DNA of 64,000 bases from Candidatus Micrarchaeia archaeon (lineage in GTDB: Archaea > Micrarchaeota > Micrarchaeia > Burarchaeales > JAVZCV01), in the NCBI GenBank assembly GCA_038874215.1, contig JAVZCV010000002.1, positions 53,624 to 117,623 of the forward strand, written 5' to 3'. Below are positions 1-64,000 of this stretch, piece by piece. Positions within the stretch are counted from its first letter, which is position 1. The number at the start of each line of letters is the position of its first letter. The notes beneath the pieces are model-generated. The model was given only the letters and a program-made list of their open reading frames with translations. It did not search any database and was not told the DNA's origin. A program made the position numbers and the translations under genes.

Positions 1-345
1 CAAATGAAAGCGGCAAAGAGCATGGGACCGCTAAAGAATATCTTCTCAATGCTTGGTTTATCAGACCTGCCAGAAGAAGTCTTATCACAGAGTGAGGAGA
101 AACTTAGAAAGTACGAGAGCATAATACTGTCAATGACTCCCGAGGAGCGTGAGAATGCCCTTCTTGTAAAGAAGAGCAGGAGCAGAATTGAAAGAATAGC
201 AAAGGGTTCGGGCAGGAGTGTTGATGACGTAAAGGCTCTGCTCCAGGAATTTGAAAGAATTGAAAAAATGCTAAATGCGATTAAGAAGAACAGAGGGATG
301 AGGCGGAAGTTTGAGAAAATGCTCGGGACGAAACTCGGTGGTTGA
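1..345 (+). CDS. srp54: Signal recognition particle protein SRP54, C-terminal M domain (5'-partial)
   Basis: MGPLKNIFSML...IILSMTPEER...SRIERIAKGSG motifs of the SRP54/Ffh M domain; the frame is open to the window edge. Confidence 0.95.
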   Translation, partial: QMKAAKSMGPLKNIFSMLGLSDLPEEVLSQSEEKLRKYESIILSMTPEERENALLVKKSRSRIERIAKGSGRSVDDVKALLQEFERIEKMLNAIKKNRGMRRKFEKMLGTKLGG

Positions 346-1314
346 ATGAAAACAATTACCCTATTCTTTCTACTCCTGACACTTGTGCTTTTCATATTCT
401 CATTTTATATTTTTCCAATAATGATTGAGGGGATTATACCCCCCCAATTCCACGATTTGTCCAAAAAGACGCTAATCTCCGTGATTGTCCTTGTTGTTGC
501 CATAACTCTATCTAAGGTATTTGATGAATGGGTCAGGCATGCTTTGCGCAGAGTATCAGAAATGGAGGTTGGCATTGTTTCAAACATCTTCCGCTATACC
601 GTCCTCGGAATAGCACTTTTGATGATTGCTTTCACATTCGTTGGCGACGTGGGTTCTCTTTCTGTCTTTTTGGGACTCGTTGGAGCGGGGCTTGCCGTTG
701 CTCTTCAGCAACCTCTCTCCTGCGTTATTGCTTGGCTTGTCATAATAACGAACCGCCTCTATCGCATAGGCGATAGGGTTGCGATAGATGGGGTGAGGGG
801 CGATATAGCGGATATAAGGCTTTTCTTCACCCAGCTTGTAGAAGTTGATGAGATGACGGAGCAGGAAACTGGTCGTCTCGTTTTCATCCCTAACAACGTC
901 ATATTCGCAAAGAACATATTAAACTACACGCTTGAGAATCCCTTCGTATGGGATGAAGTGCTCGTCTCAGTTACATACGAAAGCGACATAAAACTCGCAA
1001 ACAAGCTGATTGAAAAGGCGGCGCATGAAATAGTAGGCAAGAGCATGGAGAATGCTGCATACTATCTATCACTTAGAAGCGAGCCCCTGCAAAAATTCAG
1101 GGATAGAACCGCAAAACCGATAACATATATAAAATTCGCGCCGAGTTCGGTTGATATTTCGGTTCGTTATCTCGTTGAGGCAAGGAGCAGGCGAAACGTG
1201 CATTCAGCGATAACCTCCAGAATATTTGAATACTTCTCAAAAACACCAGGGGTTGAGATTGCCTATCCAACAACAAGGACGATTAGGATTGAGCCCGAGG
1301 CCAAAAGTAATTAA
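346..1314 (+). CDS. Small-conductance mechanosensitive channel (MscS family)
   Basis: N-terminal TM helices, GLAVALQQPLS TM3, YRIGDRV, IPNN, C-terminal IAYPT. Confidence 0.9.
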   Translation: MKTITLFFLLLTLVLFIFSFYIFPIMIEGIIPPQFHDLSKKTLISVIVLVVAITLSKVFDEWVRHALRRVSEMEVGIVSNIFRYTVLGIALLMIAFTFVGDVGSLSVFLGLVGAGLAVALQQPLSCVIAWLVIITNRLYRIGDRVAIDGVRGDIADIRLFFTQLVEVDEMTEQETGRLVFIPNNVIFAKNILNYTLENPFVWDEVLVSVTYESDIKLANKLIEKAAHEIVGKSMENAAYYLSLRSEPLQKFRDRTAKPITYIKFAPSSVDISVRYLVEARSRRNVHSAITSRIFEYFSKTPGVEIAYPTTRTIRIEPEAKSN

Positions 1315-1337
1315 TGTAAAAATACATATGTGTTTAT

Positions 1338-2444
1338 ATGAAGATAGCCGCAATCGGCCATTGCCTGCTTGCGCGGAGGCAATACGGGATATTTAACGAA
1401 ATGCGCGAGCACGAAATTGAGCTTTTCGTCCCAAAAGCGTGGCCTGGCGTCCTTGAAAGGCCGGTAATAGCAGGAAAAGTCCATAGGATGAGGCTTCTTA
1501 ACCATGGCAACACCTACAATTACATCATGCCCGGCATTATGCCAGCCCTCGCAGCTTCAAAGCCTGATTTAGTATACACAAACGCTGAGCCATGGAGCAA
1601 CATGTGCTTCTATGCACAACTCTGCTCAAAAATGCTGAAAATACCGCATGTTTTTTTCACATGGGAAAATACAAGCTGGCCCACAAGAGGGTTTCAGAAG
1701 AGAAAAGAATGCTTCGTGGTTTCATGCGCTGCGGGTGCGGTGGCAGGAAACAAGGATGCAGAGAACAGGCTTAAGATCCTTAGGCCTGACCTCCCAGTCA
1801 AGAGAATGCCAAATGGCGGAATAGACACGAAACTTTTCAGGCATTCAAAGAAAAGCCTAAGACACGAGCTGGGGCTTGAAGATAAGAAGGTTGTTCTATT
1901 TGTAGGAAGGTTTGTGAAGGAAAAGGGCATTTGGTTTATCATTGATAGCATTGAACGCGTAAGGCAGGAAATAAAGGATGCCCATTTTGTTTTCGCCGGT
2001 AAGGGTCCCGAGAAGCGGGCAATGATGCTCCGCATACTGAATTCACCATTCAGGGACGCATGCACGCTTCTCAGCTGGAGGCCATACGAGGAACTACCAC
2101 TTGTATACAACAGCGCAGACATTTTCGTGTACCCAAGCTATTCCACACCGCACTGGAGAGAGCAGTTCGGCTTTGCAATACTTGAAGCGATGGCATGCGG
2201 TCTCCCCGTTATAACAACGAGATGCGGCGCTATAGAAGAAGTTGCGGGCGATGCCGCAGAGTATGTGCCAGAAAGGGATTCAAACGCCCTTGCAAAAAAA
2301 ATAGTGGAGTTGCTCTGCGAAGAAGGAAAAAGAAAATCACTTGCCGCAAAGGGCCGAGAAAGAGCACAAGTTTACGATTTAAAGAGAGTTGCACGCATGC
2401 ACAAAGAATTCTTTGAGGAAATAGCAGGCAGGGGTCATATATAG
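1338..2444 (+). CDS. Glycosyltransferase family 4
   Basis: VLFVGRFVKEKG and EQFGFAILEAMACGLPVI (EX7E). Confidence 0.92.
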   Translation: MKIAAIGHCLLARRQYGIFNEMREHEIELFVPKAWPGVLERPVIAGKVHRMRLLNHGNTYNYIMPGIMPALAASKPDLVYTNAEPWSNMCFYAQLCSKMLKIPHVFFTWENTSWPTRGFQKRKECFVVSCAAGAVAGNKDAENRLKILRPDLPVKRMPNGGIDTKLFRHSKKSLRHELGLEDKKVVLFVGRFVKEKGIWFIIDSIERVRQEIKDAHFVFAGKGPEKRAMMLRILNSPFRDACTLLSWRPYEELPLVYNSADIFVYPSYSTPHWREQFGFAILEAMACGLPVITTRCGAIEEVAGDAAEYVPERDSNALAKKIVELLCEEGKRKSLAAKGRERAQVYDLKRVARMHKEFFEEIAGRGHI

Positions 2445-3406
2445 AACCAAAAATTTTCCCTGTAATATTCATACATCTTCCTCAGCCCTTCTTCAAAACA
2501 TGTTTCTGGTCTCCAGCCCAGCTCTTTCAATCTTCCTATATCGGCTATGTAATCGCCTGTTTTGTCTCGCCCGTAGTCCTCGGGCCATTCTGCGTGCTTA
2601 ATCCTCCCCTTTCCAACAACTTTGACGACTGATTTCGCCATGTCTATAAAGGCGGTTCCCTTTCCCGAGCCTATGTTGAAAGGACCTTGATTCCCGCACG
2701 CAACAACCATACCCTCTACTACATCATCCACATACACATAGTCTCTCAACTGCTTTCCATCCCCAAAAACCTCTATTGTCTTATCCTCCATCGCAAGCCT
2801 CATGAACCATCCTACTATACCATATTTCCAGTGCTTTATCTGCTGGCGAGGTCCATACGGGTTTGCAATCCTTACTATCGTAGTTTTCATGCCATATGCA
2901 CGCGCATATATCATGTAATACATCTCCCCGACCAGTTTCTCTATCCCGTATAGCGTTATCGGTTTTTTTGGTGCATCCTCATTTGTAAGGCCGTTCGTAA
3001 TACCATAGACCATTCTTGAGCTTGTGAAGAGAATAGCTGCACTTTCCGCATGCTTTCTGCACGCTTCAAGTATGTTTATATGCCCCTTAAGATTGACGTC
3101 AATATCATAAAGCGCCATTTTTAGCGCATCAACGTAGTTCACCTGCGCCGCCAGACTGAAAACATAATCCTTTTCCTTCACTGCTTCCTCAACCCTGCGC
3201 ATATCCCTAATGTCTGCTTTAATGAATTCTATATCCCCCTCCATGCCTTCAAGGTTCTTCATGTTTCCGCCATAGCCCGGTAGCATCCCATCTAAAATTG
3301 TGACTTTTGCACCAAGCGAAACAAGCCTCCTTGCAAGATTGCTACCTATAAAACCCGCACCCCCTGTTATCAGAACTTCGCTATCCTCGTAATCTTTGGG
3401 TTCCAT
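2435..3406 (-). CDS. NAD-dependent sugar epimerase/dehydratase (extended SDR)
   Basis: TGGAGFIG, YGIEK (YxxxK), NPYGPRQ, GDGKQLRDYVYVDD. Confidence 0.92.
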   Translation of the reverse strand: MEPKDYEDSEVLITGGAGFIGSNLARRLVSLGAKVTILDGMLPGYGGNMKNLEGMEGDIEFIKADIRDMRRVEEAVKEKDYVFSLAAQVNYVDALKMALYDIDVNLKGHINILEACRKHAESAAILFTSSRMVYGITNGLTNEDAPKKPITLYGIEKLVGEMYYMIYARAYGMKTTIVRIANPYGPRQQIKHWKYGIVGWFMRLAMEDKTIEVFGDGKQLRDYVYVDDVVEGMVVACGNQGPFNIGSGKGTAFIDMAKSVVKVVGKGRIKHAEWPEDYGRDKTGDYIADIGRLKELGWRPETCFEEGLRKMYEYYRENFWFYI

Positions 3407-3426
3407 GATAAAACCTCACCTCGCAC

Positions 3427-3436
3427 TTATTAAATA
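3427..3436. promoter_or_regulatory. TATA-box-like element between divergent epimerase and GT4 genes
   Basis: TTATTAAATA about 20-30 nt from both ATGs (3406 minus, 3456 plus), consistent with leaderless divergent transcription. Confidence 0.45.
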
Positions 3437-3455
3437 TTGGCTATTCTATCTAATT

Positions 3456-4565
3456 ATGCGCGTTGTCTATTCTATCGGCGTTGAGCTTTCCAGCGGAGCT
3501 CTCGCCGAGGTTGGGCTCAACGCAATACATGCAATAGAAAAGAAGGGAATGCTAAAAAGTGCATTTTTTTTGCATGGGGCGAAGGACGCCGATAGCGGTC
3601 TGGTACGGGAAAACTATGCGCGCATAAATCTGCCCGCATTCGTTCTTCATCGCTACTGGGCAAAAGACAACCTTTTTGACATTTCAGTCGCGATGAAAAT
3701 GCCAAGCTGTGAAATATTCCATGGGTGGAACGGTTTTTCGCTATTTTCAATCATGGCTGCAAAAAGGAAGAATGCAAAAACGATCGTAGAGCGTGCATCA
3801 ACCCACATACTAACACAAAAGAAAATACTTGAAACAGAACGCATGCTTTTTGGTTTAAGCGGAAGCGGCCTAAACCCCATCTCTGTTAGGAAATCACTGC
3901 TTGAGTACAAGCATGCGCACTATGTTTTTGTGCCTTCCGACCTTGCCTATAACTCTTTCGTTGAAAACGGTTTTGAAAGAGAACGGCTCATAAAAATACC
4001 GCTTGGTGTTGACTTGGGGGTGTTCTCTCCTGCGAAAAAAGAAAGCGACGTTTTCACTGTTCTCTTTGTTGGAAGCATCATACTGCGTAAGGGCTTGCAG
4101 TATCTCCTGCAGGCATACAGCAAGATGGACAAAAAAGGTAAAGAGCTTGTCGTTATCGGCTCCGTTTCCCCCGAGATGAGGCGCATATTCAACCTTTACA
4201 TGCAAAAGATGAAATTTAAGCACATAGAATGGGCAGACAACCTTTTGCCATACTACAGAAATGCGAGCGTTTTCGTTCTCCCGACTCTTGAGGAGGGGTT
4301 TTCGCTTGCACTCCTAAAGGCGATGGCGTGCGGCATTCCCGTCATAACAACAGAGAATTCAGGCTTACCAATCCGCGATGGGGTTGAAGGTTTCATATGT
4401 CCTTTCCGCGACCCAAAATCAATACGCGAGAAACTACTGTATCTTTTTGAAAACGAGAGCGAACGAAAAAGGATGGGCAATATGGCGAGAAGGAAGGCAG
4501 AGGATTTCTCGTGGGATAAATACGGCGAAAACCTCATTAAGGTATATCGTTCCTTGTGTGAATGA
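3456..4565 (+). CDS. Glycosyltransferase family 4
   Basis: LFVGSIILRKG, EEGFSLALLKAMACG. Start placed at ATG 3456; the track start 3396 overlaps the divergent gene. Confidence 0.88.
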   Translation: MRVVYSIGVELSSGALAEVGLNAIHAIEKKGMLKSAFFLHGAKDADSGLVRENYARINLPAFVLHRYWAKDNLFDISVAMKMPSCEIFHGWNGFSLFSIMAAKRKNAKTIVERASTHILTQKKILETERMLFGLSGSGLNPISVRKSLLEYKHAHYVFVPSDLAYNSFVENGFERERLIKIPLGVDLGVFSPAKKESDVFTVLFVGSIILRKGLQYLLQAYSKMDKKGKELVVIGSVSPEMRRIFNLYMQKMKFKHIEWADNLLPYYRNASVFVLPTLEEGFSLALLKAMACGIPVITTENSGLPIRDGVEGFICPFRDPKSIREKLLYLFENESERKRMGNMARRKAEDFSWDKYGENLIKVYRSLCE

Positions 4566-5218
4566 ATGTTGGTGCGTTGCCGATGAAATACTATGAATAC
4601 TATTGGACTGCAATGAAACCGCATTGCGAGATTACGCACGCAAAGAAGGATGCGTTCACCCTTCTTAAAGGCAAAAAAGTACTTGATGTCGGCTGTGGGG
4701 ACGGAGAACACTACGGGAAGGCTCTCGCAAAGGAATGCCAGCTTTATGGGATAGATATCTCAAACGAGGCCGTGTCTATTGCAAGAAAAAACGGCATGGA
4801 TGCCACTGTTGGGGAGGCAGACAACCTTCCTTTCGGAGATGGGGAATTTGACGCGGTCTTGTTTATTGACGTTCTTGAACACCTTTTCAATCCAGAAGGT
4901 GCCCTCCACGAGGCAAACCGCGTTTTGAAAAACAACGGTTTTATTATAGTATCCCTGCCGAATGCCGCTTACATCCGCGAGAGGCTTTCTTTCCTATTTG
5001 GGGATTTCAACCCGCGAGGCTCGCCCCACACTTCTTTTGATTCGCCTTGGGCTGACCCCCACATACGCTTCTTCACCAAGAAAACGGTTATGGCACTTCT
5101 CCAAAAAACAGGCTTCAAAGTCCGCGTTTTTATAGGGGAGGCAGGCATACCAATACTATCGCATTTCTTCCCTTCTCTCTTTGCCTCGGATTTCCTCATA
5201 ATCGCAGAAAAGCAGTGA
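4562..5218 (+). CDS. Class I SAM-dependent methyltransferase
   Basis: VLDVGCGDG, LPFGDGEFD, DVLEHL, RVLKNNG. Confidence 0.9.
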   Translation: MNVGALPMKYYEYYWTAMKPHCEITHAKKDAFTLLKGKKVLDVGCGDGEHYGKALAKECQLYGIDISNEAVSIARKNGMDATVGEADNLPFGDGEFDAVLFIDVLEHLFNPEGALHEANRVLKNNGFIIVSLPNAAYIRERLSFLFGDFNPRGSPHTSFDSPWADPHIRFFTKKTVMALLQKTGFKVRVFIGEAGIPILSHFFPSLFASDFLIIAEKQ

Positions 5219-5222
5219 TTCC

Positions 5223-6104
5223 ATGGCCACTGGCAAAAAACCAGAATTGAGCGTCGTCGTCCCAACATATAATCGGGCAGAAAAACTAAAAGAGACGCTG
5301 AATTCCCTTTTGCGCCAGAGTATCCCGTGCGAGATAATCATCGTAGATGACGGTTCGCGCGATGATACGCCCCTGATTGCTAAAAATTTTGGCTTTAAAT
5401 ACATAAAGTGCGAGCACAGGGGACCAGCAGCATCACGCAACATCGGAATAAAGAATGCGAACGCAGACATAGTTGCCTTTATAGATGACGACTGCATAGC
5501 ACCCGAAAGATGGGCTGAAACCTTGCTTGAAGGCTACAAGCGTCATCCTCATGTTGCAGGAGCTGGAGGCTACATGCTACCCCCCCAAGATGCGAAGGGC
5601 ATTTTTGCAGATTACGAACGCCATAACACAAAGAAATACGGTGCTTTTTCAGGAGAGAGCGTATACAAGGAAGACGGACCCGTAGGCTCCACATGCAACA
5701 TGTCTTACAGAAAAAGCGTGCTTTTAGAAGCAGGCGGATTTGATGAGCGCTTCGTATCTGCAGCTGGCGAGGATATAGACCTTCGCGACCGCGTCTATGA
5801 ACTGGGATACTCTCTGCTTTTCATTCCTGTTGCAGTAATCCACAATGCCGACTATTCCTTTCGCGGTTTTTTAAGGAGATCCTTGATGCGTGCCGATGGG
5901 GTTTTTGTTTACGAGCAGAAGCGTGGGCGAAGGTTCTCCATTAAAACAAATACATTCAATGCGCTTTCTGCCTTCCTGCGCTTTCTGCTCTTCCTTATCC
6001 TTATTGACTCAATTTCTGCATTAGAAAGCCTTGAGCTTTTTATAGTGAATGCGGGCATCATACGGAGGTGTCTCTCTGATCGTCTCTCTTTTTGCACCCC
6101 TTGA
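5223..6104 (+). CDS. Glycosyltransferase family 2
   Basis: SVVVPTYNR, IVDDGSRD, FIDDD (DxD), GEDIDL. Confidence 0.92.
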   Translation: MATGKKPELSVVVPTYNRAEKLKETLNSLLRQSIPCEIIIVDDGSRDDTPLIAKNFGFKYIKCEHRGPAASRNIGIKNANADIVAFIDDDCIAPERWAETLLEGYKRHPHVAGAGGYMLPPQDAKGIFADYERHNTKKYGAFSGESVYKEDGPVGSTCNMSYRKSVLLEAGGFDERFVSAAGEDIDLRDRVYELGYSLLFIPVAVIHNADYSFRGFLRRSLMRADGVFVYEQKRGRRFSIKTNTFNALSAFLRFLLFLILIDSISALESLELFIVNAGIIRRCLSDRLSFCTP

Positions 6105-7146
6105 AAAGCACTGGGCAAGCATGCACGTATTTACGCAAAACCTTGCAAAAAATCTGCCCTCAGGAGTGCATGTTTCAAGGCCATTCATCCCATACATAAG
6201 GCTCCCGCTCGCTTCATTAGAGCGCAGAAGCATATCCTTTTTCAAGCATATCGTCTATCCTAACGTTGCGCATATTTCACAGGGAGCAATAAACCACATC
6301 ACAGACCACAGCTACTCTTTTTTAATAAAAAAAATTGACCCAAAAAGAACGCTTGTGACATGCCACGACCTTATCCCCCTTAATTTTTTTGAAGAAAGCA
6401 TAAGGGATGCTTTTCTGCGCGATATATCGCCAATTAGGGATGCAGCAGCTATCGTAGCCGATTCTAAAAAAACAAAGGCCGACATAGTTGAAAAGCTTGG
6501 AATTGAAGAGAAAAAAATACGGGTTGTGCCGCTGGGTGTTGATCATGAACGCTTTTTTCCGTTTGATGAAAAAAGAAAGAGATGCACAAGAGCCAAATTC
6601 GGCTTCGGCTCAGAATTCGTAGTCCTGCATGTTGGCAGCACGCTTCCTTATAAGAACATAGAGGGCATAATACATGCGCTCTCGTTGATAGAGGATGAAA
6701 TACTCTTTGTAAAGGTCGGTTGGGATTTCACTGCTGAGCAAAAAAAATTCATTGATAAAAAAGGCATCCGCAAGAAAATATCTTATATCGGAAAACTTAA
6801 AGATGCCCAGATGCCCGAGATATACAATGCATGCGACCTTCTCGTTTTCCCATCCTTCAATGAGGGCTTTGGTCTTCCCATAATAGAAGCAATGGCATGC
6901 GGCCTTCCCGTCCTCACATCAAATAGCGGGGGTTGCGAAGAAACGGCAGGAGATGCAGGGATACTAGTGGAACCATCCGATGCAGGAGCGATAGCCGACG
7001 CAATAATGCAGGTTATGCAATCAAAGGATTTTGCATGCGAAATTTCCAAAAAAGGATTAAAGAGGGCAGCGGAATTCTCATGGAAGAGAACAGCAGAAGA
7101 ATACATGCACATTTATACCCACATCATAAAGTCATTAAAGAGGTAG
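6076..7146 (+). CDS. Glycosyltransferase family 4 (probable CTG start)
   Basis: TCHDLIP, PYKN, EGFGLPIIEAMACG. GGAGGTG at 6064-6070 precedes an in-frame CTG at 6076; alternative ATG at 6049. Confidence 0.88.
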   Translation: MIVSLFAPLEKHWASMHVFTQNLAKNLPSGVHVSRPFIPYIRLPLASLERRSISFFKHIVYPNVAHISQGAINHITDHSYSFLIKKIDPKRTLVTCHDLIPLNFFEESIRDAFLRDISPIRDAAAIVADSKKTKADIVEKLGIEEKKIRVVPLGVDHERFFPFDEKRKRCTRAKFGFGSEFVVLHVGSTLPYKNIEGIIHALSLIEDEILFVKVGWDFTAEQKKFIDKKGIRKKISYIGKLKDAQMPEIYNACDLLVFPSFNEGFGLPIIEAMACGLPVLTSNSGGCEETAGDAGILVEPSDAGAIADAIMQVMQSKDFACEISKKGLKRAAEFSWKRTAEEYMHIYTHIIKSLKR

Positions 7147-7150
7147 GCTA

Positions 7151-8572
7151 ATGCATGTCCTTTTCATATACCCCGACATAATATTTAAAGAGAACTGGAA
7201 TGGGCAGTACTACTCGGGCATAGCTTACATATCATCCGTTCTTAAAGAAAACGGCCATAAAACCTCGCTCCTTCACATAACACAGCCAATCAGGCGGAAA
7301 AATCTCATAGAGCTTGTAAAACGAGAGGTCAAGGGCGATACGATAATAGGCATTTCTTCTACAACAAACATGTTCCCATTCGCTGCGAGATGGGCAAAAT
7401 GGATAAAAGAAGAGTTACCAGAAACCACCATACTCTGCGGAGGAGTCCACCCAACCTTATCGCCAAAAAGCGTCATAAAAACCAGCAACATAGATGCCAT
7501 TGTTGTTGGCGAGGGTGAATACCCCACACTAGAAATATGCGATGCGCTTGAAAAAGGAGCATGGATAAACGGGATACCAAACGTTTGGGTTCGCGATGGG
7601 CAAAGAATATACGCAAACCCAACACGCCCGCCTATAAAACTTGATTCTCTTCCACTGCCCGATAGAAGCATCTTCAAGATGAGGGAATTGTTCTGGGAAA
7701 GACAAGGAATAGGAAATCTCATAGTTTCAAGGGGGTGCCCATATAACTGCGCATACTGTTGCAACCATGCGCTAAGAAAGTTCATGGGTTCGGGTGTGCG
7801 AATGAGAAGCGTTGAGAAGACCATAGAAGAGGCAAACCAACTTATAACAGAATATCCCTTCATAAAAAAGCTGCACTTTGATGATGACATATTCGGCTTA
7901 TCAATTGGCTGGCTTCGTGAATTTGCAGAGAAATTCCCAGATGAAGTGGGTGTGCCATTCAGCTGCAACATACGTGCAAACCTGCTTACAGATGAGCGCA
8001 TCGCACTTCTGAAAAAATCAGGCTGCTACCGTTTGCAGATTGGAGTAGAGAGCGGGAATGATTTCATACGCAATGAGATAATGAACCGCAACATGAGCAG
8101 GGAAACGATCGTACGCGCATTTAAAAAAGCGAAGGAGGCGGGCTTTGAGACATATGCGTTCAACATGATCGGCCTGCCGCATGAGAATGCGGCTGCAGTT
8201 CTTGATACCGTTAAGTTAAATGCCGAGATAGAACCAGATATGTTCCAATGCTCAATATTCTATCCCTACCCCTCAACACGCCTTTACTCTCTCTGCCGCA
8301 AGGAAAATATGATAAGGCGCAGGCAGATGCATAGCTATTTCCGAGGTAGCATACTCAACCTGCAAGGCATGTCAGATGCACAGCTTGAAGTTTTCAACAG
8401 ATACTTTGAACACCTCGTTGCACTATATGGAGATGCGAAAGCAATCCCGAAGGTGCATAAGCTGCTTGATACCATGCTCTGTTCACGAGCGTTTCCTATT
8501 TTCGCAGGCAACCTCATCTCCTGTTACCTCTGGATGAAACAACTTCATCGTAAATTCTTTCAATCTCAATAG
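7151..8572 (+). CDS. B12-binding-domain radical SAM protein
   Basis: GGVHPT and GEGE in the N-terminal B12-binding domain; SRGCPYNCAYC (CxxxCxxC); DDIF; GVESG. Confidence 0.92.
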   Translation: MHVLFIYPDIIFKENWNGQYYSGIAYISSVLKENGHKTSLLHITQPIRRKNLIELVKREVKGDTIIGISSTTNMFPFAARWAKWIKEELPETTILCGGVHPTLSPKSVIKTSNIDAIVVGEGEYPTLEICDALEKGAWINGIPNVWVRDGQRIYANPTRPPIKLDSLPLPDRSIFKMRELFWERQGIGNLIVSRGCPYNCAYCCNHALRKFMGSGVRMRSVEKTIEEANQLITEYPFIKKLHFDDDIFGLSIGWLREFAEKFPDEVGVPFSCNIRANLLTDERIALLKKSGCYRLQIGVESGNDFIRNEIMNRNMSRETIVRAFKKAKEAGFETYAFNMIGLPHENAAAVLDTVKLNAEIEPDMFQCSIFYPYPSTRLYSLCRKENMIRRRQMHSYFRGSILNLQGMSDAQLEVFNRYFEHLVALYGDAKAIPKVHKLLDTMLCSRAFPIFAGNLISCYLWMKQLHRKFFQSQ

Positions 8573-9674
8573 CATGCTGGCTTATTCCAAAGCGCTTTGA
8601 GAATTCAAATGCCCGCCTGCCCATATCCATCGCTTTTTTCCTGTCAGCAAGCAGCATCACGATTTTATCCGCAAGTTCCTCCTCATCCTTAGGTTTTACA
8701 AGAAATCCTGTCTTACCATCTTCAACAAGTTCGCTGAACGCACCAACATCGCTTGCAACAACGGGACGTGCTGTTGAAAATGCCTCAAGTATCACAAGCC
8801 CGAACGTCTCGGGCCATATTGAAGGGGCAACAACAACCCTGCTTCTCTCAAAAAGCTTCTCCTTTTGCCTATCGCTTATCTTCCCGAGCATTTTTATGCC
8901 ATCAGCCCCAGTTTCTGTAGCCCAAATACCTTCACCCGCTATCACAAGTTTTGCATCGCTAACCCTATCGCGTACTTTTGAAAATGCTCTCTCTAGATAG
9001 CCTATGCCTTTAAGAGGATTTAATCTGCCCACATACGTGACTATTTTTTCAACACCCATGTACTTCTCGCCGATAGGCTCTATTCCATGTGGCAGATGAA
9101 TTACCTTCTCGCTCTTTATCCCGTTCCTTATTAGAAGGTTCTTGACGAATAAACTTGGCGCTATGTACTTGTCTATAAACCTATCATACGGTTTGGTTGC
9201 GAATATCGCTTCCCGAAGTGCAAACAAGCTTCTGCCTGTTAAGGTGGTTGAGCAAAGAGAGCATATCCTAACCCCCCCCTTCATCTTCGGGCACTGTTCC
9301 CCGTCCGTAGTGTAGTATGTCAAAAGCGGGCAGAACATCCAGTGGTCATGCACCGTTAAAACTACGGGTGCCTTCCTTGAAACCCTACCAAGCGCAGCTA
9401 AAGAGATCCCCCAAACACCATGCACATGCACAACGTCAGCATCAATATCCAGCTTTATATCGGGGTTAAAAACATCCCTTCGCATTATCTGATCATGGCT
9501 CCTCCCAATTCCAACGACCTTGATTCCCCCTTCAATCTCCCTATCTTCCGTATCGCAGGCGAATATCGTTACCTCGTGTCTCTTTGCCAACTCTTTTGAG
9601 AGCGACAGGCAGTAGCGCTCGCTTCCTCCAATGCCTTCACCGCTAAACTTGTTCGTCAACTGAGCTATCCGCAT
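8514..9674 (-). CDS. Glycosyltransferase family 4
   Basis: GGSERY, TVHDHWMFCP, GRLNPLKG, ETFGLVILEA. Confidence 0.92.
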   Translation of the reverse strand: MRIAQLTNKFSGEGIGGSERYCLSLSKELAKRHEVTIFACDTEDREIEGGIKVVGIGRSHDQIMRRDVFNPDIKLDIDADVVHVHGVWGISLAALGRVSRKAPVVLTVHDHWMFCPLLTYYTTDGEQCPKMKGGVRICSLCSTTLTGRSLFALREAIFATKPYDRFIDKYIAPSLFVKNLLIRNGIKSEKVIHLPHGIEPIGEKYMGVEKIVTYVGRLNPLKGIGYLERAFSKVRDRVSDAKLVIAGEGIWATETGADGIKMLGKISDRQKEKLFERSRVVVAPSIWPETFGLVILEAFSTARPVVASDVGAFSELVEDGKTGFLVKPKDEEELADKIVMLLADRKKAMDMGRRAFEFSKRFGISQHAIEIERIYDEVVSSRGNRR

Positions 9675-9797
9675 TCTAACCCTCTTTTATACCACATAGG
9701 TTTCCTTCATTACTGCTTGCATGGCCGCCTTTTTCAAAAAAAGGCACAGCATCACCAAAACAATTTAATTAATTACATATAAACTTATTTGGAGTCT

Positions 9798-10658
9798 ATG
9801 GAACATGAGTTAATAAGGATTTCACTTGCTGTGGCGGCGTGTGCGCTCGGGGCATACTACGATATTAAAAACAACAGGAATGTCCCAAACTGGGTTACAT
9901 ACTCCTTCGTTGCTATCGGCGTTTTTATAAACGCCATCCCCTTTGATCTTTCCTTTATCCTTCCTGTTTTTGCTGTTTCTGCCCTTATTTTCATTGTCGG
10001 CTATTTGTTCTACAGGCTTGGGCAGATAGGGGGAGCAGACGTTCTTTTATTTACCGGCGTGTCCCTCGCACTTCCGTATCCCCCCTCGCACCTCTCTTCT
10101 ACCCTTTTTGAATATCCCTTCATACTTCCTGTCTTCGTTGTTTCTGGTGTTCTGTTCAGCATTGCAATGCTCATAGCATACGTGCCGCGTATTTTTGCAG
10201 ATGTGCGTGCGCGAAAAGTAAAAACCAGCCCTTATGGCGTCTTACTCTCGCTCATCATGCTCCTTGCATACACCGCAGTCATCTATATGCTGGCCCAGAT
10301 ACTGCCATTGCGACCCCTCCAAATTCTCATTTTGGTTATCGTGGTGTTTTCTGCGGTTTTCTTCATGCTTTTCAGGGAGCACATAACCGAAAATTATGTA
10401 ATAGAGTACGTCTCCCTTGAAGAAGTTGATGAGGAGGATGTGCTTGCGCTTGAAAAAATTGACAGCAAAACAATATCCCAATACAGCCTTAAAAGACTTT
10501 TGACTGCTTCTGAAATAGAGAGGCTCAAAAGAACCCCAGTCGCAAAGATGAGACTTCCCGTGTGTAAAAACATGCCCATGTTTGCCCCATACCTACTTCT
10601 ATCCCTCTTAATAAACCTGGTTATTGACCCATCCCTTCTGTTCGCCCCTGCATTTTAA
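9798..10658 (+). CDS. Prepilin/prearchaellin peptidase (A24, PibD/FlaK-like)
   Basis: YYDIKNNRNVPN (first Asp), QIGGADV (GxGD-type), C-terminal MPMFAPYL, multiple TM helices. Confidence 0.85.
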   Translation: MEHELIRISLAVAACALGAYYDIKNNRNVPNWVTYSFVAIGVFINAIPFDLSFILPVFAVSALIFIVGYLFYRLGQIGGADVLLFTGVSLALPYPPSHLSSTLFEYPFILPVFVVSGVLFSIAMLIAYVPRIFADVRARKVKTSPYGVLLSLIMLLAYTAVIYMLAQILPLRPLQILILVIVVFSAVFFMLFREHITENYVIEYVSLEEVDEEDVLALEKIDSKTISQYSLKRLLTASEIERLKRTPVAKMRLPVCKNMPMFAPYLLLSLLINLVIDPSLLFAPAF

Positions 10659-10678
10659 AAAGAAATCGTTATAATTAT

Positions 10679-11770
10679 GTGTGGTATTCTATCGGTATGG
10701 CTGTTGATATAATAACCCACTCAATTGCGCAGATTGATGTACCACTGCTCACTACCATATCGTTTTTGATAAACCACAAAATTTACGGCAATGTTTTCCT
10801 CTCATTTTTATTTTTATTTGCACTCATATCCTCAAAGAAGAAGGCATCAACCTTAATTTCAGTTTTTCTGACGGTTGTGCTTTTCATACTGCTAAAAGAT
10901 TTCTATGGCATAGGAAGGCCGTGCTTTGCGATTCCATCAAAAGTCGCCTGTCCCACTGATTATTCATTTCCAAGCGGCCACGTCTCAATAGGCGCATGTT
11001 TAACCGCATCTGTGGTAGGAACTGTCCTGTTCATTCCATATCTCTTAATGCTGGTCCTCATTTCATTCAGCAGGATGTACCTGGGCGTTCACATGCTTAA
11101 CGACATCGTTGGGGGCATAGTTCTTGGCGTATCCGTCTTTTTTGTAGTGGATAAGCTATTCACAAGGCTCATCAAAAAAGAGCAGAATATTGCATACGAG
11201 AAAGACGTGCTCGGAAGACGGCTCCTCCATATAGGATTCGGCACGATAGTTATCCTATTCATAATGCTCAGCAGCTATCTGCCTTACGGGTTCTACATGC
11301 TTGAATTCATGCTCGCAATGTTTTTTTTGATTGGCTTTATCATTCTTGATGCAAAGCTGAAAGGAATTCAGCTACCGATTATTGACTACCTTATAGACAA
11401 GCTTGAACGGCCGCATGCCTTACCCGCGGAGGGGGCATTCTGGTACGGTCTGGGCGTGTTGCTTGCATTCTCATATGTTGGCGAGCCAATTAAAACAGCA
11501 GCCGTTATATCATTACTCGCTTTTGGGGATGGGCTATCCACACTCATAGGCAGGAAAGGAAGAATACCACTACCATACAACAAGAGAAAAACTCTTGAAG
11601 GCACGGCTGCCTTTCTAATAGGTGGTTCCTTATCATATTTTTTCGTAGGCCCTGCAGGTATTCTCCTCTCATTGCTATGCGCGATTGTGGAGACTTTTTA
11701 CTTTGGCATTGACGATAACTTCCTTGTGCCTCTTACTTGTGTCATCGTGCTGCGATTGGGGATCATTTAA
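10679..11770 (+). CDS. Fusion of PAP2 lipid phosphatase and CTP-dependent dolichol/phytol kinase family domain
   Basis: N-terminal KxxxxxxRP, SFPSGH, SRMYLGVH. C-terminal RRLLH, GDGLSTLIG, KTLEG, DDNFLVP. Confidence 0.85.
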   Translation: MWYSIGMAVDIITHSIAQIDVPLLTTISFLINHKIYGNVFLSFLFLFALISSKKKASTLISVFLTVVLFILLKDFYGIGRPCFAIPSKVACPTDYSFPSGHVSIGACLTASVVGTVLFIPYLLMLVLISFSRMYLGVHMLNDIVGGIVLGVSVFFVVDKLFTRLIKKEQNIAYEKDVLGRRLLHIGFGTIVILFIMLSSYLPYGFYMLEFMLAMFFLIGFIILDAKLKGIQLPIIDYLIDKLERPHALPAEGAFWYGLGVLLAFSYVGEPIKTAAVISLLAFGDGLSTLIGRKGRIPLPYNKRKTLEGTAAFLIGGSLSYFFVGPAGILLSLLCAIVETFYFGIDDNFLVPLTCVIVLRLGII

Positions 11771-11794
11771 AATATTTGGATAAATACTCATTTT

Positions 11795-12460
11795 ATGGAA
11801 TCCATAGCAGAAATTGAGAAAGAAGATGCTGCAAGGCGAGCACTCCAACTTGTTAAAAGCGGGATGACTATCGGTCTGGGCAGTGGCACAACATCAGAGA
11901 TTTTCATAAAAATGCTCGGGCAACGCGCGCATGAAGAAAGGTTGAAAGTTAGGTGTATTGCAACATCCGTGCGCTCCGAGAAGGTCGCCAAAAGTGTTGG
12001 ACTAAATGTTGTTGAGCCAAGAGAAATAGGGGCAATTGACATTGCTTTTGACGGTGCAGACTACGTGGGAAATGGTTTCTTGATAAAAGGCCTTGGCGGC
12101 GCTCTCACAAGGGAAAAAATCATCGCATACTGGGCGAGAAAATTCGTGGTTATGGTTGATAGCTCAAAACTGAAATACCGAAACATTCTGCCTGTTGAGG
12201 TTTTGCCTTTTGCAGCATCTTTCCTCTTGAGAAGGCTTGGGGAATACGGGGAACCACATGTAAGAACCTATAAAAACAAGGCAGCGCTGACAGATAACAA
12301 AAACATAATAGTGGATGTATGTCTCCGTAGAAAACCAACATCCTCATCAGCAAAAATACTTGAGAAGGAGCTCAATTCCATCCCTGGCGTTGTTGAAAAC
12401 GGGATTTTCACAAGAAAAGCGCAAATCATAGTAGGAAGCGCAAAGCCCAAACATATTTAG
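11795..12460 (+). CDS. rpiA: Ribose-5-phosphate isomerase A
   Basis: GLGSGTT, DGAD, IKGLGGALTREK, LPVEV, GVVENGIF. Confidence 0.96.
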   Translation: MESIAEIEKEDAARRALQLVKSGMTIGLGSGTTSEIFIKMLGQRAHEERLKVRCIATSVRSEKVAKSVGLNVVEPREIGAIDIAFDGADYVGNGFLIKGLGGALTREKIIAYWARKFVVMVDSSKLKYRNILPVEVLPFAASFLLRRLGEYGEPHVRTYKNKAALTDNKNIIVDVCLRRKPTSSSAKILEKELNSIPGVVENGIFTRKAQIIVGSAKPKHI

Positions 12461-12498
12461 AAAAATCTAAAACAGTCGCCAACATCGGTAAGAAGCGT

Positions 12499-13509
12499 CT
12501 ATCTCACCTCAACAGTCCTATAGACATCCATTTTTAACTCAAGCTCAACCTCTCCATGCCTTTTTAGGTTTGTTTCAAGAGCCCTTTTTATTTCAGAAAC
12601 GCGTTCAAAAGAAAGCTCGTGAGGAACTTCAACGGTTGCCCTAACCACCATCTTTCCCCCTCTTTCCTCAATGCTCAACTCCCTCAGTTCCGCTCCCTCA
12701 ACTCCAAGAAGGTTATTCTTTATCGTGTTCCCCACCAACTCCCTTGTTTTGGCCGTCTGTATGCTCGTCACCATTATGTATGCAAGCGGGATTGAAACAA
12801 GCCCCAATAAAACGAGAGATGTACGTATGGCCTTTATCGTTCCTTCCTCCTGCACTTTTGACCACTTCGGCCCGAAACCCAATACCCAGAAAACAAAGGA
12901 ACTCGCAACGTTTATCGCAATGAGGTTTGCAAAGAAAAGAAGAAATGCACCGATGCTTATCTCAAGGCTATAAAGCGCCAGCCCTATACCAACAACACAA
13001 AGCGGAGGCAGAAGCGCAGTTGATATCGCCACGCCTATGAGGCTGGCATTCATTCTCCGTGCTATTGCATATGCACCCGCTCCGCCAGCTGCGAGCGCAA
13101 TCCCTAAATCAAGCAGCGTTGGCTTCGTCCTATTCATTATCTCTGCATGCGGTGCTGTTATCTGCCCGAAAAACATTGAATAGACTATTGTAAGCATAAG
13201 GGCTATCCCGACTGCAAGCAAAATGCCTTTCAGCTCTGCCTCCACAGACCTGTAAAACAGGGGCAAATCACCATGGACCATCGCAAGAGAAATCGCTATC
13301 ACGGGCGACATGAGAGGGGCAACAAGCATGGCTCCTATTATAACAGCCGTTTGCCCGCCTATCAACCCAAAACTCGCTATTATAGTTGATAAAACAACCA
13401 TCGTGTAATAATCGGGGCATGGCTTCGCATCCTTCTCAAGCATGGCATAAACTTTAACTTTCTCCTCGGGATCAACCTGCTCTATCGGAAGAGGTATCCT
13501 GTCAAGCAT
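12499..13509 (-). CDS. DUF389/TIGR00341-type membrane protein
   Basis: AVIIGAMLVAPLMSP, GVAISTALLPPL, multiple TM helices. Confidence 0.85.
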   Translation of the reverse strand: MLDRIPLPIEQVDPEEKVKVYAMLEKDAKPCPDYYTMVVLSTIIASFGLIGGQTAVIIGAMLVAPLMSPVIAISLAMVHGDLPLFYRSVEAELKGILLAVGIALMLTIVYSMFFGQITAPHAEIMNRTKPTLLDLGIALAAGGAGAYAIARRMNASLIGVAISTALLPPLCVVGIGLALYSLEISIGAFLLFFANLIAINVASSFVFWVLGFGPKWSKVQEEGTIKAIRTSLVLLGLVSIPLAYIMVTSIQTAKTRELVGNTIKNNLLGVEGAELRELSIEERGGKMVVRATVEVPHELSFERVSEIKRALETNLKRHGEVELELKMDVYRTVEVR

Positions 13510-13540
13510 ACTGAAATCTACCCGATGCAGAATAAAAGCT

Positions 13541-15163
13541 TTATCTATACTTCAATGTCGCTTTGAGAAAAGCGAGAAAGAGTGGTGCGGGCCTCTCAAG
13601 CCTACTTTTAAATTCGGGATGTGCCTGTGTTGCAACACCCCAGCCAGTAGGCCATTCTATAACCTCAACTATCTTTCCATCAGGCGATACGCCTGAAATT
13701 ATCAGCCCAGACTTCTCAAGCATGCTTACATAATCGGGGTTAACCTCATAGCGATGCCTGTGGCGCTCGCTTATCATCTCGGCGCCGTTATAAGCGAGAT
13801 GTGCCTTAGTACCGCCAATCAGCCTACACGGATACGCCCCCAGCCTCATTGTGGCACCTTTATCAATAATCGCCCTTTGTTCTGGCAGATAATCTATCAC
13901 GGGATATGGCGTTTTCGGGTCTATTTCTGTTGAGTTGGCTTCTTTTAAGCCCGCAACGTTCCGTGCCCACTCAACAACAGCAAGCTGAAAACCAAAGCAA
14001 AGGCCAAGGAATGGAAGTCCATTTTTGCGGGCATACTCAATGCAGCATATCTTTCCCTCCGCTCCCCTAACCCCAAATCCGCCAGGTACAATTATCCCGT
14101 AGCAGTTTTTTAGTGCTTTTTCCGCATCTTTTATATCCTCGATCTCCGTGGTTTCTATCCATTCTATCTCCGCCCTGCATCCGAGCCGTGCTCCCGCATG
14201 GGCGAGTGCCTCCTTTATGCTCACATAAGCGTCTCTTAGCGTTGTGTATTTACCAGTTATGCCAACCCTCACTTTCTTTTTTGAGCCCTTTATTCTCAAA
14301 ACGAGTCCCTTCCACTTTTGCATGTCCCCTCTCTTAGGTTTAATTCCTAGATTGTTCATTATCCTTCTTCCAACCCCCTGCTTCTCAAAAAGCAAAGGCA
14401 CTTCATATATCGTATCAACATCGGGGTCGTCTATTATCGCGTTTTCAGGAACATTGCAGTAGATTGCTATCTTCTTCTTTACTTCTGGCTTCAGTTTTTC
14501 CTCCTCCCTGCATATTATCATTGACGGTTGTATGCCCATGCCCAGAAGAAGTTTTGTCGCATGCTGCGTTGGTTTCGTTTTCTGTTCCCCCGCTGCCTTA
14601 AGCATAGGCACATATGTTACTTGCACGAACATAACGTGCTTTTCCTCAAAAGCAAGCTGCCTCATCGCCTCTATGAAATAAGAATTTTCAAGGTCGCCAA
14701 CGGTTCCGCCAACCTCCACAAGCACAATGTCTGCATCAAAGTTATCCCCCACAGACCGAACCATGTCCTTTATCTCGTTTGTGAGATGTGGCACTATCTG
14801 GACATCGTACCCGAGATAACCACCTCTTCTTTCTTTCTCTATAACATATCTGAATATTTTACCCCCTGTCAGGCTGTTCGTTTTGTTCAGGTCTATGTTT
14901 AGAAACCTCTCGTATGTCCCAAAGTCCATATCGCATTCAGTCCCATCTTCAAGAACAAAAACCTCCCCATGCCTATACGGGTTCATAGTACCGCAGTCAA
15001 CGTTAAGATACCCATCAAACTTTATCGGCACGACACGGAACCCGTAGCACTGCAATATCTTGCCTATAGAAGCAGAGACTATGCCCTTGCCAAGACCAGA
15101 CATGAGAGAACCGACTACAACGATATAACGCCTTTCCTTCCTTCCTGCACCCTCACGTTGCAT
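13541..15163 (-). CDS. pyrG: CTP synthase
   Basis: SGLGKG, GTMNPYRHGEVFV, KTKPTQH, GLCFG, RHRHRYE, QAHPEF. Confidence 0.98.
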   Translation of the reverse strand: MQREGAGRKERRYIVVVGSLMSGLGKGIVSASIGKILQCYGFRVVPIKFDGYLNVDCGTMNPYRHGEVFVLEDGTECDMDFGTYERFLNIDLNKTNSLTGGKIFRYVIEKERRGGYLGYDVQIVPHLTNEIKDMVRSVGDNFDADIVLVEVGGTVGDLENSYFIEAMRQLAFEEKHVMFVQVTYVPMLKAAGEQKTKPTQHATKLLLGMGIQPSMIICREEEKLKPEVKKKIAIYCNVPENAIIDDPDVDTIYEVPLLFEKQGVGRRIMNNLGIKPKRGDMQKWKGLVLRIKGSKKKVRVGITGKYTTLRDAYVSIKEALAHAGARLGCRAEIEWIETTEIEDIKDAEKALKNCYGIIVPGGFGVRGAEGKICCIEYARKNGLPFLGLCFGFQLAVVEWARNVAGLKEANSTEIDPKTPYPVIDYLPEQRAIIDKGATMRLGAYPCRLIGGTKAHLAYNGAEMISERHRHRYEVNPDYVSMLEKSGLIISGVSPDGKIVEVIEWPTGWGVATQAHPEFKSRLERPAPLFLAFLKATLKYR

Positions 15164-15212
15164 ACTTCATTTAATGAATAAAATTATTTAAACACACCTC
15201 ATTCTCTAAATT

Positions 15213-15725
15213 ATGAATGAAAAAACCCGCAACATCCTCACAGTCATCGTCGGTATTATCCTTGGTACAGTCTGCGGCTACCTATTCTACTCAACATACA
15301 GGATAGACCTTCCCCTCTCAGTTTTCATTGGCCTCTCCGTTGCAACAGTCTTCTCGCTCACCCTATACTACATCTCCAAGGGATTTGATGAAAAAACCCG
15401 CAACATCCTCACAGTAATCATTGGCATTATCCTAGGAACGATATGCGGCTACCTATTCTACTCAACATACAGGATAGACCTTCCCCTCTCAGTTTTCATT
15501 GGCCTCTCCGTTGCAACAGTCTTCTCGCTCACCCTATACTTTGTCTGGAAAGGCACCGAGGATAGCTCAAGGAACATACTAATAATCCTTGCGGGCGTCA
15601 TCATCGGCGCAATATGCGGCTACATCGCAAATACTACATACGGCCTCGGTATTCTCCCATCATTAGTTCTTGCCGGAGTCATCGCGATATTTGCCCCAAT
15701 CATCATATACTACGTATCCAAGGGC
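15213..15725 (+). repeat. 171-bp tandem repeat x3 (coding)
   Basis: 15273-15369 is identical to 15444-15540 (97 nt); the third copy is diverged. Confidence 0.95.
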
Positions 15726-15728
15726 TAG
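15213..15728 (+). CDS. Hypothetical membrane protein made of three 57-aa two-helix repeats
   Basis: 171 aa = 3 x 57; each unit is hydrophobic and ends in KG. Confidence 0.8.
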   Translation: MNEKTRNILTVIVGIILGTVCGYLFYSTYRIDLPLSVFIGLSVATVFSLTLYYISKGFDEKTRNILTVIIGIILGTICGYLFYSTYRIDLPLSVFIGLSVATVFSLTLYFVWKGTEDSSRNILIILAGVIIGAICGYIANTTYGLGILPSLVLAGVIAIFAPIIIYYVSKG

Positions 15729-16219
15729 ATGTCCTCAAAAATCTCCCATGCTTTCTTCCTCATCGTATCATCAACCCTTACAATCACGACCCCCTCATTC
15801 GGTTGCCCATAGACTATAAGCGTTCCGTCAGGTGCAAACATCATGGCAACGAGAGCAGCGAGGTCCTCCTCCCCCTCAACATAAACCTTTGAGTTCTCCC
15901 TGCTGTTTAAGACGGTGCGCATCACTTCAATGAGTTCATCGTTTATGGTGCCTGGTTCATTGACAACCCGGTATTCACGGGCGCTGAACGCATCTATCGC
16001 CTTGCGGACTCTCTCATCAACAGGCATTCTCTTTATCTTTCTGTCATAAACAACAACGTGCGGCTTTATCCCACTCAAAATAACCTCATAACTGCTTTCA
16101 TCCCCTATGCAGACAATGCTCTCGCCGCTTCCGATTTTTTTAGCAAGCGCTTTTGCGTCCATGAGTTCCCCAAAAGGTTTCCTCAACCGCTGCCGCATCT
16201 CCTCGCTGATTTTTTTCAT
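15725..16219 (-). CDS. GTP-dependent dephospho-CoA kinase (DUF359)
   Basis: LRKPFG, IGD, YDRKIKR, NEPGTI, VEGEEDLAAL, YGQPNEG; start set at MKKISEE. Confidence 0.9.
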   Translation of the reverse strand: MKKISEEMRQRLRKPFGELMDAKALAKKIGSGESIVCIGDESSYEVILSGIKPHVVVYDRKIKRMPVDERVRKAIDAFSAREYRVVNEPGTINDELIEVMRTVLNSRENSKVYVEGEEDLAALVAMMFAPDGTLIVYGQPNEGVVIVRVDDTMRKKAWEIFEDI

Positions 16220-16265
16220 ACACATATATGGAAGCAATATAAATAATAAGAATGTACTCTGTTTG

Positions 16266-17303
16266 ATGAAGCTATCCCATACTATGCCAATTCTACTGCT
16301 GGCAACCTTCATCTGCACAGCCATAAGCATAAATACAGACAAGACGGTGTACACTAAGGGAGAAACGATAATGATTAAGACAGATGAGATCCCACCGACA
16401 CCGCTCATAATAAGGGTGGGCGATTACATTCTCTTTAACGAGACACTCTACTCCAATGAATTAAACTACACAGCCTCAATGTTAAACCCAACGGGGGTTT
16501 GGCGCATATACTTTGATGGCATAAACGAAACGAAGAGTGTTTCTGTCATTAACAGCATAAACAGCTCCTCTCTTCTCATCCGCATTCTCAACATGCCAAC
16601 GCAGAAATACCCGCGAACGTCGCGCGTGTTCTTCATGGCAAGCGTCAGCATGAACGGCATTCCTATTGAAGATGCTAATGTCTATCTCCTCTCACCCACT
16701 GGCCTTTTACCTATGACGGGTTCTGGCGGGCTTTACTCCACAGATTACATAATCCCGCCCGATTCTCCTATAAAGCAGCAGGCATTCTACATTCTTGCAA
16801 TAAAAAATTCATCAGATACTCTTTTAGGAGGCGAATGCTCAGTGGAAATCAGCGTAGTGCCTGCCCGCATGCATATCGGATTCAGTGAATTGCGTAGTGC
16901 CGTGTCTGCTGGATCAAAGATAAGGGTTTTGCCAAACATATCCTACGAGACAGGATTAAAGCCAAAAGAACCCACGTGCGTCATACGCATAAACGGGGTT
17001 AAAGTAGCAGAAAATTGTATGGCAGAATTCACGCCACCAGAGGAGGGTGCATACCTTATATCTGTGAGTGCATGGGATGGATGGGGAAACAGCGGTTCAG
17101 GCTCTATAGACCTTCTTGTGTACGAACCGTTGCCATCCATGTTTATTGGATGGCTAACCCGCCTACTTCCTTCAATCATCCTCCTAATTCTATTTATATT
17201 TGTTCTAAAAAGCAAACACGTTAAAAAATTTATGGAAGAATACGGCGTGTTTCAGGAAATCAAAGAATTTTTCGGTAGTGGTAAGGAGGGGAAGAATTCA
17301 TAG
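16266..17303 (+). CDS. Secreted, C-terminally membrane-anchored beta-rich (Ig-like) protein
   Basis: Signal peptide, TDKTVYTKGE, PTGVWRI, AWDGWGNSG, C-terminal TM; resembles 26741-27892. Confidence 0.7.
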   Translation: MKLSHTMPILLLATFICTAISINTDKTVYTKGETIMIKTDEIPPTPLIIRVGDYILFNETLYSNELNYTASMLNPTGVWRIYFDGINETKSVSVINSINSSSLLIRILNMPTQKYPRTSRVFFMASVSMNGIPIEDANVYLLSPTGLLPMTGSGGLYSTDYIIPPDSPIKQQAFYILAIKNSSDTLLGGECSVEISVVPARMHIGFSELRSAVSAGSKIRVLPNISYETGLKPKEPTCVIRINGVKVAENCMAEFTPPEEGAYLISVSAWDGWGNSGSGSIDLLVYEPLPSMFIGWLTRLLPSIILLILFIFVLKSKHVKKFMEEYGVFQEIKEFFGSGKEGKNS

Positions 17304-18383
17304 ATCCGAAACCGTGAACTCGGAAAGCCTCCTTATCGCATCCAGCTTCTCCCTTCTTCCAATCTCTGCGCTTTCAACCGCATCCCTCAACATCTTTATC
17401 GTATTCGCATACGTCTCCCTATCAACGGGATACGGAATACCGTCTTTCCCCCCATGCGCAAAACTGTACTTTGCAGGGTCTCTCCAAGAAATCTCCTCGC
17501 CAAAAACCAATTCCGATACGAGTGCGAGCGCACGAAGGCACTTCCCACCAATACCGCGCAGGGAGACGAGTTCATCGTAATCCTCTGGCTGAATCTCGTA
17601 TGCCATTTGAAGACTTCTCCAACCTCTTTCGCTTATGTCAATCCTCCTTATTTCATGCCTATTCGGCATTCTCTCAAAAGGCTCGCAAAAAAGCGTTTGC
17701 TGTCCATCTAAAAGCCCTCTAATCCTCATGGGATTTTCACGTACCATGTCAAGGCTTGCCTTCCTTATTCCTTCATTTTCCCTTGATGTTAAATCAAGCG
17801 TCTCCCCCGTAAAATCGCAACATATCCCTACGTGAGGTTCTTCTGTGTACCTCCTGAATTTCCCAGAAAGCCAGTGGTACCTTCTTGCATATTCACCATT
17901 CATGCCCTGCTGAACGACCGCCCATGCCCCTTTCTCAGAAATGAAAATTGAATGGTGGTAAAGCGAGAACGAGTCCTGAACACATGCACTATCAACCTTC
18001 GCAACCATCCTGCTTGCACGGGAGATGCTTTGCGAATCTATGCCAAAAAATGCGCATATTCCCTCTATTTCAGAAGGCGCTTTTTTTGAAGTCTTTCCTT
18101 TACCGCCAGCAACCCCAACGCCATGCAACTCTGGTTTCAGCGCAAGTTTCAGCGCACCGCACGCAGTCGTGGTTGTCCCAGAGCTGTGCCAATCAAAACC
18201 GATCGTGCAGGCGAAAGCTTGGAACCAGTAGGGGTGGGCAAGCCTCCTTATAAGCTCCTCAGGTCCGAACTCCTCCACAATAACATCTGCTATCGCGCCA
18301 GAGAGCGCAACCATCCTCCTGAAAAGCCACCGAGGCGCCTTGCCGTCGTGAAGAGGCAGCTCAAAGCCCCCCATTCTCTGCAT
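17298..18383 (-). CDS. DUF763 family protein
   Basis: LPLHDGKAPRWLF, DWHSSGTTT, YSFAHGGKDGIPYPVD. Confidence 0.9.
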   Translation of the reverse strand: MQRMGGFELPLHDGKAPRWLFRRMVALSGAIADVIVEEFGPEELIRRLAHPYWFQAFACTIGFDWHSSGTTTTACGALKLALKPELHGVGVAGGKGKTSKKAPSEIEGICAFFGIDSQSISRASRMVAKVDSACVQDSFSLYHHSIFISEKGAWAVVQQGMNGEYARRYHWLSGKFRRYTEEPHVGICCDFTGETLDLTSRENEGIRKASLDMVRENPMRIRGLLDGQQTLFCEPFERMPNRHEIRRIDISERGWRSLQMAYEIQPEDYDELVSLRGIGGKCLRALALVSELVFGEEISWRDPAKYSFAHGGKDGIPYPVDRETYANTIKMLRDAVESAEIGRREKLDAIRRLSEFTVSDL

Positions 18384-18434
18384 GCATAAATGAAAAACAA
18401 AAGCAGATTTAAATCCTGAGGAGGGAATTTTCCA

Positions 18435-19019
18435 CTATTCCAAATTCGTGTGGAATAACTTCATATGCTCCTCGCTCTTGTTCTTTCTTCTCATTATCTC
18501 CTCTATAACGGTGTCCAGAAAAACCATCGCTGTTAGCTCAAACAGCGTTCCAAGCGGAGTTATCGGCTCGTGTTCGCCCGTAACCTGCCTAACCTCATAA
18601 TCCCTCTTTTCATCAAACAATTTTCTTCCCTTTATCTGTACTATGCAGTCTGAAATTGAGCCAAGTTCAGATTCTGGAAAAGATGTTATCGCTGCGATCT
18701 TTGCACCCTTCGCCTTTGCTATCTTTGCAACACCAACTATTGAGCTGGTCCTACCCGAGCCAGAGAGCGTTATGAGCAAATCCTTATGCGTTATCGCAGG
18801 CGTTATTGTCTCACCAACAACATAAACGATGAACCCGAGATGCATGAGCCTCATTGCGAACGCTTTCGCAACAAGACCACTTCTTCCAGCACCATTAACG
18901 AATATCCTCTCCGCGCTTATTATGGCGTTTATAAAATCCTCTATGCTTTTTCTGTCTATCTGCCTGCATTCTTCTGCGATTCTCTGCGTTAGTTTTTCCA
19001 TCCTTATATAGATGCTCAT
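18435..19019 (-). CDS. hxlB: 6-phospho-3-hexuloisomerase (SIS domain)
   Basis: GAGRSG, FAMRLMHLG, VGETITP, PLGTLFE, C-terminal HTNLE. Confidence 0.93.
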   Translation of the reverse strand: MSIYIRMEKLTQRIAEECRQIDRKSIEDFINAIISAERIFVNGAGRSGLVAKAFAMRLMHLGFIVYVVGETITPAITHKDLLITLSGSGRTSSIVGVAKIAKAKGAKIAAITSFPESELGSISDCIVQIKGRKLFDEKRDYEVRQVTGEHEPITPLGTLFELTAMVFLDTVIEEIMRRKNKSEEHMKLFHTNLE

Positions 19020-19864
19020 CTGATAACACCTTTTTCTCTAAGCGCGGGGATTATGCCGACACGTGCAACCGGGTTCCTTATCGTATCGCTTGTTATTATT
19101 CTTAAAGCGCCAGATTTTTTAAGCTCTTCCAAAGATTTGCCAAGAAACAACCCGTGCGTTGCACAGCACGAAACACTCTTCGCACCCTTCTTTTTAAGAA
19201 TCTTCACTGCTTTTACCATCGTGCTTCCTGTTGATATCATATCGTCTATAACCACTACTCTCTTCCCGGCAACATCAAAATTCGCTACAAGCTCCTCAAC
19301 CTTCCTATACGCTTTCCTGCCTTTTCCATAACTCCCCCTTCTCTTTTCCATCGTCTCCCCATTTTTTCCAACGAGATATGCTGCCCCCATGTCTGGCGAT
19401 ACTACCATATCATAGCTATCAAAATGCCTCAGAAGTTCCTTCCCCATGCTTATGTTCCTTATCCACAAGCCCGCATAATCAAAAACCCCCTCCTTTTTCA
19501 GAAAATGGCAATCAAAAGTTATCAGTTCATCACAACCAGCGCTTTTTATAAGAGAACAAATAGTTTTTGCGCTTACAGCCTCACCTTCAAGAAACCTCTT
19601 GTCCTGCCTTGCATAAGGCATGTATGGTATTATGCACGATATGTTTCTTGCGCCCATCTCCCTAGTCTGTCTCAGCATAAGGAAAAGCTCAATCAGTGCT
19701 TCGTTCGCATTCGGATAACAACGGTGAAGAAGAACAACATTCCTTTCATTAAAAATTGGTATCCTCACATAGCGCTCCCCATCAGGGAAACTCCTTGTTT
19801 CAATCAGTTTTCCGTCTAATTCTCTTGCAAAATCCATGCAGTTCGGGCTTATGAGAATGACCAT
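19016..19864 (-). CDS. prs: Ribose-phosphate pyrophosphokinase
   Basis: FPDGE, PYARQD, SPDMGA, IDDMISTGST, CATHGLF. Confidence 0.93.
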   Translation of the reverse strand: MVILISPNCMDFARELDGKLIETRSFPDGERYVRIPIFNERNVVLLHRCYPNANEALIELFLMLRQTREMGARNISCIIPYMPYARQDKRFLEGEAVSAKTICSLIKSAGCDELITFDCHFLKKEGVFDYAGLWIRNISMGKELLRHFDSYDMVVSPDMGAAYLVGKNGETMEKRRGSYGKGRKAYRKVEELVANFDVAGKRVVVIDDMISTGSTMVKAVKILKKKGAKSVSCCATHGLFLGKSLEELKKSGALRIITSDTIRNPVARVGIIPALREKGVIR

Positions 19865-19872
19865 CTCACTCC

Positions 19873-20310
19873 CTACACGAATTCTCTAATGCTGAATGTC
19901 TTCTCGCAGAAAATGCACACAAGGATATCATCCTGCCTTTTTCTAAACCTCGTATCCGTTTTCTCAAAGTTCGTTATGCAGTTTGGGTTTGGGCACTTCA
20001 ATATGCCCACTATCTCATCGGGCACCTTTACCTTCTTTTTCTCCACAACTTCCGAGTTCCTTATTATGTTAAGCGTGGCGTTCGGCGCTATGAGCGCTAT
20101 TCTGTTCGCGGTTTTCTCATCTATAAACTTCCCCTCTATCTTCACTATGTCCTTCTTCCCTATCTTCTTGCTGCTCACATTCATTACAAGAGCAACTCTC
20201 GCACCATAGCTTCTGTCTATGTTAAGCACTTTCAGAACGTCAAGCCCCATCCCAGCGTTTATGTGGTCTATTACAGTCCCATTCGCTATCTTCTCAACGG
20301 TAAGAGGCAT
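19873..20310 (-). CDS. pyrI: Aspartate carbamoyltransferase regulatory subunit
   Basis: GTVIDHI, KKDIVKIE, CPNPNCIT...CIFCE zinc site. Confidence 0.97.
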   Translation of the reverse strand: MPLTVEKIANGTVIDHINAGMGLDVLKVLNIDRSYGARVALVMNVSSKKIGKKDIVKIEGKFIDEKTANRIALIAPNATLNIIRNSEVVEKKKVKVPDEIVGILKCPNPNCITNFEKTDTRFRKRQDDILVCIFCEKTFSIREFV

Positions 20311-21240
20311 TCACGCACCCCCTTTGCCTATAAGCTCGCATATGAGCGCCATTCTTGTTGGCACCCCGTATTTCGCCTGCTCAAAATACTTCGCAAACTT
20401 TGAACTATCAACACTCGGCTCTATCTCATCTATCTTCGGTAGAGGATGCAGGATTATCATATCGTCCTTCGCGGATGCGAGCATCTCACCGCTAACCCTG
20501 AATTCTTTCTGCAGTTTCTCTGCTTCATACTTATCAAAGAAGCGCTCCTTCTGTATTCTGCATACGTAAAGCACATCGCAATCGGATAAATCCGCTTTAT
20601 CCTTCTCAACAACCTCTATGCCAAACTTCTCTCTCACTTCTTCAATCACCGCCCTATCCATATTCAGCCCCTTCGGTGCCACAAGAGTGGCGTTCGCCCC
20701 AAACATGCCAAGACCGTAGAGGAGCGAGCGCATAGTCCTTGCATGCTTAAGGTCGCCGAGCAGAAAAACATTCAATCCTTCAATCCTTCCCTTCAGCCTC
20801 CTTATCGTATATAGGTCAAGAAGCGTTTGTGTTGGGTGCTGGTTGCCTCCATCGCCAGCATTTATAACAGGGCTGTCTGCAATATAGGCGGCAAGGCGGG
20901 CAGAGCCTTCAAGAGGATGCCTTATAACGAGCAGGTCTGCATAGCCGTCAACTATCCTTATCGTATCTGAAAACGTTTCACCCTTTGCCATAGAGCTTGC
21001 TTCTACAGAAGCGAAGTTTATTACTCGTGCGCCGAGCCTCTGCGCCGCAGTTTCAAAAGACAGCCTCGTTCTTGTGCTCGGCTCAAAAAACAAAGTAGCA
21101 ACAACAACACTTTCTCCTTCAAGCGGCTTCTCCCCTCGCCTAACACACTCAATCATCTCATCTGTTCTTGCAAAAAGAGTTTCAAAATCCTGCCTTGTAA
21201 TGTCCTTTATTGATATAAAATCTTTCACGCTGAGTGCCAC
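20311..21240 (-). CDS. pyrB: Aspartate carbamoyltransferase catalytic subunit
   Basis: FFEPSTRTRLSF, HPTQTLLD, RIQKER, HPLP. Start uncertain (GTG 21240 or ATG 21270). Confidence 0.97.
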   Translation of the reverse strand: MALSVKDFISIKDITRQDFETLFARTDEMIECVRRGEKPLEGESVVVATLFFEPSTRTRLSFETAAQRLGARVINFASVEASSMAKGETFSDTIRIVDGYADLLVIRHPLEGSARLAAYIADSPVINAGDGGNQHPTQTLLDLYTIRRLKGRIEGLNVFLLGDLKHARTMRSLLYGLGMFGANATLVAPKGLNMDRAVIEEVREKFGIEVVEKDKADLSDCDVLYVCRIQKERFFDKYEAEKLQKEFRVSGEMLASAKDDMIILHPLPKIDEIEPSVDSSKFAKYFEQAKYGVPTRMALICELIGKGGA

Positions 21241-21307
21241 AAAACCCACAGGAGACTTCGCATGTAACATATTTAAAATTTTCACAGGGCAGATGTAGCG
21301 TGGTAAA

Positions 21308-21916
21308 ATGTTGATTGCTTTTGAAGGAATAGACGCATCTGGTAAAGAAACGCAGGCGCTCATGCTTAAAGGTTGGCTTGAAAGCCTCGGTTATAGAGTC
21401 TCACTCTATACATACCCGGATAGGAAGAGCGATTATGGGCAAAAGCTTGCGCTTTTTCTGGATAAAAAAATTAACCTTAGCGTTGATGAACAGTTTGCGC
21501 TTTTTGCAAGCGACATAATGAAGGACCAGCCCGAGATAGCTAAAAAGCTGAAAAAGGGCGAATTCGTTTTGCTTGACAGATACATTGCCTCCACTCTTGC
21601 ATACCAGTGCGCGCAGGGATATGATTTTTCAAGGGCGGCGGAATGGATTGAGAAAAATAAGCCCATTAAGCCAGATTTGTGCTTTCTCTTAGACATATCC
21701 GCGAAAACATCGTTTGCGAGAAAGAAAAAAGAAGCGCAACCAGACATATTTGAAAAAAACCTATCTCTCCTATCTTCTGTGCGTGAATTTTACCTTCGGA
21801 TTGTAGAAGCCAAAATGATAGCGAAGCGGTGGGTCATCGTTGATGCAGAGCGCAAAAGGGATGAGGTTTTCGAGATAATAAAAAGCGAGGTTGGGCGCTG
21901 TTTAAGCAGCCCGTAG
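21308..21916 (+). CDS. tmk: Thymidylate kinase
   Basis: IAFEGIDASGKETQ, LDRYIASTLAYQ, PDL. Confidence 0.93.
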   Translation: MLIAFEGIDASGKETQALMLKGWLESLGYRVSLYTYPDRKSDYGQKLALFLDKKINLSVDEQFALFASDIMKDQPEIAKKLKKGEFVLLDRYIASTLAYQCAQGYDFSRAAEWIEKNKPIKPDLCFLLDISAKTSFARKKKEAQPDIFEKNLSLLSSVREFYLRIVEAKMIAKRWVIVDAERKRDEVFEIIKSEVGRCLSSP

Positions 21917-21953
21917 CAACAAATAAAACAGTTCTCTCATAAATTAATCCAGT

Positions 21954-22157
21954 GCTCCAGTAGTCTAGGAAGCTTTTCTTTCAAAAAGAAAAGTTTCATC
22001 AAAAGGCGAAAGAAAGGTTTGGACAACTCGGTCAAGGATACCGGCCTTTCGAGCCGGCGACCCGGGTGCCCTTCTCAGTATATGGAAAGGGCAGGGAATT
22101 CAAAGCAGCTTTTTGGAAAAGCTGCACCAAAAGCAACTGAAAATCCCGGCTGGAGCA
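21954..22157 (+). tRNA. tRNA-Glu(UUC) with three introns (21969-22026, 22067-22098, 22105-22143)
   Basis: Acceptor stem GCTCCAG/CTGGAGC; anticodon arm CCGGC-CTTTCGA-GCCGG (TTC at 22048-22050). Removing the introns gives a 75-nt tRNA with D loop AGCTCGGTCAA and T arm CCGGG-TTCAAAT-CCCGG; CCA is not encoded. Confidence 0.92.
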
Positions 22158-22160
22158 CTC

Positions 22161-22178
22161 AAAAAAATAAAAGAAAAA
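22161..22178 (-). terminator. Oligo-T terminator candidate of the giant surface protein gene
   Basis: TTTTCTTTTATTTTTTT on the minus strand ~10 nt after the stop at 22188. Confidence 0.45.
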
Positions 22179-22187
22179 GGAGGGCAA

Positions 22188-25100
22188 CTATCTCCCCTTC
22201 CTTAATCTCCTGCTTATCGCATATATCGCCAATACTAATAGCAGAAGTAGCAATAGCGATAGTAGCTGGAACTCACGCGAGCCCGCAAATCCCAAGAACA
22301 TACCAACTATCCCTGGGCTTGGTGGCTGTGTTCCCGTACTCCTCTGCAGTGTTCTGACTACGGGAGTCTGCGGCCTCGGGTAAACAGTCGTTGTTGGTTT
22401 ATCTACAAGCGAAATGCCAGGTGTTTCGTATGTGTAAACTCCGACTGCGTTTGCGGGATATCTCGCGCTTCCGTTCTCATTCGTTATAACGCTCATAACC
22501 GCGCCAGTCGGTCCTATAACTCTTATCTCTCTGCCCTGCACAGGCTGGCTATTTGAATCTCGCAGTATTATTGTAACGTTATCGCCCAGATACGCACCGC
22601 TCGGCGCTATCAGCATGTAAAGCTCTGACCCATATGTTGTTGCCGTAGTCGCGTTGCTGGTTGTTCCCTGTTGTGTCGGCGGTTTCTGGATGCAGTCTGG
22701 GTCTGTTTCACCGCATGCAGCAACACAAACACCGTCCTCATTGCAGTTTAGCGATGGTGGTGGTTGCGGACAGTCTGGGTCAACGCTACCGCATGCAGCA
22801 ACACAAACACCATTCCTGCCGCAGTCCAAAGGTATCTCATCAGGCGTTTCATCTCCGCCGCCTCCCCCGCCTCCTCCGCCCGATGGTGCAGAACCAACGA
22901 CAATTGTGGTTGAGTTTACTGGTTCGCCTACCCCACCATACTCATCAACTGGTGTGTATTCGCAAACCACTACATCGCCAGCATTCGTCATGTTTGCAGG
23001 AAGCGTTGCAGAATTCACACCGATTACTTCTGTGCCGTTTATAAACCACCTGTATGTTGAATTGCCCTCAGAGTCTTCGTCTGGGTCTGTGAAAACTCCG
23101 TTGCAAGTCAAGTTGTCTAAAGTTGTTGCGTTCGGTGGCATTATCTCAACGGTGCTTACGAGAGGCTGTAGATTTGCAAGAAGACAGGGCTCATTACCAT
23201 CGCTCTGGGTGTTGCCAGCAAAGTCCGTCCCAACTACTTTATACTGCCAGATAATTCCATGCGTTGCGTCCTCATCCTTGTATGTAGTTTCGGTAGAAGA
23301 AACGTTCGCTATAGCTTCGTATGTTCCAACGCCGCAAACTCTCCTGTATGTTGTCTGGTAATCAAGCCCGCTCGTGTTATCCACTGGCAGAGTCCATGTT
23401 AAAAGAATGCTTGCGCTGCTGGTCAAATTAAGGTCATCTATTGGGGATGGCGGCATGATGTCAACAACAACACCATCGCTACCTTCACTCATGTCGCTCC
23501 ACTGCCCGTACGTGTTGTTTGCGCGTACCCAAACATAGTATGTCTGGCCATCAGTTATGTTCCCTTCATCCTCCGCACTGAGCACATAGCATGTTTCATC
23601 TCCTATAAACTTGCTTATGAGCGGGTTAAGCGGTTCTGTTTCATTTGAGAGTATAAACTCATACCCATCTATGCCCGTCTCGTTCTCTACCGATGCGCTC
23701 CAGCAGAATGATAGGTTTCTCACTGGCGCGTAGCCATTTACCATCAGCCCTGCATAATACGGCTTTCCTGGCGGCGATGGCGGTGTGTCGTCAATAATGA
23801 TGAAAATCGTTACGTTCTTGTTTTCGTTGATGTTCTCAAGCGCCACTCCATACGAAACTCCTTTCACTGCAGTGAACTGCACAGGGTTGTACGTGATGTT
23901 ATCGCCAGCGCCCCTATATAGCGTGTCGTTCATCGCAAAGTAATCGGTAAGCCCGAGCGCATTCGTTGTGCCCATATCCGTGATGCCGCCATTAGCATCC
24001 TCTGCGCTGACAGCCGCACCATCAACAGGACCACCACTAACCGTTTCTGTAACATTCACGCGCACGAACCACTGTATCGTCACGTTGTTCTCTGCCTTCG
24101 CCTCTGCAAACCATATTGAATAGCGGTCAAGCCCGTTTATGTTTCGGTATATGTTGTTCCCTGCGATAATATCTTTCTCAAAGTATGTCTGGTTCGGTCC
24201 CGAGAAAGTGCAGTTCTCAAAAAGGTTGTTGTTGTTAATGTTGATCAACCCTTTTGGATATAAGGAGAACCAAATCGTTGGTGAATTCTGCTTAGTCGTT
24301 ATTATCGCGCAGTTGTAGAAAGTCTCATTGCTGGCGCCATCAAATTTGACTCCGCCTGCACTCTCGCCCGCGGCACTTACCTCAACATTCTCAAAAAGGT
24401 TGCTGGACGAATTTTGGTCTATCAGTATCCCATCCGCACCTCCACCAGATGCTGTTCCCCTGATGTCCTTGAAAGTGTTGTTCCTTGTTGCGCTAACCCT
24501 TATTAGTAAAGACTCATTACCGCTCGTTTCTACAACATTGTCCCAGTATTCGTTTGATCCGCCCCCATATACGTACAATCCATAATTGCTATTGCCTGAG
24601 GAGCTTATCGTGTTTCCATAATAGCGGTTGAAAGTGGAGTTTTCAGAATATATCCCATATGCGGAAAAAGCGTGCGTCGTGCCCGTGTTATCCCTTATTT
24701 CATTTTCATGCGATTCATTTAGCCAAATCAAAAATCCCCACTGCAGCAAAGTAGTTATATCATTCTGCTCAACAATGTTTCCCTCGCAATTGATTAGTTT
24801 TATTCCTATCCCAGAAAAGTTCGTTGTTGTTATGTTGTTAAGGGAAACGAGCGAATCAGCTGCCATTTTAAGAATTATTGCAGCGTTGTCTGAGCGCATT
24901 TCCCCCTTAGAAAGCAGATAAATATCATTCTCAACAACACTAACGTTTGTTGAGCTATCAACGAGGATTCCCTGCAAGTTCCCCTCAAGCGCCGCACTCG
25001 TTATGCGGTTGTATTTCGCAAGAGAGTTATCGCTGCTCTCAAAGTATATCCCCGTCGTGAAGTTTATTATTGTGCAGTTTACAACTTTCACGTTATCAAC

Positions 25101-26639
25101 GTTATCAACGAAAACACCATAGCCAGTGCCATCGCCGATTATTGTATGCCCGTTGCAGTCAAGCACAACGTCATCAGCACCAACAGTCAAAGCAGTGCCG
25201 CTACATGTTAGGTCCTCAGCTAAAGTTGTGTTTTCTGTTATTATATCTCCACATTCTGCGCTGACTATGCTCAGCGTGTATTCTGGACCTGTTAGCTTAT
25301 TATCCGCAACATCAACCACATCGCATGTCCAGTTGTATGTTCCAAAAGGCAATGTCAAATTCCACGCATGTGCAGCATTAGTGCCAGATACACTCACAGC
25401 ATCATCAAACACTAGTCCATATTCGGTCCATACGTAAAACCTTATTTCCTTGAGGCCGACTAAATCATCCGCATAGCACTTGAACTCAACGTTCTGGCTT
25501 TTCGTTACTGTGCCATTGCTTGGCTCAAGCGCAACACTCGGGAGGGTCGTATCAACAGTTAATCCATCGGAAGAGTTAACAGCGCACTGGCCAAGAGAGT
25601 CGCAGCCCTTCACGTTGAAGTAATACGTGCCGTCTGAGAGCGATAATCCCGTTATGGTGTATTCCTCAACATTTCCAACATTAGTCCAGCTATAAACATC
25701 ATCATCCCCGGGCGTAGTGCCGATTGAAACTTCATAATAAGCTATGCCGTTGTCGTCCGAGAAATCGTATCCGATGCCGTTCTGAACTCCCCAGCTCGCA
25801 TAGTAGCTGTTCGGGTTGTTTGTGTAATCAACCTCATTATTCGGGTCGTTCGTTCCGTCCCAAACAGTCCCTGCTGTTGGCGGGTTATCAACCATCGTTA
25901 TGTTGAATATGATAGGTCCGTAATCCACAACGCATGCAGAAACATTCCCGCCGTTCGTTGCGTTGTACGGATACTGCGAGCCAGAGTCGCCAAAACCATC
26001 CCCATTTGCATCCGTTATATTAAGAAGCTCTATGCCCACCCAATAGTTTCCCTGCCAAGTCCCATTTACATTCATTGAGAAAACATTATCGCACGGCCCC
26101 CCAGGTTTAACATACGCCAAGTAGCTTGAGGTTGAGTTAAATATATTGTATATAATAACGTTGTTCTTAGCTGCCTTGTCAATCCAAATTCCATACTCTG
26201 GGCTACCGACTACTATGTTGTTCCTTATTGTGCAGTTGTTTGAGCCACCCTGTATTTCTATGCCCACACCCGTAGCGTTAATAGTGTTATTCTCAACGGT
26301 AGCGTAGTCGTTGTCTTTTATTCGTATGCCATACGCATAGCCCTCTATAACGAAATTTCTTACATTAACATTGTTATTATCTATTACAATTGCGGGTGCG
26401 CTGTTGAACTTCGTGTTTTTTATAGCATAGCCATTGCCGTCAAAAACCACATTCTTTCCTTTTATAGTAACACACGGCGCATCATCGGTTGAAATTATGT
26501 CTGCGCTTAAACAAACATAAGCATTGTTGTTATCCACAGCAGAATCGCATGAAGTGCAGGAATTGCAATAATCACTACATGCTGCGAAAGTGATCCCAAA
26601 AAGAAGAAGCATAAAACACACTGAAGTAAAATTCTTCAT
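22188..26639 (-). CDS. Giant cell-surface protein: right-handed beta-helix (NosD/pectin-lyase-like) repeats, FN3/Ig-like domains, Cys-rich repeats, C-terminal TM
   Basis: Signal peptide after a GGAGGTG RBS; GI-x-N beta-helix repeats; GNYW; YEVSIGTTPG and TYYVWVRA FN3-like strands; poly-Gly linker; TM plus basic tail. Confidence 0.85.
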   Translation of the reverse strand: MKNFTSVCFMLLLFGITFAACSDYCNSCTSCDSAVDNNNAYVCLSADIISTDDAPCVTIKGKNVVFDGNGYAIKNTKFNSAPAIVIDNNNVNVRNFVIEGYAYGIRIKDNDYATVENNTINATGVGIEIQGGSNNCTIRNNIVVGSPEYGIWIDKAAKNNVIIYNIFNSTSSYLAYVKPGGPCDNVFSMNVNGTWQGNYWVGIELLNITDANGDGFGDSGSQYPYNATNGGNVSACVVDYGPIIFNITMVDNPPTAGTVWDGTNDPNNEVDYTNNPNSYYASWGVQNGIGYDFSDDNGIAYYEVSIGTTPGDDDVYSWTNVGNVEEYTITGLSLSDGTYYFNVKGCDSLGQCAVNSSDGLTVDTTLPSVALEPSNGTVTKSQNVEFKCYADDLVGLKEIRFYVWTEYGLVFDDAVSVSGTNAAHAWNLTLPFGTYNWTCDVVDVADNKLTGPEYTLSIVSAECGDIITENTTLAEDLTCSGTALTVGADDVVLDCNGHTIIGDGTGYGVFVDNVDNVKVVNCTIINFTTGIYFESSDNSLAKYNRITSAALEGNLQGILVDSSTNVSVVENDIYLLSKGEMRSDNAAIILKMAADSLVSLNNITTTNFSGIGIKLINCEGNIVEQNDITTLLQWGFLIWLNESHENEIRDNTGTTHAFSAYGIYSENSTFNRYYGNTISSSGNSNYGLYVYGGGSNEYWDNVVETSGNESLLIRVSATRNNTFKDIRGTASGGGADGILIDQNSSSNLFENVEVSAAGESAGGVKFDGASNETFYNCAIITTKQNSPTIWFSLYPKGLININNNNLFENCTFSGPNQTYFEKDIIAGNNIYRNINGLDRYSIWFAEAKAENNVTIQWFVRVNVTETVSGGPVDGAAVSAEDANGGITDMGTTNALGLTDYFAMNDTLYRGAGDNITYNPVQFTAVKGVSYGVALENINENKNVTIFIIIDDTPPSPPGKPYYAGLMVNGYAPVRNLSFCWSASVENETGIDGYEFILSNETEPLNPLISKFIGDETCYVLSAEDEGNITDGQTYYVWVRANNTYGQWSDMSEGSDGVVVDIMPPSPIDDLNLTSSASILLTWTLPVDNTSGLDYQTTYRRVCGVGTYEAIANVSSTETTYKDEDATHGIIWQYKVVGTDFAGNTQSDGNEPCLLANLQPLVSTVEIMPPNATTLDNLTCNGVFTDPDEDSEGNSTYRWFINGTEVIGVNSATLPANMTNAGDVVVCEYTPVDEYGGVGEPVNSTTIVVGSAPSGGGGGGGGGDETPDEIPLDCGRNGVCVAACGSVDPDCPQPPPSLNCNEDGVCVAACGETDPDCIQKPPTQQGTTSNATTATTYGSELYMLIAPSGAYLGDNVTIILRDSNSQPVQGREIRVIGPTGAVMSVITNENGSARYPANAVGVYTYETPGISLVDKPTTTVYPRPQTPVVRTLQRSTGTQPPSPGIVGMFLGFAGSREFQLLSLLLLLLLVLAIYAISRRLRKGR
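22690..22826 (-). repeat. 78-bp coding duplication (CxxxGVCVAACGxxDPDC x2)
   Basis: ACCGCATGCAGCAACACAAACACC occurs twice, 78 nt apart. Confidence 0.85.
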
Positions 26640-26740
26640 CCAACGCACCTCCCATGCGACCAAACAGCCTCATCTTTTACGTTTTCTAATAAACCTTTTC
26701 CTAAAAAGGTGTTATATTTACGCATCTAACCTTTATAAAT

Positions 26741-27892
26741 TTACCTACCCTCCAGCCTCCTGTTTATATCTTCAAGCTCTCTCTCGTACTGTGAGGACAT
26801 CTTCTCAAAAGTCTTCCTATCAAGCAAGCATTTTTCGTAGTAATCCTCTTGAAGCTTTTTAATCAGCAATACAAGCTCCTCCTTTCTTTTTTTCAGCTTT
26901 CCTCTCCTTATTCGCGGTAAAGCTACGAATAAAAAGAGCACAACTACCCCAATCATCAACCCCACAACCGCCAATATATATTGCTTGTTTTCCTCAAAAG
27001 TCTGTTTTATGCTCTTACTCACACGAAACCCAAATCTTACCTCACCCTCATTCCCCGCATCATCACGCACGTATGCGTGCGCATCAAAATACCCTTCCTC
27101 CGTGAACGCGTGCTCAAAACAGCATTCCTCAATTGTTCTATTGCCAAATTTCACCATGCAATACGGAATTTTGACGGGCTCTCCATTCTCGTATTTCGCA
27201 GTTATATTTATCATGCGCCTCTCTTCAAGCCAAGCGTCCCCAAAAAAGTTTGTACTCACATTGAGAGCAACACGCTCAACCGTTATGTTCTTTATCCCCT
27301 CCCCACCTAAAACAACATCCCCTGACCGTTTTAGCGCTATTACATGCACAGAATGCCTGCCGAGTGATGCGTTATGCCCTACGCAAAAAACGCCGCCATA
27401 TCTACCAACTTCCCCAAGAGAACTGAGCGATATTTTCCCGATAGGCACAAATGCAAAAACGAGCGCATTCCCGACGGGTTCGCCCGCATCGGTAACAAAA
27501 ACAGAAATGTTGTAGCAGTGCGTCCTCACCAGCCTATCGGGAGGGGAAAGAAAAGCCACCTTATAATATGCTGTTTCAGGACTTCTTGCAACGGTGAAGT
27601 TTTTCTCAACAGTTTCATTTCCATGCACAACCACTATCCTCCACATTCCAGAAGGGTCTGATTCCTTTATTGTGTAGTTCGTTTCAATCATATCATCTGA
27701 AAAAACGGTTCTCTGCATCAAATTATGCCCGTCCGCATACAGCATGAAAGTCGCATTCCCAATCGCATCGGTAGAAGCAATTAAGACATCCCCTGTTCTG
27801 AAAAGCTCGCCATTTACAGATAGGCTAAGAGCGAACGCAAACCCAGCGAGCCAAAGAATAAAAAAACACAAGAGCAGGCGCATAACCCTCAC
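26741..27892 (-). CDS. Membrane-anchored Ig-like protein with a short cytoplasmic coiled/SHOCT-like tail
   Basis: Signal peptide, PSGMWRI, VRDDAGNEG, TM, then LQEDYYEKCLLDRKTFEK. Confidence 0.7.
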   Translation of the reverse strand: MRVMRLLLCFFILWLAGFAFALSLSVNGELFRTGDVLIASTDAIGNATFMLYADGHNLMQRTVFSDDMIETNYTIKESDPSGMWRIVVVHGNETVEKNFTVARSPETAYYKVAFLSPPDRLVRTHCYNISVFVTDAGEPVGNALVFAFVPIGKISLSSLGEVGRYGGVFCVGHNASLGRHSVHVIALKRSGDVVLGGEGIKNITVERVALNVSTNFFGDAWLEERRMINITAKYENGEPVKIPYCMVKFGNRTIEECCFEHAFTEEGYFDAHAYVRDDAGNEGEVRFGFRVSKSIKQTFEENKQYILAVVGLMIGVVVLFLFVALPRIRRGKLKKRKEELVLLIKKLQEDYYEKCLLDRKTFEKMSSQYERELEDINRRLEGR

Positions 27893-29895
27893 GTTTTTTC
27901 AAATCTTTTTATCTCAGCCTCATATTCAGCGAGCAGCCTGTTGTATTCCTCCTTTGATATAGAACCCTCTTCAAAATATTGGTGTTCAAGCTTTTTGATG
28001 GCTGCCTCCAAGCTTTTTTTTCTCTCTTTAGTCCTCCTTCTTTTCATATACCCCACGAGCCTTTTTCCCAAAAACAAAGATGCAAGCGTTATAAGAAAAA
28101 CTCCAGCACCGATAACCACCGAGTTTTCCCTTAGCACCAAAAATGCGTTTTTTCCCTTTACTTCAAATTTCGTATCACTGCAACCCGCGTTTCCGTACGC
28201 ATCCTCAACGCATACAGTCATGTTATACGCGCCCTCACTTTCTGGAATGAATGAGCCAACAAAAACACATTCCCCAGCCCGCTTCAACTCAAAGCTTCCA
28301 TTCCCTACATTCGCAACCGCACCCAGCCCGCTCACATCCCCGCACTCTGCGACAGCGACGATCGGCACGCTATCCCCAACAGCAAAGGCAGTTCCTCTCG
28401 GTTCATCCAACCTGACAGAGATATTTTTAGCTACAACAACAAGTTCAATGCCCGTTTCAACATTCATCGTCGTATTTTTTTCATAAACCGCCGCACGCAC
28501 GAGAAACCTTTGTTTCCCCAACGGTTCTCCAGCATGCAGCCTATAAAGCATCCCATATCTACCATCCTCCATGCTCGCCAGCTCAAAGCTCTGGTTTCTT
28601 GGGTTTATCATCCAAACACGTGCATCGTTCACATTATTGTCATTCAGCCTGACAACGACATCAAAAAAAACCTCATCCCCTCTCCGCACTACGCGAGTTA
28701 GAGGAGAAAGAATCTCTATGCTTGCATTCTCCTCCATTTCATAAACGAGCACATTAGCAGTAGCTCTTCCCGAATTCCCGAACTCATCCTCCGTTTCAAC
28801 AGAAACGCTCCATGCGCCAACCAAATCAACAAAGGTAGTATGGTAGAAGCCTGAAAAACTGCCGTTTTTAATTTCAATCACGCCCTCCACCTTTCCATCA
28901 GGCTTCACTATGCTCCAGCGCAGGTTTCCTCCAAAAGGCATTCCTCTTTTTTTAACCTTCCCGCTGAAGTTAAGATAGCCACCCCTCTCTACTTTATTAT
29001 CAACGTATAGGAAAACATCAAGCTCTGGTTTTATGTTCATCAAAAAATTCCCACTTCCCTGTGCGCTCAAGCGCCTTGCTTTGAGGGTTATCTGCCTTGC
29101 GCCAGCTGGCGCATCCCTTGAAATCTCAACCATGCCCCCAAAAACGCCATCCCGCTCACCCCCATCCCCATGCATACCATCGTCAAGCAATTTTAGAGAG
29201 CCAAAGAATCCGATTGCCTCAACCTCAAATCCAGCGGATGGAACACCGTCTGCAAGCACGGTTGCGTTTATCAGCGCTTTCTCGCCTCTCATAAAATATT
29301 CTCCGCTTGAAGGGTTATGAACATTGAATTTTATTGAAGAAGGGAGGCAATCAGCCCTGCACGTCCTGTAATTCTCGCCTCTCTCACAGAGCAGGTTGCC
29401 ACAGCACCCCCTCTTTTTTACACAAACACAGCCTGTGGGCGTGCATGCCGGCTCTTCACATAGGCCTCCGCATGCTAAATATGCGGCGCACGCCCCGCAG
29501 TCCTGCGGGCATGTGCATGCGTTCTCGTTTGGGCCACAAACACCATTCCCGCATTCCTCCACGCAGTCAGTTTTGCATGCACCGTCCTCCTCACCGCTCT
29601 CGCAAATCCTGTTCCCGCAGCAATTCGGCTTAAACTTAGGCATGCATTCACCACCCATGCATGCAAACTCTAAACATTTTCCTTCAGGCACATCCCCGCT
29701 GCATACACCGCAGTCTATGGGGCATGAGCATTTGTTCTCATTTCTCTCGCATCTCCCATCACCGCATGCGCCCGCACAATCTATATCGCTATATATAGTG
29801 CATTCGCTCGGGCATATTCCATCAAAATCTACGCAGTCCCCTGAAACCAACGAATAAAAAAGAAAGAGGATAAGCAGAAAAACAAAAAGCCGCAT
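27889..29895 (-). CDS. Cys-rich-repeat, membrane-anchored surface protein with SHOCT-like tail
   Basis: CGDGRCE/CGNRICE/CGNGVCG/CGNLLCE repeats, LLDDGMHGD..DGVF motif, TM, then YFEEGSISKEEYN. Confidence 0.75.
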   Translation of the reverse strand: MRLFVFLLILFLFYSLVSGDCVDFDGICPSECTIYSDIDCAGACGDGRCERNENKCSCPIDCGVCSGDVPEGKCLEFACMGGECMPKFKPNCCGNRICESGEEDGACKTDCVEECGNGVCGPNENACTCPQDCGACAAYLACGGLCEEPACTPTGCVCVKKRGCCGNLLCERGENYRTCRADCLPSSIKFNVHNPSSGEYFMRGEKALINATVLADGVPSAGFEVEAIGFFGSLKLLDDGMHGDGGERDGVFGGMVEISRDAPAGARQITLKARRLSAQGSGNFLMNIKPELDVFLYVDNKVERGGYLNFSGKVKKRGMPFGGNLRWSIVKPDGKVEGVIEIKNGSFSGFYHTTFVDLVGAWSVSVETEDEFGNSGRATANVLVYEMEENASIEILSPLTRVVRRGDEVFFDVVVRLNDNNVNDARVWMINPRNQSFELASMEDGRYGMLYRLHAGEPLGKQRFLVRAAVYEKNTTMNVETGIELVVVAKNISVRLDEPRGTAFAVGDSVPIVAVAECGDVSGLGAVANVGNGSFELKRAGECVFVGSFIPESEGAYNMTVCVEDAYGNAGCSDTKFEVKGKNAFLVLRENSVVIGAGVFLITLASLFLGKRLVGYMKRRRTKERKKSLEAAIKKLEHQYFEEGSISKEEYNRLLAEYEAEIKRFEKT

Positions 29896-29899
29896 CTGA

Positions 29900-30637
29900 T
29901 CACTTTATCCTTTCCTCATCCCTTATCACTATTCCCTCGTTTGTTATCTCATACGGGACTATCCTTCTGCAATGTGCAGACCACCGAAGCTTCAGTATTT
30001 CAAGCGCCCTCTGCCTTGTAGTGCCGTTCCTTAAATTATAAAACACAATGACTGCATCGGAGAGAAACTCTTCAACTCCAAGATGGCTGTATTTTTGCGG
30101 TTCTTGCTCCGTTTCCGTTATTGCGAATGTTATGGCGTTGTAGCCTGAAAGCGTTTTGAATAGATAACGAAGGTATATCCTATACTCCTCAATATTCTCC
30201 ATAAATGCGGTGGATAAGGCAGTCAGGGAATCTATCGCAACCCTTTTGGGAACAAAAGGAAGAGCGAAATCCCTAACTTTTATCATAAGCTTTCTCCTGC
30301 TTTCTGCAACCGCTGCTTCTATTCTCCTTGCAAGCTCAAAAGGATCAAGCATCAAGACTGCAAAATCCCCCTTCTTCTCCAGCTTTTCAATATCCCACCC
30401 ATAGTTCTCTTTCATATGAAACTTCAGGTTTTCCGTTGGCTCTTCAAAGGATATGTAAATAGCCTTCTCACCAATCAAGGCGCTATTGTATAACGATTGC
30501 ATGCAGAACGTGCTCTTCCCAGTACCGCAGCCGCCAGAAACAAGTATAACGCTACCCCTCTCTATTCCTCTCCTCTCTATCATGTTGTCAAAAGTTGAAA
30601 CTCTCGCAGGCACTATCTCAAAGCTCTTTTCAGCCAT
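29900..30637 (-). CDS. KaiC/RAD55-like single-domain RecA-family ATPase
   Basis: GGCGTGKST Walker A, ISFEE, YGWD, IDSL Walker B, LEILKLR. Confidence 0.9.
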   Translation of the reverse strand: MAEKSFEIVPARVSTFDNMIERRGIERGSVILVSGGCGTGKSTFCMQSLYNSALIGEKAIYISFEEPTENLKFHMKENYGWDIEKLEKKGDFAVLMLDPFELARRIEAAVAESRRKLMIKVRDFALPFVPKRVAIDSLTALSTAFMENIEEYRIYLRYLFKTLSGYNAITFAITETEQEPQKYSHLGVEEFLSDAVIVFYNLRNGTTRQRALEILKLRWSAHCRRIVPYEITNEGIVIRDEERIK

Positions 30638-30684
30638 AAGCGCACCACTTTATCTTTCTCTACCAACCTATTTACTTCTTTCTC

Positions 30685-31509
30685 TTAATATGTTGCCTCT
30701 ATTGCAGCCCCGAGCGCAAGCAAAACAACTGCAAGAATAACTAAAACTAAAACATCGACCACTATGCCCAAATAGTTGCACTTTCTCCCCATGCACCTGT
30801 GCTCTACTGCGAGAGACATTATGCCTCCTGCTATGCTCGCCACAAGGAAAGCCAATATTTCAAACACACCATGGGGTATTACAAACAAAATGCCTTCAAA
30901 AACGCCGTAGAGATATGCAAACGGATATGCAAAAAAGCCATAGTGCGAAAGAGACAACATACAACTCCTTATAGAATTCTCCATGAAAACACCAAAAACA
31001 GACGCATTCCATATAAGCAGGAAAACTGCGCCTATGCTGTACAAAAACGAAGCAAGCAGCATTAGAAACATAATTATTATATTATGTTGGAATATCGTAT
31101 CAAACCTTTCTTTCATAAAAATCCCTGACGTCACAGTTCTAATGCTCTGGTAGCTCTCTTTCTGCTCCTCAAAGAGCATCAGGGAAGCTTCTTTTGGTAG
31201 CACAGAAGCCCAGAATGCGAAAGACAAAGTCATGCCTATGAAAAAAATGCCATAGAGCTGTATAAGGCGCCAATGCGCTGAAATGAACCTCCTCCCGTTC
31301 TCTATCATCTTCTCTTCGCGCACGAGTATCCTGAGGAATACGACAACAGTCGGTATCGTGACAAGCGATACGATGAAAAAACCACCGCCCTGTGGATAGA
31401 AATAGAGCGCGAAGAGCACTGCGTAAGAAACGAATATGAAAGAAAGGATAACCCCGAGCCAAGGCTTTTTTTCAAGTTTTGAAATAGGCACTAGGTGCTC
31501 AAGGACCAT
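30685..31509 (-). CDS. SpoIIM/DUF95-like membrane protein
   Basis: IFQHN, WNASVFG, PHGVFE, AAIEA; polytopic. Confidence 0.8.
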   Translation of the reverse strand: MVLEHLVPISKLEKKPWLGVILSFIFVSYAVLFALYFYPQGGGFFIVSLVTIPTVVVFLRILVREEKMIENGRRFISAHWRLIQLYGIFFIGMTLSFAFWASVLPKEASLMLFEEQKESYQSIRTVTSGIFMKERFDTIFQHNIIIMFLMLLASFLYSIGAVFLLIWNASVFGVFMENSIRSCMLSLSHYGFFAYPFAYLYGVFEGILFVIPHGVFEILAFLVASIAGGIMSLAVEHRCMGRKCNYLGIVVDVLVLVILAVVLLALGAAIEATY

Positions 31510-31581
31510 TCTCTCTCCGCATTAAACTTGCGCTTGCCTGTATAAATCTTTTCTTATCTCCTCCACCGCATCTTTTGAAAG

Positions 31582-32598
31582 CTAATCCCTTATCCCCTCA
31601 GCAGTTACCCTGAATACGCATTCCCCTTCTGGCAGGTTTGGTGAATCAACAAGCCTCGCTATCCGCTTGTCTGCCTTGCTCCTGCGGAGATAAACTCTGT
31701 ATGTACAGTTGTGTGCTATCACATGCCCGCCTATCGGCTGCGTGGGATCGCCAAATAGTATGCTGGGGTTGTCCATGACTTGATTTGTGACATAGACTGC
31801 GAGATTGTACCTGTCTGCGAGTTTTTGTAGAAGGTGTATATGCCTGTTAAGTTTCTGCTGCCTCTCGCCAAGAGCGCTTCTCCCCACATAGTCAGTCCTG
31901 AACTGCGCTGTTATTGAGTCAACAACTATCAGTTTTATGTTGTGTTTTTTTATCTCATCATCCGCCTTTTCTATTAAGAGTATCTGGTGGTCTGAGTTAA
32001 TCGCGCGTGCCACGTGGATGTTTTTCAAGACTTCTTCAGGATCAAGCCCTTTCGCCTCAGCGATCATCTTTATCCTCTCAGGCCTGAATGTTCCTTCTGT
32101 ATCTATAACAAGCGCCCCTCCTTCAAGACCTCCCTGCTCTTTCGGAAGCTGAACATTGACCATTAGCTGAAAGCCGAGCTGCGTTTTACCGCTCGCAAAT
32201 TTGCCAAAGCATTCCGTAATTGCCTGCGTTTCTATCCCGCCGCCGAGAAGAGCATCAAGCTCTTTAGATCCCGTCGTTATCTTTCCTATAGTCTTTCTCC
32301 TCTCCATTATCGTATCCGCCCTCTCAAAATCCATCTTCAAAGCATCGCGCGCCCTTTCAATTATCTTCCTTGCAGTTTCAGCTCCGATGCCTGCCACCTC
32401 TTCAAGCTCAGGCGGAAAAGAAGCAGCTATCTTTTCCAACGTATCGTAGCCAGCCTCCCTAAGCTTCTCTGCAGTCGTTGGTCCCACACCAGGCAAATCT
32501 TCTATATCAACCACTTTCTCAACGATTTTTTCAACACTCTCCTCCTCTTTCTCTTCAATCTCAGCTTCCTCAACTTCTACATCCTTCTTCTTTCCCAT
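31582..32598 (-). CDS. radA: DNA repair and recombination protein RadA
   Basis: Hh[41 protein letters not shown]. Confidence 0.98.
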
Positions 32599-32658
32599 AA
32601 ACCCACCACCCCTATATCTAATCGATTATTTTTAAAAGTGGGGAAGGTAACTTTCCAA

Positions 32659-33408
32659 TCAACAGGCATCAGCGCTCTCCCCCTCTTTATCTGCTGCATC
32701 AGCCTTTTTCTCCACTCTAATCTCGCCTTTTCCAACATGCAGCTCGCCGTTTTTCATATACCCGTTTTCAACAACTATTATGTCCCCGAAGCGGAGCTCT
32801 GCCGCTATCGGCTTATCCCAGACAACCATCGGTATTGAACCAGTTTCATCTTCAATTATGAAGTTCGCAACAGTATGTTCTCCGTTCCTATCAAATTTTC
32901 TCATTTCCCCAACTTTTTTTATCATAGCCCGTATATTCACAGAGCGCTGGTCCGTCAAATCGGCAACCCTAAGCATTCCGCCTTTTTTCAGCAAAACTTC
33001 CGCTGTTGAAGGAATCCTTATCTCCCCGTCCTTCATGTAAAAACTGCTAATCTCCACAACATCGCCAGGGGCGGCGTTCTTTACCACCTCTGTCTGCTCA
33101 TTCCACAGAACAACGATCTCTGTTCCGCTTGTTTGACCAACATTTTCATCAAGCCTTATCGCAACTCTCTGGACTTTTCCCTTTCTTCCGTCCCTCTCAA
33201 ACTCATGAAGCTCAAAAAGCCTCACTATTTTACCTTTAATCCTCTTCGGCTGCATTTCCTTTTGCCCAATAATCCCTTCGTCCTTTGCTATTATAGTAAG
33301 CGCACCCTCATCGCTTATAAGGTGTGCGTATTCCTCTTTCACTTTTTCCAATCTTCTCCCGAGTTCATCCTCCCCAAGTTTTTCAGAAAGCAGCTTCTTC
33401 AAATCCAT
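32659..33408 (-). CDS. OB-fold ssDNA-binding protein (RPA-like)
   Basis: Two OB folds (FERDGRKGKV..VLWN; DETGSIPMVVWD..ELHVG); start set at MDLKKLL. Confidence 0.85.
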   Translation of the reverse strand: MDLKKLLSEKLGEDELGRRLEKVKEEYAHLISDEGALTIIAKDEGIIGQKEMQPKRIKGKIVRLFELHEFERDGRKGKVQRVAIRLDENVGQTSGTEIVVLWNEQTEVVKNAAPGDVVEISSFYMKDGEIRIPSTAEVLLKKGGMLRVADLTDQRSVNIRAMIKKVGEMRKFDRNGEHTVANFIIEDETGSIPMVVWDKPIAAELRFGDIIVVENGYMKNGELHVGKGEIRVEKKADAADKEGESADAC

Positions 33409-33442
33409 GAAGCTTTTATATTCCCACAAAAATAAAAAATTC

Positions 33443-33994
33443 ATGCATCCAGTCGTTGATGGCATAAGTGTTATATATGGAGTGGGCTTTTCCTCAAACG
33501 TATATATAATATCTGACAGAAAGCGCACATTCCTAATAGACTGTGGGCTTACGAAGCCCCGCCTGAAAACTGCGCCCGCCTTCGTTGTCCTAACGCATGG
33601 GCACATAGACCATACGCGCGGAGTATCGGGTAGCTGGAGGACGTTTATACACGAGGAGGAGCTAAACTATGTTCATGATTCCAGAATCCCGAACAGCCTC
33701 CGAAAAATTTTCTACATCCCTAAAAATGCAGAGAAACTTGCAACACCCACCTTTGAATTTGGAGATTTTGAATTTGAAGTAGTTCACACACCAGGACATA
33801 CGATAGGCTCAGTTTGTCTATTTGAGAAAACCAACAGAATCCTCTTCTCAGGCGATACCCTTTTCAGCGATGGCGAATGCGGTCGCACTGATCTGGGAGG
33901 GGATGAAGGCATGATGAGCAATTCGCTACGAAAGTTAAGCTCCCTTAACTATGGGCTTCTCTGCCCAGGCCATGGAGAAATTTCAGAGCTATAG
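33443..33994 (+). CDS. Metallo-beta-lactamase-fold hydrolase
   Basis: THGHIDH, TPGHT, SGDTLF, GRTDL, PGHG. Confidence 0.92.
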   Translation: MHPVVDGISVIYGVGFSSNVYIISDRKRTFLIDCGLTKPRLKTAPAFVVLTHGHIDHTRGVSGSWRTFIHEEELNYVHDSRIPNSLRKIFYIPKNAEKLATPTFEFGDFEFEVVHTPGHTIGSVCLFEKTNRILFSGDTLFSDGECGRTDLGGDEGMMSNSLRKLSSLNYGLLCPGHGEISEL

Positions 33995-33996
33995 CC

Positions 33997-35046
33997 TCAC
34001 GGTTTGCATCTTCCTTCACCGCATCCTTTTGGGCAGAAAACGACGCTGCGCCCAAGCCTGAAATCATCAGCGCAGTAGTACTCAGTCAATTCGCTCGTCC
34101 TCCAATCGCACGCATCAACATACGTTCTCCTGCCTATCATAACATGTCCCATCGCATAAATATCATAACCACTTCCATTACAGTATTCTATAATCGTTGG
34201 TGTCGGCGCATGCTGTTTCCCTGCAATGCTATCAAACAAATCAGCAAAATACCTCCATAACCAGAAAAGGAAAAACCTCAATGATTGGTAGTAGCCGAGC
34301 GGGGTATACCCCCACCCCCCACTCCACAACGCACCCAAAAATTCACGAGAGCTCTCATTAGAGCGCACTATTCTCTCCAAAATTCTCTCGCTTATATACA
34401 GATTGACCGTCGGGTTTGCGATAGGGCCTGCCTTGTAATCCTCAAGCTTACCGTACCTAACGACCGCCCCATACTCTTCCACGGTCCCGTTCTCCTGTTG
34501 CAAGTATATGTTAATCCTGTCATTCCCGAATATTTCCGAGAAATAGGAGGAATTAAGAAATGCCATAAGCGTTCTGTTTACTGTGCTTGCCTTCTCTATG
34601 CATCCCCTGCTTGTGCATACCTCACTATAATCACAAAATCTCCTACTGCTCCATTCCAAGCAGTAATCCGAATCGTAGTCCCCACATATCCTATACGAAG
34701 CCGAATCCATACATGCCCAATCAAAAGGGATGCATTCGTCAGTGCATTTATACTCATATGTCCTATTGCATTCGCTGTTGTCCGGTCCGCTTATATATGT
34801 GGAGGTTTTGTTGCAATCGGCATAAATACCGCAGTCTACACCGCAAACAATAAAATCAGAAGAGCATGAGATTACCGAAACAGATTCATTCAATATAGAG
34901 ACAGCATACCTACAATAAAGCCCAACCTCATTAATCCGAGAGCAGTTTACCTTTGCAACCGTGTTGTCAAAAATGCACTTCTGCATAGCCGCAGGAGCAG
35001 CGATTACAAGTGAGAAAATAAAAAAGGCAAGAAGTATTAAGCGCAT
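33997..35046 (-). CDS. Secreted Cys-rich hypothetical protein
   Basis: Signal peptide, CGDYDSDYCLEW and LTEYYC..CPKGCGEGRC Cys modules, central alpha/beta domain. Confidence 0.7.
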   Translation of the reverse strand: MRLILLAFFIFSLVIAAPAAMQKCIFDNTVAKVNCSRINEVGLYCRYAVSILNESVSVISCSSDFIVCGVDCGIYADCNKTSTYISGPDNSECNRTYEYKCTDECIPFDWACMDSASYRICGDYDSDYCLEWSSRRFCDYSEVCTSRGCIEKASTVNRTLMAFLNSSYFSEIFGNDRINIYLQQENGTVEEYGAVVRYGKLEDYKAGPIANPTVNLYISERILERIVRSNESSREFLGALWSGGWGYTPLGYYQSLRFFLFWLWRYFADLFDSIAGKQHAPTPTIIEYCNGSGYDIYAMGHVMIGRRTYVDACDWRTSELTEYYCADDFRLGRSVVFCPKGCGEGRCKP

Positions 35047-35098
35047 ATTACCCTATTTTAATATTTTCTTTTTAATTCTATACTCGCGGAGGGCGTCC

Positions 35099-36031
35099 AT
35101 GAATTATCTTGTTACTGGCGCAACGGGTAGGATAGGCAGGCATCTCGTCCAGAAGCTTGTAAGCGAAGGCAAAAGCGTCCGCGTTCTCATAAGGAACGAG
35201 GGACAGGCGATTTTCATGCCGAAAGGCGCAACACCTGTCTACGGTGATATACGAACATATAGGATAGATGAAGACGTAGATGTTGTTTTTCATCTTGCCG
35301 CACTCGTCAACCACGATGCACCACTCGAAAAGCTTCTGGATATAAATGTAAATGGGACGAAGAACCTTCTTGCAAGCTGCAAGAACGTAAAGCGCTTCAT
35401 ATTCTGTAGTACGATATCCGTATATGGGAAAAAATTGAAGGAGAAGCCCGCAAACGAGAACACGGAATGCGGTGCAAAAGACCCGTATGGGAAGTCAAAA
35501 CTGCTTGCAGAAAAAGAAGTGATAAATTCTGCTGTTGAATGGTCAATACTCCGCCCAGGCGTAGTTTATGGCGTCGGTTTTGACGAAGGCTTCATACCTG
35601 CCCTTGAACTTCTTGAAAAAGGCAGAATGCCTTTAATAGGAAGCGGCGATAACCACATCCCTCTCATCCATGTTTCAGATGTTGTAAACGCCCTCATTCT
35701 CCTATCTGAAAGCGAAAAATCCAAAAACGATATATTTGTTGCCGTTGGCGAGGAGCAAAAAACACAGCGCGAGCTTTTTGAAATCGCATGCAAGTACCTA
35801 AATGTGCCACCACCTAAGAGGAGCGTGCCAATCTGGCTTGCGCGCGCATTTGCCCTTTATTTTGAGCTCTTTTCCAAGAAGCCCAGAATAACACGAAGCC
35901 AGATAGATACAATAACTGCGGACAGGGTTTTTGACATATCAAAAATAAAGTCAATAGGCTACAAACAATCAGTTCCGCTTGAAGAGGGTATACACGAGAT
36001 GGTTGAATATTACAGGAGAGGGAGAGACTAG
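35099..36031 (+). CDS. NAD-dependent epimerase/dehydratase (3-beta-HSD-like extended SDR)
   Basis: TGATGRIG, HLAA, YGKSK, RPGVVYG; start set at MNYLVTG. Confidence 0.9.
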   Translation: MNYLVTGATGRIGRHLVQKLVSEGKSVRVLIRNEGQAIFMPKGATPVYGDIRTYRIDEDVDVVFHLAALVNHDAPLEKLLDINVNGTKNLLASCKNVKRFIFCSTISVYGKKLKEKPANENTECGAKDPYGKSKLLAEKEVINSAVEWSILRPGVVYGVGFDEGFIPALELLEKGRMPLIGSGDNHIPLIHVSDVVNALILLSESEKSKNDIFVAVGEEQKTQRELFEIACKYLNVPPPKRSVPIWLARAFALYFELFSKKPRITRSQIDTITADRVFDISKIKSIGYKQSVPLEEGIHEMVEYYRRGRD

Positions 36032-36624
36032 ACTGCGAGAGCCCATAATGCCCTCTCAGCGTCCTTCAAGTCATCCGCATACACAAGAGCGACTGTATCT
36101 CCCTCTTGAACCTCAATTTTGCTCAACAAATTTTCCACGGTTTTCAAATACCGCCTGTTTGTTTCATCATCTATATCGGATAGAAAAGGTTCTTTCCCTA
36201 TTTTTATGAAGGTTGCACCATACGCACCACACCGCACAGCGGTATCGCGCGCCACGAATGTCTGCCCTATATCTTTACATATAACCCCTACAACCGCATT
36301 TTTATTAAAAGTCAGTTCATTTCCCCTAATCGTGTTGATTCCCCTAACGAAGCGCTTCATCCTACTCAATACTCTCTTCCCCTTTTTCGTTAACCTGACA
36401 CCTCTTTTGTCAATCAAAATAAGACTGTTTTTCAAAAGCAAATTCAAAATAGTCCTTACGCTTCCTTCCCCGACGCCAAGTTCCCACGCGAGCTTTTTTC
36501 TACCCATACTCCTCTTATGCAGTTTGTAGATCGCTCGGTACACATCATAAATGAGAAATTTTCTGCGCGGCCCATACTTGTTTTCTACTGCCCTTAGACC
36601 ACAGAAAAACCCCTCTTTTCTCAT
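36028..36624 (-). CDS. Winged-HTH protein, DUF4443-like
   Basis: MGRKKLAWELGVGEGSVRTIL HTH, LTKKG wing, RDTAVRCGAYGAT. Confidence 0.75.
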   Translation of the reverse strand: MRKEGFFCGLRAVENKYGPRRKFLIYDVYRAIYKLHKRSMGRKKLAWELGVGEGSVRTILNLLLKNSLILIDKRGVRLTKKGKRVLSRMKRFVRGINTIRGNELTFNKNAVVGVICKDIGQTFVARDTAVRCGAYGATFIKIGKEPFLSDIDDETNRRYLKTVENLLSKIEVQEGDTVALVYADDLKDAERALWALAV

Positions 36625-36679
36625 GCGGATGGATGTATCTAAAAAATTATATAAACATGTTGGATGATTCATCCAACAC

Positions 36680-37648
36680 ATGAAGAAGAATCTATTCGTT
36701 TTTACATTGCTTCTCCTGCCCCTCATTGTCAATGCGGGAAAGGTTGGCGTAGTTGTTGATGATGGAACAAGAGTGCTTACGAGATGCGTTAGTTTTAGCG
36801 GTCCTACAACACCCTTGCAAATTCTGCGCAATTCTGGCCTGAACATAGTAGTGCATGAAGACCCGAGCTGGGGCATCGCCCTCTGCAAGATAGGCAGTGT
36901 TGGCTGCCCTTCGGATAACTGTTTCAACTGCAATCCCCCCTACTACTGGGCTTTCTCAAGAATGGAAAACGGCGTTTGGGTGCATGCAACTGCGGGCGTA
37001 GCATGCTATAATGACCCGCCGAGCACTGGTCTTTGGGGAAAATGTCCTGATGAACCGAAGAACTCCTCCCCCATTATATACGATGGGGCAATAATTGGTT
37101 TCAAGTGGGTTGATTGGAATGCATGGCCTGCCCCACAACCACCTTTGTACAGCTTTGAAGAAATATGTCCCCCCGCTGTCAGCGAATCCTACTTTGAGGA
37201 TGCGCATCACTTCAACATGAGCGTTAATTTCACATGCGCTGGAGAACCCGCAAAAATAACTGTGCTTGAAGGCACCACGCCTATACAGTCCCCCAGTCTG
37301 CTGATTGAAAGCGATAAGTTCGGAATAATAAATGGTGCGTATGTGAAGTTGTTCAGAAAATCGGGATGGTGGGTGCTTGAGAAAGCGGGCGAAACCGACG
37401 AGAATGGAACCTTTGTTTTCACGCCAAAGAGCGGCATTTACACCATAGATGTGAGTAAAAGAGGCTTCATACCTACAAGCAAATTCATAGTTGTTGAAGA
37501 ATGCAACCTGAAACAACACGTACCAGAGCAACCGAGTAGCAGTGGCCAACTTGAAGTCGTAGGGCTTAAAAAATCAAAAAGAGAGGAAATAGACAAAGAA
37601 GTTATCGCGCAAATGCTCTCACTCGTTTTTCATTTCTTCCTGCGCTGA
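36680..37648 (+). CDS. Secreted hypothetical protein (DUF4430-like N-terminal domain plus beta-sandwich)
   Basis: Signal peptide; ALCKIGSVGCP..YW...GV..DG..GFKW pattern; TDENGTFVF. Confidence 0.6.
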   Translation: MKKNLFVFTLLLLPLIVNAGKVGVVVDDGTRVLTRCVSFSGPTTPLQILRNSGLNIVVHEDPSWGIALCKIGSVGCPSDNCFNCNPPYYWAFSRMENGVWVHATAGVACYNDPPSTGLWGKCPDEPKNSSPIIYDGAIIGFKWVDWNAWPAPQPPLYSFEEICPPAVSESYFEDAHHFNMSVNFTCAGEPAKITVLEGTTPIQSPSLLIESDKFGIINGAYVKLFRKSGWWVLEKAGETDENGTFVFTPKSGIYTIDVSKRGFIPTSKFIVVEECNLKQHVPEQPSSSGQLEVVGLKKSKREEIDKEVIAQMLSLVFHFFLR

Positions 37649-38881
37649 GTTAGCGTTTTCTCTCGTGGATACTATCATGTTTTCGGGCTGCCTGAAAATA
37701 TTTCCCCTTCTCACTGCAAGCATTATCTTGACTCCTTTTTCCTCTGCCAAATCAACAAGCCTCTGCGTTGCTATGCCATCCAGCACAACTGCATACGCAC
37801 TTTCAATCTCTGAAAGTTCCTTTACGAGATCGCGCACTGGTACCTCTCTCATAAGCGCCAGATTATTATCGTAAATCCTTGCCCTAAGTGTTGTTTCTAG
37901 CTCTTCCAGACTTCTTGTGAGCTCGGGCGGTATCCCCTCTATTTTTGTTGTCTCGGACGGCTGTTCCTCTGGTTGTCCTACTCTCTTTGGTTCAAACCTT
38001 CTTGAATTCTTGTCATTCCTAAACCGCAAATCTCTTCTTTCATCTCCCCTTATTTCTCTTACCGTCTCCTGCTCAACGGGTATCCTGTTCCTGAGGCATT
38101 TTATTATTTCCTTTCTGGTGAGCTCTTCAACTTCCTTCCCTTTCGGTGCCCTGACTATATAGTCTATATCTGCTGCTTGCAGAAGCTCCCGTAGTATTAT
38201 ATCCCCTCCCCTATCTCCGTCAAGAAACACTGTTATCTCTTTCTCCCTGCTTAGCTTAATGATTGATTCCGGTACGTTCGCACCGCCTATCGCAATTACG
38301 TTGTTTATTCCGTTTCTGAGCAGGTTGAGAACATCCGCTCTGCCCTCAACGACTATTATATTCTCGTAGGTATTTATCCCTGGCCCTGACGGCAACTTCT
38401 CGGGGCCGTATTCCGTTATTTCTGCTATTTTTACCTCCTGCCTCACGAGCTCTGATATCTCCTTACTTTCTGGTATTTCTTCTGAAACGAGCGCTTTTAG
38501 AAGCGTTTTCGCCCTCTCAACCACATTCTTTCTTTTCAAACTCCTCGTATCCTCAATCTTCTCAACCGCTATTTTTGCCTCGCAGGGACCAACGCGGTCA
38601 ACCGTTTCAAGGGCAGCGGCAAGTATGCTTGTTTCCACCATATCCAGCGAGGATGGAAGCGTTATTTTGCCTATGCTTCTACCACCCCGAACCTGCAAAT
38701 CAACTTCTATCCTTCCTATCCTACCATTCTTCTGCAATTCTCTAAGGTCAAGCTCGTCACCAAGCAGACCCTCGGTCTGCCCAAATATAGCACCAACCAC
38801 ATCGGGCTTTTCAACAAGACCGTTTATCTCAATATTCGCATATATCAGGTATTTTATGGTGTCTATGTATGTTTTTGCCAT
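37619..38881 (-). CDS. dnaG: Archaeal DnaG (TOPRIM; exosome-associated)
   Basis: EKPDVVGAIFGQTEGLLG, VVEGRADV, DGDRGG; GAGGTGA RBS. Confidence 0.97.
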   Translation of the reverse strand: MAKTYIDTIKYLIYANIEINGLVEKPDVVGAIFGQTEGLLGDELDLRELQKNGRIGRIEVDLQVRGGRSIGKITLPSSLDMVETSILAAALETVDRVGPCEAKIAVEKIEDTRSLKRKNVVERAKTLLKALVSEEIPESKEISELVRQEVKIAEITEYGPEKLPSGPGINTYENIIVVEGRADVLNLLRNGINNVIAIGGANVPESIIKLSREKEITVFLDGDRGGDIILRELLQAADIDYIVRAPKGKEVEELTRKEIIKCLRNRIPVEQETVREIRGDERRDLRFRNDKNSRRFEPKRVGQPEEQPSETTKIEGIPPELTRSLEELETTLRARIYDNNLALMREVPVRDLVKELSEIESAYAVVLDGIATQRLVDLAEEKGVKIMLAVRRGNIFRQPENMIVSTRENANSAQEEMKNE

Positions 38882-38891
38882 CAAAATCACC

Positions 38892-39344
38892 TCAAATATT
38901 TAAAGGCCCAAACCTACTCTGAAACTCTTCAAGGCTATGAAGTATATCCTCAAAAAAATTCAACCCGAGAATGTACTTCATATCTCTGCGCGTTGTGGTG
39001 TCAGCCTTAACACCGTACCCCACAAGCGCTTCTTTAAGTCTAACGCACATTTCACAACCACGTCTGTCAAAATCTGTGAGCAACAACACCTCCGTATATC
39101 TTTCAGAAATTTTTCTTGCAAAATCATCAGCACTCCCCCATATAGTTACTACCTTTCCTACACCTAGCATCTGAAGCGCCTCTTTATCTCTCTTCCCTTC
39201 CACCACAACTACACTCCGCCTTAACTTCTCAATCAACCTCTCAAGTTTTTTACGCTTGTAATCTAATACCCGTTCTCTCTTTGAACGCATCAGCATCAAC
39301 CCCAATATCAAGCAATTTTTTTCTTTTTCCAAATCCACGGACAA
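38892..39344 (-). CDS. Small TOPRIM-domain protein (true start probably downstream of the track start)
   Basis: VVVEGKRDKEAL, LLTDFDRRG. Confidence 0.85.
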   Translation of the reverse strand: MSVDLEKEKNCLILGLMLMRSKRERVLDYKRKKLERLIEKLRRSVVVVEGKRDKEALQMLGVGKVVTIWGSADDFARKISERYTEVLLLTDFDRRGCEMCVRLKEALVGYGVKADTTTRRDMKYILGLNFFEDILHSLEEFQSRFGPLNI

Positions 39345-39504
39345 TCCTGACCTTGCAAGCGAGCAATCTGCCTAACTCCCTGACGAGTTCTGCGTTTGCC
39401 CTATCCCTCTCGGGTTTTGACCTGACAAACGCCACAAGAACGTTCTTCTCTGCTTTCAAGCCAAATTCTGCAGAGTTTGGAACTACTTTCACCTCTACCA
39501 ACAC
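39250..39504 (-). CDS. DUF167/UPF0235 (YggU) family protein
   Basis: VKVVPNS, PERDRANAEL, IVRG..KRKK. Confidence 0.85.
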   Translation of the reverse strand: MLVEVKVVPNSAEFGLKAEKNVLVAFVRSKPERDRANAELVRELGRLLACKVRIVRGFGKRKKLLDIGVDADAFKERTGIRLQA

Positions 39505-39526
39505 ACAACCACATCAGAAAGAGTAG

Positions 39527-39595
39527 GATTGTGCTGTGCAATGTTGACTTAGGCTCACTGCTCGGCTATGCTCCCCCAGCCATCCTTTGCACAGC
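39527..39595 (-). ncRNA. H/ACA-like K-turn hairpin RNA with complementarity to the 23S rRNA H42-H44 region
   Basis: 9-bp stem GCUGUGCAA/UUGCACAGC followed directly by ACA; apical GA...GUGA K-turn; TTTATATT box 30 nt upstream; three 12-nt antisense segments. Confidence 0.65.
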
Positions 39596-39617
39596 GAATA
39601 ATATTGATAATTTTATG

Positions 39618-39625
39618 AATATAAA
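39618..39625 (-). promoter_or_regulatory. TATA box for the hairpin RNA and/or DUF167-TOPRIM-dnaG
   Basis: TTTATATT begins 30 nt upstream of the first G of the stem. Confidence 0.5.
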
Positions 39626-39753
39626 CCTACTCTTCATCAATGTTTTATCCTATCGTGTTTATAAATATTTGGGTATATGCCGCAACCTCGGCGAGTCTGC
39701 CAAAATAAATTATCCGACATAAGTTATATAAGCAAAAGCGCAGAATTAGAAAC

Positions 39754-40404
39754 ATGGAAGCCAAAACAATGCGTGGTGCTGTTGGTATCGGAACCCTGAT
39801 AATCTTCATAGCGATGGTCCTTGTGGCCGCAATCGCCGCAGCCGTTTTGATAAACGTTTCTGGCATACTGCAACAGAGGGCAATGACGACGGGTAAGGAA
39901 GCAATAGCACAGGTTTCATCAAACCTCATAGTGTTGAGTGTAACGGGCATAACGAACCAAAACAAAACAAATATTGATAATCTTACCATAACTCTGAGTG
40001 CCGCAGCGGGTGCAGGCAGACTAGACCTCGGTAAAGTTGTTTTGAAAGTAGGGAACGGCGATAACCTTACGGTACAGAAATACACAAGCACAAGCGGTGC
40101 TCTCACAGCAAACGGTGCAAACTTTACTGCGATAGCATTAAGAGACCCTTCAAATCTATTTACGCAGGAAACACCTGTTATTGATTCAGGCAGCCTGATT
40201 CAACTTACAGTTGTGCCGAGCAATGCTTCAGCATACGAAACTTTCAGTTGTGATCCTACAGTTAATCCAGGGGTTCAGTGCATAGTTCTTCCTCCACGTA
40301 GCCCCTTGCATATCGAGCTTATACCAGAACACGGTGCCGCAGTGGTAATTGACGTTGTGACACCCCCTACCTATTCTACAACCCAACAGCATCTCTACCC
40401 TTAA
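39754..40404 (+). CDS. flaB: Archaellin
   Basis: Class III signal RG|AVGIGTLIIFIAMVLVAAIAAAVLI..LQQRA..TG; TTATATAA box upstream. Confidence 0.93.
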   Translation: MEAKTMRGAVGIGTLIIFIAMVLVAAIAAAVLINVSGILQQRAMTTGKEAIAQVSSNLIVLSVTGITNQNKTNIDNLTITLSAAAGAGRLDLGKVVLKVGNGDNLTVQKYTSTSGALTANGANFTAIALRDPSNLFTQETPVIDSGSLIQLTVVPSNASAYETFSCDPTVNPGVQCIVLPPRSPLHIELIPEHGAAVVIDVVTPPTYSTTQQHLYP

Positions 40405-40422
40405 AAGCGACAGGGTAATGTT

Positions 40423-40842
40423 ATGAAAAAATTTAATGCTAGTGCGGCAGAGAAGAATAAAAAGACACCACAAATTACAGGGAATTACGGGAACTTATCA
40501 AATAAGGAAGCAGAAGAGCTTGAGACGCTTCTATCGGAAGAGCGAACGGCGATGGCAGAGGAGAGGACTATTCTATCAAAGGAAAGAACACTATTAGCAC
40601 AGGCAGGCATATTCCTCGGAGTTATTGCGCTGGGTTTCGGTTTAATACGGGTTTATGAGGACTCCGGATACAGCTTTATTGTATATATAGGGTGCCTGAT
40701 AGTACTTCTATCACTCATTCCCCTCTTCATTATCGCAAAAAGGTATACGGAATATGAAAAACTCATATCTAAAATAGAGCGGGAAGAGCGCTTAAAGAAA
40801 AAGGCGATAAAAGCTCTGCTATCAAAAGGGAAGCACGCATAA
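40423..40842 (+). CDS. DUF202-like membrane protein
   Basis: ERTAMAEERTILSKERTLLA heptad repeats followed by two TM helices. Confidence 0.7.
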   Translation: MKKFNASAAEKNKKTPQITGNYGNLSNKEAEELETLLSEERTAMAEERTILSKERTLLAQAGIFLGVIALGFGLIRVYEDSGYSFIVYIGCLIVLLSLIPLFIIAKRYTEYEKLISKIEREERLKKKAIKALLSKGKHA

Positions 40843-40888
40843 CTATTTTAAACTATGGGGTTAAATTTATAAGTTTAGGTGTTTCGCT

Positions 40889-41797
40889 TTGAAGAAAACA
40901 TGTCCTGAATGCGGTGGAGATAAGCTAACGCGCGACTATGTGCGTGGCGAGCTCATATGCACTAATTGTGGTTTAGTGGTAGAGGAGGATATAGCTGACC
41001 AAGGTCCAGAGTGGCGTGCTTTTGATGCAGAGCAACGAGATACTCGCGCACGCGGCGGTGCTCCTATTAATTATATGAGACCGAACAAGGGCCTTGTTAC
41101 AGAAATAGACAAATACAACCGAGATATAAGGGGAGCCCGAATATCATCGGGTAAAAAGGAGCAGATGTACAGGCTTAGAAAATGGCACAAGAGGGCGAGC
41201 ATAGCCACTTCCATGGAGCGAAACCTTGCGATAGCGCTCAGCGAGCTCAGCCGCATGGCATCATATTTGGGCTTGGCGGAGGAGATAAGAGAATCCGCAG
41301 CGCTTCTTTACAGAAACTGCGTGAAGAAAGGGCTTGTTAAGGGCAGAACGATAGAGGTTGTAGTCGCAGCCGTCATATATATAATATGCAGAAAAAGAGG
41401 AGTGCCAAGAACGCTCAACGAGATATCAAAGATTGCGGGAATAGAGAAGAAGGAGATAGGGAGGGCATACCGCTACATTGTTCGGGAGCTTGACGTTGAT
41501 GTTCCGCTTGCAGACCCAACAAAACACATACCGAAGTTCGCCTCAATACTACGCCTTTCTGGCAAGGCTCAGGAAGAAGCACTTGAGATTTTGAAAAAGG
41601 CATCAAAGAAAGGACTCATTTCCGGAAGAGGCCCGACAGGGCTTGCCGCCGCAGCGATATACATAGCGAGCGTTATGACCGGAGAGCGAAGGACACAAAA
41701 AGAAGTTGCACGGGCAGCGGGCGTTACAGAAGTGACTATAAGGAATAGGTACAGGGAATTAAAGAAAGCCCTTAACCTTGATGTTGACCTCGTTTAG
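40889..41797 (+). CDS. tfb: Transcription initiation factor IIB
   Basis: CPECG..CTNCG zinc ribbon, GPEWRAF B-reader, two cyclin repeats, VTEVTIRNRY. Confidence 0.98.
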   Translation: MKKTCPECGGDKLTRDYVRGELICTNCGLVVEEDIADQGPEWRAFDAEQRDTRARGGAPINYMRPNKGLVTEIDKYNRDIRGARISSGKKEQMYRLRKWHKRASIATSMERNLAIALSELSRMASYLGLAEEIRESAALLYRNCVKKGLVKGRTIEVVVAAVIYIICRKRGVPRTLNEISKIAGIEKKEIGRAYRYIVRELDVDVPLADPTKHIPKFASILRLSGKAQEEALEILKKASKKGLISGRGPTGLAAAAIYIASVMTGERRTQKEVARAAGVTEVTIRNRYRELKKALNLDVDLV

Positions 41798-41837
41798 CTT
41801 TTTTGCGAAAATATTAAATTTTTAGAAATGCATAATT

Positions 41838-44567
41838 GTGGGGGGCATCTTGCGCGTTTTTCTCTCTGCCTTTCTGTTGTCTATACTCGCCTGCATGACA
41901 TTTGGCTACACTCTGGAATACAACTCATCAAAAATAATCCGTGAAAATGGCTTATGGCTTGACTGCAAGCCTACGGCAGTCTCATATTCATGCTATATAG
42001 ACCATGCAACGAAGATATTCACAAGCACCGTTTCTTGTAGCTATGACTCAGAAAACGATGTTTATCTTGTTGGCAGAGAGCAAAAGCACTCCTTCAATCT
42101 TATCGCAAGAGAGCTTCTATCCGATATAAATCTTGAAATATCCTATATAGCCCACTCATGCGGTAGGCTTATTCTCTCCCTTAACAATTGCAACACAACG
42201 GTTGATACGATAGGCTTAGGCTGCCCGATCGTCATGAAAAGCATCTATTTCAGCCGTTCTTGCATAAAAAACGGCACGAATACCCTATCGTTTATTGCAG
42301 ATGACTGCCCCATCTGGATATCCCTTGGGAAAGGAACGTGTCCGTCTGGTTGCGGACCGTTTTTCGCGAGAATGTACACGAACTATACGCGCCTTCAAAA
42401 ACCAGAGAAGAAGAGCGCAGAGGGAAGCTGGATTGCATCCGAAAAGGCATGGAACTTTGCCATTTCATGTGATAATGAGGAGATAAGCGCATTTTTACCA
42501 CCAGATGCGAGCAATTTAGAAGTTGTTAATGAGACTGGTAGCATTGCCTTCACTGTTGATAAGGGAGTTGCAAAATTCCACTGTGTTAAAAATGTCCTGA
42601 TCTCATTTTCACAGCCAGAATTAACCCTTCATATTGAAACTCTTGATGAACGGCGCAACAACTCCTATTCCCCAGGAGAGAATGCAACAGTACGCATTTC
42701 GTCATTTCTTGCCAATATGCCCGCACAAGCGAGCATAAAATACGAAAATTCAGAGTGCACGGACAATCCATGCATATTCAAAATTCCTATCACAACACCA
42801 CTCGGTTTGAGAACCCTCGTTTTCTTTGCAGACGATGGAAATGGCCACATAGGGCATGGGAACATAACTCTTGCCGTTGAGAATGCATCGTTTTCTATAA
42901 TAGAAACGGTTAACGGAACAAAGGTCTCAAACCTTTTCATCATAAACAACACGATGAGCAGGGATTTCTCCGAAGAAATATCCTTTGCGTTGCCCTCAGA
43001 TTACCGCGGCAATCTACGGGTTTTAAACGAGAAGGGGCTTGAGATAGATTCTACACAAGGCAACGGGCGTGCGCTCTTCTACGGTTTTTGCCCCTCACGC
43101 TCAACATGTTCCTACTCTGTTGTTTTTGATGTCGCAGGTTCTATAATCTTCTTCAAACAGCCTCGCTTGAATGCAGAATATATTGAGGTAGGCAAACCCA
43201 CACCTCTGGTTATAGATGTTTTATTAGAAAGCGAAAACGCTGTTCGCACAATAACGGCAACCGTTGAGAATAAAACATGGGACATAAATTCAATCGTTTC
43301 TCTCCTTCCATTAGAAAAGAAGAACATCACTTTTGAGAGGCCCACTGTTCTCGCACATATTGGTGGTGAGAAAAAGGAATTGTTTGGTAGCACATTCACA
43401 TACGAAATCGCTGCTGACTTCTCAGAGCTCATACAAATACTATCTGCAGAAGTAAGGGCCGTTATAGAAAAAAGCAAGCTTGAAGGTTGGAATTACCGTC
43501 AAAACGTGCGGGCTCGTTTTGATTTTCACGATGCGCTTTGGGCAGAAAACTCAACGCACGTAATCCTATACGCGAGCAATACGGAAAAGGGAAGACATAC
43601 CTTCACCCTTCTCTATGATTCATCATCAATGCAGCAACCACCAACCCAACCCACTAAACAAGAGAATAAGCAAGAACAGGATAAAGCTGAAACCAACAGG
43701 CCCACCTCTCATTCTGACGATGGCGGGCTTCAGAATGCTTCGGATGCGGAGTGCGTAGACCTGAACGTATGCGCTGCATACTGGAATGTTTGTAATTCGG
43801 GAGAAAGCGAAAGCAACCGCCAGTATAGCAACGAGAGCTTACAAATTAACGAGAAGAAAGAGGACGCTTTAAGTCACTACGAGACCGAAAAACCCGCAAG
43901 AATCTCAATATTCGCCCCACAAAATACGGAGAAGGGGAATGTTGAGATACTCGTGCTCAAAAACAGCCTCCCAGCAGAAGGAAGCGTTCTTATAAAATCC
44001 CCATCGGGAAGAGAATTCGTGATGAAACTATCCCGTGGTGCTACATCCCTATTCTTTGATGAACCAGGAACTTGGGTTGTATCATATATGGGAACCGAGA
44101 GAACTATAAACATAGGCGCAGAAAGTAGCACAAAAAACCCCACCAGCATCCCGACAATAAATCCAAAGAAAATTGACAGCATGTTAGAATTTTTGGGGGA
44201 AGTCCTCCCATTCTTTCTTGTACTAACCTTTCTCCCCATTCTATTTGTTCTCTTTTTGCTCGTATCCCGATATGTCTTTGCACCCAATCTTCATGCTCGC
44301 ATAGAGCCAGAAGGAATAAAAATAAGAGGAAAAGGCGAACTCTACGATGTTAACATAAGCCTTCTCTTTCCAAGCAATGCCAAAATAAATGCGGAAAATG
44401 CGAGCATCTCCGATACGATTTTCGGAAAAATGGTGAAATGGAGAGTCCCCGTTTTAAAGGGTTCCGAAAGTTCTCTCTTCCGCTTCAGCTCTGACGAGAA
44501 GCCCATAAGAGTGAATATAACTGGGAAGATGCGCTCTGGAAAGGAGGTCAATGTGGAGATGACGTAG
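41838..44567 (+). CDS. Large secreted/membrane-anchored hypothetical protein
   Basis: Signal peptide, many N-x-S/T sequons, beta-rich domains, low-complexity linker, TM near aa 790 followed by a ~100-aa tail. Confidence 0.7.
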   Translation: MGGILRVFLSAFLLSILACMTFGYTLEYNSSKIIRENGLWLDCKPTAVSYSCYIDHATKIFTSTVSCSYDSENDVYLVGREQKHSFNLIARELLSDINLEISYIAHSCGRLILSLNNCNTTVDTIGLGCPIVMKSIYFSRSCIKNGTNTLSFIADDCPIWISLGKGTCPSGCGPFFARMYTNYTRLQKPEKKSAEGSWIASEKAWNFAISCDNEEISAFLPPDASNLEVVNETGSIAFTVDKGVAKFHCVKNVLISFSQPELTLHIETLDERRNNSYSPGENATVRISSFLANMPAQASIKYENSECTDNPCIFKIPITTPLGLRTLVFFADDGNGHIGHGNITLAVENASFSIIETVNGTKVSNLFIINNTMSRDFSEEISFALPSDYRGNLRVLNEKGLEIDSTQGNGRALFYGFCPSRSTCSYSVVFDVAGSIIFFKQPRLNAEYIEVGKPTPLVIDVLLESENAVRTITATVENKTWDINSIVSLLPLEKKNITFERPTVLAHIGGEKKELFGSTFTYEIAADFSELIQILSAEVRAVIEKSKLEGWNYRQNVRARFDFHDALWAENSTHVILYASNTEKGRHTFTLLYDSSSMQQPPTQPTKQENKQEQDKAETNRPTSHSDDGGLQNASDAECVDLNVCAAYWNVCNSGESESNRQYSNESLQINEKKEDALSHYETEKPARISIFAPQNTEKGNVEILVLKNSLPAEGSVLIKSPSGREFVMKLSRGATSLFFDEPGTWVVSYMGTERTINIGAESSTKNPTSIPTINPKKIDSMLEFLGEVLPFFLVLTFLPILFVLFLLVSRYVFAPNLHARIEPEGIKIRGKGELYDVNISLLFPSNAKINAENASISDTIFGKMVKWRVPVLKGSESSLFRFSSDEKPIRVNITGKMRSGKEVNVEMT

Positions 44568-45317
44568 CTAAGCGGTAAGCATTCCTTTAACAAAATCACA
44601 TAAATCAACTATCTCTTCCAGAGAAAGTTTGAACACTTTCCTTTCGTCTTTTATCTCCTTAAAACGCTCCCTTTCTATTCCGAGGAAAGAATGCGAATTA
44701 GAAAGCGCTGCACGTACGCTTTTTTTCTTGTGCTGAAAAAGCGCGTTTATTATCCTCCCATCAACCTCATCCACGTAGCCTCTCTTCCTAAGCCTTACTA
44801 TCGCCGAATCAACCTTCGGCATAGGCCTAAAAGCCATCCTAGGTACATATTCAAGCACTTCTATTTCAAACTGCAACTGTGCCATTACGCTCAGCCGTGA
44901 GTATTCTGGAGTACCCGGCATAGCAACCATCCTATCAACGAACTCTCTCTGCATGCATAGAACAGCATGCGAGAATTCCGCTTCAGGAAGCCTGAAAACA
45001 AGCGGAGAGGAAATTGAGTATGGAACGTTTGATATGATTACATCTACAGAAGGAATGTCCATCTTCAGTATGTCGGCGCAAACAACCTCAACATTCCCAT
45101 AACGAGAAAGCTCTGCAAAAAGAATAGGCAGTAATTGTCTGTCCTTCTCCACCGCTATAACTTTCTCAGCCTTCTCGGCAATAACTTTTGTAAGGTTACC
45201 AGTTCCAGCGCCAACCTCAAGCACTTCTTTGCCCTCCACACCTGCATACTCTACTTCCCTTTGCAGAACCCTCCCATCAACCATGAAGTGCTGACCAAGC
45301 CTTTTTCTCCTGCTCAT
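44568..45317 (-). CDS. rsmA: 16S rRNA adenine dimethyltransferase
   Basis: LGQHF, LEVGAGTG, SNVPYSISS, PMPKVDS. Confidence 0.96.
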   Translation of the reverse strand: MSRRKRLGQHFMVDGRVLQREVEYAGVEGKEVLEVGAGTGNLTKVIAEKAEKVIAVEKDRQLLPILFAELSRYGNVEVVCADILKMDIPSVDVIISNVPYSISSPLVFRLPEAEFSHAVLCMQREFVDRMVAMPGTPEYSRLSVMAQLQFEIEVLEYVPRMAFRPMPKVDSAIVRLRKRGYVDEVDGRIINALFQHKKKSVRAALSNSHSFLGIERERFKEIKDERKVFKLSLEEIVDLCDFVKGMLTA

Positions 45318-45320
45318 AAA

Positions 45321-45890
45321 TCACCCTTCCTTTCTCTTGTAAGGAGGTCTTGTGAGAATATAGTAACGCGATTCGCCTCTTAGCTCTGTTAGTATCCTAT
45401 CACGAACAAGCTTTGTAGGGTCTGGTAAAAGCGCAACCCTCTCTTTTATATCAGCAAAACTCGTGAAAGGCCTTTTTTCTCTTTCCCTAAGTATGTCCCC
45501 CATGTGTTTTTTGCCGATTCCTGGTAAAAGCTCAAGCTGGTGCAACCTTATCGTGACTGCGCCGCATTTGTTGAAAAAATTCACGAAATCTGCTTCCCGC
45601 TCCTTGACTATTCTCTCAACAGCATTATCCAATTCTGCTTTTCCAGCACCCGTTAGCTCATAATAACTTATCCTTCCCTTTATATGGTCTATTTTGTTCC
45701 TCTCTCCCCTTCCCACATAGACTTTCTCCCCTACTGCTACCTCTACACCACGCCTGACAACAGCCTCAAGAATAGTGAAATGGTTATAGCCTAAAATCTG
45801 GACTAATGGCTCTGGGCTTGTGGAAGTTGATTTCCCTCGCGGCAAATAGTCTAACACTATGCCCCATTCCTCCATCTCTCCCATCGCCAC
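45321..45890 (-). CDS. DUF655 putative RNA-binding protein
   Basis: LDYLPRG, RLHQLELLPGIGKK; conserved eL21-rpo4-DUF655-rsmA order. Confidence 0.92.
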   Translation of the reverse strand: MAMGEMEEWGIVLDYLPRGKSTSTSPEPLVQILGYNHFTILEAVVRRGVEVAVGEKVYVGRGERNKIDHIKGRISYYELTGAGKAELDNAVERIVKEREADFVNFFNKCGAVTIRLHQLELLPGIGKKHMGDILREREKRPFTSFADIKERVALLPDPTKLVRDRILTELRGESRYYILTRPPYKRKEG

Positions 45891-46228
45891 TACCCCACAT
45901 ATTTCCCCACAATTCTAAGCACTTCCTCTATTTCAGATTGACTTAGAACATACCTCTCTTTTGCGAATATGGCATTAACCTGCTCAGCATTCCTCGGCAA
46001 GACATCAACTATCTTCACTGCCGCATCATCACTCATACGCTCAAGCGCTTTTAGTTCGTTAAACAACTGCTCCCTTTTCTCCTTTTCAAGTTTTGTGAAT
46101 TTTTTTGCATATTCCAGAGTCGTTTGTTGCTCAAACCCAAGCTCTCCTTCCTTTTCCCTCTCGCCCAATATCTCAGCAACGGTTCCAAGCGAAACAGGTT
46201 TTATCTTTATCATCTCCTTGCCTATCAT
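45890..46228 (-). CDS. rpoF: RNA polymerase subunit Rpo4 (F)
   Basis: EQQTTLEYAKKF, AVKIVDVLP; gene context. Confidence 0.92.
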   Translation of the reverse strand: MIGKEMIKIKPVSLGTVAEILGEREKEGELGFEQQTTLEYAKKFTKLEKEKREQLFNELKALERMSDDAAVKIVDVLPRNAEQVNAIFAKERYVLSQSEIEEVLRIVGKYVG

Positions 46229-46503
46229 TTTGCCCACCTTTCAAGATGCATTGGGGAAACAACGAGTTTTTTTTCCTTTCCACAATCACGCACACTTACA
46301 ATATATGCTCTACCGCTCTTCCCAACAATCCTGCCCGTTCTCCCTCTATACCGTGGATGCGGAGACCCAGAATAGCCCGCCTTTATATCTATATGCACAA
46401 CCTCCCCTATTTCAAACTTCTTACCAACATAACTTGAAGAGAGTCTTACGCTCTTGAGCAACTTGCTTCTCTTTGACATCTTGCCTCTGCTTCTCCTTAC
46501 CAT
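46225..46503 (-). CDS. rpl21e: 50S ribosomal protein eL21
   Basis: GEVVHIDI, PHPRYRGRTG, V.PMHL. Confidence 0.95.
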   Translation of the reverse strand: MVRRSRGKMSKRSKLLKSVRLSSSYVGKKFEIGEVVHIDIKAGYSGSPHPRYRGRTGRIVGKSGRAYIVSVRDCGKEKKLVVSPMHLERWAK

Positions 46504-46605
46504 GAAACCACCATAAAAGAAAGCTATATACTTTTAGAGTATTCCTTTATATAGGTTCCGTATCATAAGCCATATATATAAATCATCTCTCTGGGGTGGT
46601 ATCGG

Positions 46606-46893
46606 ATGGCCAAGGTCCGCAAGCGCATAAAGCCGGTTTTTAAGATTGAGAATATAGTTGCTTCTGCTAATTTTGGCGTTGAGCTTGACCTGTATGCTAT
46701 AGCTATGAAAGTGAAAGATGTTGAATACGAGCCCGAGCAGTTCCCAGGCGCCATTTTGAAACTAAGAGAACCACGTGCATCCCTTTTGCTATTCAAAAAC
46801 GGAAAAATAATATGCACTGGTTCTAAGAGCGAAGCCGAAGTAAAAAGAGCTCTGGAGAAGGCGATAGAACTACTTGAGCCCCACTGCAAGTAG
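46606..46893 (+). CDS. tbp: Single-repeat TATA-binding protein (half TBP)
   Basis: IENIVAS, LDL, YEPEQFPG, LLFKNGKIICTG; one repeat of 95 aa, then a stop. Confidence 0.88.
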   Translation: MAKVRKRIKPVFKIENIVASANFGVELDLYAIAMKVKDVEYEPEQFPGAILKLREPRASLLLFKNGKIICTGSKSEAEVKRALEKAIELLEPHCK

Positions 46894-46937
46894 CAAAGCG
46901 CCAAAAATATAAATTTTTTTCATCCCAAATATTAAAA

Positions 46938-47054
46938 CGGTCAGCGGCCATAGGGGCGGGGAAACACCCGATCTCTTCCCGAACTCGGAAGTAAAGCCCG
47001 CCTACGATGTTGCCTGTACTGCCGTCTGGCGGGAAGGCGCATTGCTGCTGGCCG
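46938..47054 (+). rRNA. rrf: 5S rRNA (stand-alone)
   Basis: GCGGCCATAG..ACACCCGATCTCTTCCCGAACTCGGAAGTAAAGCCC..GTACTG..GGGAA; terminal helix CGGTCAGCGGC/GCTGCTGGCCG; TATA-like AAATATAAAT upstream. Confidence 0.95.
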
Positions 47055-47064
47055 TTAATTTCTA

Positions 47065-47430
47065 CTATAACTCTGCAACTGCTTCTATCTCAACAACCGC
47101 GCCTTTTGGAAGCGAAGCCACACCCACTGTTGCGCGTGCGGGCTTATTCCTAAAATGCCTCTCATAAACAGTATTCATCTTTGCAAAATCAGACATATTC
47201 GTAAGGTACACTGTTGTTTTGACTACCTTGTCCAACGAAGAACCAGCGGCTTTAAGAATGGTGCTTATATTGCTTATCGCATTTTCAGTCTGCTCCTCAA
47301 TGCCATCCCCTAATTCGCCGTTAGCGTCAACCCCTATCTGCCCAGAAACGAAGACGAGGTCATGTGAAATCACCGCATGGGAGTATGGTCCGATAGCTTT
47401 CGGCGCACCTTCTGATGAAACATTTTTCAT
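47065..47430 (-). CDS. ridA: RidA/YjgF family imine deaminase
   Basis: APKAIGPYS, SGQI, PARATV..LPK..VEIE. Confidence 0.95.
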   Translation of the reverse strand: MKNVSSEGAPKAIGPYSHAVISHDLVFVSGQIGVDANGELGDGIEEQTENAISNISTILKAAGSSLDKVVKTTVYLTNMSDFAKMNTVYERHFRNKPARATVGVASLPKGAVVEIEAVAEL

Positions 47431-47488
47431 AAAACCACCGAAGGCACTTCACATCAAAAATTAATAATATGCCTCTGTTATTACATGC

Positions 47489-48445
47489 ATGCTCGCAGAG
47501 ATTTCCGTTCTTGTCTTCGCCATAATAATCATAGTTTTAACCGCAGAAATATCAATAAGGTCTAGCCTAAGCATTGCGGCGAGATATGGGTTAAGCGACT
47601 CCTTCATAGGTCTAACAGTGCTCTCAGTCGGCACATCCCTCCCCGAGATATTCACCGCTTTCACAGGCGCCATAAAAATAATACAAGGCGGGAGCAAAGA
47701 GATATCCTACGCAATCATAGGCACTAACGTGGGATCAGACATCTTCCAGCAGACGTTTGTCCTCGGCTTAGTTGCATTTCTCTTCCCTATAAAATTTAGA
47801 GAAAAAACCGACACGCAAGAGATAAAATTGCTTATCGGTGCAACCGCACTTCTCCTCATTCTATGCTTAGACGGCATTCTATCAAAGGTTGAGGGGCTTG
47901 CGTTAATGCTCCTCTACCTCCTCCTGATTTGCAGTATGGCGAAAAACGAAAATAGAAAAACCAAGCAAAAAACCAAAGGATTGGCCGAAACGCTCCGGGA
48001 TTCCTCAATCCTTCTCTCTGCACTAATCATTATGGGCATCGCCGCAGACAATGCTCTTAATGCTATCCAGTACCTTGTGGTTTCACTGGGGATAAGCGCA
48101 ACATTCCTTGGCGCCATCACGCTCGGTATCGCCTCAGCTCTCCCAGAGCTGACAACAGCGATAACAGCGGCAATAAGAGGAAGAAGACACATATCCGAGG
48201 GCACGCTGATAGGAAGCAACATAACAAACCCCATGTTTGGTTTAGGCTTGGGCGCAGCGATTTCTTCTCTTCACGTTCCACATTCCGCAATAATTTTTGA
48301 TATGCCATACAAGCTTCTCTGCGCCTTTCTGCTATACTCCATAATTAAAAGGAAAGGCGATATCTCGCGCGTCTCTGCCCTTATCCTCATATTCCTATAT
48401 GTTACATACCTTTCTCTAAGAAGCGTTTTCCTCCTTCATGCATAG
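47489..48445 (+). CDS. Sodium/calcium exchanger (CaCA family)
   Basis: Alpha repeats GTSLPE..GS and ASALPE..GSN. Confidence 0.92.
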   Translation: MLAEISVLVFAIIIIVLTAEISIRSSLSIAARYGLSDSFIGLTVLSVGTSLPEIFTAFTGAIKIIQGGSKEISYAIIGTNVGSDIFQQTFVLGLVAFLFPIKFREKTDTQEIKLLIGATALLLILCLDGILSKVEGLALMLLYLLLICSMAKNENRKTKQKTKGLAETLRDSSILLSALIIMGIAADNALNAIQYLVVSLGISATFLGAITLGIASALPELTTAITAAIRGRRHISEGTLIGSNITNPMFGLGLGAAISSLHVPHSAIIFDMPYKLLCAFLLYSIIKRKGDISRVSALILIFLYVTYLSLRSVFLLHA

Positions 48446-48490
48446 CGAGAAGCCTTTTTATTTCATCTGCATAAACCTATTGGTGGTTCT

Positions 48491-49771
48491 GTGGAAAGCG
48501 CGATTTCAGGTTTCTATAAGAAAACTGTTGATGAGCGGTTGGTGATTCTGAGAGAACAAGGCCTGATAAGCGATGAGGACATAGCTGTTTTAAAGAGGGA
48601 AGGGCCGCTACCTCTATCCGTTGCCTCAAGAATGATTGAAAACGTGATAGGCACAGTCTCTCTTCCGCTTGGCGTTGCAACGTATTTTAGGATAAACGGT
48701 AGAGACTGCTTGATTCCGATGGCTATAGAAGAGCCCTCAGTAGTCGCAGCCGCCTCGTTTGCGGCGAAACTCGCAAGGGAAAGCGGAGGTTTTACAGCGA
48801 GCGCAACAGAGCCCGTAATGATAGGGCAGGTTCAGCTGGTTGGCGTTGAGAGCACAGAATCCGCGAAAAAAGCGATACTTGAAAAAAAGAATGAGATCCT
48901 TGAGCTCGCGAATTCAAAGGATGCTACTCTCGTAAAGCTCGGCGGAGGGGCAAGAGACATAGAGGTAAGAGGCATAGGCGGCAAAAGCAAAATCCTTGCC
49001 GTCCATCTCCTCGTAGATGTACGCGATGCCATGGGTGCAAATGCCGTCAATACGATGAGCGAGGCGATAGCGCCCCTATTAGAGCAGCTGAGCGGTGGGA
49101 AGGCCCGCCTCCGCATCATTTCAAACCTTGCAGTATACAGAAAAGCACATGCAAGGGCCGTCTGGAAAAAAGAGGTTCTTGAAGAAAGCGTTGGCGGGAA
49201 AATGAGCGGAGAGGAGGTTGTGGAGGCAATCCTGCAGGCATACGAGTTCGCTGTGAAAGATCCTTTCAGGTGTGCGACGCACAACAAGGGCATAATGAAC
49301 GGGATAGATGCTCTCGCAGTTGCGACTGGAAATGACTGGCGTGCCATTGAGGCTGGCGTGCACTCATACGCATGCTTCAAGAGAAAATATTCCCCCCTGA
49401 CCCGATATAAGAAAAACAGAAAAGGAGATCTGGAAGGAGAGATAGAACTCCCGCTTGCGTTTGGGATTGTTGGAGGGGCAACGAGAACAAGCCCAACCGC
49501 ACAGATATCGCTAAAAATTCTTGGTGTGAAGAGCGCACAGGAGCTCGCGCAAGTCGCAGCAGCACTCGGGCTTGCACAGAACTTTGCAGCTCTCCGTGCG
49601 CTTGCAACAGAGGGAATACAGCGTGGGCATATGGAGCTGCACGCAAGAAACATAGCGATAACTGCTGGAGCTTCTGGGAGCGAGGCTGACATCGTGGCAA
49701 AAAAGATGATTGAGGAGAAAAACATAAGCGTTACGAGAGCAAAGGAGATACTTTCATCACTGCATGGTTAG
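48491..49771 (+). CDS. mvaA: HMG-CoA reductase, class II
   Basis: ENVIG, EEPSVVAA, DAMGAN, THNKG, GIQRGHMELH. Confidence 0.95.
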   Translation: MESAISGFYKKTVDERLVILREQGLISDEDIAVLKREGPLPLSVASRMIENVIGTVSLPLGVATYFRINGRDCLIPMAIEEPSVVAAASFAAKLARESGGFTASATEPVMIGQVQLVGVESTESAKKAILEKKNEILELANSKDATLVKLGGGARDIEVRGIGGKSKILAVHLLVDVRDAMGANAVNTMSEAIAPLLEQLSGGKARLRIISNLAVYRKAHARAVWKKEVLEESVGGKMSGEEVVEAILQAYEFAVKDPFRCATHNKGIMNGIDALAVATGNDWRAIEAGVHSYACFKRKYSPLTRYKKNRKGDLEGEIELPLAFGIVGGATRTSPTAQISLKILGVKSAQELAQVAAALGLAQNFAALRALATEGIQRGHMELHARNIAITAGASGSEADIVAKKMIEEKNISVTRAKEILSSLHG

Positions 49772-49779
49772 GTGGTCTA

Positions 49780-51483
49780 TTGAAAAAAGCAGATTTCTAT
49801 GCGTTGTTGCTAATCATCGTTCTGAGCGTTTCTGCACTCTCCTGGGGTTTTGGTAAGGACATCTCTTTGGATTCTTTTTCCCATCTGAAAAATGTGCGGG
49901 ATAGCAAGCTACCCTCCGATTTCATTCTTAATAGCCTCTCATCTTGGTTAGGCTCGGATTTGGTTCTGGCTACAAAGCTTTTTGTGCTCGCATGCGCCCT
50001 CATCTCTATCTGCTCCTTCTTCTTCGCAGTTCGCAAATTTTGCAACCCAACCATATCGGTGCTTTCAGCAGTTCTCCTTCTTTTTACGCCAGACTTCATA
50101 AGCGCATTTCTTGTTGGAAAGTATTCGCCGCATGTTTTTGAATTTACCCTTGCGATGCTCGGCATTTCTATCCTCACAGTTTTTGAAAAATCCCAATATC
50201 CAATCTCTGCGATAGGGGGGATTGCTCTTGGGCTTGCATGTGCAAGAGACATGCAAGCGGCTCTCTTCTTCTTCATCGTCTTTCTAATGAAAATAGTTCT
50301 TGACTACAGAAATGATAAGTTAGCCTTTCAGAATTCTGTTGCTTTCTTTTCTGCCTTCCTCATAGTTTTCCTCATATCTGCCTACCCAAACTTTGCTCTT
50401 GCTCAATCCGAACCGAAGATTCCGTACACGCTCATACCCGCATCCTTTGCCTGTGTGCTCTTTATGATTATGAGAAGAAAATGGGATTTTTATCCCCTGT
50501 TTGCACTCCTCTTCCTACCCGCTTTCATACCCAACCTAATACACTCAAACCCGCTGCTCCTTCTATTTCCTCTATCATTTGCATCGGCATGTGGGCTATC
50601 TGAACTAACCAGCGGCGGTGCCGATGCGCATAAAATTTCTTTATTTACTCTATCCTTTTTTCTTCCGCTTGCAATCATTTTCCCATGGAGCGTCAGTATT
50701 ACAGGTGCTCTTCTACTATCTCTTATAACAGCTTTTGCAGCTCTATTCATAAAAAAGACCCTCCCAGACCTCACATTTTTTTACTACACACCACAGCTTT
50801 TCGTCGCAATACTCTTTGTCTCAACAATAGGTCTTGGCGCTTTGCACAGGACATATTCTCGGCTTGATGGCGATTGGCTCAATGCGCTTGCATGGATTGT
50901 TGCGAACACAGAAAAAAACGCAACAATCGCAACTCCAACTATGAGCGATGCAGTGGAATTCAAAACGGGCAGAACAGCTCTTGACAATAACACAGTAATT
51001 CTCGCTTTACTTTCAAAAAACAAAAATGCGCTCTCAGAAATGAATGCAAGCTACCTGCTCATTGACAAGCGCTTCCTTCTGGATTTGCATGCAATCGGTT
51101 CAAACATATCCAGAAACAAAGACGCTATAGGAGCAGATGCTTTTGTTTTCTACGGGCCTGCAAAAAGCAGGGAGACAATATATGCGGTTTTCATATCAAA
51201 GAGTGGAGCCACCCTATGGGTTCCATTGAATAAAAACTTTGAGTTTGAGCATGGGGCAGACGCTTTTATCGGCTCGCCACCAAACATGATGCGCATCCCC
51301 CAGGAGATGCTAATAAGAACAAAATGCTCTGAATCAGACTTTTTCAACTATAGTGCGGATATCCTTCTATATCCGGACGAAGACTACGATAGGAACATCA
51401 TCAGCCTTTTTCTTGGCAAACACGAGAATTTTGGCGAGAAGGTTTATGATAGAGGTTTTATAACCATATACAGGCTAAAATGA
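49780..51483 (+). CDS. STT3/AglB-like polytopic membrane protein lacking WWDYG
   Basis: About 11-13 TM helices, DSFSH in the first loop, DWLNALAWIVANT.KNATI, C-terminal EKVY....IYRL. Confidence 0.6.
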   Translation: MKKADFYALLLIIVLSVSALSWGFGKDISLDSFSHLKNVRDSKLPSDFILNSLSSWLGSDLVLATKLFVLACALISICSFFFAVRKFCNPTISVLSAVLLLFTPDFISAFLVGKYSPHVFEFTLAMLGISILTVFEKSQYPISAIGGIALGLACARDMQAALFFFIVFLMKIVLDYRNDKLAFQNSVAFFSAFLIVFLISAYPNFALAQSEPKIPYTLIPASFACVLFMIMRRKWDFYPLFALLFLPAFIPNLIHSNPLLLLFPLSFASACGLSELTSGGADAHKISLFTLSFFLPLAIIFPWSVSITGALLLSLITAFAALFIKKTLPDLTFFYYTPQLFVAILFVSTIGLGALHRTYSRLDGDWLNALAWIVANTEKNATIATPTMSDAVEFKTGRTALDNNTVILALLSKNKNALSEMNASYLLIDKRFLLDLHAIGSNISRNKDAIGADAFVFYGPAKSRETIYAVFISKSGATLWVPLNKNFEFEHGADAFIGSPPNMMRIPQEMLIRTKCSESDFFNYSADILLYPDEDYDRNIISLFLGKHENFGEKVYDRGFITIYRLK

Positions 51484-51511
51484 AAACAATGCACGTTCAT
51501 CGGGTGCGTCC

Positions 51512-52531
51512 ATGAACTTTGATTTTGGAACGGCGCTTATACTCGTGTTCATCGTATCATTCGTCTCTACATTTTTTGTTGCGCCTCTTTTCATAAAGAA
51601 AATGACAAGAAAGCGAGTTGTTTCAACAGACGTCCATAAGCCAGAAAAGCCGCTCATACCGAAAATTGGGGGCCTAATAATACTCTTCGGGTTCCTGATG
51701 GGCGCCCTGCTTTCTCTCCAACTTCATTCAAGGTGGGTAAACGTGCCTTTCATTCTTGCCGCAATATCCTCTATCACCATAATAGCGATAATAGGCTTTG
51801 TGGATGATGTTCTTGATGTAAGCGACATTTACCGCGTGCTAACGCCGCTCATGGCCGCCCTGCCGCTTATAGTCGTAAAAGCGGGGACGAGCACGATGAA
51901 CATACCATTTTTTGGGAATGTGAATTTTGACCTTGGTGCTCGTTTCATCCCAGGCATAGGCTATGTTGATATAAACCTTTACATACTCCTGCTGATTCCT
52001 ATCGGAGTCGTGGCATGCTCAAACCTAATAAACCTGCTTGCAGGCTTCAACGGGCTTGAGGCGGGCACTGGCGCAATCGCATGCCTCTCAATACTAACCG
52101 CAACAGTTATACTGCATGCAAGGGGCATAGACAACACTGAGTCCTCCTTCATAATGGCTTCAATGTTTGCTGCATGCCTTGCATTTCTCATCTTCAACTG
52201 GTACCCCGCAAAGGTATTCCCTGGAAACACGGCAACATACGCTATAGGCGCTTCAATAGTCTGCGCGGTCGTCCTAGGCAACATAGAGAAGATAGGCGTT
52301 ATAGCGCTTGCACCTCAGATAGCAGAATTTTTACTGAAAGCACGCTCTCGCTTCAGGGCTGAGAACTTCGGTAAGAACATAAACGGGCGGCTACATTACG
52401 ATGGCGAGATATACTCGCTAACGCATCTCATCATGCGCTACCTAAGGCCTACCGAACAACAGCTTGTGCTTATACTGATGTTATTACAACTGGTATGCGG
52501 TGCCATCGCAGTATCAACACTATTCTGGTGA
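51512..52531 (+). CDS. UDP-GlcNAc:polyprenyl-phosphate GlcNAc-1-phosphotransferase (AglH/ALG7-like)
   Basis: DVHKP, GFVDD, NLLAGFNGLEAG, FNWYPAKVFPGN. Confidence 0.92.
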   Translation: MNFDFGTALILVFIVSFVSTFFVAPLFIKKMTRKRVVSTDVHKPEKPLIPKIGGLIILFGFLMGALLSLQLHSRWVNVPFILAAISSITIIAIIGFVDDVLDVSDIYRVLTPLMAALPLIVVKAGTSTMNIPFFGNVNFDLGARFIPGIGYVDINLYILLLIPIGVVACSNLINLLAGFNGLEAGTGAIACLSILTATVILHARGIDNTESSFIMASMFAACLAFLIFNWYPAKVFPGNTATYAIGASIVCAVVLGNIEKIGVIALAPQIAEFLLKARSRFRAENFGKNINGRLHYDGEIYSLTHLIMRYLRPTEQQLVLILMLLQLVCGAIAVSTLFW

Positions 52532-52535
52532 TTCT

Positions 52536-53363
52536 CTGCTTAAGCCCGGAATTGCCATCCAAGTACGCTGCGCTGATGACTTCGTGCAATACTGCAGAAT
52601 GGCGAACTCCCTTGGAGTTTTTGATGTTGAGTTTGCACCGATGCCATGGCCCTTCATAGTTTCTATTGATGATAAAGAAAAAGGCATGATAACCGACGCT
52701 CTGCATAAAAACAAAATAAAGCCAGCACTCCACATATGGCTTATGGACGTGAACTATGCGACAGACAACCCAATAATACGAGAGGCCTCAGAGAACATCA
52801 TAATGAGGTGTATAGAGTTTGCAGCAGATATCGGCGCTCGGCACATAGTGCTCCATCCCCCTTTTTTCTATGACGCTAGAAGACTGCGCAGTGTTGATGA
52901 GATAGCGAATCTTTTTTCAAAATTCGCAAGCGAATCAAGGAAAAAAGGGGTTCTGTTCTGCACTGAAAACATGCCGCCAATAAAACACAGGGCAATTCCG
53001 CGCGATATTACCGAGTTAGCGCATATTCTCAAAAAAGCCGACCAAAACCTTGGCCTTCTTCTTGATGTCGGCCATGCAAACCTTGAGGGCATGGTCAACG
53101 GATACGACGGAATACCCGAATATATACTGAAATTTAAAGAAAAAATATTCGCAATGCACTTGCACGACAATAACGGTAAAATAGAAAATGGGATAGGGAT
53201 TGACGAACACCTGCAAATCGGCATGGGAAGAATTGACTGGAAAGCTTTTTCTGACTTGACAAAAGGAATAAACGCCGTTGCTTATCTTGAGACGCGCCCG
53301 CCTTCTTCGGATGTTTTTGGAGCTAGCATAAAAAAATTGCGCGAATACGGTTTGTTCATATGA
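52536..53363 (+). CDS. Sugar-phosphate isomerase/epimerase (xylose-isomerase-like TIM barrel), probable CTG start
   Basis: LHP, TENM, LDVGHA, HLHDN..DEHL.IG.G.IDW; GGTGA + 4 nt + CTG at 52536. Confidence 0.85.
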   Translation: MLKPGIAIQVRCADDFVQYCRMANSLGVFDVEFAPMPWPFIVSIDDKEKGMITDALHKNKIKPALHIWLMDVNYATDNPIIREASENIIMRCIEFAADIGARHIVLHPPFFYDARRLRSVDEIANLFSKFASESRKKGVLFCTENMPPIKHRAIPRDITELAHILKKADQNLGLLLDVGHANLEGMVNGYDGIPEYILKFKEKIFAMHLHDNNGKIENGIGIDEHLQIGMGRIDWKAFSDLTKGINAVAYLETRPPSSDVFGASIKKLREYGLFI

Positions 53364-54499
53364 AACCAAAACTCGCCTTAGTTCATCCATACCTATATAC
53401 GAAGGGAGGCGCAGAACGCGTAGTCCTAAAAATAGCGCAACACTTCAATGCGAAGATATACTGCTCAATATATGATAAAGAAAACACATTTCCGGAGTTC
53501 TCGGAGCTTGATGTTGAGGTTATCAAAAAGGGATTCATGGGCTACCTCCCCTCTTTCATACCAAAGAGGGCAAGGGATGCGGCGATATCGGGATACCAGT
53601 TCTACACTCTGAAAATAAAAGACTACGATGTAGTCAATGCGCATGGAACGCCTTCTGAATGGGTGAGGAACAGAAACGCACCAGTTGTTTGGTACTGCCA
53701 CACACCGAATAGGGAGGCATTTGACCTTTACGAGTGGAGGATGCGCAGGCGCAACCTCTACGAAAAGCTCGTTTTCTGGTCCTTCATCCAAGCATATAAG
53801 TTTTTTGAATTCAAAACAGTCCCGAAAATTGAGCATGTGTTTGCAAATAGTGAGAACACAAAGAACAGACTAAAGAAATACCTCGGCGTTGATGCGCAAG
53901 TTCTAAACCCTTGCGTAGATTACGATAGATTCCGCTGTGATGCTTATGACAAATTTTTCCTCTACCCCTCCCGCATAACCCCCGAGAAGAGGTTTGAATT
54001 CGCCATTGAGGCATTCAAAAAATTCTCGGAGAGGAACAAGGGCTGGAAACTCGTGATAGCGGGCGCCCTTCTCCGCCAAAGAAAAGAGCATGTTGCTTAC
54101 TATGAGCAGATACGCTCAATGCTCGGGGACATGGGGGAGATAATGCTTGATGTGGACAGCAAGACGCTCACAGACCTTTATGCGAGATGCACCGCAGTCC
54201 TCTACACGCCCGTTGATGAAGACTTTGGGATAGTGCCGCTTGAGGCGATGGCATCATGCAAGCCATGCATAGCCATAAATGAAGGGGGTCCAAAAGAGGT
54301 TATACCGAAGGAGGCAGGCTTTCTCATATCCTCCCCAGCCGAGATGGCAGAAAAGATGGGCTATATCGCAAACAACATAGTAGACGCGGAGAAGATGGGT
54401 AAAGCTGGGAGAGCGCATGTTGAGAAAAACTTCTCATGGAAAGCATTCCTAAATAAGTTTGAAAGGGTTGTCAGGCAGTTGGCAAGAAAACCACACTAG
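53360..54499 (+). CDS. Glycosyltransferase family 4, ALG2-like
   Basis: HPYLYTKGGAERVV, YCHTP, EDFGIVPLEAMA, GGPKE. Confidence 0.9.
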   Translation: MKPKLALVHPYLYTKGGAERVVLKIAQHFNAKIYCSIYDKENTFPEFSELDVEVIKKGFMGYLPSFIPKRARDAAISGYQFYTLKIKDYDVVNAHGTPSEWVRNRNAPVVWYCHTPNREAFDLYEWRMRRRNLYEKLVFWSFIQAYKFFEFKTVPKIEHVFANSENTKNRLKKYLGVDAQVLNPCVDYDRFRCDAYDKFFLYPSRITPEKRFEFAIEAFKKFSERNKGWKLVIAGALLRQRKEHVAYYEQIRSMLGDMGEIMLDVDSKTLTDLYARCTAVLYTPVDEDFGIVPLEAMASCKPCIAINEGGPKEVIPKEAGFLISSPAEMAEKMGYIANNIVDAEKMGKAGRAHVEKNFSWKAFLNKFERVVRQLARKPH

Positions 54500-55215
54500 T
54501 GTTTCTCCCTATTTGCCGCAAGCGTGAGGCTAACCATACTTATTATCTGGTTCGCGTGCTCATAGTCGTGTATCCTACCGATATCCATCCAGTATTCATC
54601 AAAGACATAACCATATATCCCTTTTTTATCTCTCAAAAGTTTAGGAAAGACGTCTCTCGCAAAATCAAGACCGACTTCTATATACCCGAATATTTCTGGC
54701 TCAAAAACATATATGCCAGCGTTTATGAGGTTCTGAATTATGGGTTTTTCCTCAAACTCAACTATTCTTGAATTGGCGTCAATCTTCGCTATGCCGTATT
54801 CAAGCGGAAGGCCCTGCCTCTTCAATCCTATCGTCGCTATCCCTCCATGCTTTTTATGAAAATTCACCATCTTCCTGAAGTTTATGTTAGTTAGATGATC
54901 GCCCATGAGAACAAGGAATGTTTCTTTCACGTCTTTTTCTGCAGCCTTTATTGAGCCAGCAGTGTTCATCTCCTTCTCTTCTTCAAGATACCGTATCTTT
55001 ACCCCGAACTTCCCCCCATCGCCGAAATACTCCTTTATCTGCTCTTTCAAGTATCCAACAGTGAGCGTTATATCCGTTATACCCTGCTTGTGCAGGTTGT
55101 TTATAACAAACTCCAGAATTGGCTTATCACCAAGAGGTAGCATTGATTTAGGTATGCTATATGTATATGGCCTCAATCTCGTTCCTTTTCCACCACACAG
55201 CACGAAAGCCTTCAT
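54496..55215 (-). CDS. Sugar-1-phosphate nucleotidyltransferase (mannose-1-P guanylyltransferase-like)
   Basis: GGKGTRLRPYT..PK, EKP, INAGIY, YWMDIG. Confidence 0.9.
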   Translation of the reverse strand: MKAFVLCGGKGTRLRPYTYSIPKSMLPLGDKPILEFVINNLHKQGITDITLTVGYLKEQIKEYFGDGGKFGVKIRYLEEEKEMNTAGSIKAAEKDVKETFLVLMGDHLTNINFRKMVNFHKKHGGIATIGLKRQGLPLEYGIAKIDANSRIVEFEEKPIIQNLINAGIYVFEPEIFGYIEVGLDFARDVFPKLLRDKKGIYGYVFDEYWMDIGRIHDYEHANQIISMVSLTLAANREKH

Positions 55216-56381
55216 AACTTCACCCCTTTTCTGACGAGCTTGCTTACATTCTTAACCTCGTTCTCCCACCTCTCTAATTTCCCCTCAAATTTTTCAATTA
55301 TATCAATTATTCTCTCCGATGCACGTCCATCCCCATAAGGGTTCTCTGCGCTTTTCATCTTTTTCCTTAACCTTTCATCTTCTATAACTCTCCTCGTCCA
55401 TTCCATTATGTTCTCCTTCTTGCATCCTACACATATGTTAGCGCCAACCTCAACGCTCTCGGGCCTGTCCGTGACGTATCTCAGCGTAAGGCAGGGTATA
55501 TGCAAGCATGTGCATTCCTCCTGCATACCGCCAGAGTCTGTGAGGCAAAGATCACTTTCAAGGAGGATTCTGAGCGAATCCGTGTACTTCGGAAGGCAGG
55601 GGCTCCATATTATGTGCTCTGCTTTTTCAAGCCTTTCAGCATAACCATAGCGCTCTGCTGCCTGTTGCGTGCTTGGGAGCACCGAGCAAAAGAATTGGAC
55701 GTCCTCCATCTCCAGAATGGAATCAAATATCCCCTGCATCCTCTCCCTGCTTATAAGGTTTTCCTTTCTATGGCATGACCAAAAAACAAGAGGCTTCCTG
55801 AACTCAAACTTCTCTAAAATTCTGCTTTTCCTGCGCGCGAGTTCTGAATGCTGGAGAGCGGCATCAACAACAGTGTTGCCCGTTACGAATATTCTGTCCG
55901 CAGGGTAGCCCTCATTAAGAAGGTTCCTCCTGTTTTTTTCGGTTGGGGCGAAATAAAGTGCAGAGCAGGCATCAGAAGCCCGCGTGTTTATTTGCTCTGG
56001 AAATGGCTCCCAAGAATTCGTTCTCAACCCAGCCTCAACATGCCCTACGGGTATAAGGTTAAGGGCAGCCGCCATTGAGAAGAAGTTGCATGTGAATGTA
56101 TCTCCATGGGTTAACACGATGTCTGGTCTCTCCCCCCTAAATATCTTCTCCCCTTCAGACAGTATTTTAGCTCCTATTTCGCAACTGCTACCCCTTGCCC
56201 CAATGTCATAATTTGGCCTTGGTATCTCCAAGTCATCAAAAACCTCCTCATATAGGTTGGGCGAGTAGTGCTGCCCGCTCCACGCAATAAGTGTTTCGTG
56301 CCCTCTTCGCAGAGTTTCTCTTATAAGAGGTGCCATTTTTATCGCACATGCCCTTGTCCCAAATGCATGCATTATCTTCAT
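55212..56381 (-). CDS. wecB: UDP-N-acetylglucosamine 2-epimerase (non-hydrolysing)
   Basis: GTR..IKMAP, GQHY, HVEAGLR, PFPEQ, DSGGMQEE, YGDG. Confidence 0.93.
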   Translation of the reverse strand: MKIMHAFGTRACAIKMAPLIRETLRRGHETLIAWSGQHYSPNLYEEVFDDLEIPRPNYDIGARGSSCEIGAKILSEGEKIFRGERPDIVLTHGDTFTCNFFSMAAALNLIPVGHVEAGLRTNSWEPFPEQINTRASDACSALYFAPTEKNRRNLLNEGYPADRIFVTGNTVVDAALQHSELARRKSRILEKFEFRKPLVFWSCHRKENLISRERMQGIFDSILEMEDVQFFCSVLPSTQQAAERYGYAERLEKAEHIIWSPCLPKYTDSLRILLESDLCLTDSGGMQEECTCLHIPCLTLRYVTDRPESVEVGANICVGCKKENIMEWTRRVIEDERLRKKMKSAENPYGDGRASERIIDIIEKFEGKLERWENEVKNVSKLVRKGVKL

Positions 56382-57190
56382 CGCTTACCCTCTCTCATTA
56401 CATCTTCTACGTCCTTCCACTCTCCATGGAATATGTAGCCTGCAATAAGCCCTTTTTTGGCGAGAAAAGGAAAAACGTCTGTTTCAAGCATCCCTCTGTC
56501 AGGGGTGTAATTGAATATCTCGGGTTCAAAAACATAAACCCCTGCATTGACTATCCCACTCGGTTCTGTTCCCTTCTCAGGCTTCTCAACGAACTTTGTT
56601 ATCCAGTTCCCTTCAAGAGCAACAGTTCCATACCTATGCACATCTTTACTCTCATGAAGAGCCACCGTCGCCAAAGCGCCAACATCCTTGTGGAACTCAA
56701 CCATTTTTTTAAGGTCAAAATCGCAAATTACATCGCTGTTAAGCGCTACAAACGTCTTTCCAAACCGCCCTCTCGCAAGTTTCAGAGAACCCGCCGTCCC
56801 GACGGGCTCATCCTCTCTGATATATTCTATGGAAACCCCAAACCCTGCACCGTTCCCAAAGTAGCTCTCTATCTCCTCACGCAAATATCCGACCGATACC
56901 GTTATCTTCTTTATCCCATTTTTGCCTAACCACTCAATAACCCCCTGCATAACAGGTCTACCATATAACTCAAGCATAGGTTTAGGAAGCCTGTATGCGG
57001 CGTGTTTTCCCTCGCCACCAGCAAAAAGTAGCGCCTCATCAACAGACTCCTCGCCGAGCCCCTTCCTTATAAGCATCTCCAACGCATGAGACCTGCTTTT
57101 TACATCCAAGCCGTCAACCATCCTATCTATCCTTTTCAGCAGACCAGCGTCTATGCTGATGGCAATTTTTTCTTTCCTTCCTTTTTTCAC
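56378..57190 (-). CDS. Ribbon-helix-helix domain fused to an NDP-sugar pyrophosphorylase-like domain (start GTG 57190 or ATG 57229)
   Basis: KEKIAISIDAGLLKRIDRMV...SRSHALEMLIRKGL, then AGGEG..PKPML, GTAG, EKP, NAGVY. Confidence 0.85.
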   Translation of the reverse strand: MKKGRKEKIAISIDAGLLKRIDRMVDGLDVKSRSHALEMLIRKGLGEESVDEALLFAGGEGKHAAYRLPKPMLELYGRPVMQGVIEWLGKNGIKKITVSVGYLREEIESYFGNGAGFGVSIEYIREDEPVGTAGSLKLARGRFGKTFVALNSDVICDFDLKKMVEFHKDVGALATVALHESKDVHRYGTVALEGNWITKFVEKPEKGTEPSGIVNAGVYVFEPEIFNYTPDRGMLETDVFPFLAKKGLIAGYIFHGEWKDVEDVMREGKR

Positions 57191-57203
57191 GAAAAGCACC
57201 CGC

Positions 57204-57222
57204 GGTATGATAAGTTCATACC
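57204..57222. promoter_or_regulatory. Perfect inverted repeat, candidate operator
   Basis: GGTATGA-N5-TCATACC between a TATTTAAAT box (57247-57255, minus strand) and the RHH gene. Confidence 0.5.
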
Positions 57223-57370
57223 TCCTCATATTTTCGCATCTTACTGATTTAAATAGATTGTGCATAAACTACCAAAGGTTTATATTCTTTTTTTGCGTAT
57301 ATCTCATCACAACAGTCTAAAATAACACAACCAACTATTTACTATATTATGCAAAAACGAGGTGATTTAG

Positions 57371-57991
57371 ATGGAATTAGAAAATACTGGTACATCAGAA
57401 ATACCTGAACCAGTATCGGTAAAGTTAGATAGGTTGCAGTCAGGAGTTAGTTTTGTGGAGCAGCGGGATATCGCCAAAGAATTATTGGAAAAAGCAGGTC
57501 CATCAGACGTCCCCAAAATAATCCGTGTATTGACATCCGGTAACGTTAAAGATCTACGCACCCGAGATTCGCTTGTGGTAGCAATAACAGAAAATGCAAC
57601 TTCTGATCACGTACCCGCCCTGTTAAACATGTTGAAGATGGGTGTTGCTGAACCCGAGCAGTGCCCATTTGCTGACACGATACTTAGAGAGTCAAATCCA
57701 TCGCACACCGCCGAAATAATCCGTGTATTAAAATCCGGTAAAGTTACAAACATATGGGCCCAATATTCGCTTGCAATGGCGATACAAAACTACTCAACTC
57801 CTACGCACAATTCTCTCCTAGAAAGTTCTTATCCCACATTGCAAAGTATTCTTCATACCTATGCCTTAGAGCTTATACGCCAGGCCTTACAGCGCATAGG
57901 GGGTAGGTCTGGTTTCAGCATCCCAAAACCACCAAACAACAGACAGAACAATCGTGGTCGGAACGGAGGTCTGCAACCCAACAAGCACTAA
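57371..57991 (+). CDS. Hypothetical helical-repeat protein
   Basis: GAGGTGA RBS; IIRVL.SG.V repeated at 66-aa spacing (AAATAATCCGTGTATT at 57516 and 57714). Confidence 0.7.
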   Translation: MELENTGTSEIPEPVSVKLDRLQSGVSFVEQRDIAKELLEKAGPSDVPKIIRVLTSGNVKDLRTRDSLVVAITENATSDHVPALLNMLKMGVAEPEQCPFADTILRESNPSHTAEIIRVLKSGKVTNIWAQYSLAMAIQNYSTPTHNSLLESSYPTLQSILHTYALELIRQALQRIGGRSGFSIPKPPNNRQNNRGRNGGLQPNKH

Positions 57992-58048
57992 CAAATCAAG
58001 CAAAATAGTAGAAATTGACGCCCCACGCTTGGTAGGAGAGATGGAAAC

Positions 58049-59383
58049 CTAACCACAGACCTCCTCCCTTACTATTTTTTCATATTCCCTGCATATTTTT
58101 TCTGCCTTTCCAGCGGTTCTCGCCTCTGCAAAAACCCGTATGTAGTTCTCTGTTCCAGAAGGTCTTATTATCACCCACTCTTCACCAAAGTTTATCCGGA
58201 CTCCATCAATAGTTATAACATTCTCCCCCTGGAATCTCTCCGCTAATGCCTTCATTACATGCTCTTTCTGTGCGTGGCTGCACTCCACCTTCGTCTTAAA
58301 GTTGTAATACTTCGGTAGTCCTTCAACGAGCTCTGAGAGGGGTTTGTCGCAGGCCATTTCAGCAATTTTCGCCGCAGTCATGAGCCCGTCTTTACCCAAG
58401 GATATCTCTGGCCATATCACGCCTCCTACTTCCTCACCCCCGATTACTGCGCCGATCTCAAGCATTTTCTCAGCCAAGTATGGTGCGCCAACGCGCGTAT
58501 AAACGAGCTCACAGCCAAATTCCTCACATACCGACTTCACAACGTTGCTTGTTGCTACTGTGGTTACTACCTTTCCCCTATCCTTCCCAAGCTTATGCCC
58601 CACGCAAAGCGCAAAAACCTTGTCGCCTATTACATACCTCCCCTTCTCATCAACAAAAACTACCCTATCCCCATCTCCATCCCATGCAACCCCAAAGTCA
58701 AATTCAGATGAGCGAACAAATTCCACAAGGTCCTTTATGTTTGCTTCTGTCGGTTCGGAATTTCTTCCCGGGAAAAAGCCGTCTGGCTGGCAATTCAATG
58801 TTACTATCTCCATACCAAGCCGTCGCATAAGCATCGGTGCGATGAGCGAAGTCGTACCATTCCCGCAGTCAAGAGCAATCCTGAGCTTTTTACTGCGTAT
58901 CTTATCCGCATCCACATTCTTTTCTATCGCCTCTGCATGATCTTGCATCGCACTCCCGTATCTTTCAACATTCCTAATCTCATTCCACTTTGCTCTTCGC
59001 AACCCACGCCTTAAAATCTTCTCAATCTCAGCACCCCTCTCGCGCGATATATCTACCCCATTCCTGTCAACAAACTTGAGCGCATTCCATTCAGGAGGGT
59101 TGTGCGATGCCGTTACGATTATACCCCCATCTGCCCGCATTCTGAGAACAAGGAATTCAATAGTAGGGGAAGGAACAACACCAACATCAACAACATCGCA
59201 TCCCGCGCTGAGCAGGCCACTCACCACCGCATTCTTCAGCATCTCGCTACTCGTTCTCGTGTCCATGCCCACGATTATCCTCCCGTGCGCGAATTCCCCA
59301 AATGCGCAAGAAATAGATGCTGCGAACTCAGGCGTCAGCTCATCAAGCTTCCCTCTTATGCCATTAGTACCGAAAGTAAGCAC
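58049..59383 (-). CDS. glmM: Phosphohexomutase (phosphoglucosamine mutase / PMM-PGM)
   Basis: FGTNGIRG, TASHNP, DGDGDR, GGEE, RPSGTE. Confidence 0.9.
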   Translation of the reverse strand: MLTFGTNGIRGKLDELTPEFAASISCAFGEFAHGRIIVGMDTRTSSEMLKNAVVSGLLSAGCDVVDVGVVPSPTIEFLVLRMRADGGIIVTASHNPPEWNALKFVDRNGVDISRERGAEIEKILRRGLRRAKWNEIRNVERYGSAMQDHAEAIEKNVDADKIRSKKLRIALDCGNGTTSLIAPMLMRRLGMEIVTLNCQPDGFFPGRNSEPTEANIKDLVEFVRSSEFDFGVAWDGDGDRVVFVDEKGRYVIGDKVFALCVGHKLGKDRGKVVTTVATSNVVKSVCEEFGCELVYTRVGAPYLAEKMLEIGAVIGGEEVGGVIWPEISLGKDGLMTAAKIAEMACDKPLSELVEGLPKYYNFKTKVECSHAQKEHVMKALAERFQGENVITIDGVRINFGEEWVIIRPSGTENYIRVFAEARTAGKAEKICREYEKIVREEVCG

Positions 59384-59437
59384 GCAACCACCGCTTACAA
59401 ATAAATAGCTTTTTATTTAATAGCTTTCGGAGAGTTT

Positions 59438-60433
59438 ATGGGCTTCTGGAGCGAAAAACGCGTTCTTATAACAGGGATATCTGGCTTTGTTGGTTCGCAT
59501 CTTGCTGAAAAGCTAATTTCAGAGGGCTCAGATGTTTTCGGGCTTGTTAGAAGGCATGCGGTGCCTTTCTATCCGAATATAGAGCATCTGCGGAATAAAA
59601 TAGAGATTGTTGAAGGAGACCTGTTGGATACACCATCAATAATAGATGCGCTAAAGAAGAGCGAAGCAGAAGTTGTTTTCCACCTTGCAGCGCAGTCTTT
59701 TGTTCCGCTTAGTTTCAGTGCGCCTTTCGCTACATACGAAGCGAACATAATGGGCACTGCGAACCTGCTTGAGGCGATACGAAAAGCAGGTGATGTTGAG
59801 AAAATGCACTTTGCAGGCTCAAGTGAGGAATACGGGCTGGTGCATGAAAAAGAAGTTCCGATAAAAGAGACGAATCCCTTAAGGCCACTTTCCCCATACG
59901 CCGCATCAAAAGTCGCCGGGGATTTCATGTGCTATACGCACTTCAAATGTTATTCGCTTCCCATCGTGAGAACGCGCGCTTTCAACCACACAGGTCCAAG
60001 AAGAGGCCTAAACTTCGTAACAAGTGTGATAACCCGTCAGGTTGCAAGTGCGATAAAATTTGGGGAAAAGACGATGCACCTAGGGAATCCTGAGCCCATA
60101 AGGGATTTCAGCGATGTTAGGGACATAATACGTGGCTATATGCTTGCTGTTGAGAAAGGGGAATGCGGTGAAGTGTATAATTTAGGAAGCGGGAAGGGAA
60201 GAACGATACGAGAGGTTGCAGATATGGCAATGAAGGCAGGCAACGTTAAGATGAAGATCGTTACAGATAAATCACGCTACAGGCCCGCAGAGGTTATGCG
60301 TCTTATCTGCGACGCGTCAAAAGCGAGAAAAAAATTGGGCTGGAAGCCAGAAATACCTTTTGAGAAAACCCTGAAAGACATGATAGACTATTACCTTGCG
60401 AATGAGCAGATGTTGAGAAGCGATGCACACTGA
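59438..60433 (+). CDS. gmd: GDP-mannose 4,6-dehydratase / GDP-sugar SDR
   Basis: TGISGFVG, LAAQSFV, SSEEYG, PLSPYAASK, FNHTGPRRG. Confidence 0.85.
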   Translation: MGFWSEKRVLITGISGFVGSHLAEKLISEGSDVFGLVRRHAVPFYPNIEHLRNKIEIVEGDLLDTPSIIDALKKSEAEVVFHLAAQSFVPLSFSAPFATYEANIMGTANLLEAIRKAGDVEKMHFAGSSEEYGLVHEKEVPIKETNPLRPLSPYAASKVAGDFMCYTHFKCYSLPIVRTRAFNHTGPRRGLNFVTSVITRQVASAIKFGEKTMHLGNPEPIRDFSDVRDIIRGYMLAVEKGECGEVYNLGSGKGRTIREVADMAMKAGNVKMKIVTDKSRYRPAEVMRLICDASKARKKLGWKPEIPFEKTLKDMIDYYLANEQMLRSDAH

Positions 60434-60619
60434 CTATGCCCTGTGCAAGTTCGTAAAAATATATGACTGCTAAGAAATTTGAATAAAACAGTTCGCAAAT
60501 TTTTCTAATATAAATAATTTTCGCAAAAGCTTTATATATAGCAAGCTCCCTATATTATATGGGGCAGAACCTTGTTTTTTTTAAATAGGTTGGTTCACCC
60601 GTACGTGGGAGGTGAATAT

Positions 60620-62283
60620 ATGGTTACGGAATCGGGCAGAGGAGATGATACTGATTCTAAAAGAAGAAGACTTGAGGAGCTTAGAGCTCTCGGTTTTAGG
60701 AGAACGGCTGAGGAGCAGATCGAGTATAACCTCCTTAGAAGAAGACTAGGAGGTGATGGTGGCGTTGTTCAGCCGCCTAACGTTTCGCAACAATCCACAC
60801 CAACGACTCCGGCAGAGAATAATAAAGAGCCCGAACAATCGCAAGCTACGTCCCCGGAGGCTCGGCGGGAGAGGCTAAGAAATCTAATGGAAATTGTAGG
60901 ACCAAGAAAACCAGGCGAAAGCCTCCGAGAATACCGAGACCGACTTAGGCGTGCCGAGGCAGGACAAATAGAAGAAACAAAAGTTGAAAATAAGCCGTAC
61001 GAGGATAGAGATACTCTTCTTTCTGCAATTGAAAACAACCCGAGGCAAAAAGATGAAAGCGGTCGTAAATACTATAAAAGGCTTAGGAGGAAACTACGAG
61101 AAGAACAAACACCACAACCCCAACCAACAACACCAACCCCAGAGCCAACACCCCAACCAACAACACCAACCCCAGAGCCAACACCCCAACCAACAACACC
61201 AACCCCAGAGCCAACACCCCAACCAACAACACCACAACCCCAACAACAGCAGAGCCGTCTTATGCGTGTCCTATCATGGATTTCTAACCCGCTTGGAAAT
61301 GCGCTCGCATCTTTTGCATCAACCCCATTGGGCAAATTGGCTGCAAAAGTAGTGGGGGGTTATGGGAGCGCTTTTCTAGCTCATCTTATCATTCCTTACA
61401 ACATTGTTAGAGGGGTTGCAGTCGGTATAATGACGGGCGTAGCAACAGCAAATCTCGTTGAACTTATCGGTCATAGAGCGAGGCAGGCATGGGAGGATCA
61501 AATACAAAACGCACAGGAGGTAGCAGCCCAAACAGGAAGAAATGCAGAAGCCATAGTAAGAAGCGCGCAGAGAAAAATCAAAGCGCTCAACGCTGTAAAA
61601 ATCCTCTCAGGGATTGCGGCAGGAGTCGCAGTTGGTCTGATGAGCATGGGCGGCCTTGGAGCCATATTCGGCAACAAATCAAGCGCTGCAGCAACAGCGG
61701 CAGAACAGAAAGCAAGCGCAGCGGCTTCTGGTGCGCATGCTCCATCAACAAGGCAGCACCTTCCGGTATGGGCGTGCCCCAAGCTACCGCACCAAGCGAA
61801 ATACCAAACACCTCACCTATGGAAAGCGCAACGAGCATAACCCCATCACCATATACGGCAGAGTTGGGCAGACGCTTTGATGAGATACTCAGAACGATAA
61901 ACCCACAAGAAGACGCACATAAAACACTAATAGATATTCTTAGAGCAAGGGGCATGTGCGAAGAAGATATAGCTGCGATAAAGGAGCACTTCATAGGAGC
62001 TGATGTAAAACTATCTGCATATGATATGAAGCTACTTCGCGAATACGGATCAGCAGGTATATTCGGGGAGCATGTAGGCAGAGTTGCAGAAGCAGCCCAA
62101 GGCGGATTAACACCTCAAGAACATGCACAACTTGCAGGAGGGCTTATGGAGGCAAAAGGAAATGCACTTAGAGAGTTGGGTAACTGGGGGTTGTCGCAGG
62201 CACGTCGAATATTCGGAATGCTCAAAACTGAAGCTCCCCGCGCAGCAGCGAGAGGGGTTGCAAGAGCAGCCACGCAAAAATAA
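60620..62283 (+). pseudogene. Hypothetical protein apparently split by a frameshift near 61750 (60620-61840 plus the frame ending at 62283)
   Basis: GGAGGTGA RBS. The A/P/S/T linker GAHAPST continues as AAPSGMGVPQATAPSE in the -1 frame, which then encodes a helical domain. Confidence 0.55.
61118..61234 (+). repeat. 33-bp perfect tandem repeat x3.5 encoding PQPTTPTPEPT
   Basis: CCCCAACCAACAACACCAACCCCAGAGCCAACA at 61118, 61151 and 61184; partial copy at 61217. Confidence 0.97.
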
Positions 62284-62287
62284 TAAT

Positions 62288-62312
62288 CCCTTCTCTTCTT
62301 CTTTCTTTTTTT
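62288..62312 (+). terminator. Pyrimidine/oligo-T terminator candidate
   Basis: CCCTTCTCTTCTTCTTTCTTTTTTT directly after TAATAA. Confidence 0.55.
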
Positions 62313-62352
62313 ACGCAAACCATACATTTTTTTTACCATTCTAAATAACCTT

Positions 62353-63066
62353 ATGGAGCTGAAAGGCGGTTTAGCGCATAGAATAACAGTAGTTCTGCCT
62401 ACTTACAACGAAAGGGAGACGCTCCCACTAACTGTTGAAAAACTCAGCGCTCTACTTGGAAGAAATGTGCGTTTTATCGTTGTTGACGATAACAGTCCCG
62501 ATGGAACCGCAGGTGTTGCGATAAAGCTTTCTGAAAAATATCCCATAAAGCTAATTCTCAGAGAGAAGCGAGAGGGGTTAGGAGCCGCACTCATGCAGGC
62601 ATACAAAGAGGTAGAAACAGACCTGATTCTCTCAATAGACACAGACATGCAGTTCTCCCTTGATAACATAAAGACGATGTTTGAGAGAATAGATGAAGGA
62701 TGCGATATCGTTGTTGCATCCCGCTATGTCCGTGGCGGATCCGTACACAGAATCCCCATATTGCGCATCCTCGCAAGCAGAACAGCGAATGCGCTTGCAA
62801 GGACTATATGCCGAGTGCCTATCTCAGATTTCACGGCAAATTTCCGCTTGTTTAAGCGGGATGTTCTGGCACGTTTTTCATGCACGCGGAAGAGCAATTT
62901 CTACCTTGCGGAATTTTTAGTAAAAGCGCATAGAAGCGGTTTGAAAATATGTGAGGTGCCCGTTGAATTTCACGGAAGGGAAAAGGGAAGATCAAAGCTT
63001 AGGCTTTTCGAAGAATCGCTCCTCTTTGTTAAAGAATTAATAACGCTTAGTCTTACTGGTCTCTGA
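62353..63066 (+). CDS. Polyprenol-phosphate glycosyltransferase (DPM1-like GT2)
   Basis: LPTYNE, DDNSPDGT, GLG.A, DTD, SRYVRGG, R..G.SK. Confidence 0.9.
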   Translation: MELKGGLAHRITVVLPTYNERETLPLTVEKLSALLGRNVRFIVVDDNSPDGTAGVAIKLSEKYPIKLILREKREGLGAALMQAYKEVETDLILSIDTDMQFSLDNIKTMFERIDEGCDIVVASRYVRGGSVHRIPILRILASRTANALARTICRVPISDFTANFRLFKRDVLARFSCTRKSNFYLAEFLVKAHRSGLKICEVPVEFHGREKGRSKLRLFEESLLFVKELITLSLTGL

Positions 63067-64000
63067 TTCCCCCAATTCTTTCATATATTTTCCTGTACCC
63101 GTCCCAAAAGCGCTGGAGGTTAAACTCCTCAACAATTCTCTCCCTTGCCTTTCTACCCATTAAAATTCTCTTATCTGGTTCTTCTGCGAGTTCAAGAATT
63201 CTGTCATACATTTCCTCCTCATCAAAATCTTTTATCAGAAATCCATCTTTCCCATCACCTATCACTTCGGGCATCCCACCGATTGCGAAAGCTACAGGCG
63301 GAAGTCCGCATGACATTGCTTCAAGCAGAGACATCGGAATTAGGTTAAAAACAGACGTAAGAAGGAATATATCGCCTTGTGCTATGTGGCGCGGCAACTC
63401 CTCCCTACTCACATACATTTTAACGAAGTTTTTTCTAAGTTCACGCGGAATCCTCAAATTTTCATTGTTTGCGCCATAAAGCCTGAACTCAACATTCTTT
63501 TTCTTCCTTGCTATCCTGCGTGCAACCCTAAAAAATATATCAGCGCCGTGCATGGGTCTCCCTCCAAAATTGCTACCAAGAGTAAGAACGACAACTTTCT
63601 CGCTTGGCTTTTTCTCGCTTGGCTTGAAAGTTTCAGTGTCAACACCATGATAGACTACATCACCATATACCCCATAATCCTCCTCAACCCTTTTCTTCCA
63701 ATATTTGCATATGTGGTTAACTGCATCCGCTTTTTTAAGAAGGAATCCCTTTAAGCGTGATTTTTTGAAATTCTCCTCAAGCAGGTCTTTTTTTGAATAA
63801 CTCGCAGGAACATACGGCATCCAGTGGACCGTATAGAGAGTAGGGAATTTTCCAAATTGCTTTAGGGACCATACTGCCGCAAGCTCCCTGAAAGTGCCTA
63901 TGTGCAGTATGTCTGTTTCTTTTCTCAATTTCCAGAGAGCCCAGAATATGCGCCACGCCGAAACAACCCTGTTAACACCCGCTTTCTCAGAAAAGTTAAC
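63053..64000 (-). CDS. Glycosyltransferase family 4 (5'-partial)
   Basis: HGVDTETF, SLLEAMSCGLP, GGMPEVI; the frame is open to the window end. Confidence 0.88.
   Translation of the reverse strand, partial: VNFSEKAGVNRVVSAWRIFWALWKLRKETDILHIGTFRELAAVWSLKQFGKFPTLYTVHWMPYVPASYSKKDLLEENFKKSRLKGFLLKKADAVNHICKYWKKRVEEDYGVYGDVVYHGVDTETFKPSEKKPSEKVVVLTLGSNFGGRPMHGADIFFRVARRIARKKKNVEFRLYGANNENLRIPRELRKNFVKMYVSREELPRHIAQGDIFLLTSVFNLIPMSLLEAMSCGLPPVAFAIGGMPEVIGDGKDGFLIKDFDEEEMYDRILELAEEPDKRILMGRKARERIVEEFNLQRFWDGYRKIYERIGGIRDQ

Follow-up and report, generated by a model that had tools for sequence, protein, structure and literature searches.

A predicted single-hairpin box H/ACA small RNA conserved in Micrarchaeia, with a guide pocket that fits no canonical target

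The window, a stretch of 64,000 nucleotides from a Micrarchaeia genome, carries on its minus strand what is, as read from the DNA, a predicted conserved RNA gene of 66 nt. We think it likely, if some way from assured, that this gene encodes a box H/ACA sRNA with a single hairpin, which would be the RNA component of the archaeal Cbf5-Nop10-L7Ae pseudouridine-synthase particle, and that the RNA serves as a non-canonical guide, most likely on 23S rRNA. The assignment as a box H/ACA sRNA is drawn from the architecture of the element, the covariation of its stems, the presence of the partner genes and the phyletic pattern. It is a putative new H/ACA family, absent from Rfam, and we file it as an orphan member because a canonical target was sought and none was found.

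The original prediction had described an H/ACA layout on the minus strand, with a 9-bp stem, an ACA box, a K-turn signature and a TATA box, and all of these are present at the locus (Table 1). Read in that direction, the order of elements is GCUGUGCAA-AGGAUGG-CUGGGG-GA-GC-AUAGCCGA-GC-AGU-GA-G-CCUAAG-UCAACA-UUGCACAGC-ACA. The internal loop that would form the guide pocket has strands of 7 and 6 nt, the upper stem comprises 6 bp including one G.A mismatch, and the K-turn signature is formed by a GA (39573-72) together with AGU-GA (39559-55). In archaeal H/ACA RNAs the ACA box lies 14-16 nt from the top of the pocket. The spacing here is 15 nt (6 + 9), or 16 nt if the invariant C-G pair is counted as part of the guide. 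Function of H/ACA RNAs has been reported at ACA spacings of up to 17 nt (PMC7075261). A TATA-like block occurs at an equal distance from the element in the 20 aligned homologues.

Table 1. Coordinates of the sRNA, its elements and neighbouring genes, and the rRNA sites and segments compared with it.
Feature	Position	Strand	Details
Predicted box H/ACA sRNA, 66 nt	39530..39595	-	first G of lower stem to last A of ACA; R1 model 83.3 bits
TATA box TTTATATT	39618..39625	-	centre ~26 nt upstream of the RNA's first base (G)
Lower stem P1, 5' strand GCUGUGCAA	39587..39595	-	9/9 pairs with 39541-39533
5' pocket strand (A)GGAUGG	39580..39586	-	with C39579 forms the near-invariant heptamer GGAUGGC
Upper stem P2, 5' strand CUGGGG	39574..39579	-	pairs with 39553-39548
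K-turn and apical stem-loop	39554..39573	-	GA, GC-AUAGCCGA-GC, AGU-GA-G
Upper stem P2, 3' strand CCUAAG	39548..39553	-	varies in relatives
3' pocket strand UCAACA	39542..39547	-	with G39548 forms the near-invariant heptamer GUCAACA
Lower stem P1, 3' strand UUGCACAGC	39533..39541	-	pairs with GCUGUGCAA
ACA box	39530..39532	-	directly after P1, 15 nt from P2 base
DUF167 gene	39250..39504	-	Pfam DUF167, E = 8.9e-9; starts ~25-37 nt after ACA
Small Toprim-domain protein, 150 aa	38892..39344	-	PRK04017-like, weak likeness to RNase M5
Archaeal DnaG	37619..38890	-	NCBIfam NF003108, 507 bits against a cut-off of 300
Candidate site, peptidyl-transferase stretch			UGUCGGC-UUAG-GUCAUCC; U after GUCGGC at host LSU 2792/2793; 13/14; top bipartite match in 23S of G000, G019 and G038
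Candidate site, helix 43			GGUAGGC-UUAGAAGCA-GCCAUCC; first two loop U at host LSU 1246/1247; 12/14
Candidate site, A-loop hairpin			GGUUGG-GUUGU-UCAUCC; loop U's at host LSU ~2875-2879
First segment ATGTTGACTTAG	host LSU 1239		9/12
Second segment CAGCCATCCTTT	host LSU 1254		exact; helix 43 3' strand and flank
Third segment GCTCACTGCTCG			no match with <=3 mismatches in that domain; host reads AGCGGACCAGCCGAG

As a single sequence the element folds only mildly better than shuffled versions of itself (z = -2.38, with 5 of 200 shuffles folding equally well), so the case for a real element rests on its conservation. A DNA search of 40 relatives of the host genome (G000; 1.13 Mb in 38 contigs, 91% complete) detected the element in a further 19 genomes, all from the host's order (E <= 1.5e-6). 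In the resulting 20-sequence alignment the TATA block, lower stem, pocket strands, K-turn GAs and ACA box are kept, and the upper stem and apical loop are variable. A structure-alignment test found 90.3% of cells paired, with 5 of the 17 pairs changed on both sides; the covariation score was reached by none of 500 shuffles, and sliding the 3' partners lowered pairing to 24-43%. Within P1 every cell (100%) is paired across the 16 distinct rows, and one double change from A-U to U-A is seen within the order. P2 shows double changes at three of its six pairs, with 74% of helix cells paired. The GA and N3-GA columns of the K-turn are invariant in 20/20 sequences, as are both pocket strands and, within the order, the ACA box. 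The strand can also be read from the stems. Both P1 and P2 contain G-U pairs, with 11 of the 16 distinct rows having G-U at column pair 1-68 of P1, and since such pairs make sense only on the minus strand, we take this to be the strand of the functional RNA.

A covariance model trained on the 20 order sequences (R1, 66 positions) provides a usable search tool for the family and finds exactly one copy in each of 67 of the 151 genomes of the class, a set that contains G098, which is flagged unpublished and enters the tallies only. The model matches 27 of the 28 other genomes of the order, the sole miss being a genome that is 77% complete. Across the class P1 shows many compensated variants, and both stems change with compensation around heptamers, GGAUGGC and GUCAACA, that are almost fixed. 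One of 57 model matches differs in the 5' strand (AGAUGGC), and the 3' strand has the variants GUCGACA (four genomes, family f14) and GACAACA (one genome). More distant families carry AUA, UCA or other triplets in place of the ACA box.

At gathering thresholds Rfam returned no match at the element, the sole match in the window being the 5S rRNA at 46940-47053. Under relaxed thresholds the sole match is an H/ACA family, Pab160 (RF02796), but at 16.8 bits (E = 5.2) it falls well below the gathering score of 47.4. The alignment to Pab160 runs end to end (model positions 1-68) with all architectural elements in register. The Pyrococcus RNA Pab160/Pf9, itself a single hairpin, shares with this RNA the 9-bp stem, pocket strands of 7 and 6 nt, an upper stem, the GA/N3-GA K-turn and the ACA box, whereas likeness in sequence is negligible and the guide strands are unrelated. 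A canonical 16S target has been shown for Pab160 in vitro, as reported in PMC2377435, in contrast to this RNA, for which none was found.

A strict H/ACA descriptor scan of the whole host genome, whose reach is such that hairpins with shorter stems or K-loops would escape it, gave nine candidates. Eight of these resemble coding sequence, and only the element described here is a G+C-rich perfect stem in non-coding-looking sequence. A precedent is Nanoarchaeum equitans, for which RNA sequencing is described as revealing a single H/ACA sRNA, a 159-nt double hairpin (PMC3491384). As described there, it resembles the present RNA in being the one H/ACA RNA that could be detected in a reduced genome of DPANN type and in having its own box A promoter and K-turn bulges. 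The RNA reported here differs in being a 66-nt single hairpin known from DNA only.

The proteins that would assemble on such an RNA are encoded in the host. Cbf5 is complete, scoring 411 bits against the NCBIfam equivalog (cut-off 242) and carrying the DKCLD, TruB_N and PUA domains, and Nop10 (59.5 bits) and L7Ae (106.8 bits) were also identified. Gar1 was not found in the host with PF04410, a model that missed one of four archaeal controls as well. In a cross-tabulation, in which related genomes are not independent, a Cbf5 match is present in 65 of the 66 other sRNA-positive genomes. Families f13 (0/21) and f17 (0/13) are without both the sRNA and Cbf5, and families f12 and f15 have Cbf5 and no match to the R1 model.

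For the target search, a canonical site was defined as the reverse complement of the 3' strand, followed by U-N and the reverse complement of the 5' strand, in 6 + 6 and 7 + 7 versions with G-U pairs allowed. No such site exists in the host 16S or 23S rRNA, where the best U-N sites are mismatched beside the pocket, nor in the pre-rRNA spacer or the flanks of the rRNA operon. None occurs in the 5S rRNA, SRP RNA, RNase P RNA or the 16 tRNAs detected by ARAGORN, few tRNAs having been detected in this 91% complete genome, and the rRNAs of five relatives hold no conserved canonical site. What the spacer, the flanks and these smaller RNAs do offer is no better than expected by chance. Scans of the whole host genome gave 97 and 52 loose matches, none of them in a stable RNA, and nothing in it fits the 16-nt 7+UN+7 pattern, even with G-U pairs allowed. 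The same 16-nt pattern matches in 39 of the 151 genomes, at unrelated strings and at the rate of chance. In a search for target strings shared among relatives, 20 of 31 genomes had a match when no mismatch was allowed; the perfect strings lie inside ORFs of one genus, and no target in a stable RNA recurs across the 31 or the 151 genomes. When two mismatches were allowed, the best 150 of more than 1000 matches were uninformative.

The rRNA genes of the host are interrupted, the 16S by an element of ~515 nt and the 23S by eight to ten hairpins of 33-49 nt. No target was found across the junctions of these insertions, and none in the relatives that are without them. A half-site, UGUUGA-UU, in the 16S insertion was set aside; it is not conserved in relatives. 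The ordinary canonical target elsewhere that the original prediction had named as the competing outcome was therefore found neither in the rRNAs, nor in the other stable RNAs, nor in the rRNAs of relatives. That prediction was also right in that the GTPase-associated centre offers no place for a standard U-N pocket geometry. The family is in this respect a clean case of an orphan guide, with a pocket that is conserved across a whole class and fits no canonical target.

A relaxed search that allowed 0-11 unpaired target bases brought out three sites in 23S rRNA (Table 1). We tentatively place the peptidyl-transferase stretch first as a candidate target, with helix 43 and the A-loop hairpin as possible alternatives. 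All of these non-canonical sites score at the level of chance; when guide pairs were shuffled, 154 of 1000 found a place in the 16S or 23S rRNA that scores as well as the peptidyl-transferase site. An equal-scoring site in the host 5S rRNA was rejected because it is not conserved in 26 relatives, which indicates that such matches arise easily. A scan of other genomes for a helix 43 able to pair perfectly with both pocket strands gave at least 120 matches, and all 80 among the matches listed are bacterial; a target in an ancestral or partner organism was considered and dropped.

The peptidyl-transferase site corresponds to nominal E. coli positions 2504-2521, a numbering that is a few bases off the coordinates of the record. 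Published position pairs (2826=2457, 2870=2501 and 2921=2552) differ by a constant offset of 369 (PMC11121408). From this offset and the alignment of the host to the E. coli record, the U that follows GUCGGC would be the equivalent of yeast Psi2880. Yeast snR34 guides 25S Psi2880, so that the candidate pocket U of this RNA may coincide with a uridine modified in yeast, but snR34 and this RNA have no sequence relationship.

Natural variation in guide and target was compared at these sites. The family f14 variant GUCGACA turns the single mismatch at the peptidyl-transferase site into a G-C pair and reaches 7/7 with UGUCGGC. When the guide variants were set against 23S variation, no compensating guide change was seen at the peptidyl-transferase stretch or at helix 43. 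With the same guide, the peptidyl-transferase site reads UAUCGGC in family f10 and GACAUCC or GAUAUCC in family f22, and in G048 the guide variant GACAACA occurs with the site unchanged. The candidate U itself (U2511) is C in G019 and G007, both of which carry the sRNA. Additional complementarity of the P2 3' strand to 23S GGCUUAG is specific to the host genome.

Studies of RNA-guided pseudouridylation cover a handful of archaea in culture. Within the literature searched, no paper on H/ACA RNAs in Micrarchaeota or DPANN, and none describing this family, came up. Among the archaeal RNAs that have been described, extra unpaired target bases are tolerated by Pab19 and, as UVUN, by stem-loop 2 of Haloferax sR-h45, according to the reports on each (PMC2377435, PMC7075261). 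Sulfolobus islandicus sR148 is reported to pair through its 3' guide only, in duplexes down to 6 bp, and still to give pseudouridine (PMC11077068). The pseudouridines of Pab19, sR-h45 and sR148 have been mapped and are RNA-dependent, whereas the present RNA has candidate sites that would leave 4 to 9 bases unpaired. Identification of its target would reveal either that the pocket tolerates a new geometry or that an archaeal H/ACA particle can have a non-modifying role. Should the RNA instead be an ordinary guide that pairs weakly with a 23S site, it adds one more H/ACA family for annotation.

Under the H/ACA guide reading that we favour, the RNA's own TATA promoter would drive transcription of the minus strand, and the RNA would probably run on into the DUF167-Toprim-DnaG transcript or be cut from its 5' end. 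L7Ae would bind the K-turn, with the PUA domain of Cbf5 gripping the ACA box and P1, the lower stem of 9 bp. Pairing of GGAUGGC and GUCAACA with a conserved RNA, most likely the 23S rRNA, would then place a uridine in the active site of Cbf5. H/ACA RNAs with non-canonical pockets and with only a 3' guide have been reported to be active (PMC2377435, PMC7075261, PMC11077068).

A variant of this mechanism, which we hold to be unlikely, is an H/ACA particle that works without the two-base pocket. Its mutually complementary strands would invade a conserved 23S hairpin or junction, either helix 43 of the GTPase-associated centre or the helix 89/90 stretch of the peptidyl-transferase centre, and enclose a loop of 4-9 nt in the pocket, and the particle would either keep this element open while the large subunit assembles or modify the first uridine of the loop, the RNA being made together with the operon of DnaG, an exosome-associated protein. 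Among eukaryotic H/ACA snoRNAs, snR30/U17 is non-modifying and required for rRNA processing; the rRNA stretches on either side of a hairpin pair with its pocket. The likeness is one of concept. The strands of helix 43 would pair with the pocket here at 7/7 and 5/7 positions.

The original prediction had invoked an snR30-like logic and seen three segments antisense to the ribosomal GTPase-associated centre. Such a non-modifying antisense RNA would pair with helices 42-44 and act as an rRNA-folding chaperone or a ribosome regulator, a reading that we consider improbable. The three plus-strand 12-mers on which it was built are present in the element at 39541-52, 39577-88 and 39553-64, the E. coli strings given in the original prediction are correct, and each 12-mer agrees at 11 of 12 positions with the GTPase-centre stretch of an E. 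coli 23S record; two such 11/12 windows against the E. coli GTPase centre were seen in none of 5000 shuffles. The near-perfect pairing that had been expected with the host's own 23S rRNA (G000 C14:3563-6811, minus strand) is seen for a single segment, and the third is absent from it (Table 1). Conservation of the segments did not bear out the claim either. The first and third are not kept at 11/12 in the 19 relatives and are shown by the host genome only, whereas 13 of the 20 elements keep an 11/12 window against the host-type sequence, which is always the second segment. The third segment runs antisense to the K-turn and the apical stem, freely variable in relatives, and the last four bases of the first fall in the variable upper stem. 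Class-wide, the conserved part is confined to the 7-nt pocket strands. The triple-antisense reading is thus not supported, as it rests on the E. coli sequence and the host 23S matches one segment.

What can be sustained of the chaperone reading, at low probability, is a form in which the pocket strands invade the helix 43 stem (GGUAGGC / GCCAUCC) with the 9-nt loop held in the pocket. Every base of GGAUGGC forms a Watson-Crick pair with GCCAUCC, and the match extends to 12 nt in the host and in genus g17. Of 5000 shuffles, only 17 reached an 11/12 window against the 62-nt GTPase-centre stretch of the host. Helix 43 hardly varies within the class, and the finding of no U-N target also suits a non-modifying RNA. 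The pocket strands themselves resemble the antisense of a hairpin stem. Five of their seven positions can pair with each other in register, and in the RNAalifold structure the pocket is closed. This self-pairing, with a chance of ~7% by an arithmetic estimate, is compatible with the antisense of a hairpin stem, with a closed helix or with chance, and for the guide reading it means that the pocket may not be open.

Several observations speak against pairing with helix 43. The 3' strand GUCAACA pairs with host GGUAGGC at only 5 of 7 positions and with an internal A.A, and the conserved complementarity of 7/7 plus 5/7 is at the level that shuffled guides reach somewhere in the rRNAs. By arithmetic, the odds that a 7-mer finds one complement by chance somewhere in 5.4 kb of rRNA are roughly a third. 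The 3' strand of the helix is GCCACCC in several sRNA-positive genomes and GCCAUCA in G010, with the guide unchanged, and in family f14 it is split by an insertion of ~52 nt in the gene. The same helix 43 is present in families that have neither the sRNA nor Cbf5.

The surroundings of the element bear on a further possibility, in which the hairpin works mainly in cis, as a 5' leader of the DUF167-Toprim-DnaG operon, for instance through a K-turn that binds L7Ae and controls translation or stability of the message. Neighbours were compared at 20 loci, 16 from the order, including that of the host, and four from two other families of the class. DnaG lies downstream on the same strand at 20/20 loci, the Toprim protein at 17/20 and DUF167 at 12/20. 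The gap of only ~25-37 nt between the ACA box and DUF167 leaves no room for a separate DUF167 promoter and contains no second TATA, so that the sRNA is probably co-transcribed with, or processed from, the operon transcript. A CUACUC block is conserved after the ACA box, and closure of the pocket would give the near-continuous helix that a leader might form. These features fit a leader, but the 9-bp stem, the ACA that follows it immediately and the 15-nt spacing are H/ACA-like and are not needed by one. Moreover, the next gene varies, being DUF167 at 12 loci and otherwise the Toprim gene, while the RNA is constant, and presence of the sRNA tracks Cbf5. Co-transcription is in any case compatible with a role in trans, and we judge a mainly cis-acting leader to be a doubtful explanation.

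That the plus strand is the functional one, imitating the 23S GTPase-associated centre and binding uL11 or P0, draws on the three 11/12 likenesses to the E. coli sequence but is hardly credible, as the segments stand in the order 1, 3, 2, unlike the rRNA, the G-U pairs of both stems become C.A mismatches, the TATA and ACA boxes fit the minus strand, and only one segment agrees with the host's own sequence.

Cbf5, the pseudouridine synthase of the H/ACA particle, was not found in any of the 21 genomes of family f13 or the 13 genomes of family f17 in the class-wide sample. Most of these genomes are more than 90% complete. The absence suggests that RNA-guided pseudouridylation has been lost in both lineages. 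We also compared the 23S rRNA across the class at the candidate pairing sites of the H/ACA RNA. In the peptidyl-transferase stretch, the base preceding UCGGC, which we take to be equivalent to E. coli G2505, a usually invariant position, is A in families f10, f15, f18, and several others, and the 23S sequences of f13 and f17 in part show AUAUGGGC or AUAUAGGC at this site. In helix 43, a hairpin of the GTPase-associated centre, the 23S sequences of two f14 relatives (G038 and G048, loci L123 and L124) carry a hairpin insertion of ~52 nt within the 3' strand, between GCCA and UCC. This insertion would disrupt the GTPase-associated centre unless it is spliced out.

The rRNA genes of the host genome (G000) contain insertions as well. 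Its 23S gene is interrupted by eight to ten insertions of 33-49 nt. All of these short elements are hairpins whose loops are A/U-rich, and they are missing from all or most of the five relatives compared; in appearance they resemble mini-introns or lineage-specific expansion hairpins. An insertion of ~515 nt in the 16S gene, located after GGUUAAGUCCGG, is common to four relatives at ~60% identity and encloses a 153-amino acid ORF for which a Pfam search returned no match. The 16S-23S operon and the 5S rRNA gene, which stands alone, lie on separate contigs. Analysis of the whole host genome with ARAGORN returned only 16 tRNA genes, 12 of them with predicted introns, including one of 436 nt in tRNA-Cys, along with a ‘tRNA-Stop(tta)’ among the predictions. 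These results probably reflect many intron-containing or split tRNAs that are poorly handled by the program.

Around the H/ACA RNA itself, the CUACUC(U/A)U block that comes after the ACA box is present in most of 20 aligned relatives. It may serve as a processing or termination signal, or belong to the leader of the DUF167-Toprim-DnaG operon that follows. On the other side of the RNA, its promoter is divergent from an archaellin gene, and a gene for the transcription factor TFB (TFIIB) lies little beyond.

Coordinates of the rRNA genes and of the features surrounding the H/ACA RNA
Feature	Position	Strand	Length (nt)	Remark
Conserved CUACUC(U/A)U block	window 39505-39529	-		follows ACA box
Archaellin gene	window 39754-40404	+		
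TFB (TFIIB) gene	window 40889-41797	+		
5S rRNA gene	window 46940-47053	+		
23S rRNA gene (L001)	G000 C14:3563-6811		3249	outside window
16S rRNA gene (L002)	G000 C14:7164-9272		2109	outside window

Follow-up and report, generated by a model that had tools for sequence, protein, structure and literature searches.

Background

TBP is the textbook example of a pseudo-symmetric protein and is thought to have descended from a homodimer. We know of no described organism that runs on a TBP with one repeat only. The canonical archaeal TBPs (2Z8U, 1MP9, and 1PCZ/1AIS) contain two repeats in the same chain, each of which makes up one lobe of the saddle. Proteins with a lone TBP domain and a length of about 82-136 residues have been reported from Halobacterium (TbpA) and from the Thermococcales by Brindefalk 2013 (PMC3597702). 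According to that paper, these lone domains all coexist with full-length TBPs, and the group from the Thermococcales has strongly diverged. In searches of open full text, outside subscription journals and supplements, we met no paper in which an archaeon, Micrarchaeota included, has a single-repeat TBP and no other. The papers on DPANN archaea that we consulted mention TBP just as 'present'.

Here, we analysed a stretch of 64,000 nucleotides (the window) from a Micrarchaeota archaeon (DPANN) that encodes a TBP of 95 residues. In family and in modelled fold this protein resembles the canonical archaeal TBPs, with 43-45% identity over 77-83 columns and an rmsd of 0.8-1.3 Å between one canonical lobe and the model of the window TBP. 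The DNA-facing and stirrup motifs, TFB, and a TATA-like box are common to both. However, canonical TBP has two repeats and the window TBP has one, so that two separate chains would be needed for a saddle, which would then be exactly symmetric. It can also be set apart, by description, from the lone domains of Brindefalk 2013: those coexist with a full TBP, whereas the window TBP lies in the TBP slot, is close to the canonical sequences, and is the sole one found.

The single-repeat TBP gene and its surroundings

The features of the locus, together with the TFB gene of the window, are given in Table 1. PF00352 matches the 95-aa protein once (E 6.7e-30, 103.2 bits compared to a cut-off of 22.9), and the match spans residues 12-91, which correspond to profile positions 2-83 of 85. 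This is far beyond chance expectation, and the one full TBP repeat that had been read from the ORF in the first-pass annotation is thus present as claimed. The protein does not contain the two tandem repeats of canonical TBP. All ten NCBIfam TBP models (PRK00394) match over half their length, with 62-94 bits compared to cut-offs of 181-347.

Table 1. Positions of the TBP gene, its neighbours, and TFB in the window
Feature	Position	Strand	Description
TFB, full-length	40889..41797	+	302 aa; PF00382 twice, E 1.2e-25 and 2.2e-20
L21e gene	46225..46503	-	ORF, label from sequence; divergent neighbour of TBP
AT-rich TATA-like box atatatataaat	46572..46583	+	-34..-23 from the ATG; putative TBP promoter
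Single-repeat TBP gene	46606..46893	+	Intact 95-aa ORF, ATG to TAG; PF00352 match
TBP protein layout			Basic N-terminal tail, residues 1-11; one TBP repeat, residues 12-91
5S rRNA gene	46940..47053	+	RF00001, 73.5 bits, E 1.1e-14; starts 46 nt past the TBP stop

The motifs that had drawn attention to the ORF (ENIVAS, EQF, LLF, and YEPE) were all found and can be aligned to both canonical repeats. ENIVAS (residues 15-20), YEPEQFPG (41-48, containing EQF), and LLLF (60-63) align residue for residue with both repeats of the archaeal TBPs 2z8u, 1mp9, and 1ais. They comprise what we take to be the DNA-contacting Asn, the intercalating Phe residues, and the stirrup, labels that are carried over from TBP structures. 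The residues that match the canonical underside and stirrup set (the strand 1 Asn, two Phe, YEPEQFPG, and the TG of strand 5) are identical in both repeats of 2z8u and 1mp9. Among 64 single-repeat relatives, E15, I17-S20, and all of Y41-I50 are invariant, and N16 is nearly so. The protein is also not conspicuously closer to one of the canonical repeats than to the other. Compared to the 95-aa protein, the two repeats of Methanocaldococcus (M.) jannaschii TBP score near-equally with 73.1 and 76.1 bits, those of S. acidocaldarius TBP score 70.5 and 67.7 bits, and those of P. woesei TBP score 58.2 and 73.0 bits.

Upstream of the gene, a TATA-like tract and an RBS had been proposed. The tract is present, and so is the GGTGG at 46595-46599, but the role of the latter as an RBS is doubtful. 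Genome-wide, AT-only hexamers peak sharply at -30 to -26 from the ATG, with 738 hexamers in this 5-nt bin compared to roughly 150-460 elsewhere, as counted in 595 upstream regions that derive from crude gene calls (ATG-start ORFs of at least 90 aa). Because this distance of the AT box points to mostly leaderless mRNAs, which are probably the rule in this organism, the GGTGG is perhaps not used as RBS and may instead be located upstream of, or at the extreme 5' end of, a leaderless mRNA.

Downstream of the TAG, the next in-frame stop follows after 13 codons. Because the 5S rRNA gene immediately follows, there is no space for a second repeat 3' of TBP, and the earlier statement that a frameshifted second half is absent holds for the locus as well as for the genome, in which a second repeat was not found either (see below). 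A 5S match within a few kb of TBP is present in 18 of the 101 tabulated loci, the window's own (L001) included; near two-repeat TBP loci, blastn (E ≤ 1e-3, 101 loci tabulated) gave none.

The TBP gene is part of a conserved block, KsgA-DUF655-RpoF-L21e <> TBP, in which TBP is located divergently beside L21e (the labels of KsgA, DUF655, RpoF, and L21e are our reading of the sequences and not family matches). According to tblastn synteny, L21e adjoins TBP in 55 of 61 single-repeat loci and in 32 of 35 complete two-repeat loci, and the loci without L21e beside TBP are mostly extra paralogues or have short flanks. Because both forms adjoin L21e, the single-repeat gene takes the genomic place that the normal TBP gene has elsewhere. 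Its substitution rates indicate purifying selection. The dN of the window TBP to its nearest relatives is 0.16-0.21 with dS being saturated, and the median dN/dS is 0.18 with a maximum of 0.52 (300 of 2016 pairs with dS of 0.05-1.5 in a set of 64 ORFs that includes two contig-truncated two-repeat genes; these are rough Nei-Gojobori estimates). The dN/dS check that had been suggested at first pass thus revealed a conserved gene with saturated synonymous sites.

Given that a two-repeat gene is found at the same locus in other Micrarchaeota, the window gene could be regarded as a truncated pseudogene, or as the product of a frameshift or of the assembly process. However, the ORF is intact and evolves under the purifying selection just described, the same architecture is found in 62 loci with a conserved placement of the stop (0-9 residues past the TBP domain in the 62 single-repeat ORFs), and there is no remnant of a second repeat in front of the nearby 5S rRNA gene. 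In addition, the region 46200-47100 is contained as a whole on a 6121-nt contig of a separate assembly of a public hot-spring run, with one difference and zero indels; this run may be the window's own source sample and the assembly is therefore not independent. The difference is a C>T at 46689 in a third codon position, which by reading is synonymous (GAC -> GAT). The probability of a decayed or artificial gene is therefore practically negligible. Among the public runs, no RNA run is listed with the TBP stretch, which is carried by one DNA run only.

TBP genes in the genome, the order, and the class

The search for further TBP genes covered all stop-to-stop ORFs of the genome (1.13 Mb, 38 contigs, 91% complete). 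A two-repeat TBP, for which the genome was to be checked according to the first-pass annotation, was not found, and there is one credible TBP-domain match. A second TBP repeat was not found in this 91%-complete genome by Pfam, by tblastn, or by a sensitive profile, for which single-repeat relatives with a length of up to 135 aa were selected out of 120 proteins and which was run with --max, i.e. with all filters off. The next-best hits are a Pfam match inside a 513-aa membrane ORF (E 0.26), a tblastn match (E 0.58), and a match of the sensitive profile in an apparent RibD-type ORF (E 0.026). In some relatives there are TBP-like ORFs of about 100-114 aa that have strongly diverged and match weakly (L098:4250-4564, L099:4302-4643, and L100:3927-4223; Pfam E 7e-11 to 6.5e-4). 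A sequence search for a counterpart of these divergent paralogues in the window's genome found none.

In the window's order, 27 of the 28 sampled genomes contain TBP domains, and every match is located in a frame of at most 145 aa; the sole genome without TBP is 73% complete. There is one match in 18 genomes, two in six, and three in three, always at separate places. The extra match is weak (21.5-42.4 bits) in three of the genomes with two matches. Two or three strong, separate single-repeat TBP genes are found in six of the 28. Because the genomes with a single match include one that is 98% complete (6 contigs) and one that is 100% complete, the single TBP repeat is not due to incompleteness. 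Across the class, a TBP match was found in 196 of 201 genomes, each at least 85% complete and one of them (G087) flagged as unpublished; none of our conclusions depends on G087. Several families of the class have single repeats, and others have two-repeat frames of about 190-220 aa. One family regularly shows two TBP matches, which are separate one-repeat frames wherever the match list shows them. Among 80 named loci there are 46 single-repeat ORFs, 32 two-repeat ORFs, and 2 two-repeat ORFs cut by a contig end. The possibility raised earlier that relatives have a full TBP at this locus is thus true for distant relatives in other orders of the class. It does not indicate a recent truncation or misassembly, because the single-repeat form is common to the whole order and to several other families.

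The protein could still assist, or compete with, a canonical two-repeat TBP missing from the assembly, comparable to TbpA of Halobacterium and the proteins of the Thermococcales. The published lone TBP-domain proteins (PMC3597702) all coexist with full-length TBPs. In the window's genome and in the 27 genomes of the order with matches, however, no full-length TBP or two-repeat TBP frame was seen with which the protein could coexist (0 of 27). Furthermore, the gene holds the slot of the main TBP, and the protein is about as close to the canonical repeats as those are to each other, whereas the proteins of the Thermococcales have diverged. We therefore regard an auxiliary role as very improbable.

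Alternatively, the window TBP could be half of a heterodimeric TBP, if the single-repeat gene of the partner were located in the roughly 9% of the genome that are unassembled. The six genomes of the order with two or three strong separate genes, three more with a weak extra match, the family with two regular matches, and the completeness of 91% would all be compatible with this. However, the second copy was not found by any of the three methods, 18 of the 28 genomes have one match only, the 98% and 100% complete ones among them, the divergent paralogues of the relatives have no counterpart in the window's genome, and the homodimer model passed its controls (see below). A heterodimer in this organism is thus unlikely. 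In those Micrarchaeota that have multiple single-repeat TBP genes, unlike the window's genome, heterodimers are possible. Two or three separate single-repeat TBP genes were seen, for example, in one complete genome (CP058998.1, loci L019 and L045) and at L027:3958-5563, where two of the genes are 1.2 kb apart.

Evolution of the repeat number

The two-repeat TBPs of the Micrarchaeota (e.g. L031 and L095-L097) share the slot beside L21e with the window TBP but consist of two fused repeats, and in the trees their N and C repeats fall together with the single repeats, apart from the corresponding repeats of other TBPs. Their halves are unusually similar, with 62-78% identity (35 proteins) compared to 24-53% in a set of 75 diverse two-repeat TBPs (170-210 aa) in which a single protein stands out with 63%, and each of their repeats is about 65-66% identical to the window TBP. 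In a FastTree analysis of 274 repeats, the N and C repeats of the other TBPs form largely separate clusters, and the Micrarchaeota repeats of all three kinds (single, N, and C) are united in one clade (support 0.657, or 0.921 once three outgroup N repeats are counted in). This clade lies inside neither the N-repeat nor the C-repeat cluster of the other TBPs. Within it, 32 of the 35 N repeats and 32 of the 35 C repeats sort into largely separate sister clades (support 0.81) that are nested among the single-repeat lineages. For a subset of 74 rows, a quick search gave the Micrarchaeota clade an SH-aLRT of 88, and a careful search gave it UFBoot 71 / SH-aLRT 84.

A tree in which the Micrarchaeota N repeats are forced to join the other N repeats, and the Micrarchaeota C repeats those of the other TBPs, is worse by 54.3 lnL (p-AU 0.040, p-KH 0.063, p-SH 0.089, with explicit constraints, fast searches, and groups that were named after the first tree had been seen). 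An earlier AU test of the same grouping gave a p-AU of 0.184, measured against a free quick tree that was itself suboptimal by 23.6 lnL. With this borderline AU support, the repeat trees suggest that the two-repeat TBPs of the Micrarchaeota arose by re-duplication. The repeat-level phylogeny, which had been proposed as a check, places the Micrarchaeota repeats together. As to which of the canonical repeats survived, trees constrained to an N-derived, a C-derived, or a pre-duplication origin are 14-38 lnL apart, and on about 100 columns none is rejected (p-AU 0.11-0.43).

A tree of four neighbouring genes (621 columns, 87 loci, FastTree, midpoint root) contains 47 single-repeat loci, including the window's, in one clade (0.954) and 34 two-repeat loci in another, with five single-repeat loci as its sister group (0.922). 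Nested in the two-repeat clade is a further single-repeat locus, L055:3844-4276, the sister of L095 with a support of 1.0. Its repeat groups with the N repeats, and it looks like a case of secondary loss of the second repeat. Concerning the history as a whole, we lean slightly towards a scenario in which one repeat was lost at an early stage of the phylum, a re-duplication took place in one main lineage, and one or more later losses followed. Gene conversion between the repeats or a different root are possible alternatives to loss and re-duplication.

It could also be imagined that the single-repeat TBP is a direct descendant of the homodimeric ancestor from before the duplication and has never been fused. 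In that case, the canonical duplication and fusion would have been repeated in the two-repeat TBPs of the phylum, independently and at a later time. Because the two-repeat TBP is, to our knowledge, universal otherwise, a secondary loss is far more likely, and we give a never-fused origin very little probability.

Structural models

The AlphaFold2 model of the monomer (pLDDT 87.3, pTM 0.73) consists of a strand, a helix, four strands, and a long helix. A fold search gave 44 PDB matches with E ≤ 0.001, every one of them a TBP chain that is matched over one lobe, or about half of the target. Compared to the PDB TBP chains, the model has a TMq of 0.73-0.83 and a TMt of mostly 0.40-0.46. The 95-aa protein is thus predicted to have the TBP (helix-grip) fold of one lobe.

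Modelled in two copies, the protein obtained a score of 0.54 (runs 0.54, 0.55, and 0.51), compared to 0.02 for the best of three controls. The mark for a homodimer model is reached by 20 of 30 known one-chain pairs and by 1 of 23 known single chains, and this calibration applies only roughly here because our own alignment was used as input. At least 90% of the contacts agree between the runs, and the pLDDT of the partner is at least 83. The modelled interface is two-fold symmetric, with residues 9-22 running antiparallel, residue 17 facing residue 17, and with contributions of residues 69-70 and the helix 76-87. The lobes of canonical TBP meet in like manner through their first strands. The pass of the homodimer model may therefore stem from the model's memory of the canonical pseudo-dimer, and it speaks of likeness and not of binding. 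In the first-pass annotation, a symmetric homodimer had been deduced and the modelling of a complex of homodimer, DNA, and TFB had been proposed. The homodimer part of this complex is the model reported here, which passed its controls. Dimerisation is inferred, and so are the binding and bending of TATA DNA, the recruitment of TFB, and a role in initiation, for which the TFB genes and the TATA-like boxes at -30 to -26 give indirect support.

Proposed role in transcription initiation

The full-length TFB of the window has two cyclin repeats and a Cys-rich N-terminus that, as read from the sequence, resembles a zinc ribbon. A second full TFB gene is located on contig C23. Directly downstream of the TFB gene of the window there is an ORF of 909 aa (41838-44567) with a hydrophobic N-terminus, rich in Cys, Asn, and Ser, which could encode a surface protein.

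Single copies of the TBP fold are described for RNase HIII and DNA glycosylases (PMC3597702), and the function of the 95-aa protein is read here from sequence and model. It could therefore function without a partner chain, or in a process other than initiation, for example by binding nucleic acids, with initiation proceeding without the classical TBP saddle. However, the positions that correspond to the DNA-facing and TFB-facing motifs of canonical TBP vary little or not at all among the 64 relatives, the genome has canonical TFB genes as well as TATA-like boxes at the distance to be expected, and the predicted interface is the invariant first strand, which a monomer would leave exposed. A role of this kind is very unlikely.

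We estimate a probability of about 75% that the 95-aa protein is the general TBP of the cell and acts as a symmetric homodimer, with TFB and BRE setting the direction. The first-pass annotation had not decided between a main factor, an alternative factor, and a competitor. The role as main factor is favoured because it is the sole TBP gene found, lies in the L21e/TBP slot, is conserved, and gave a passing homodimer model. In the proposed mechanism, two identical chains would pair via their first β-strands and second helices and would thereby rebuild the ten-stranded saddle that is otherwise made by the two covalently linked repeats of canonical TBP. The symmetric dimer would bind a near-palindromic A/T box about 26-30 bp upstream of the start sites, an ordinary asymmetric TFB would bind one of the two identical stirrups, and by reading the BRE on one side it would fix the direction of transcription. 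In archaea, according to PMC7289017, it is TFB reading the BRE, and not TBP, that orients the initiation complex. Because TFB and BRE set the direction, a symmetric TBP is workable in principle.

It had also been suggested that the symmetry would suit the short divergent promoters. The layout of the genome does fit: gaps between divergent gene pairs cluster at 48-59 nt (25 of 175 pairs, genome-wide), and many of the short gaps, e.g. 47431-47488, hold one central near-palindromic TTTAAA- or TTTATAAA-like box, which suggests that they are shared bidirectional promoters. However, this is not specific for a symmetric factor, as BRE-TATA-BRE promoters with about 49-50 nt between the start sites are also reported in PMC6640164 for Pyrococcus furiosus, which has a canonical TBP. 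A crude PWM of the box, aTTTWtAaAw (109 of 594 sites, compiled without a control genome), has a correlation of 0.906 with its own reverse complement. The palindromic TATA box was nevertheless rejected as support for a symmetric factor, because P. furiosus has the same and because motifs made of A and T only score high by nature. Among the tRNAs of the whole assembly, only 16 are listed with a full 70-nt upstream flank. On contig C6, at about 39441 (+), ARAGORN called a 'tRNA-Stop', which could be a false call or a suppressor-like tRNA.

Conclusions

A whole lineage of the Micrarchaeota appears to run on a one-repeat TBP. Its sister lineages seem to have returned to a fused pair of repeats, of which one appears to have been lost once more in at least one case. 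For annotation, this means that curated models of full-length TBP put single-repeat genes below their cut-offs. Some source records label single-repeat TBPs as 'hypothetical protein', and several nearby hits of 140-150 aa are labelled 'partial'. For the biology of transcription, these organisms would offer a natural test of whether covalent linkage and asymmetry of the lobes are needed in TATA binding, bending, and the recruitment of TFB, of how the direction of a promoter is set with a perfectly symmetric factor, and of the course that duplication and fusion take in a core factor.
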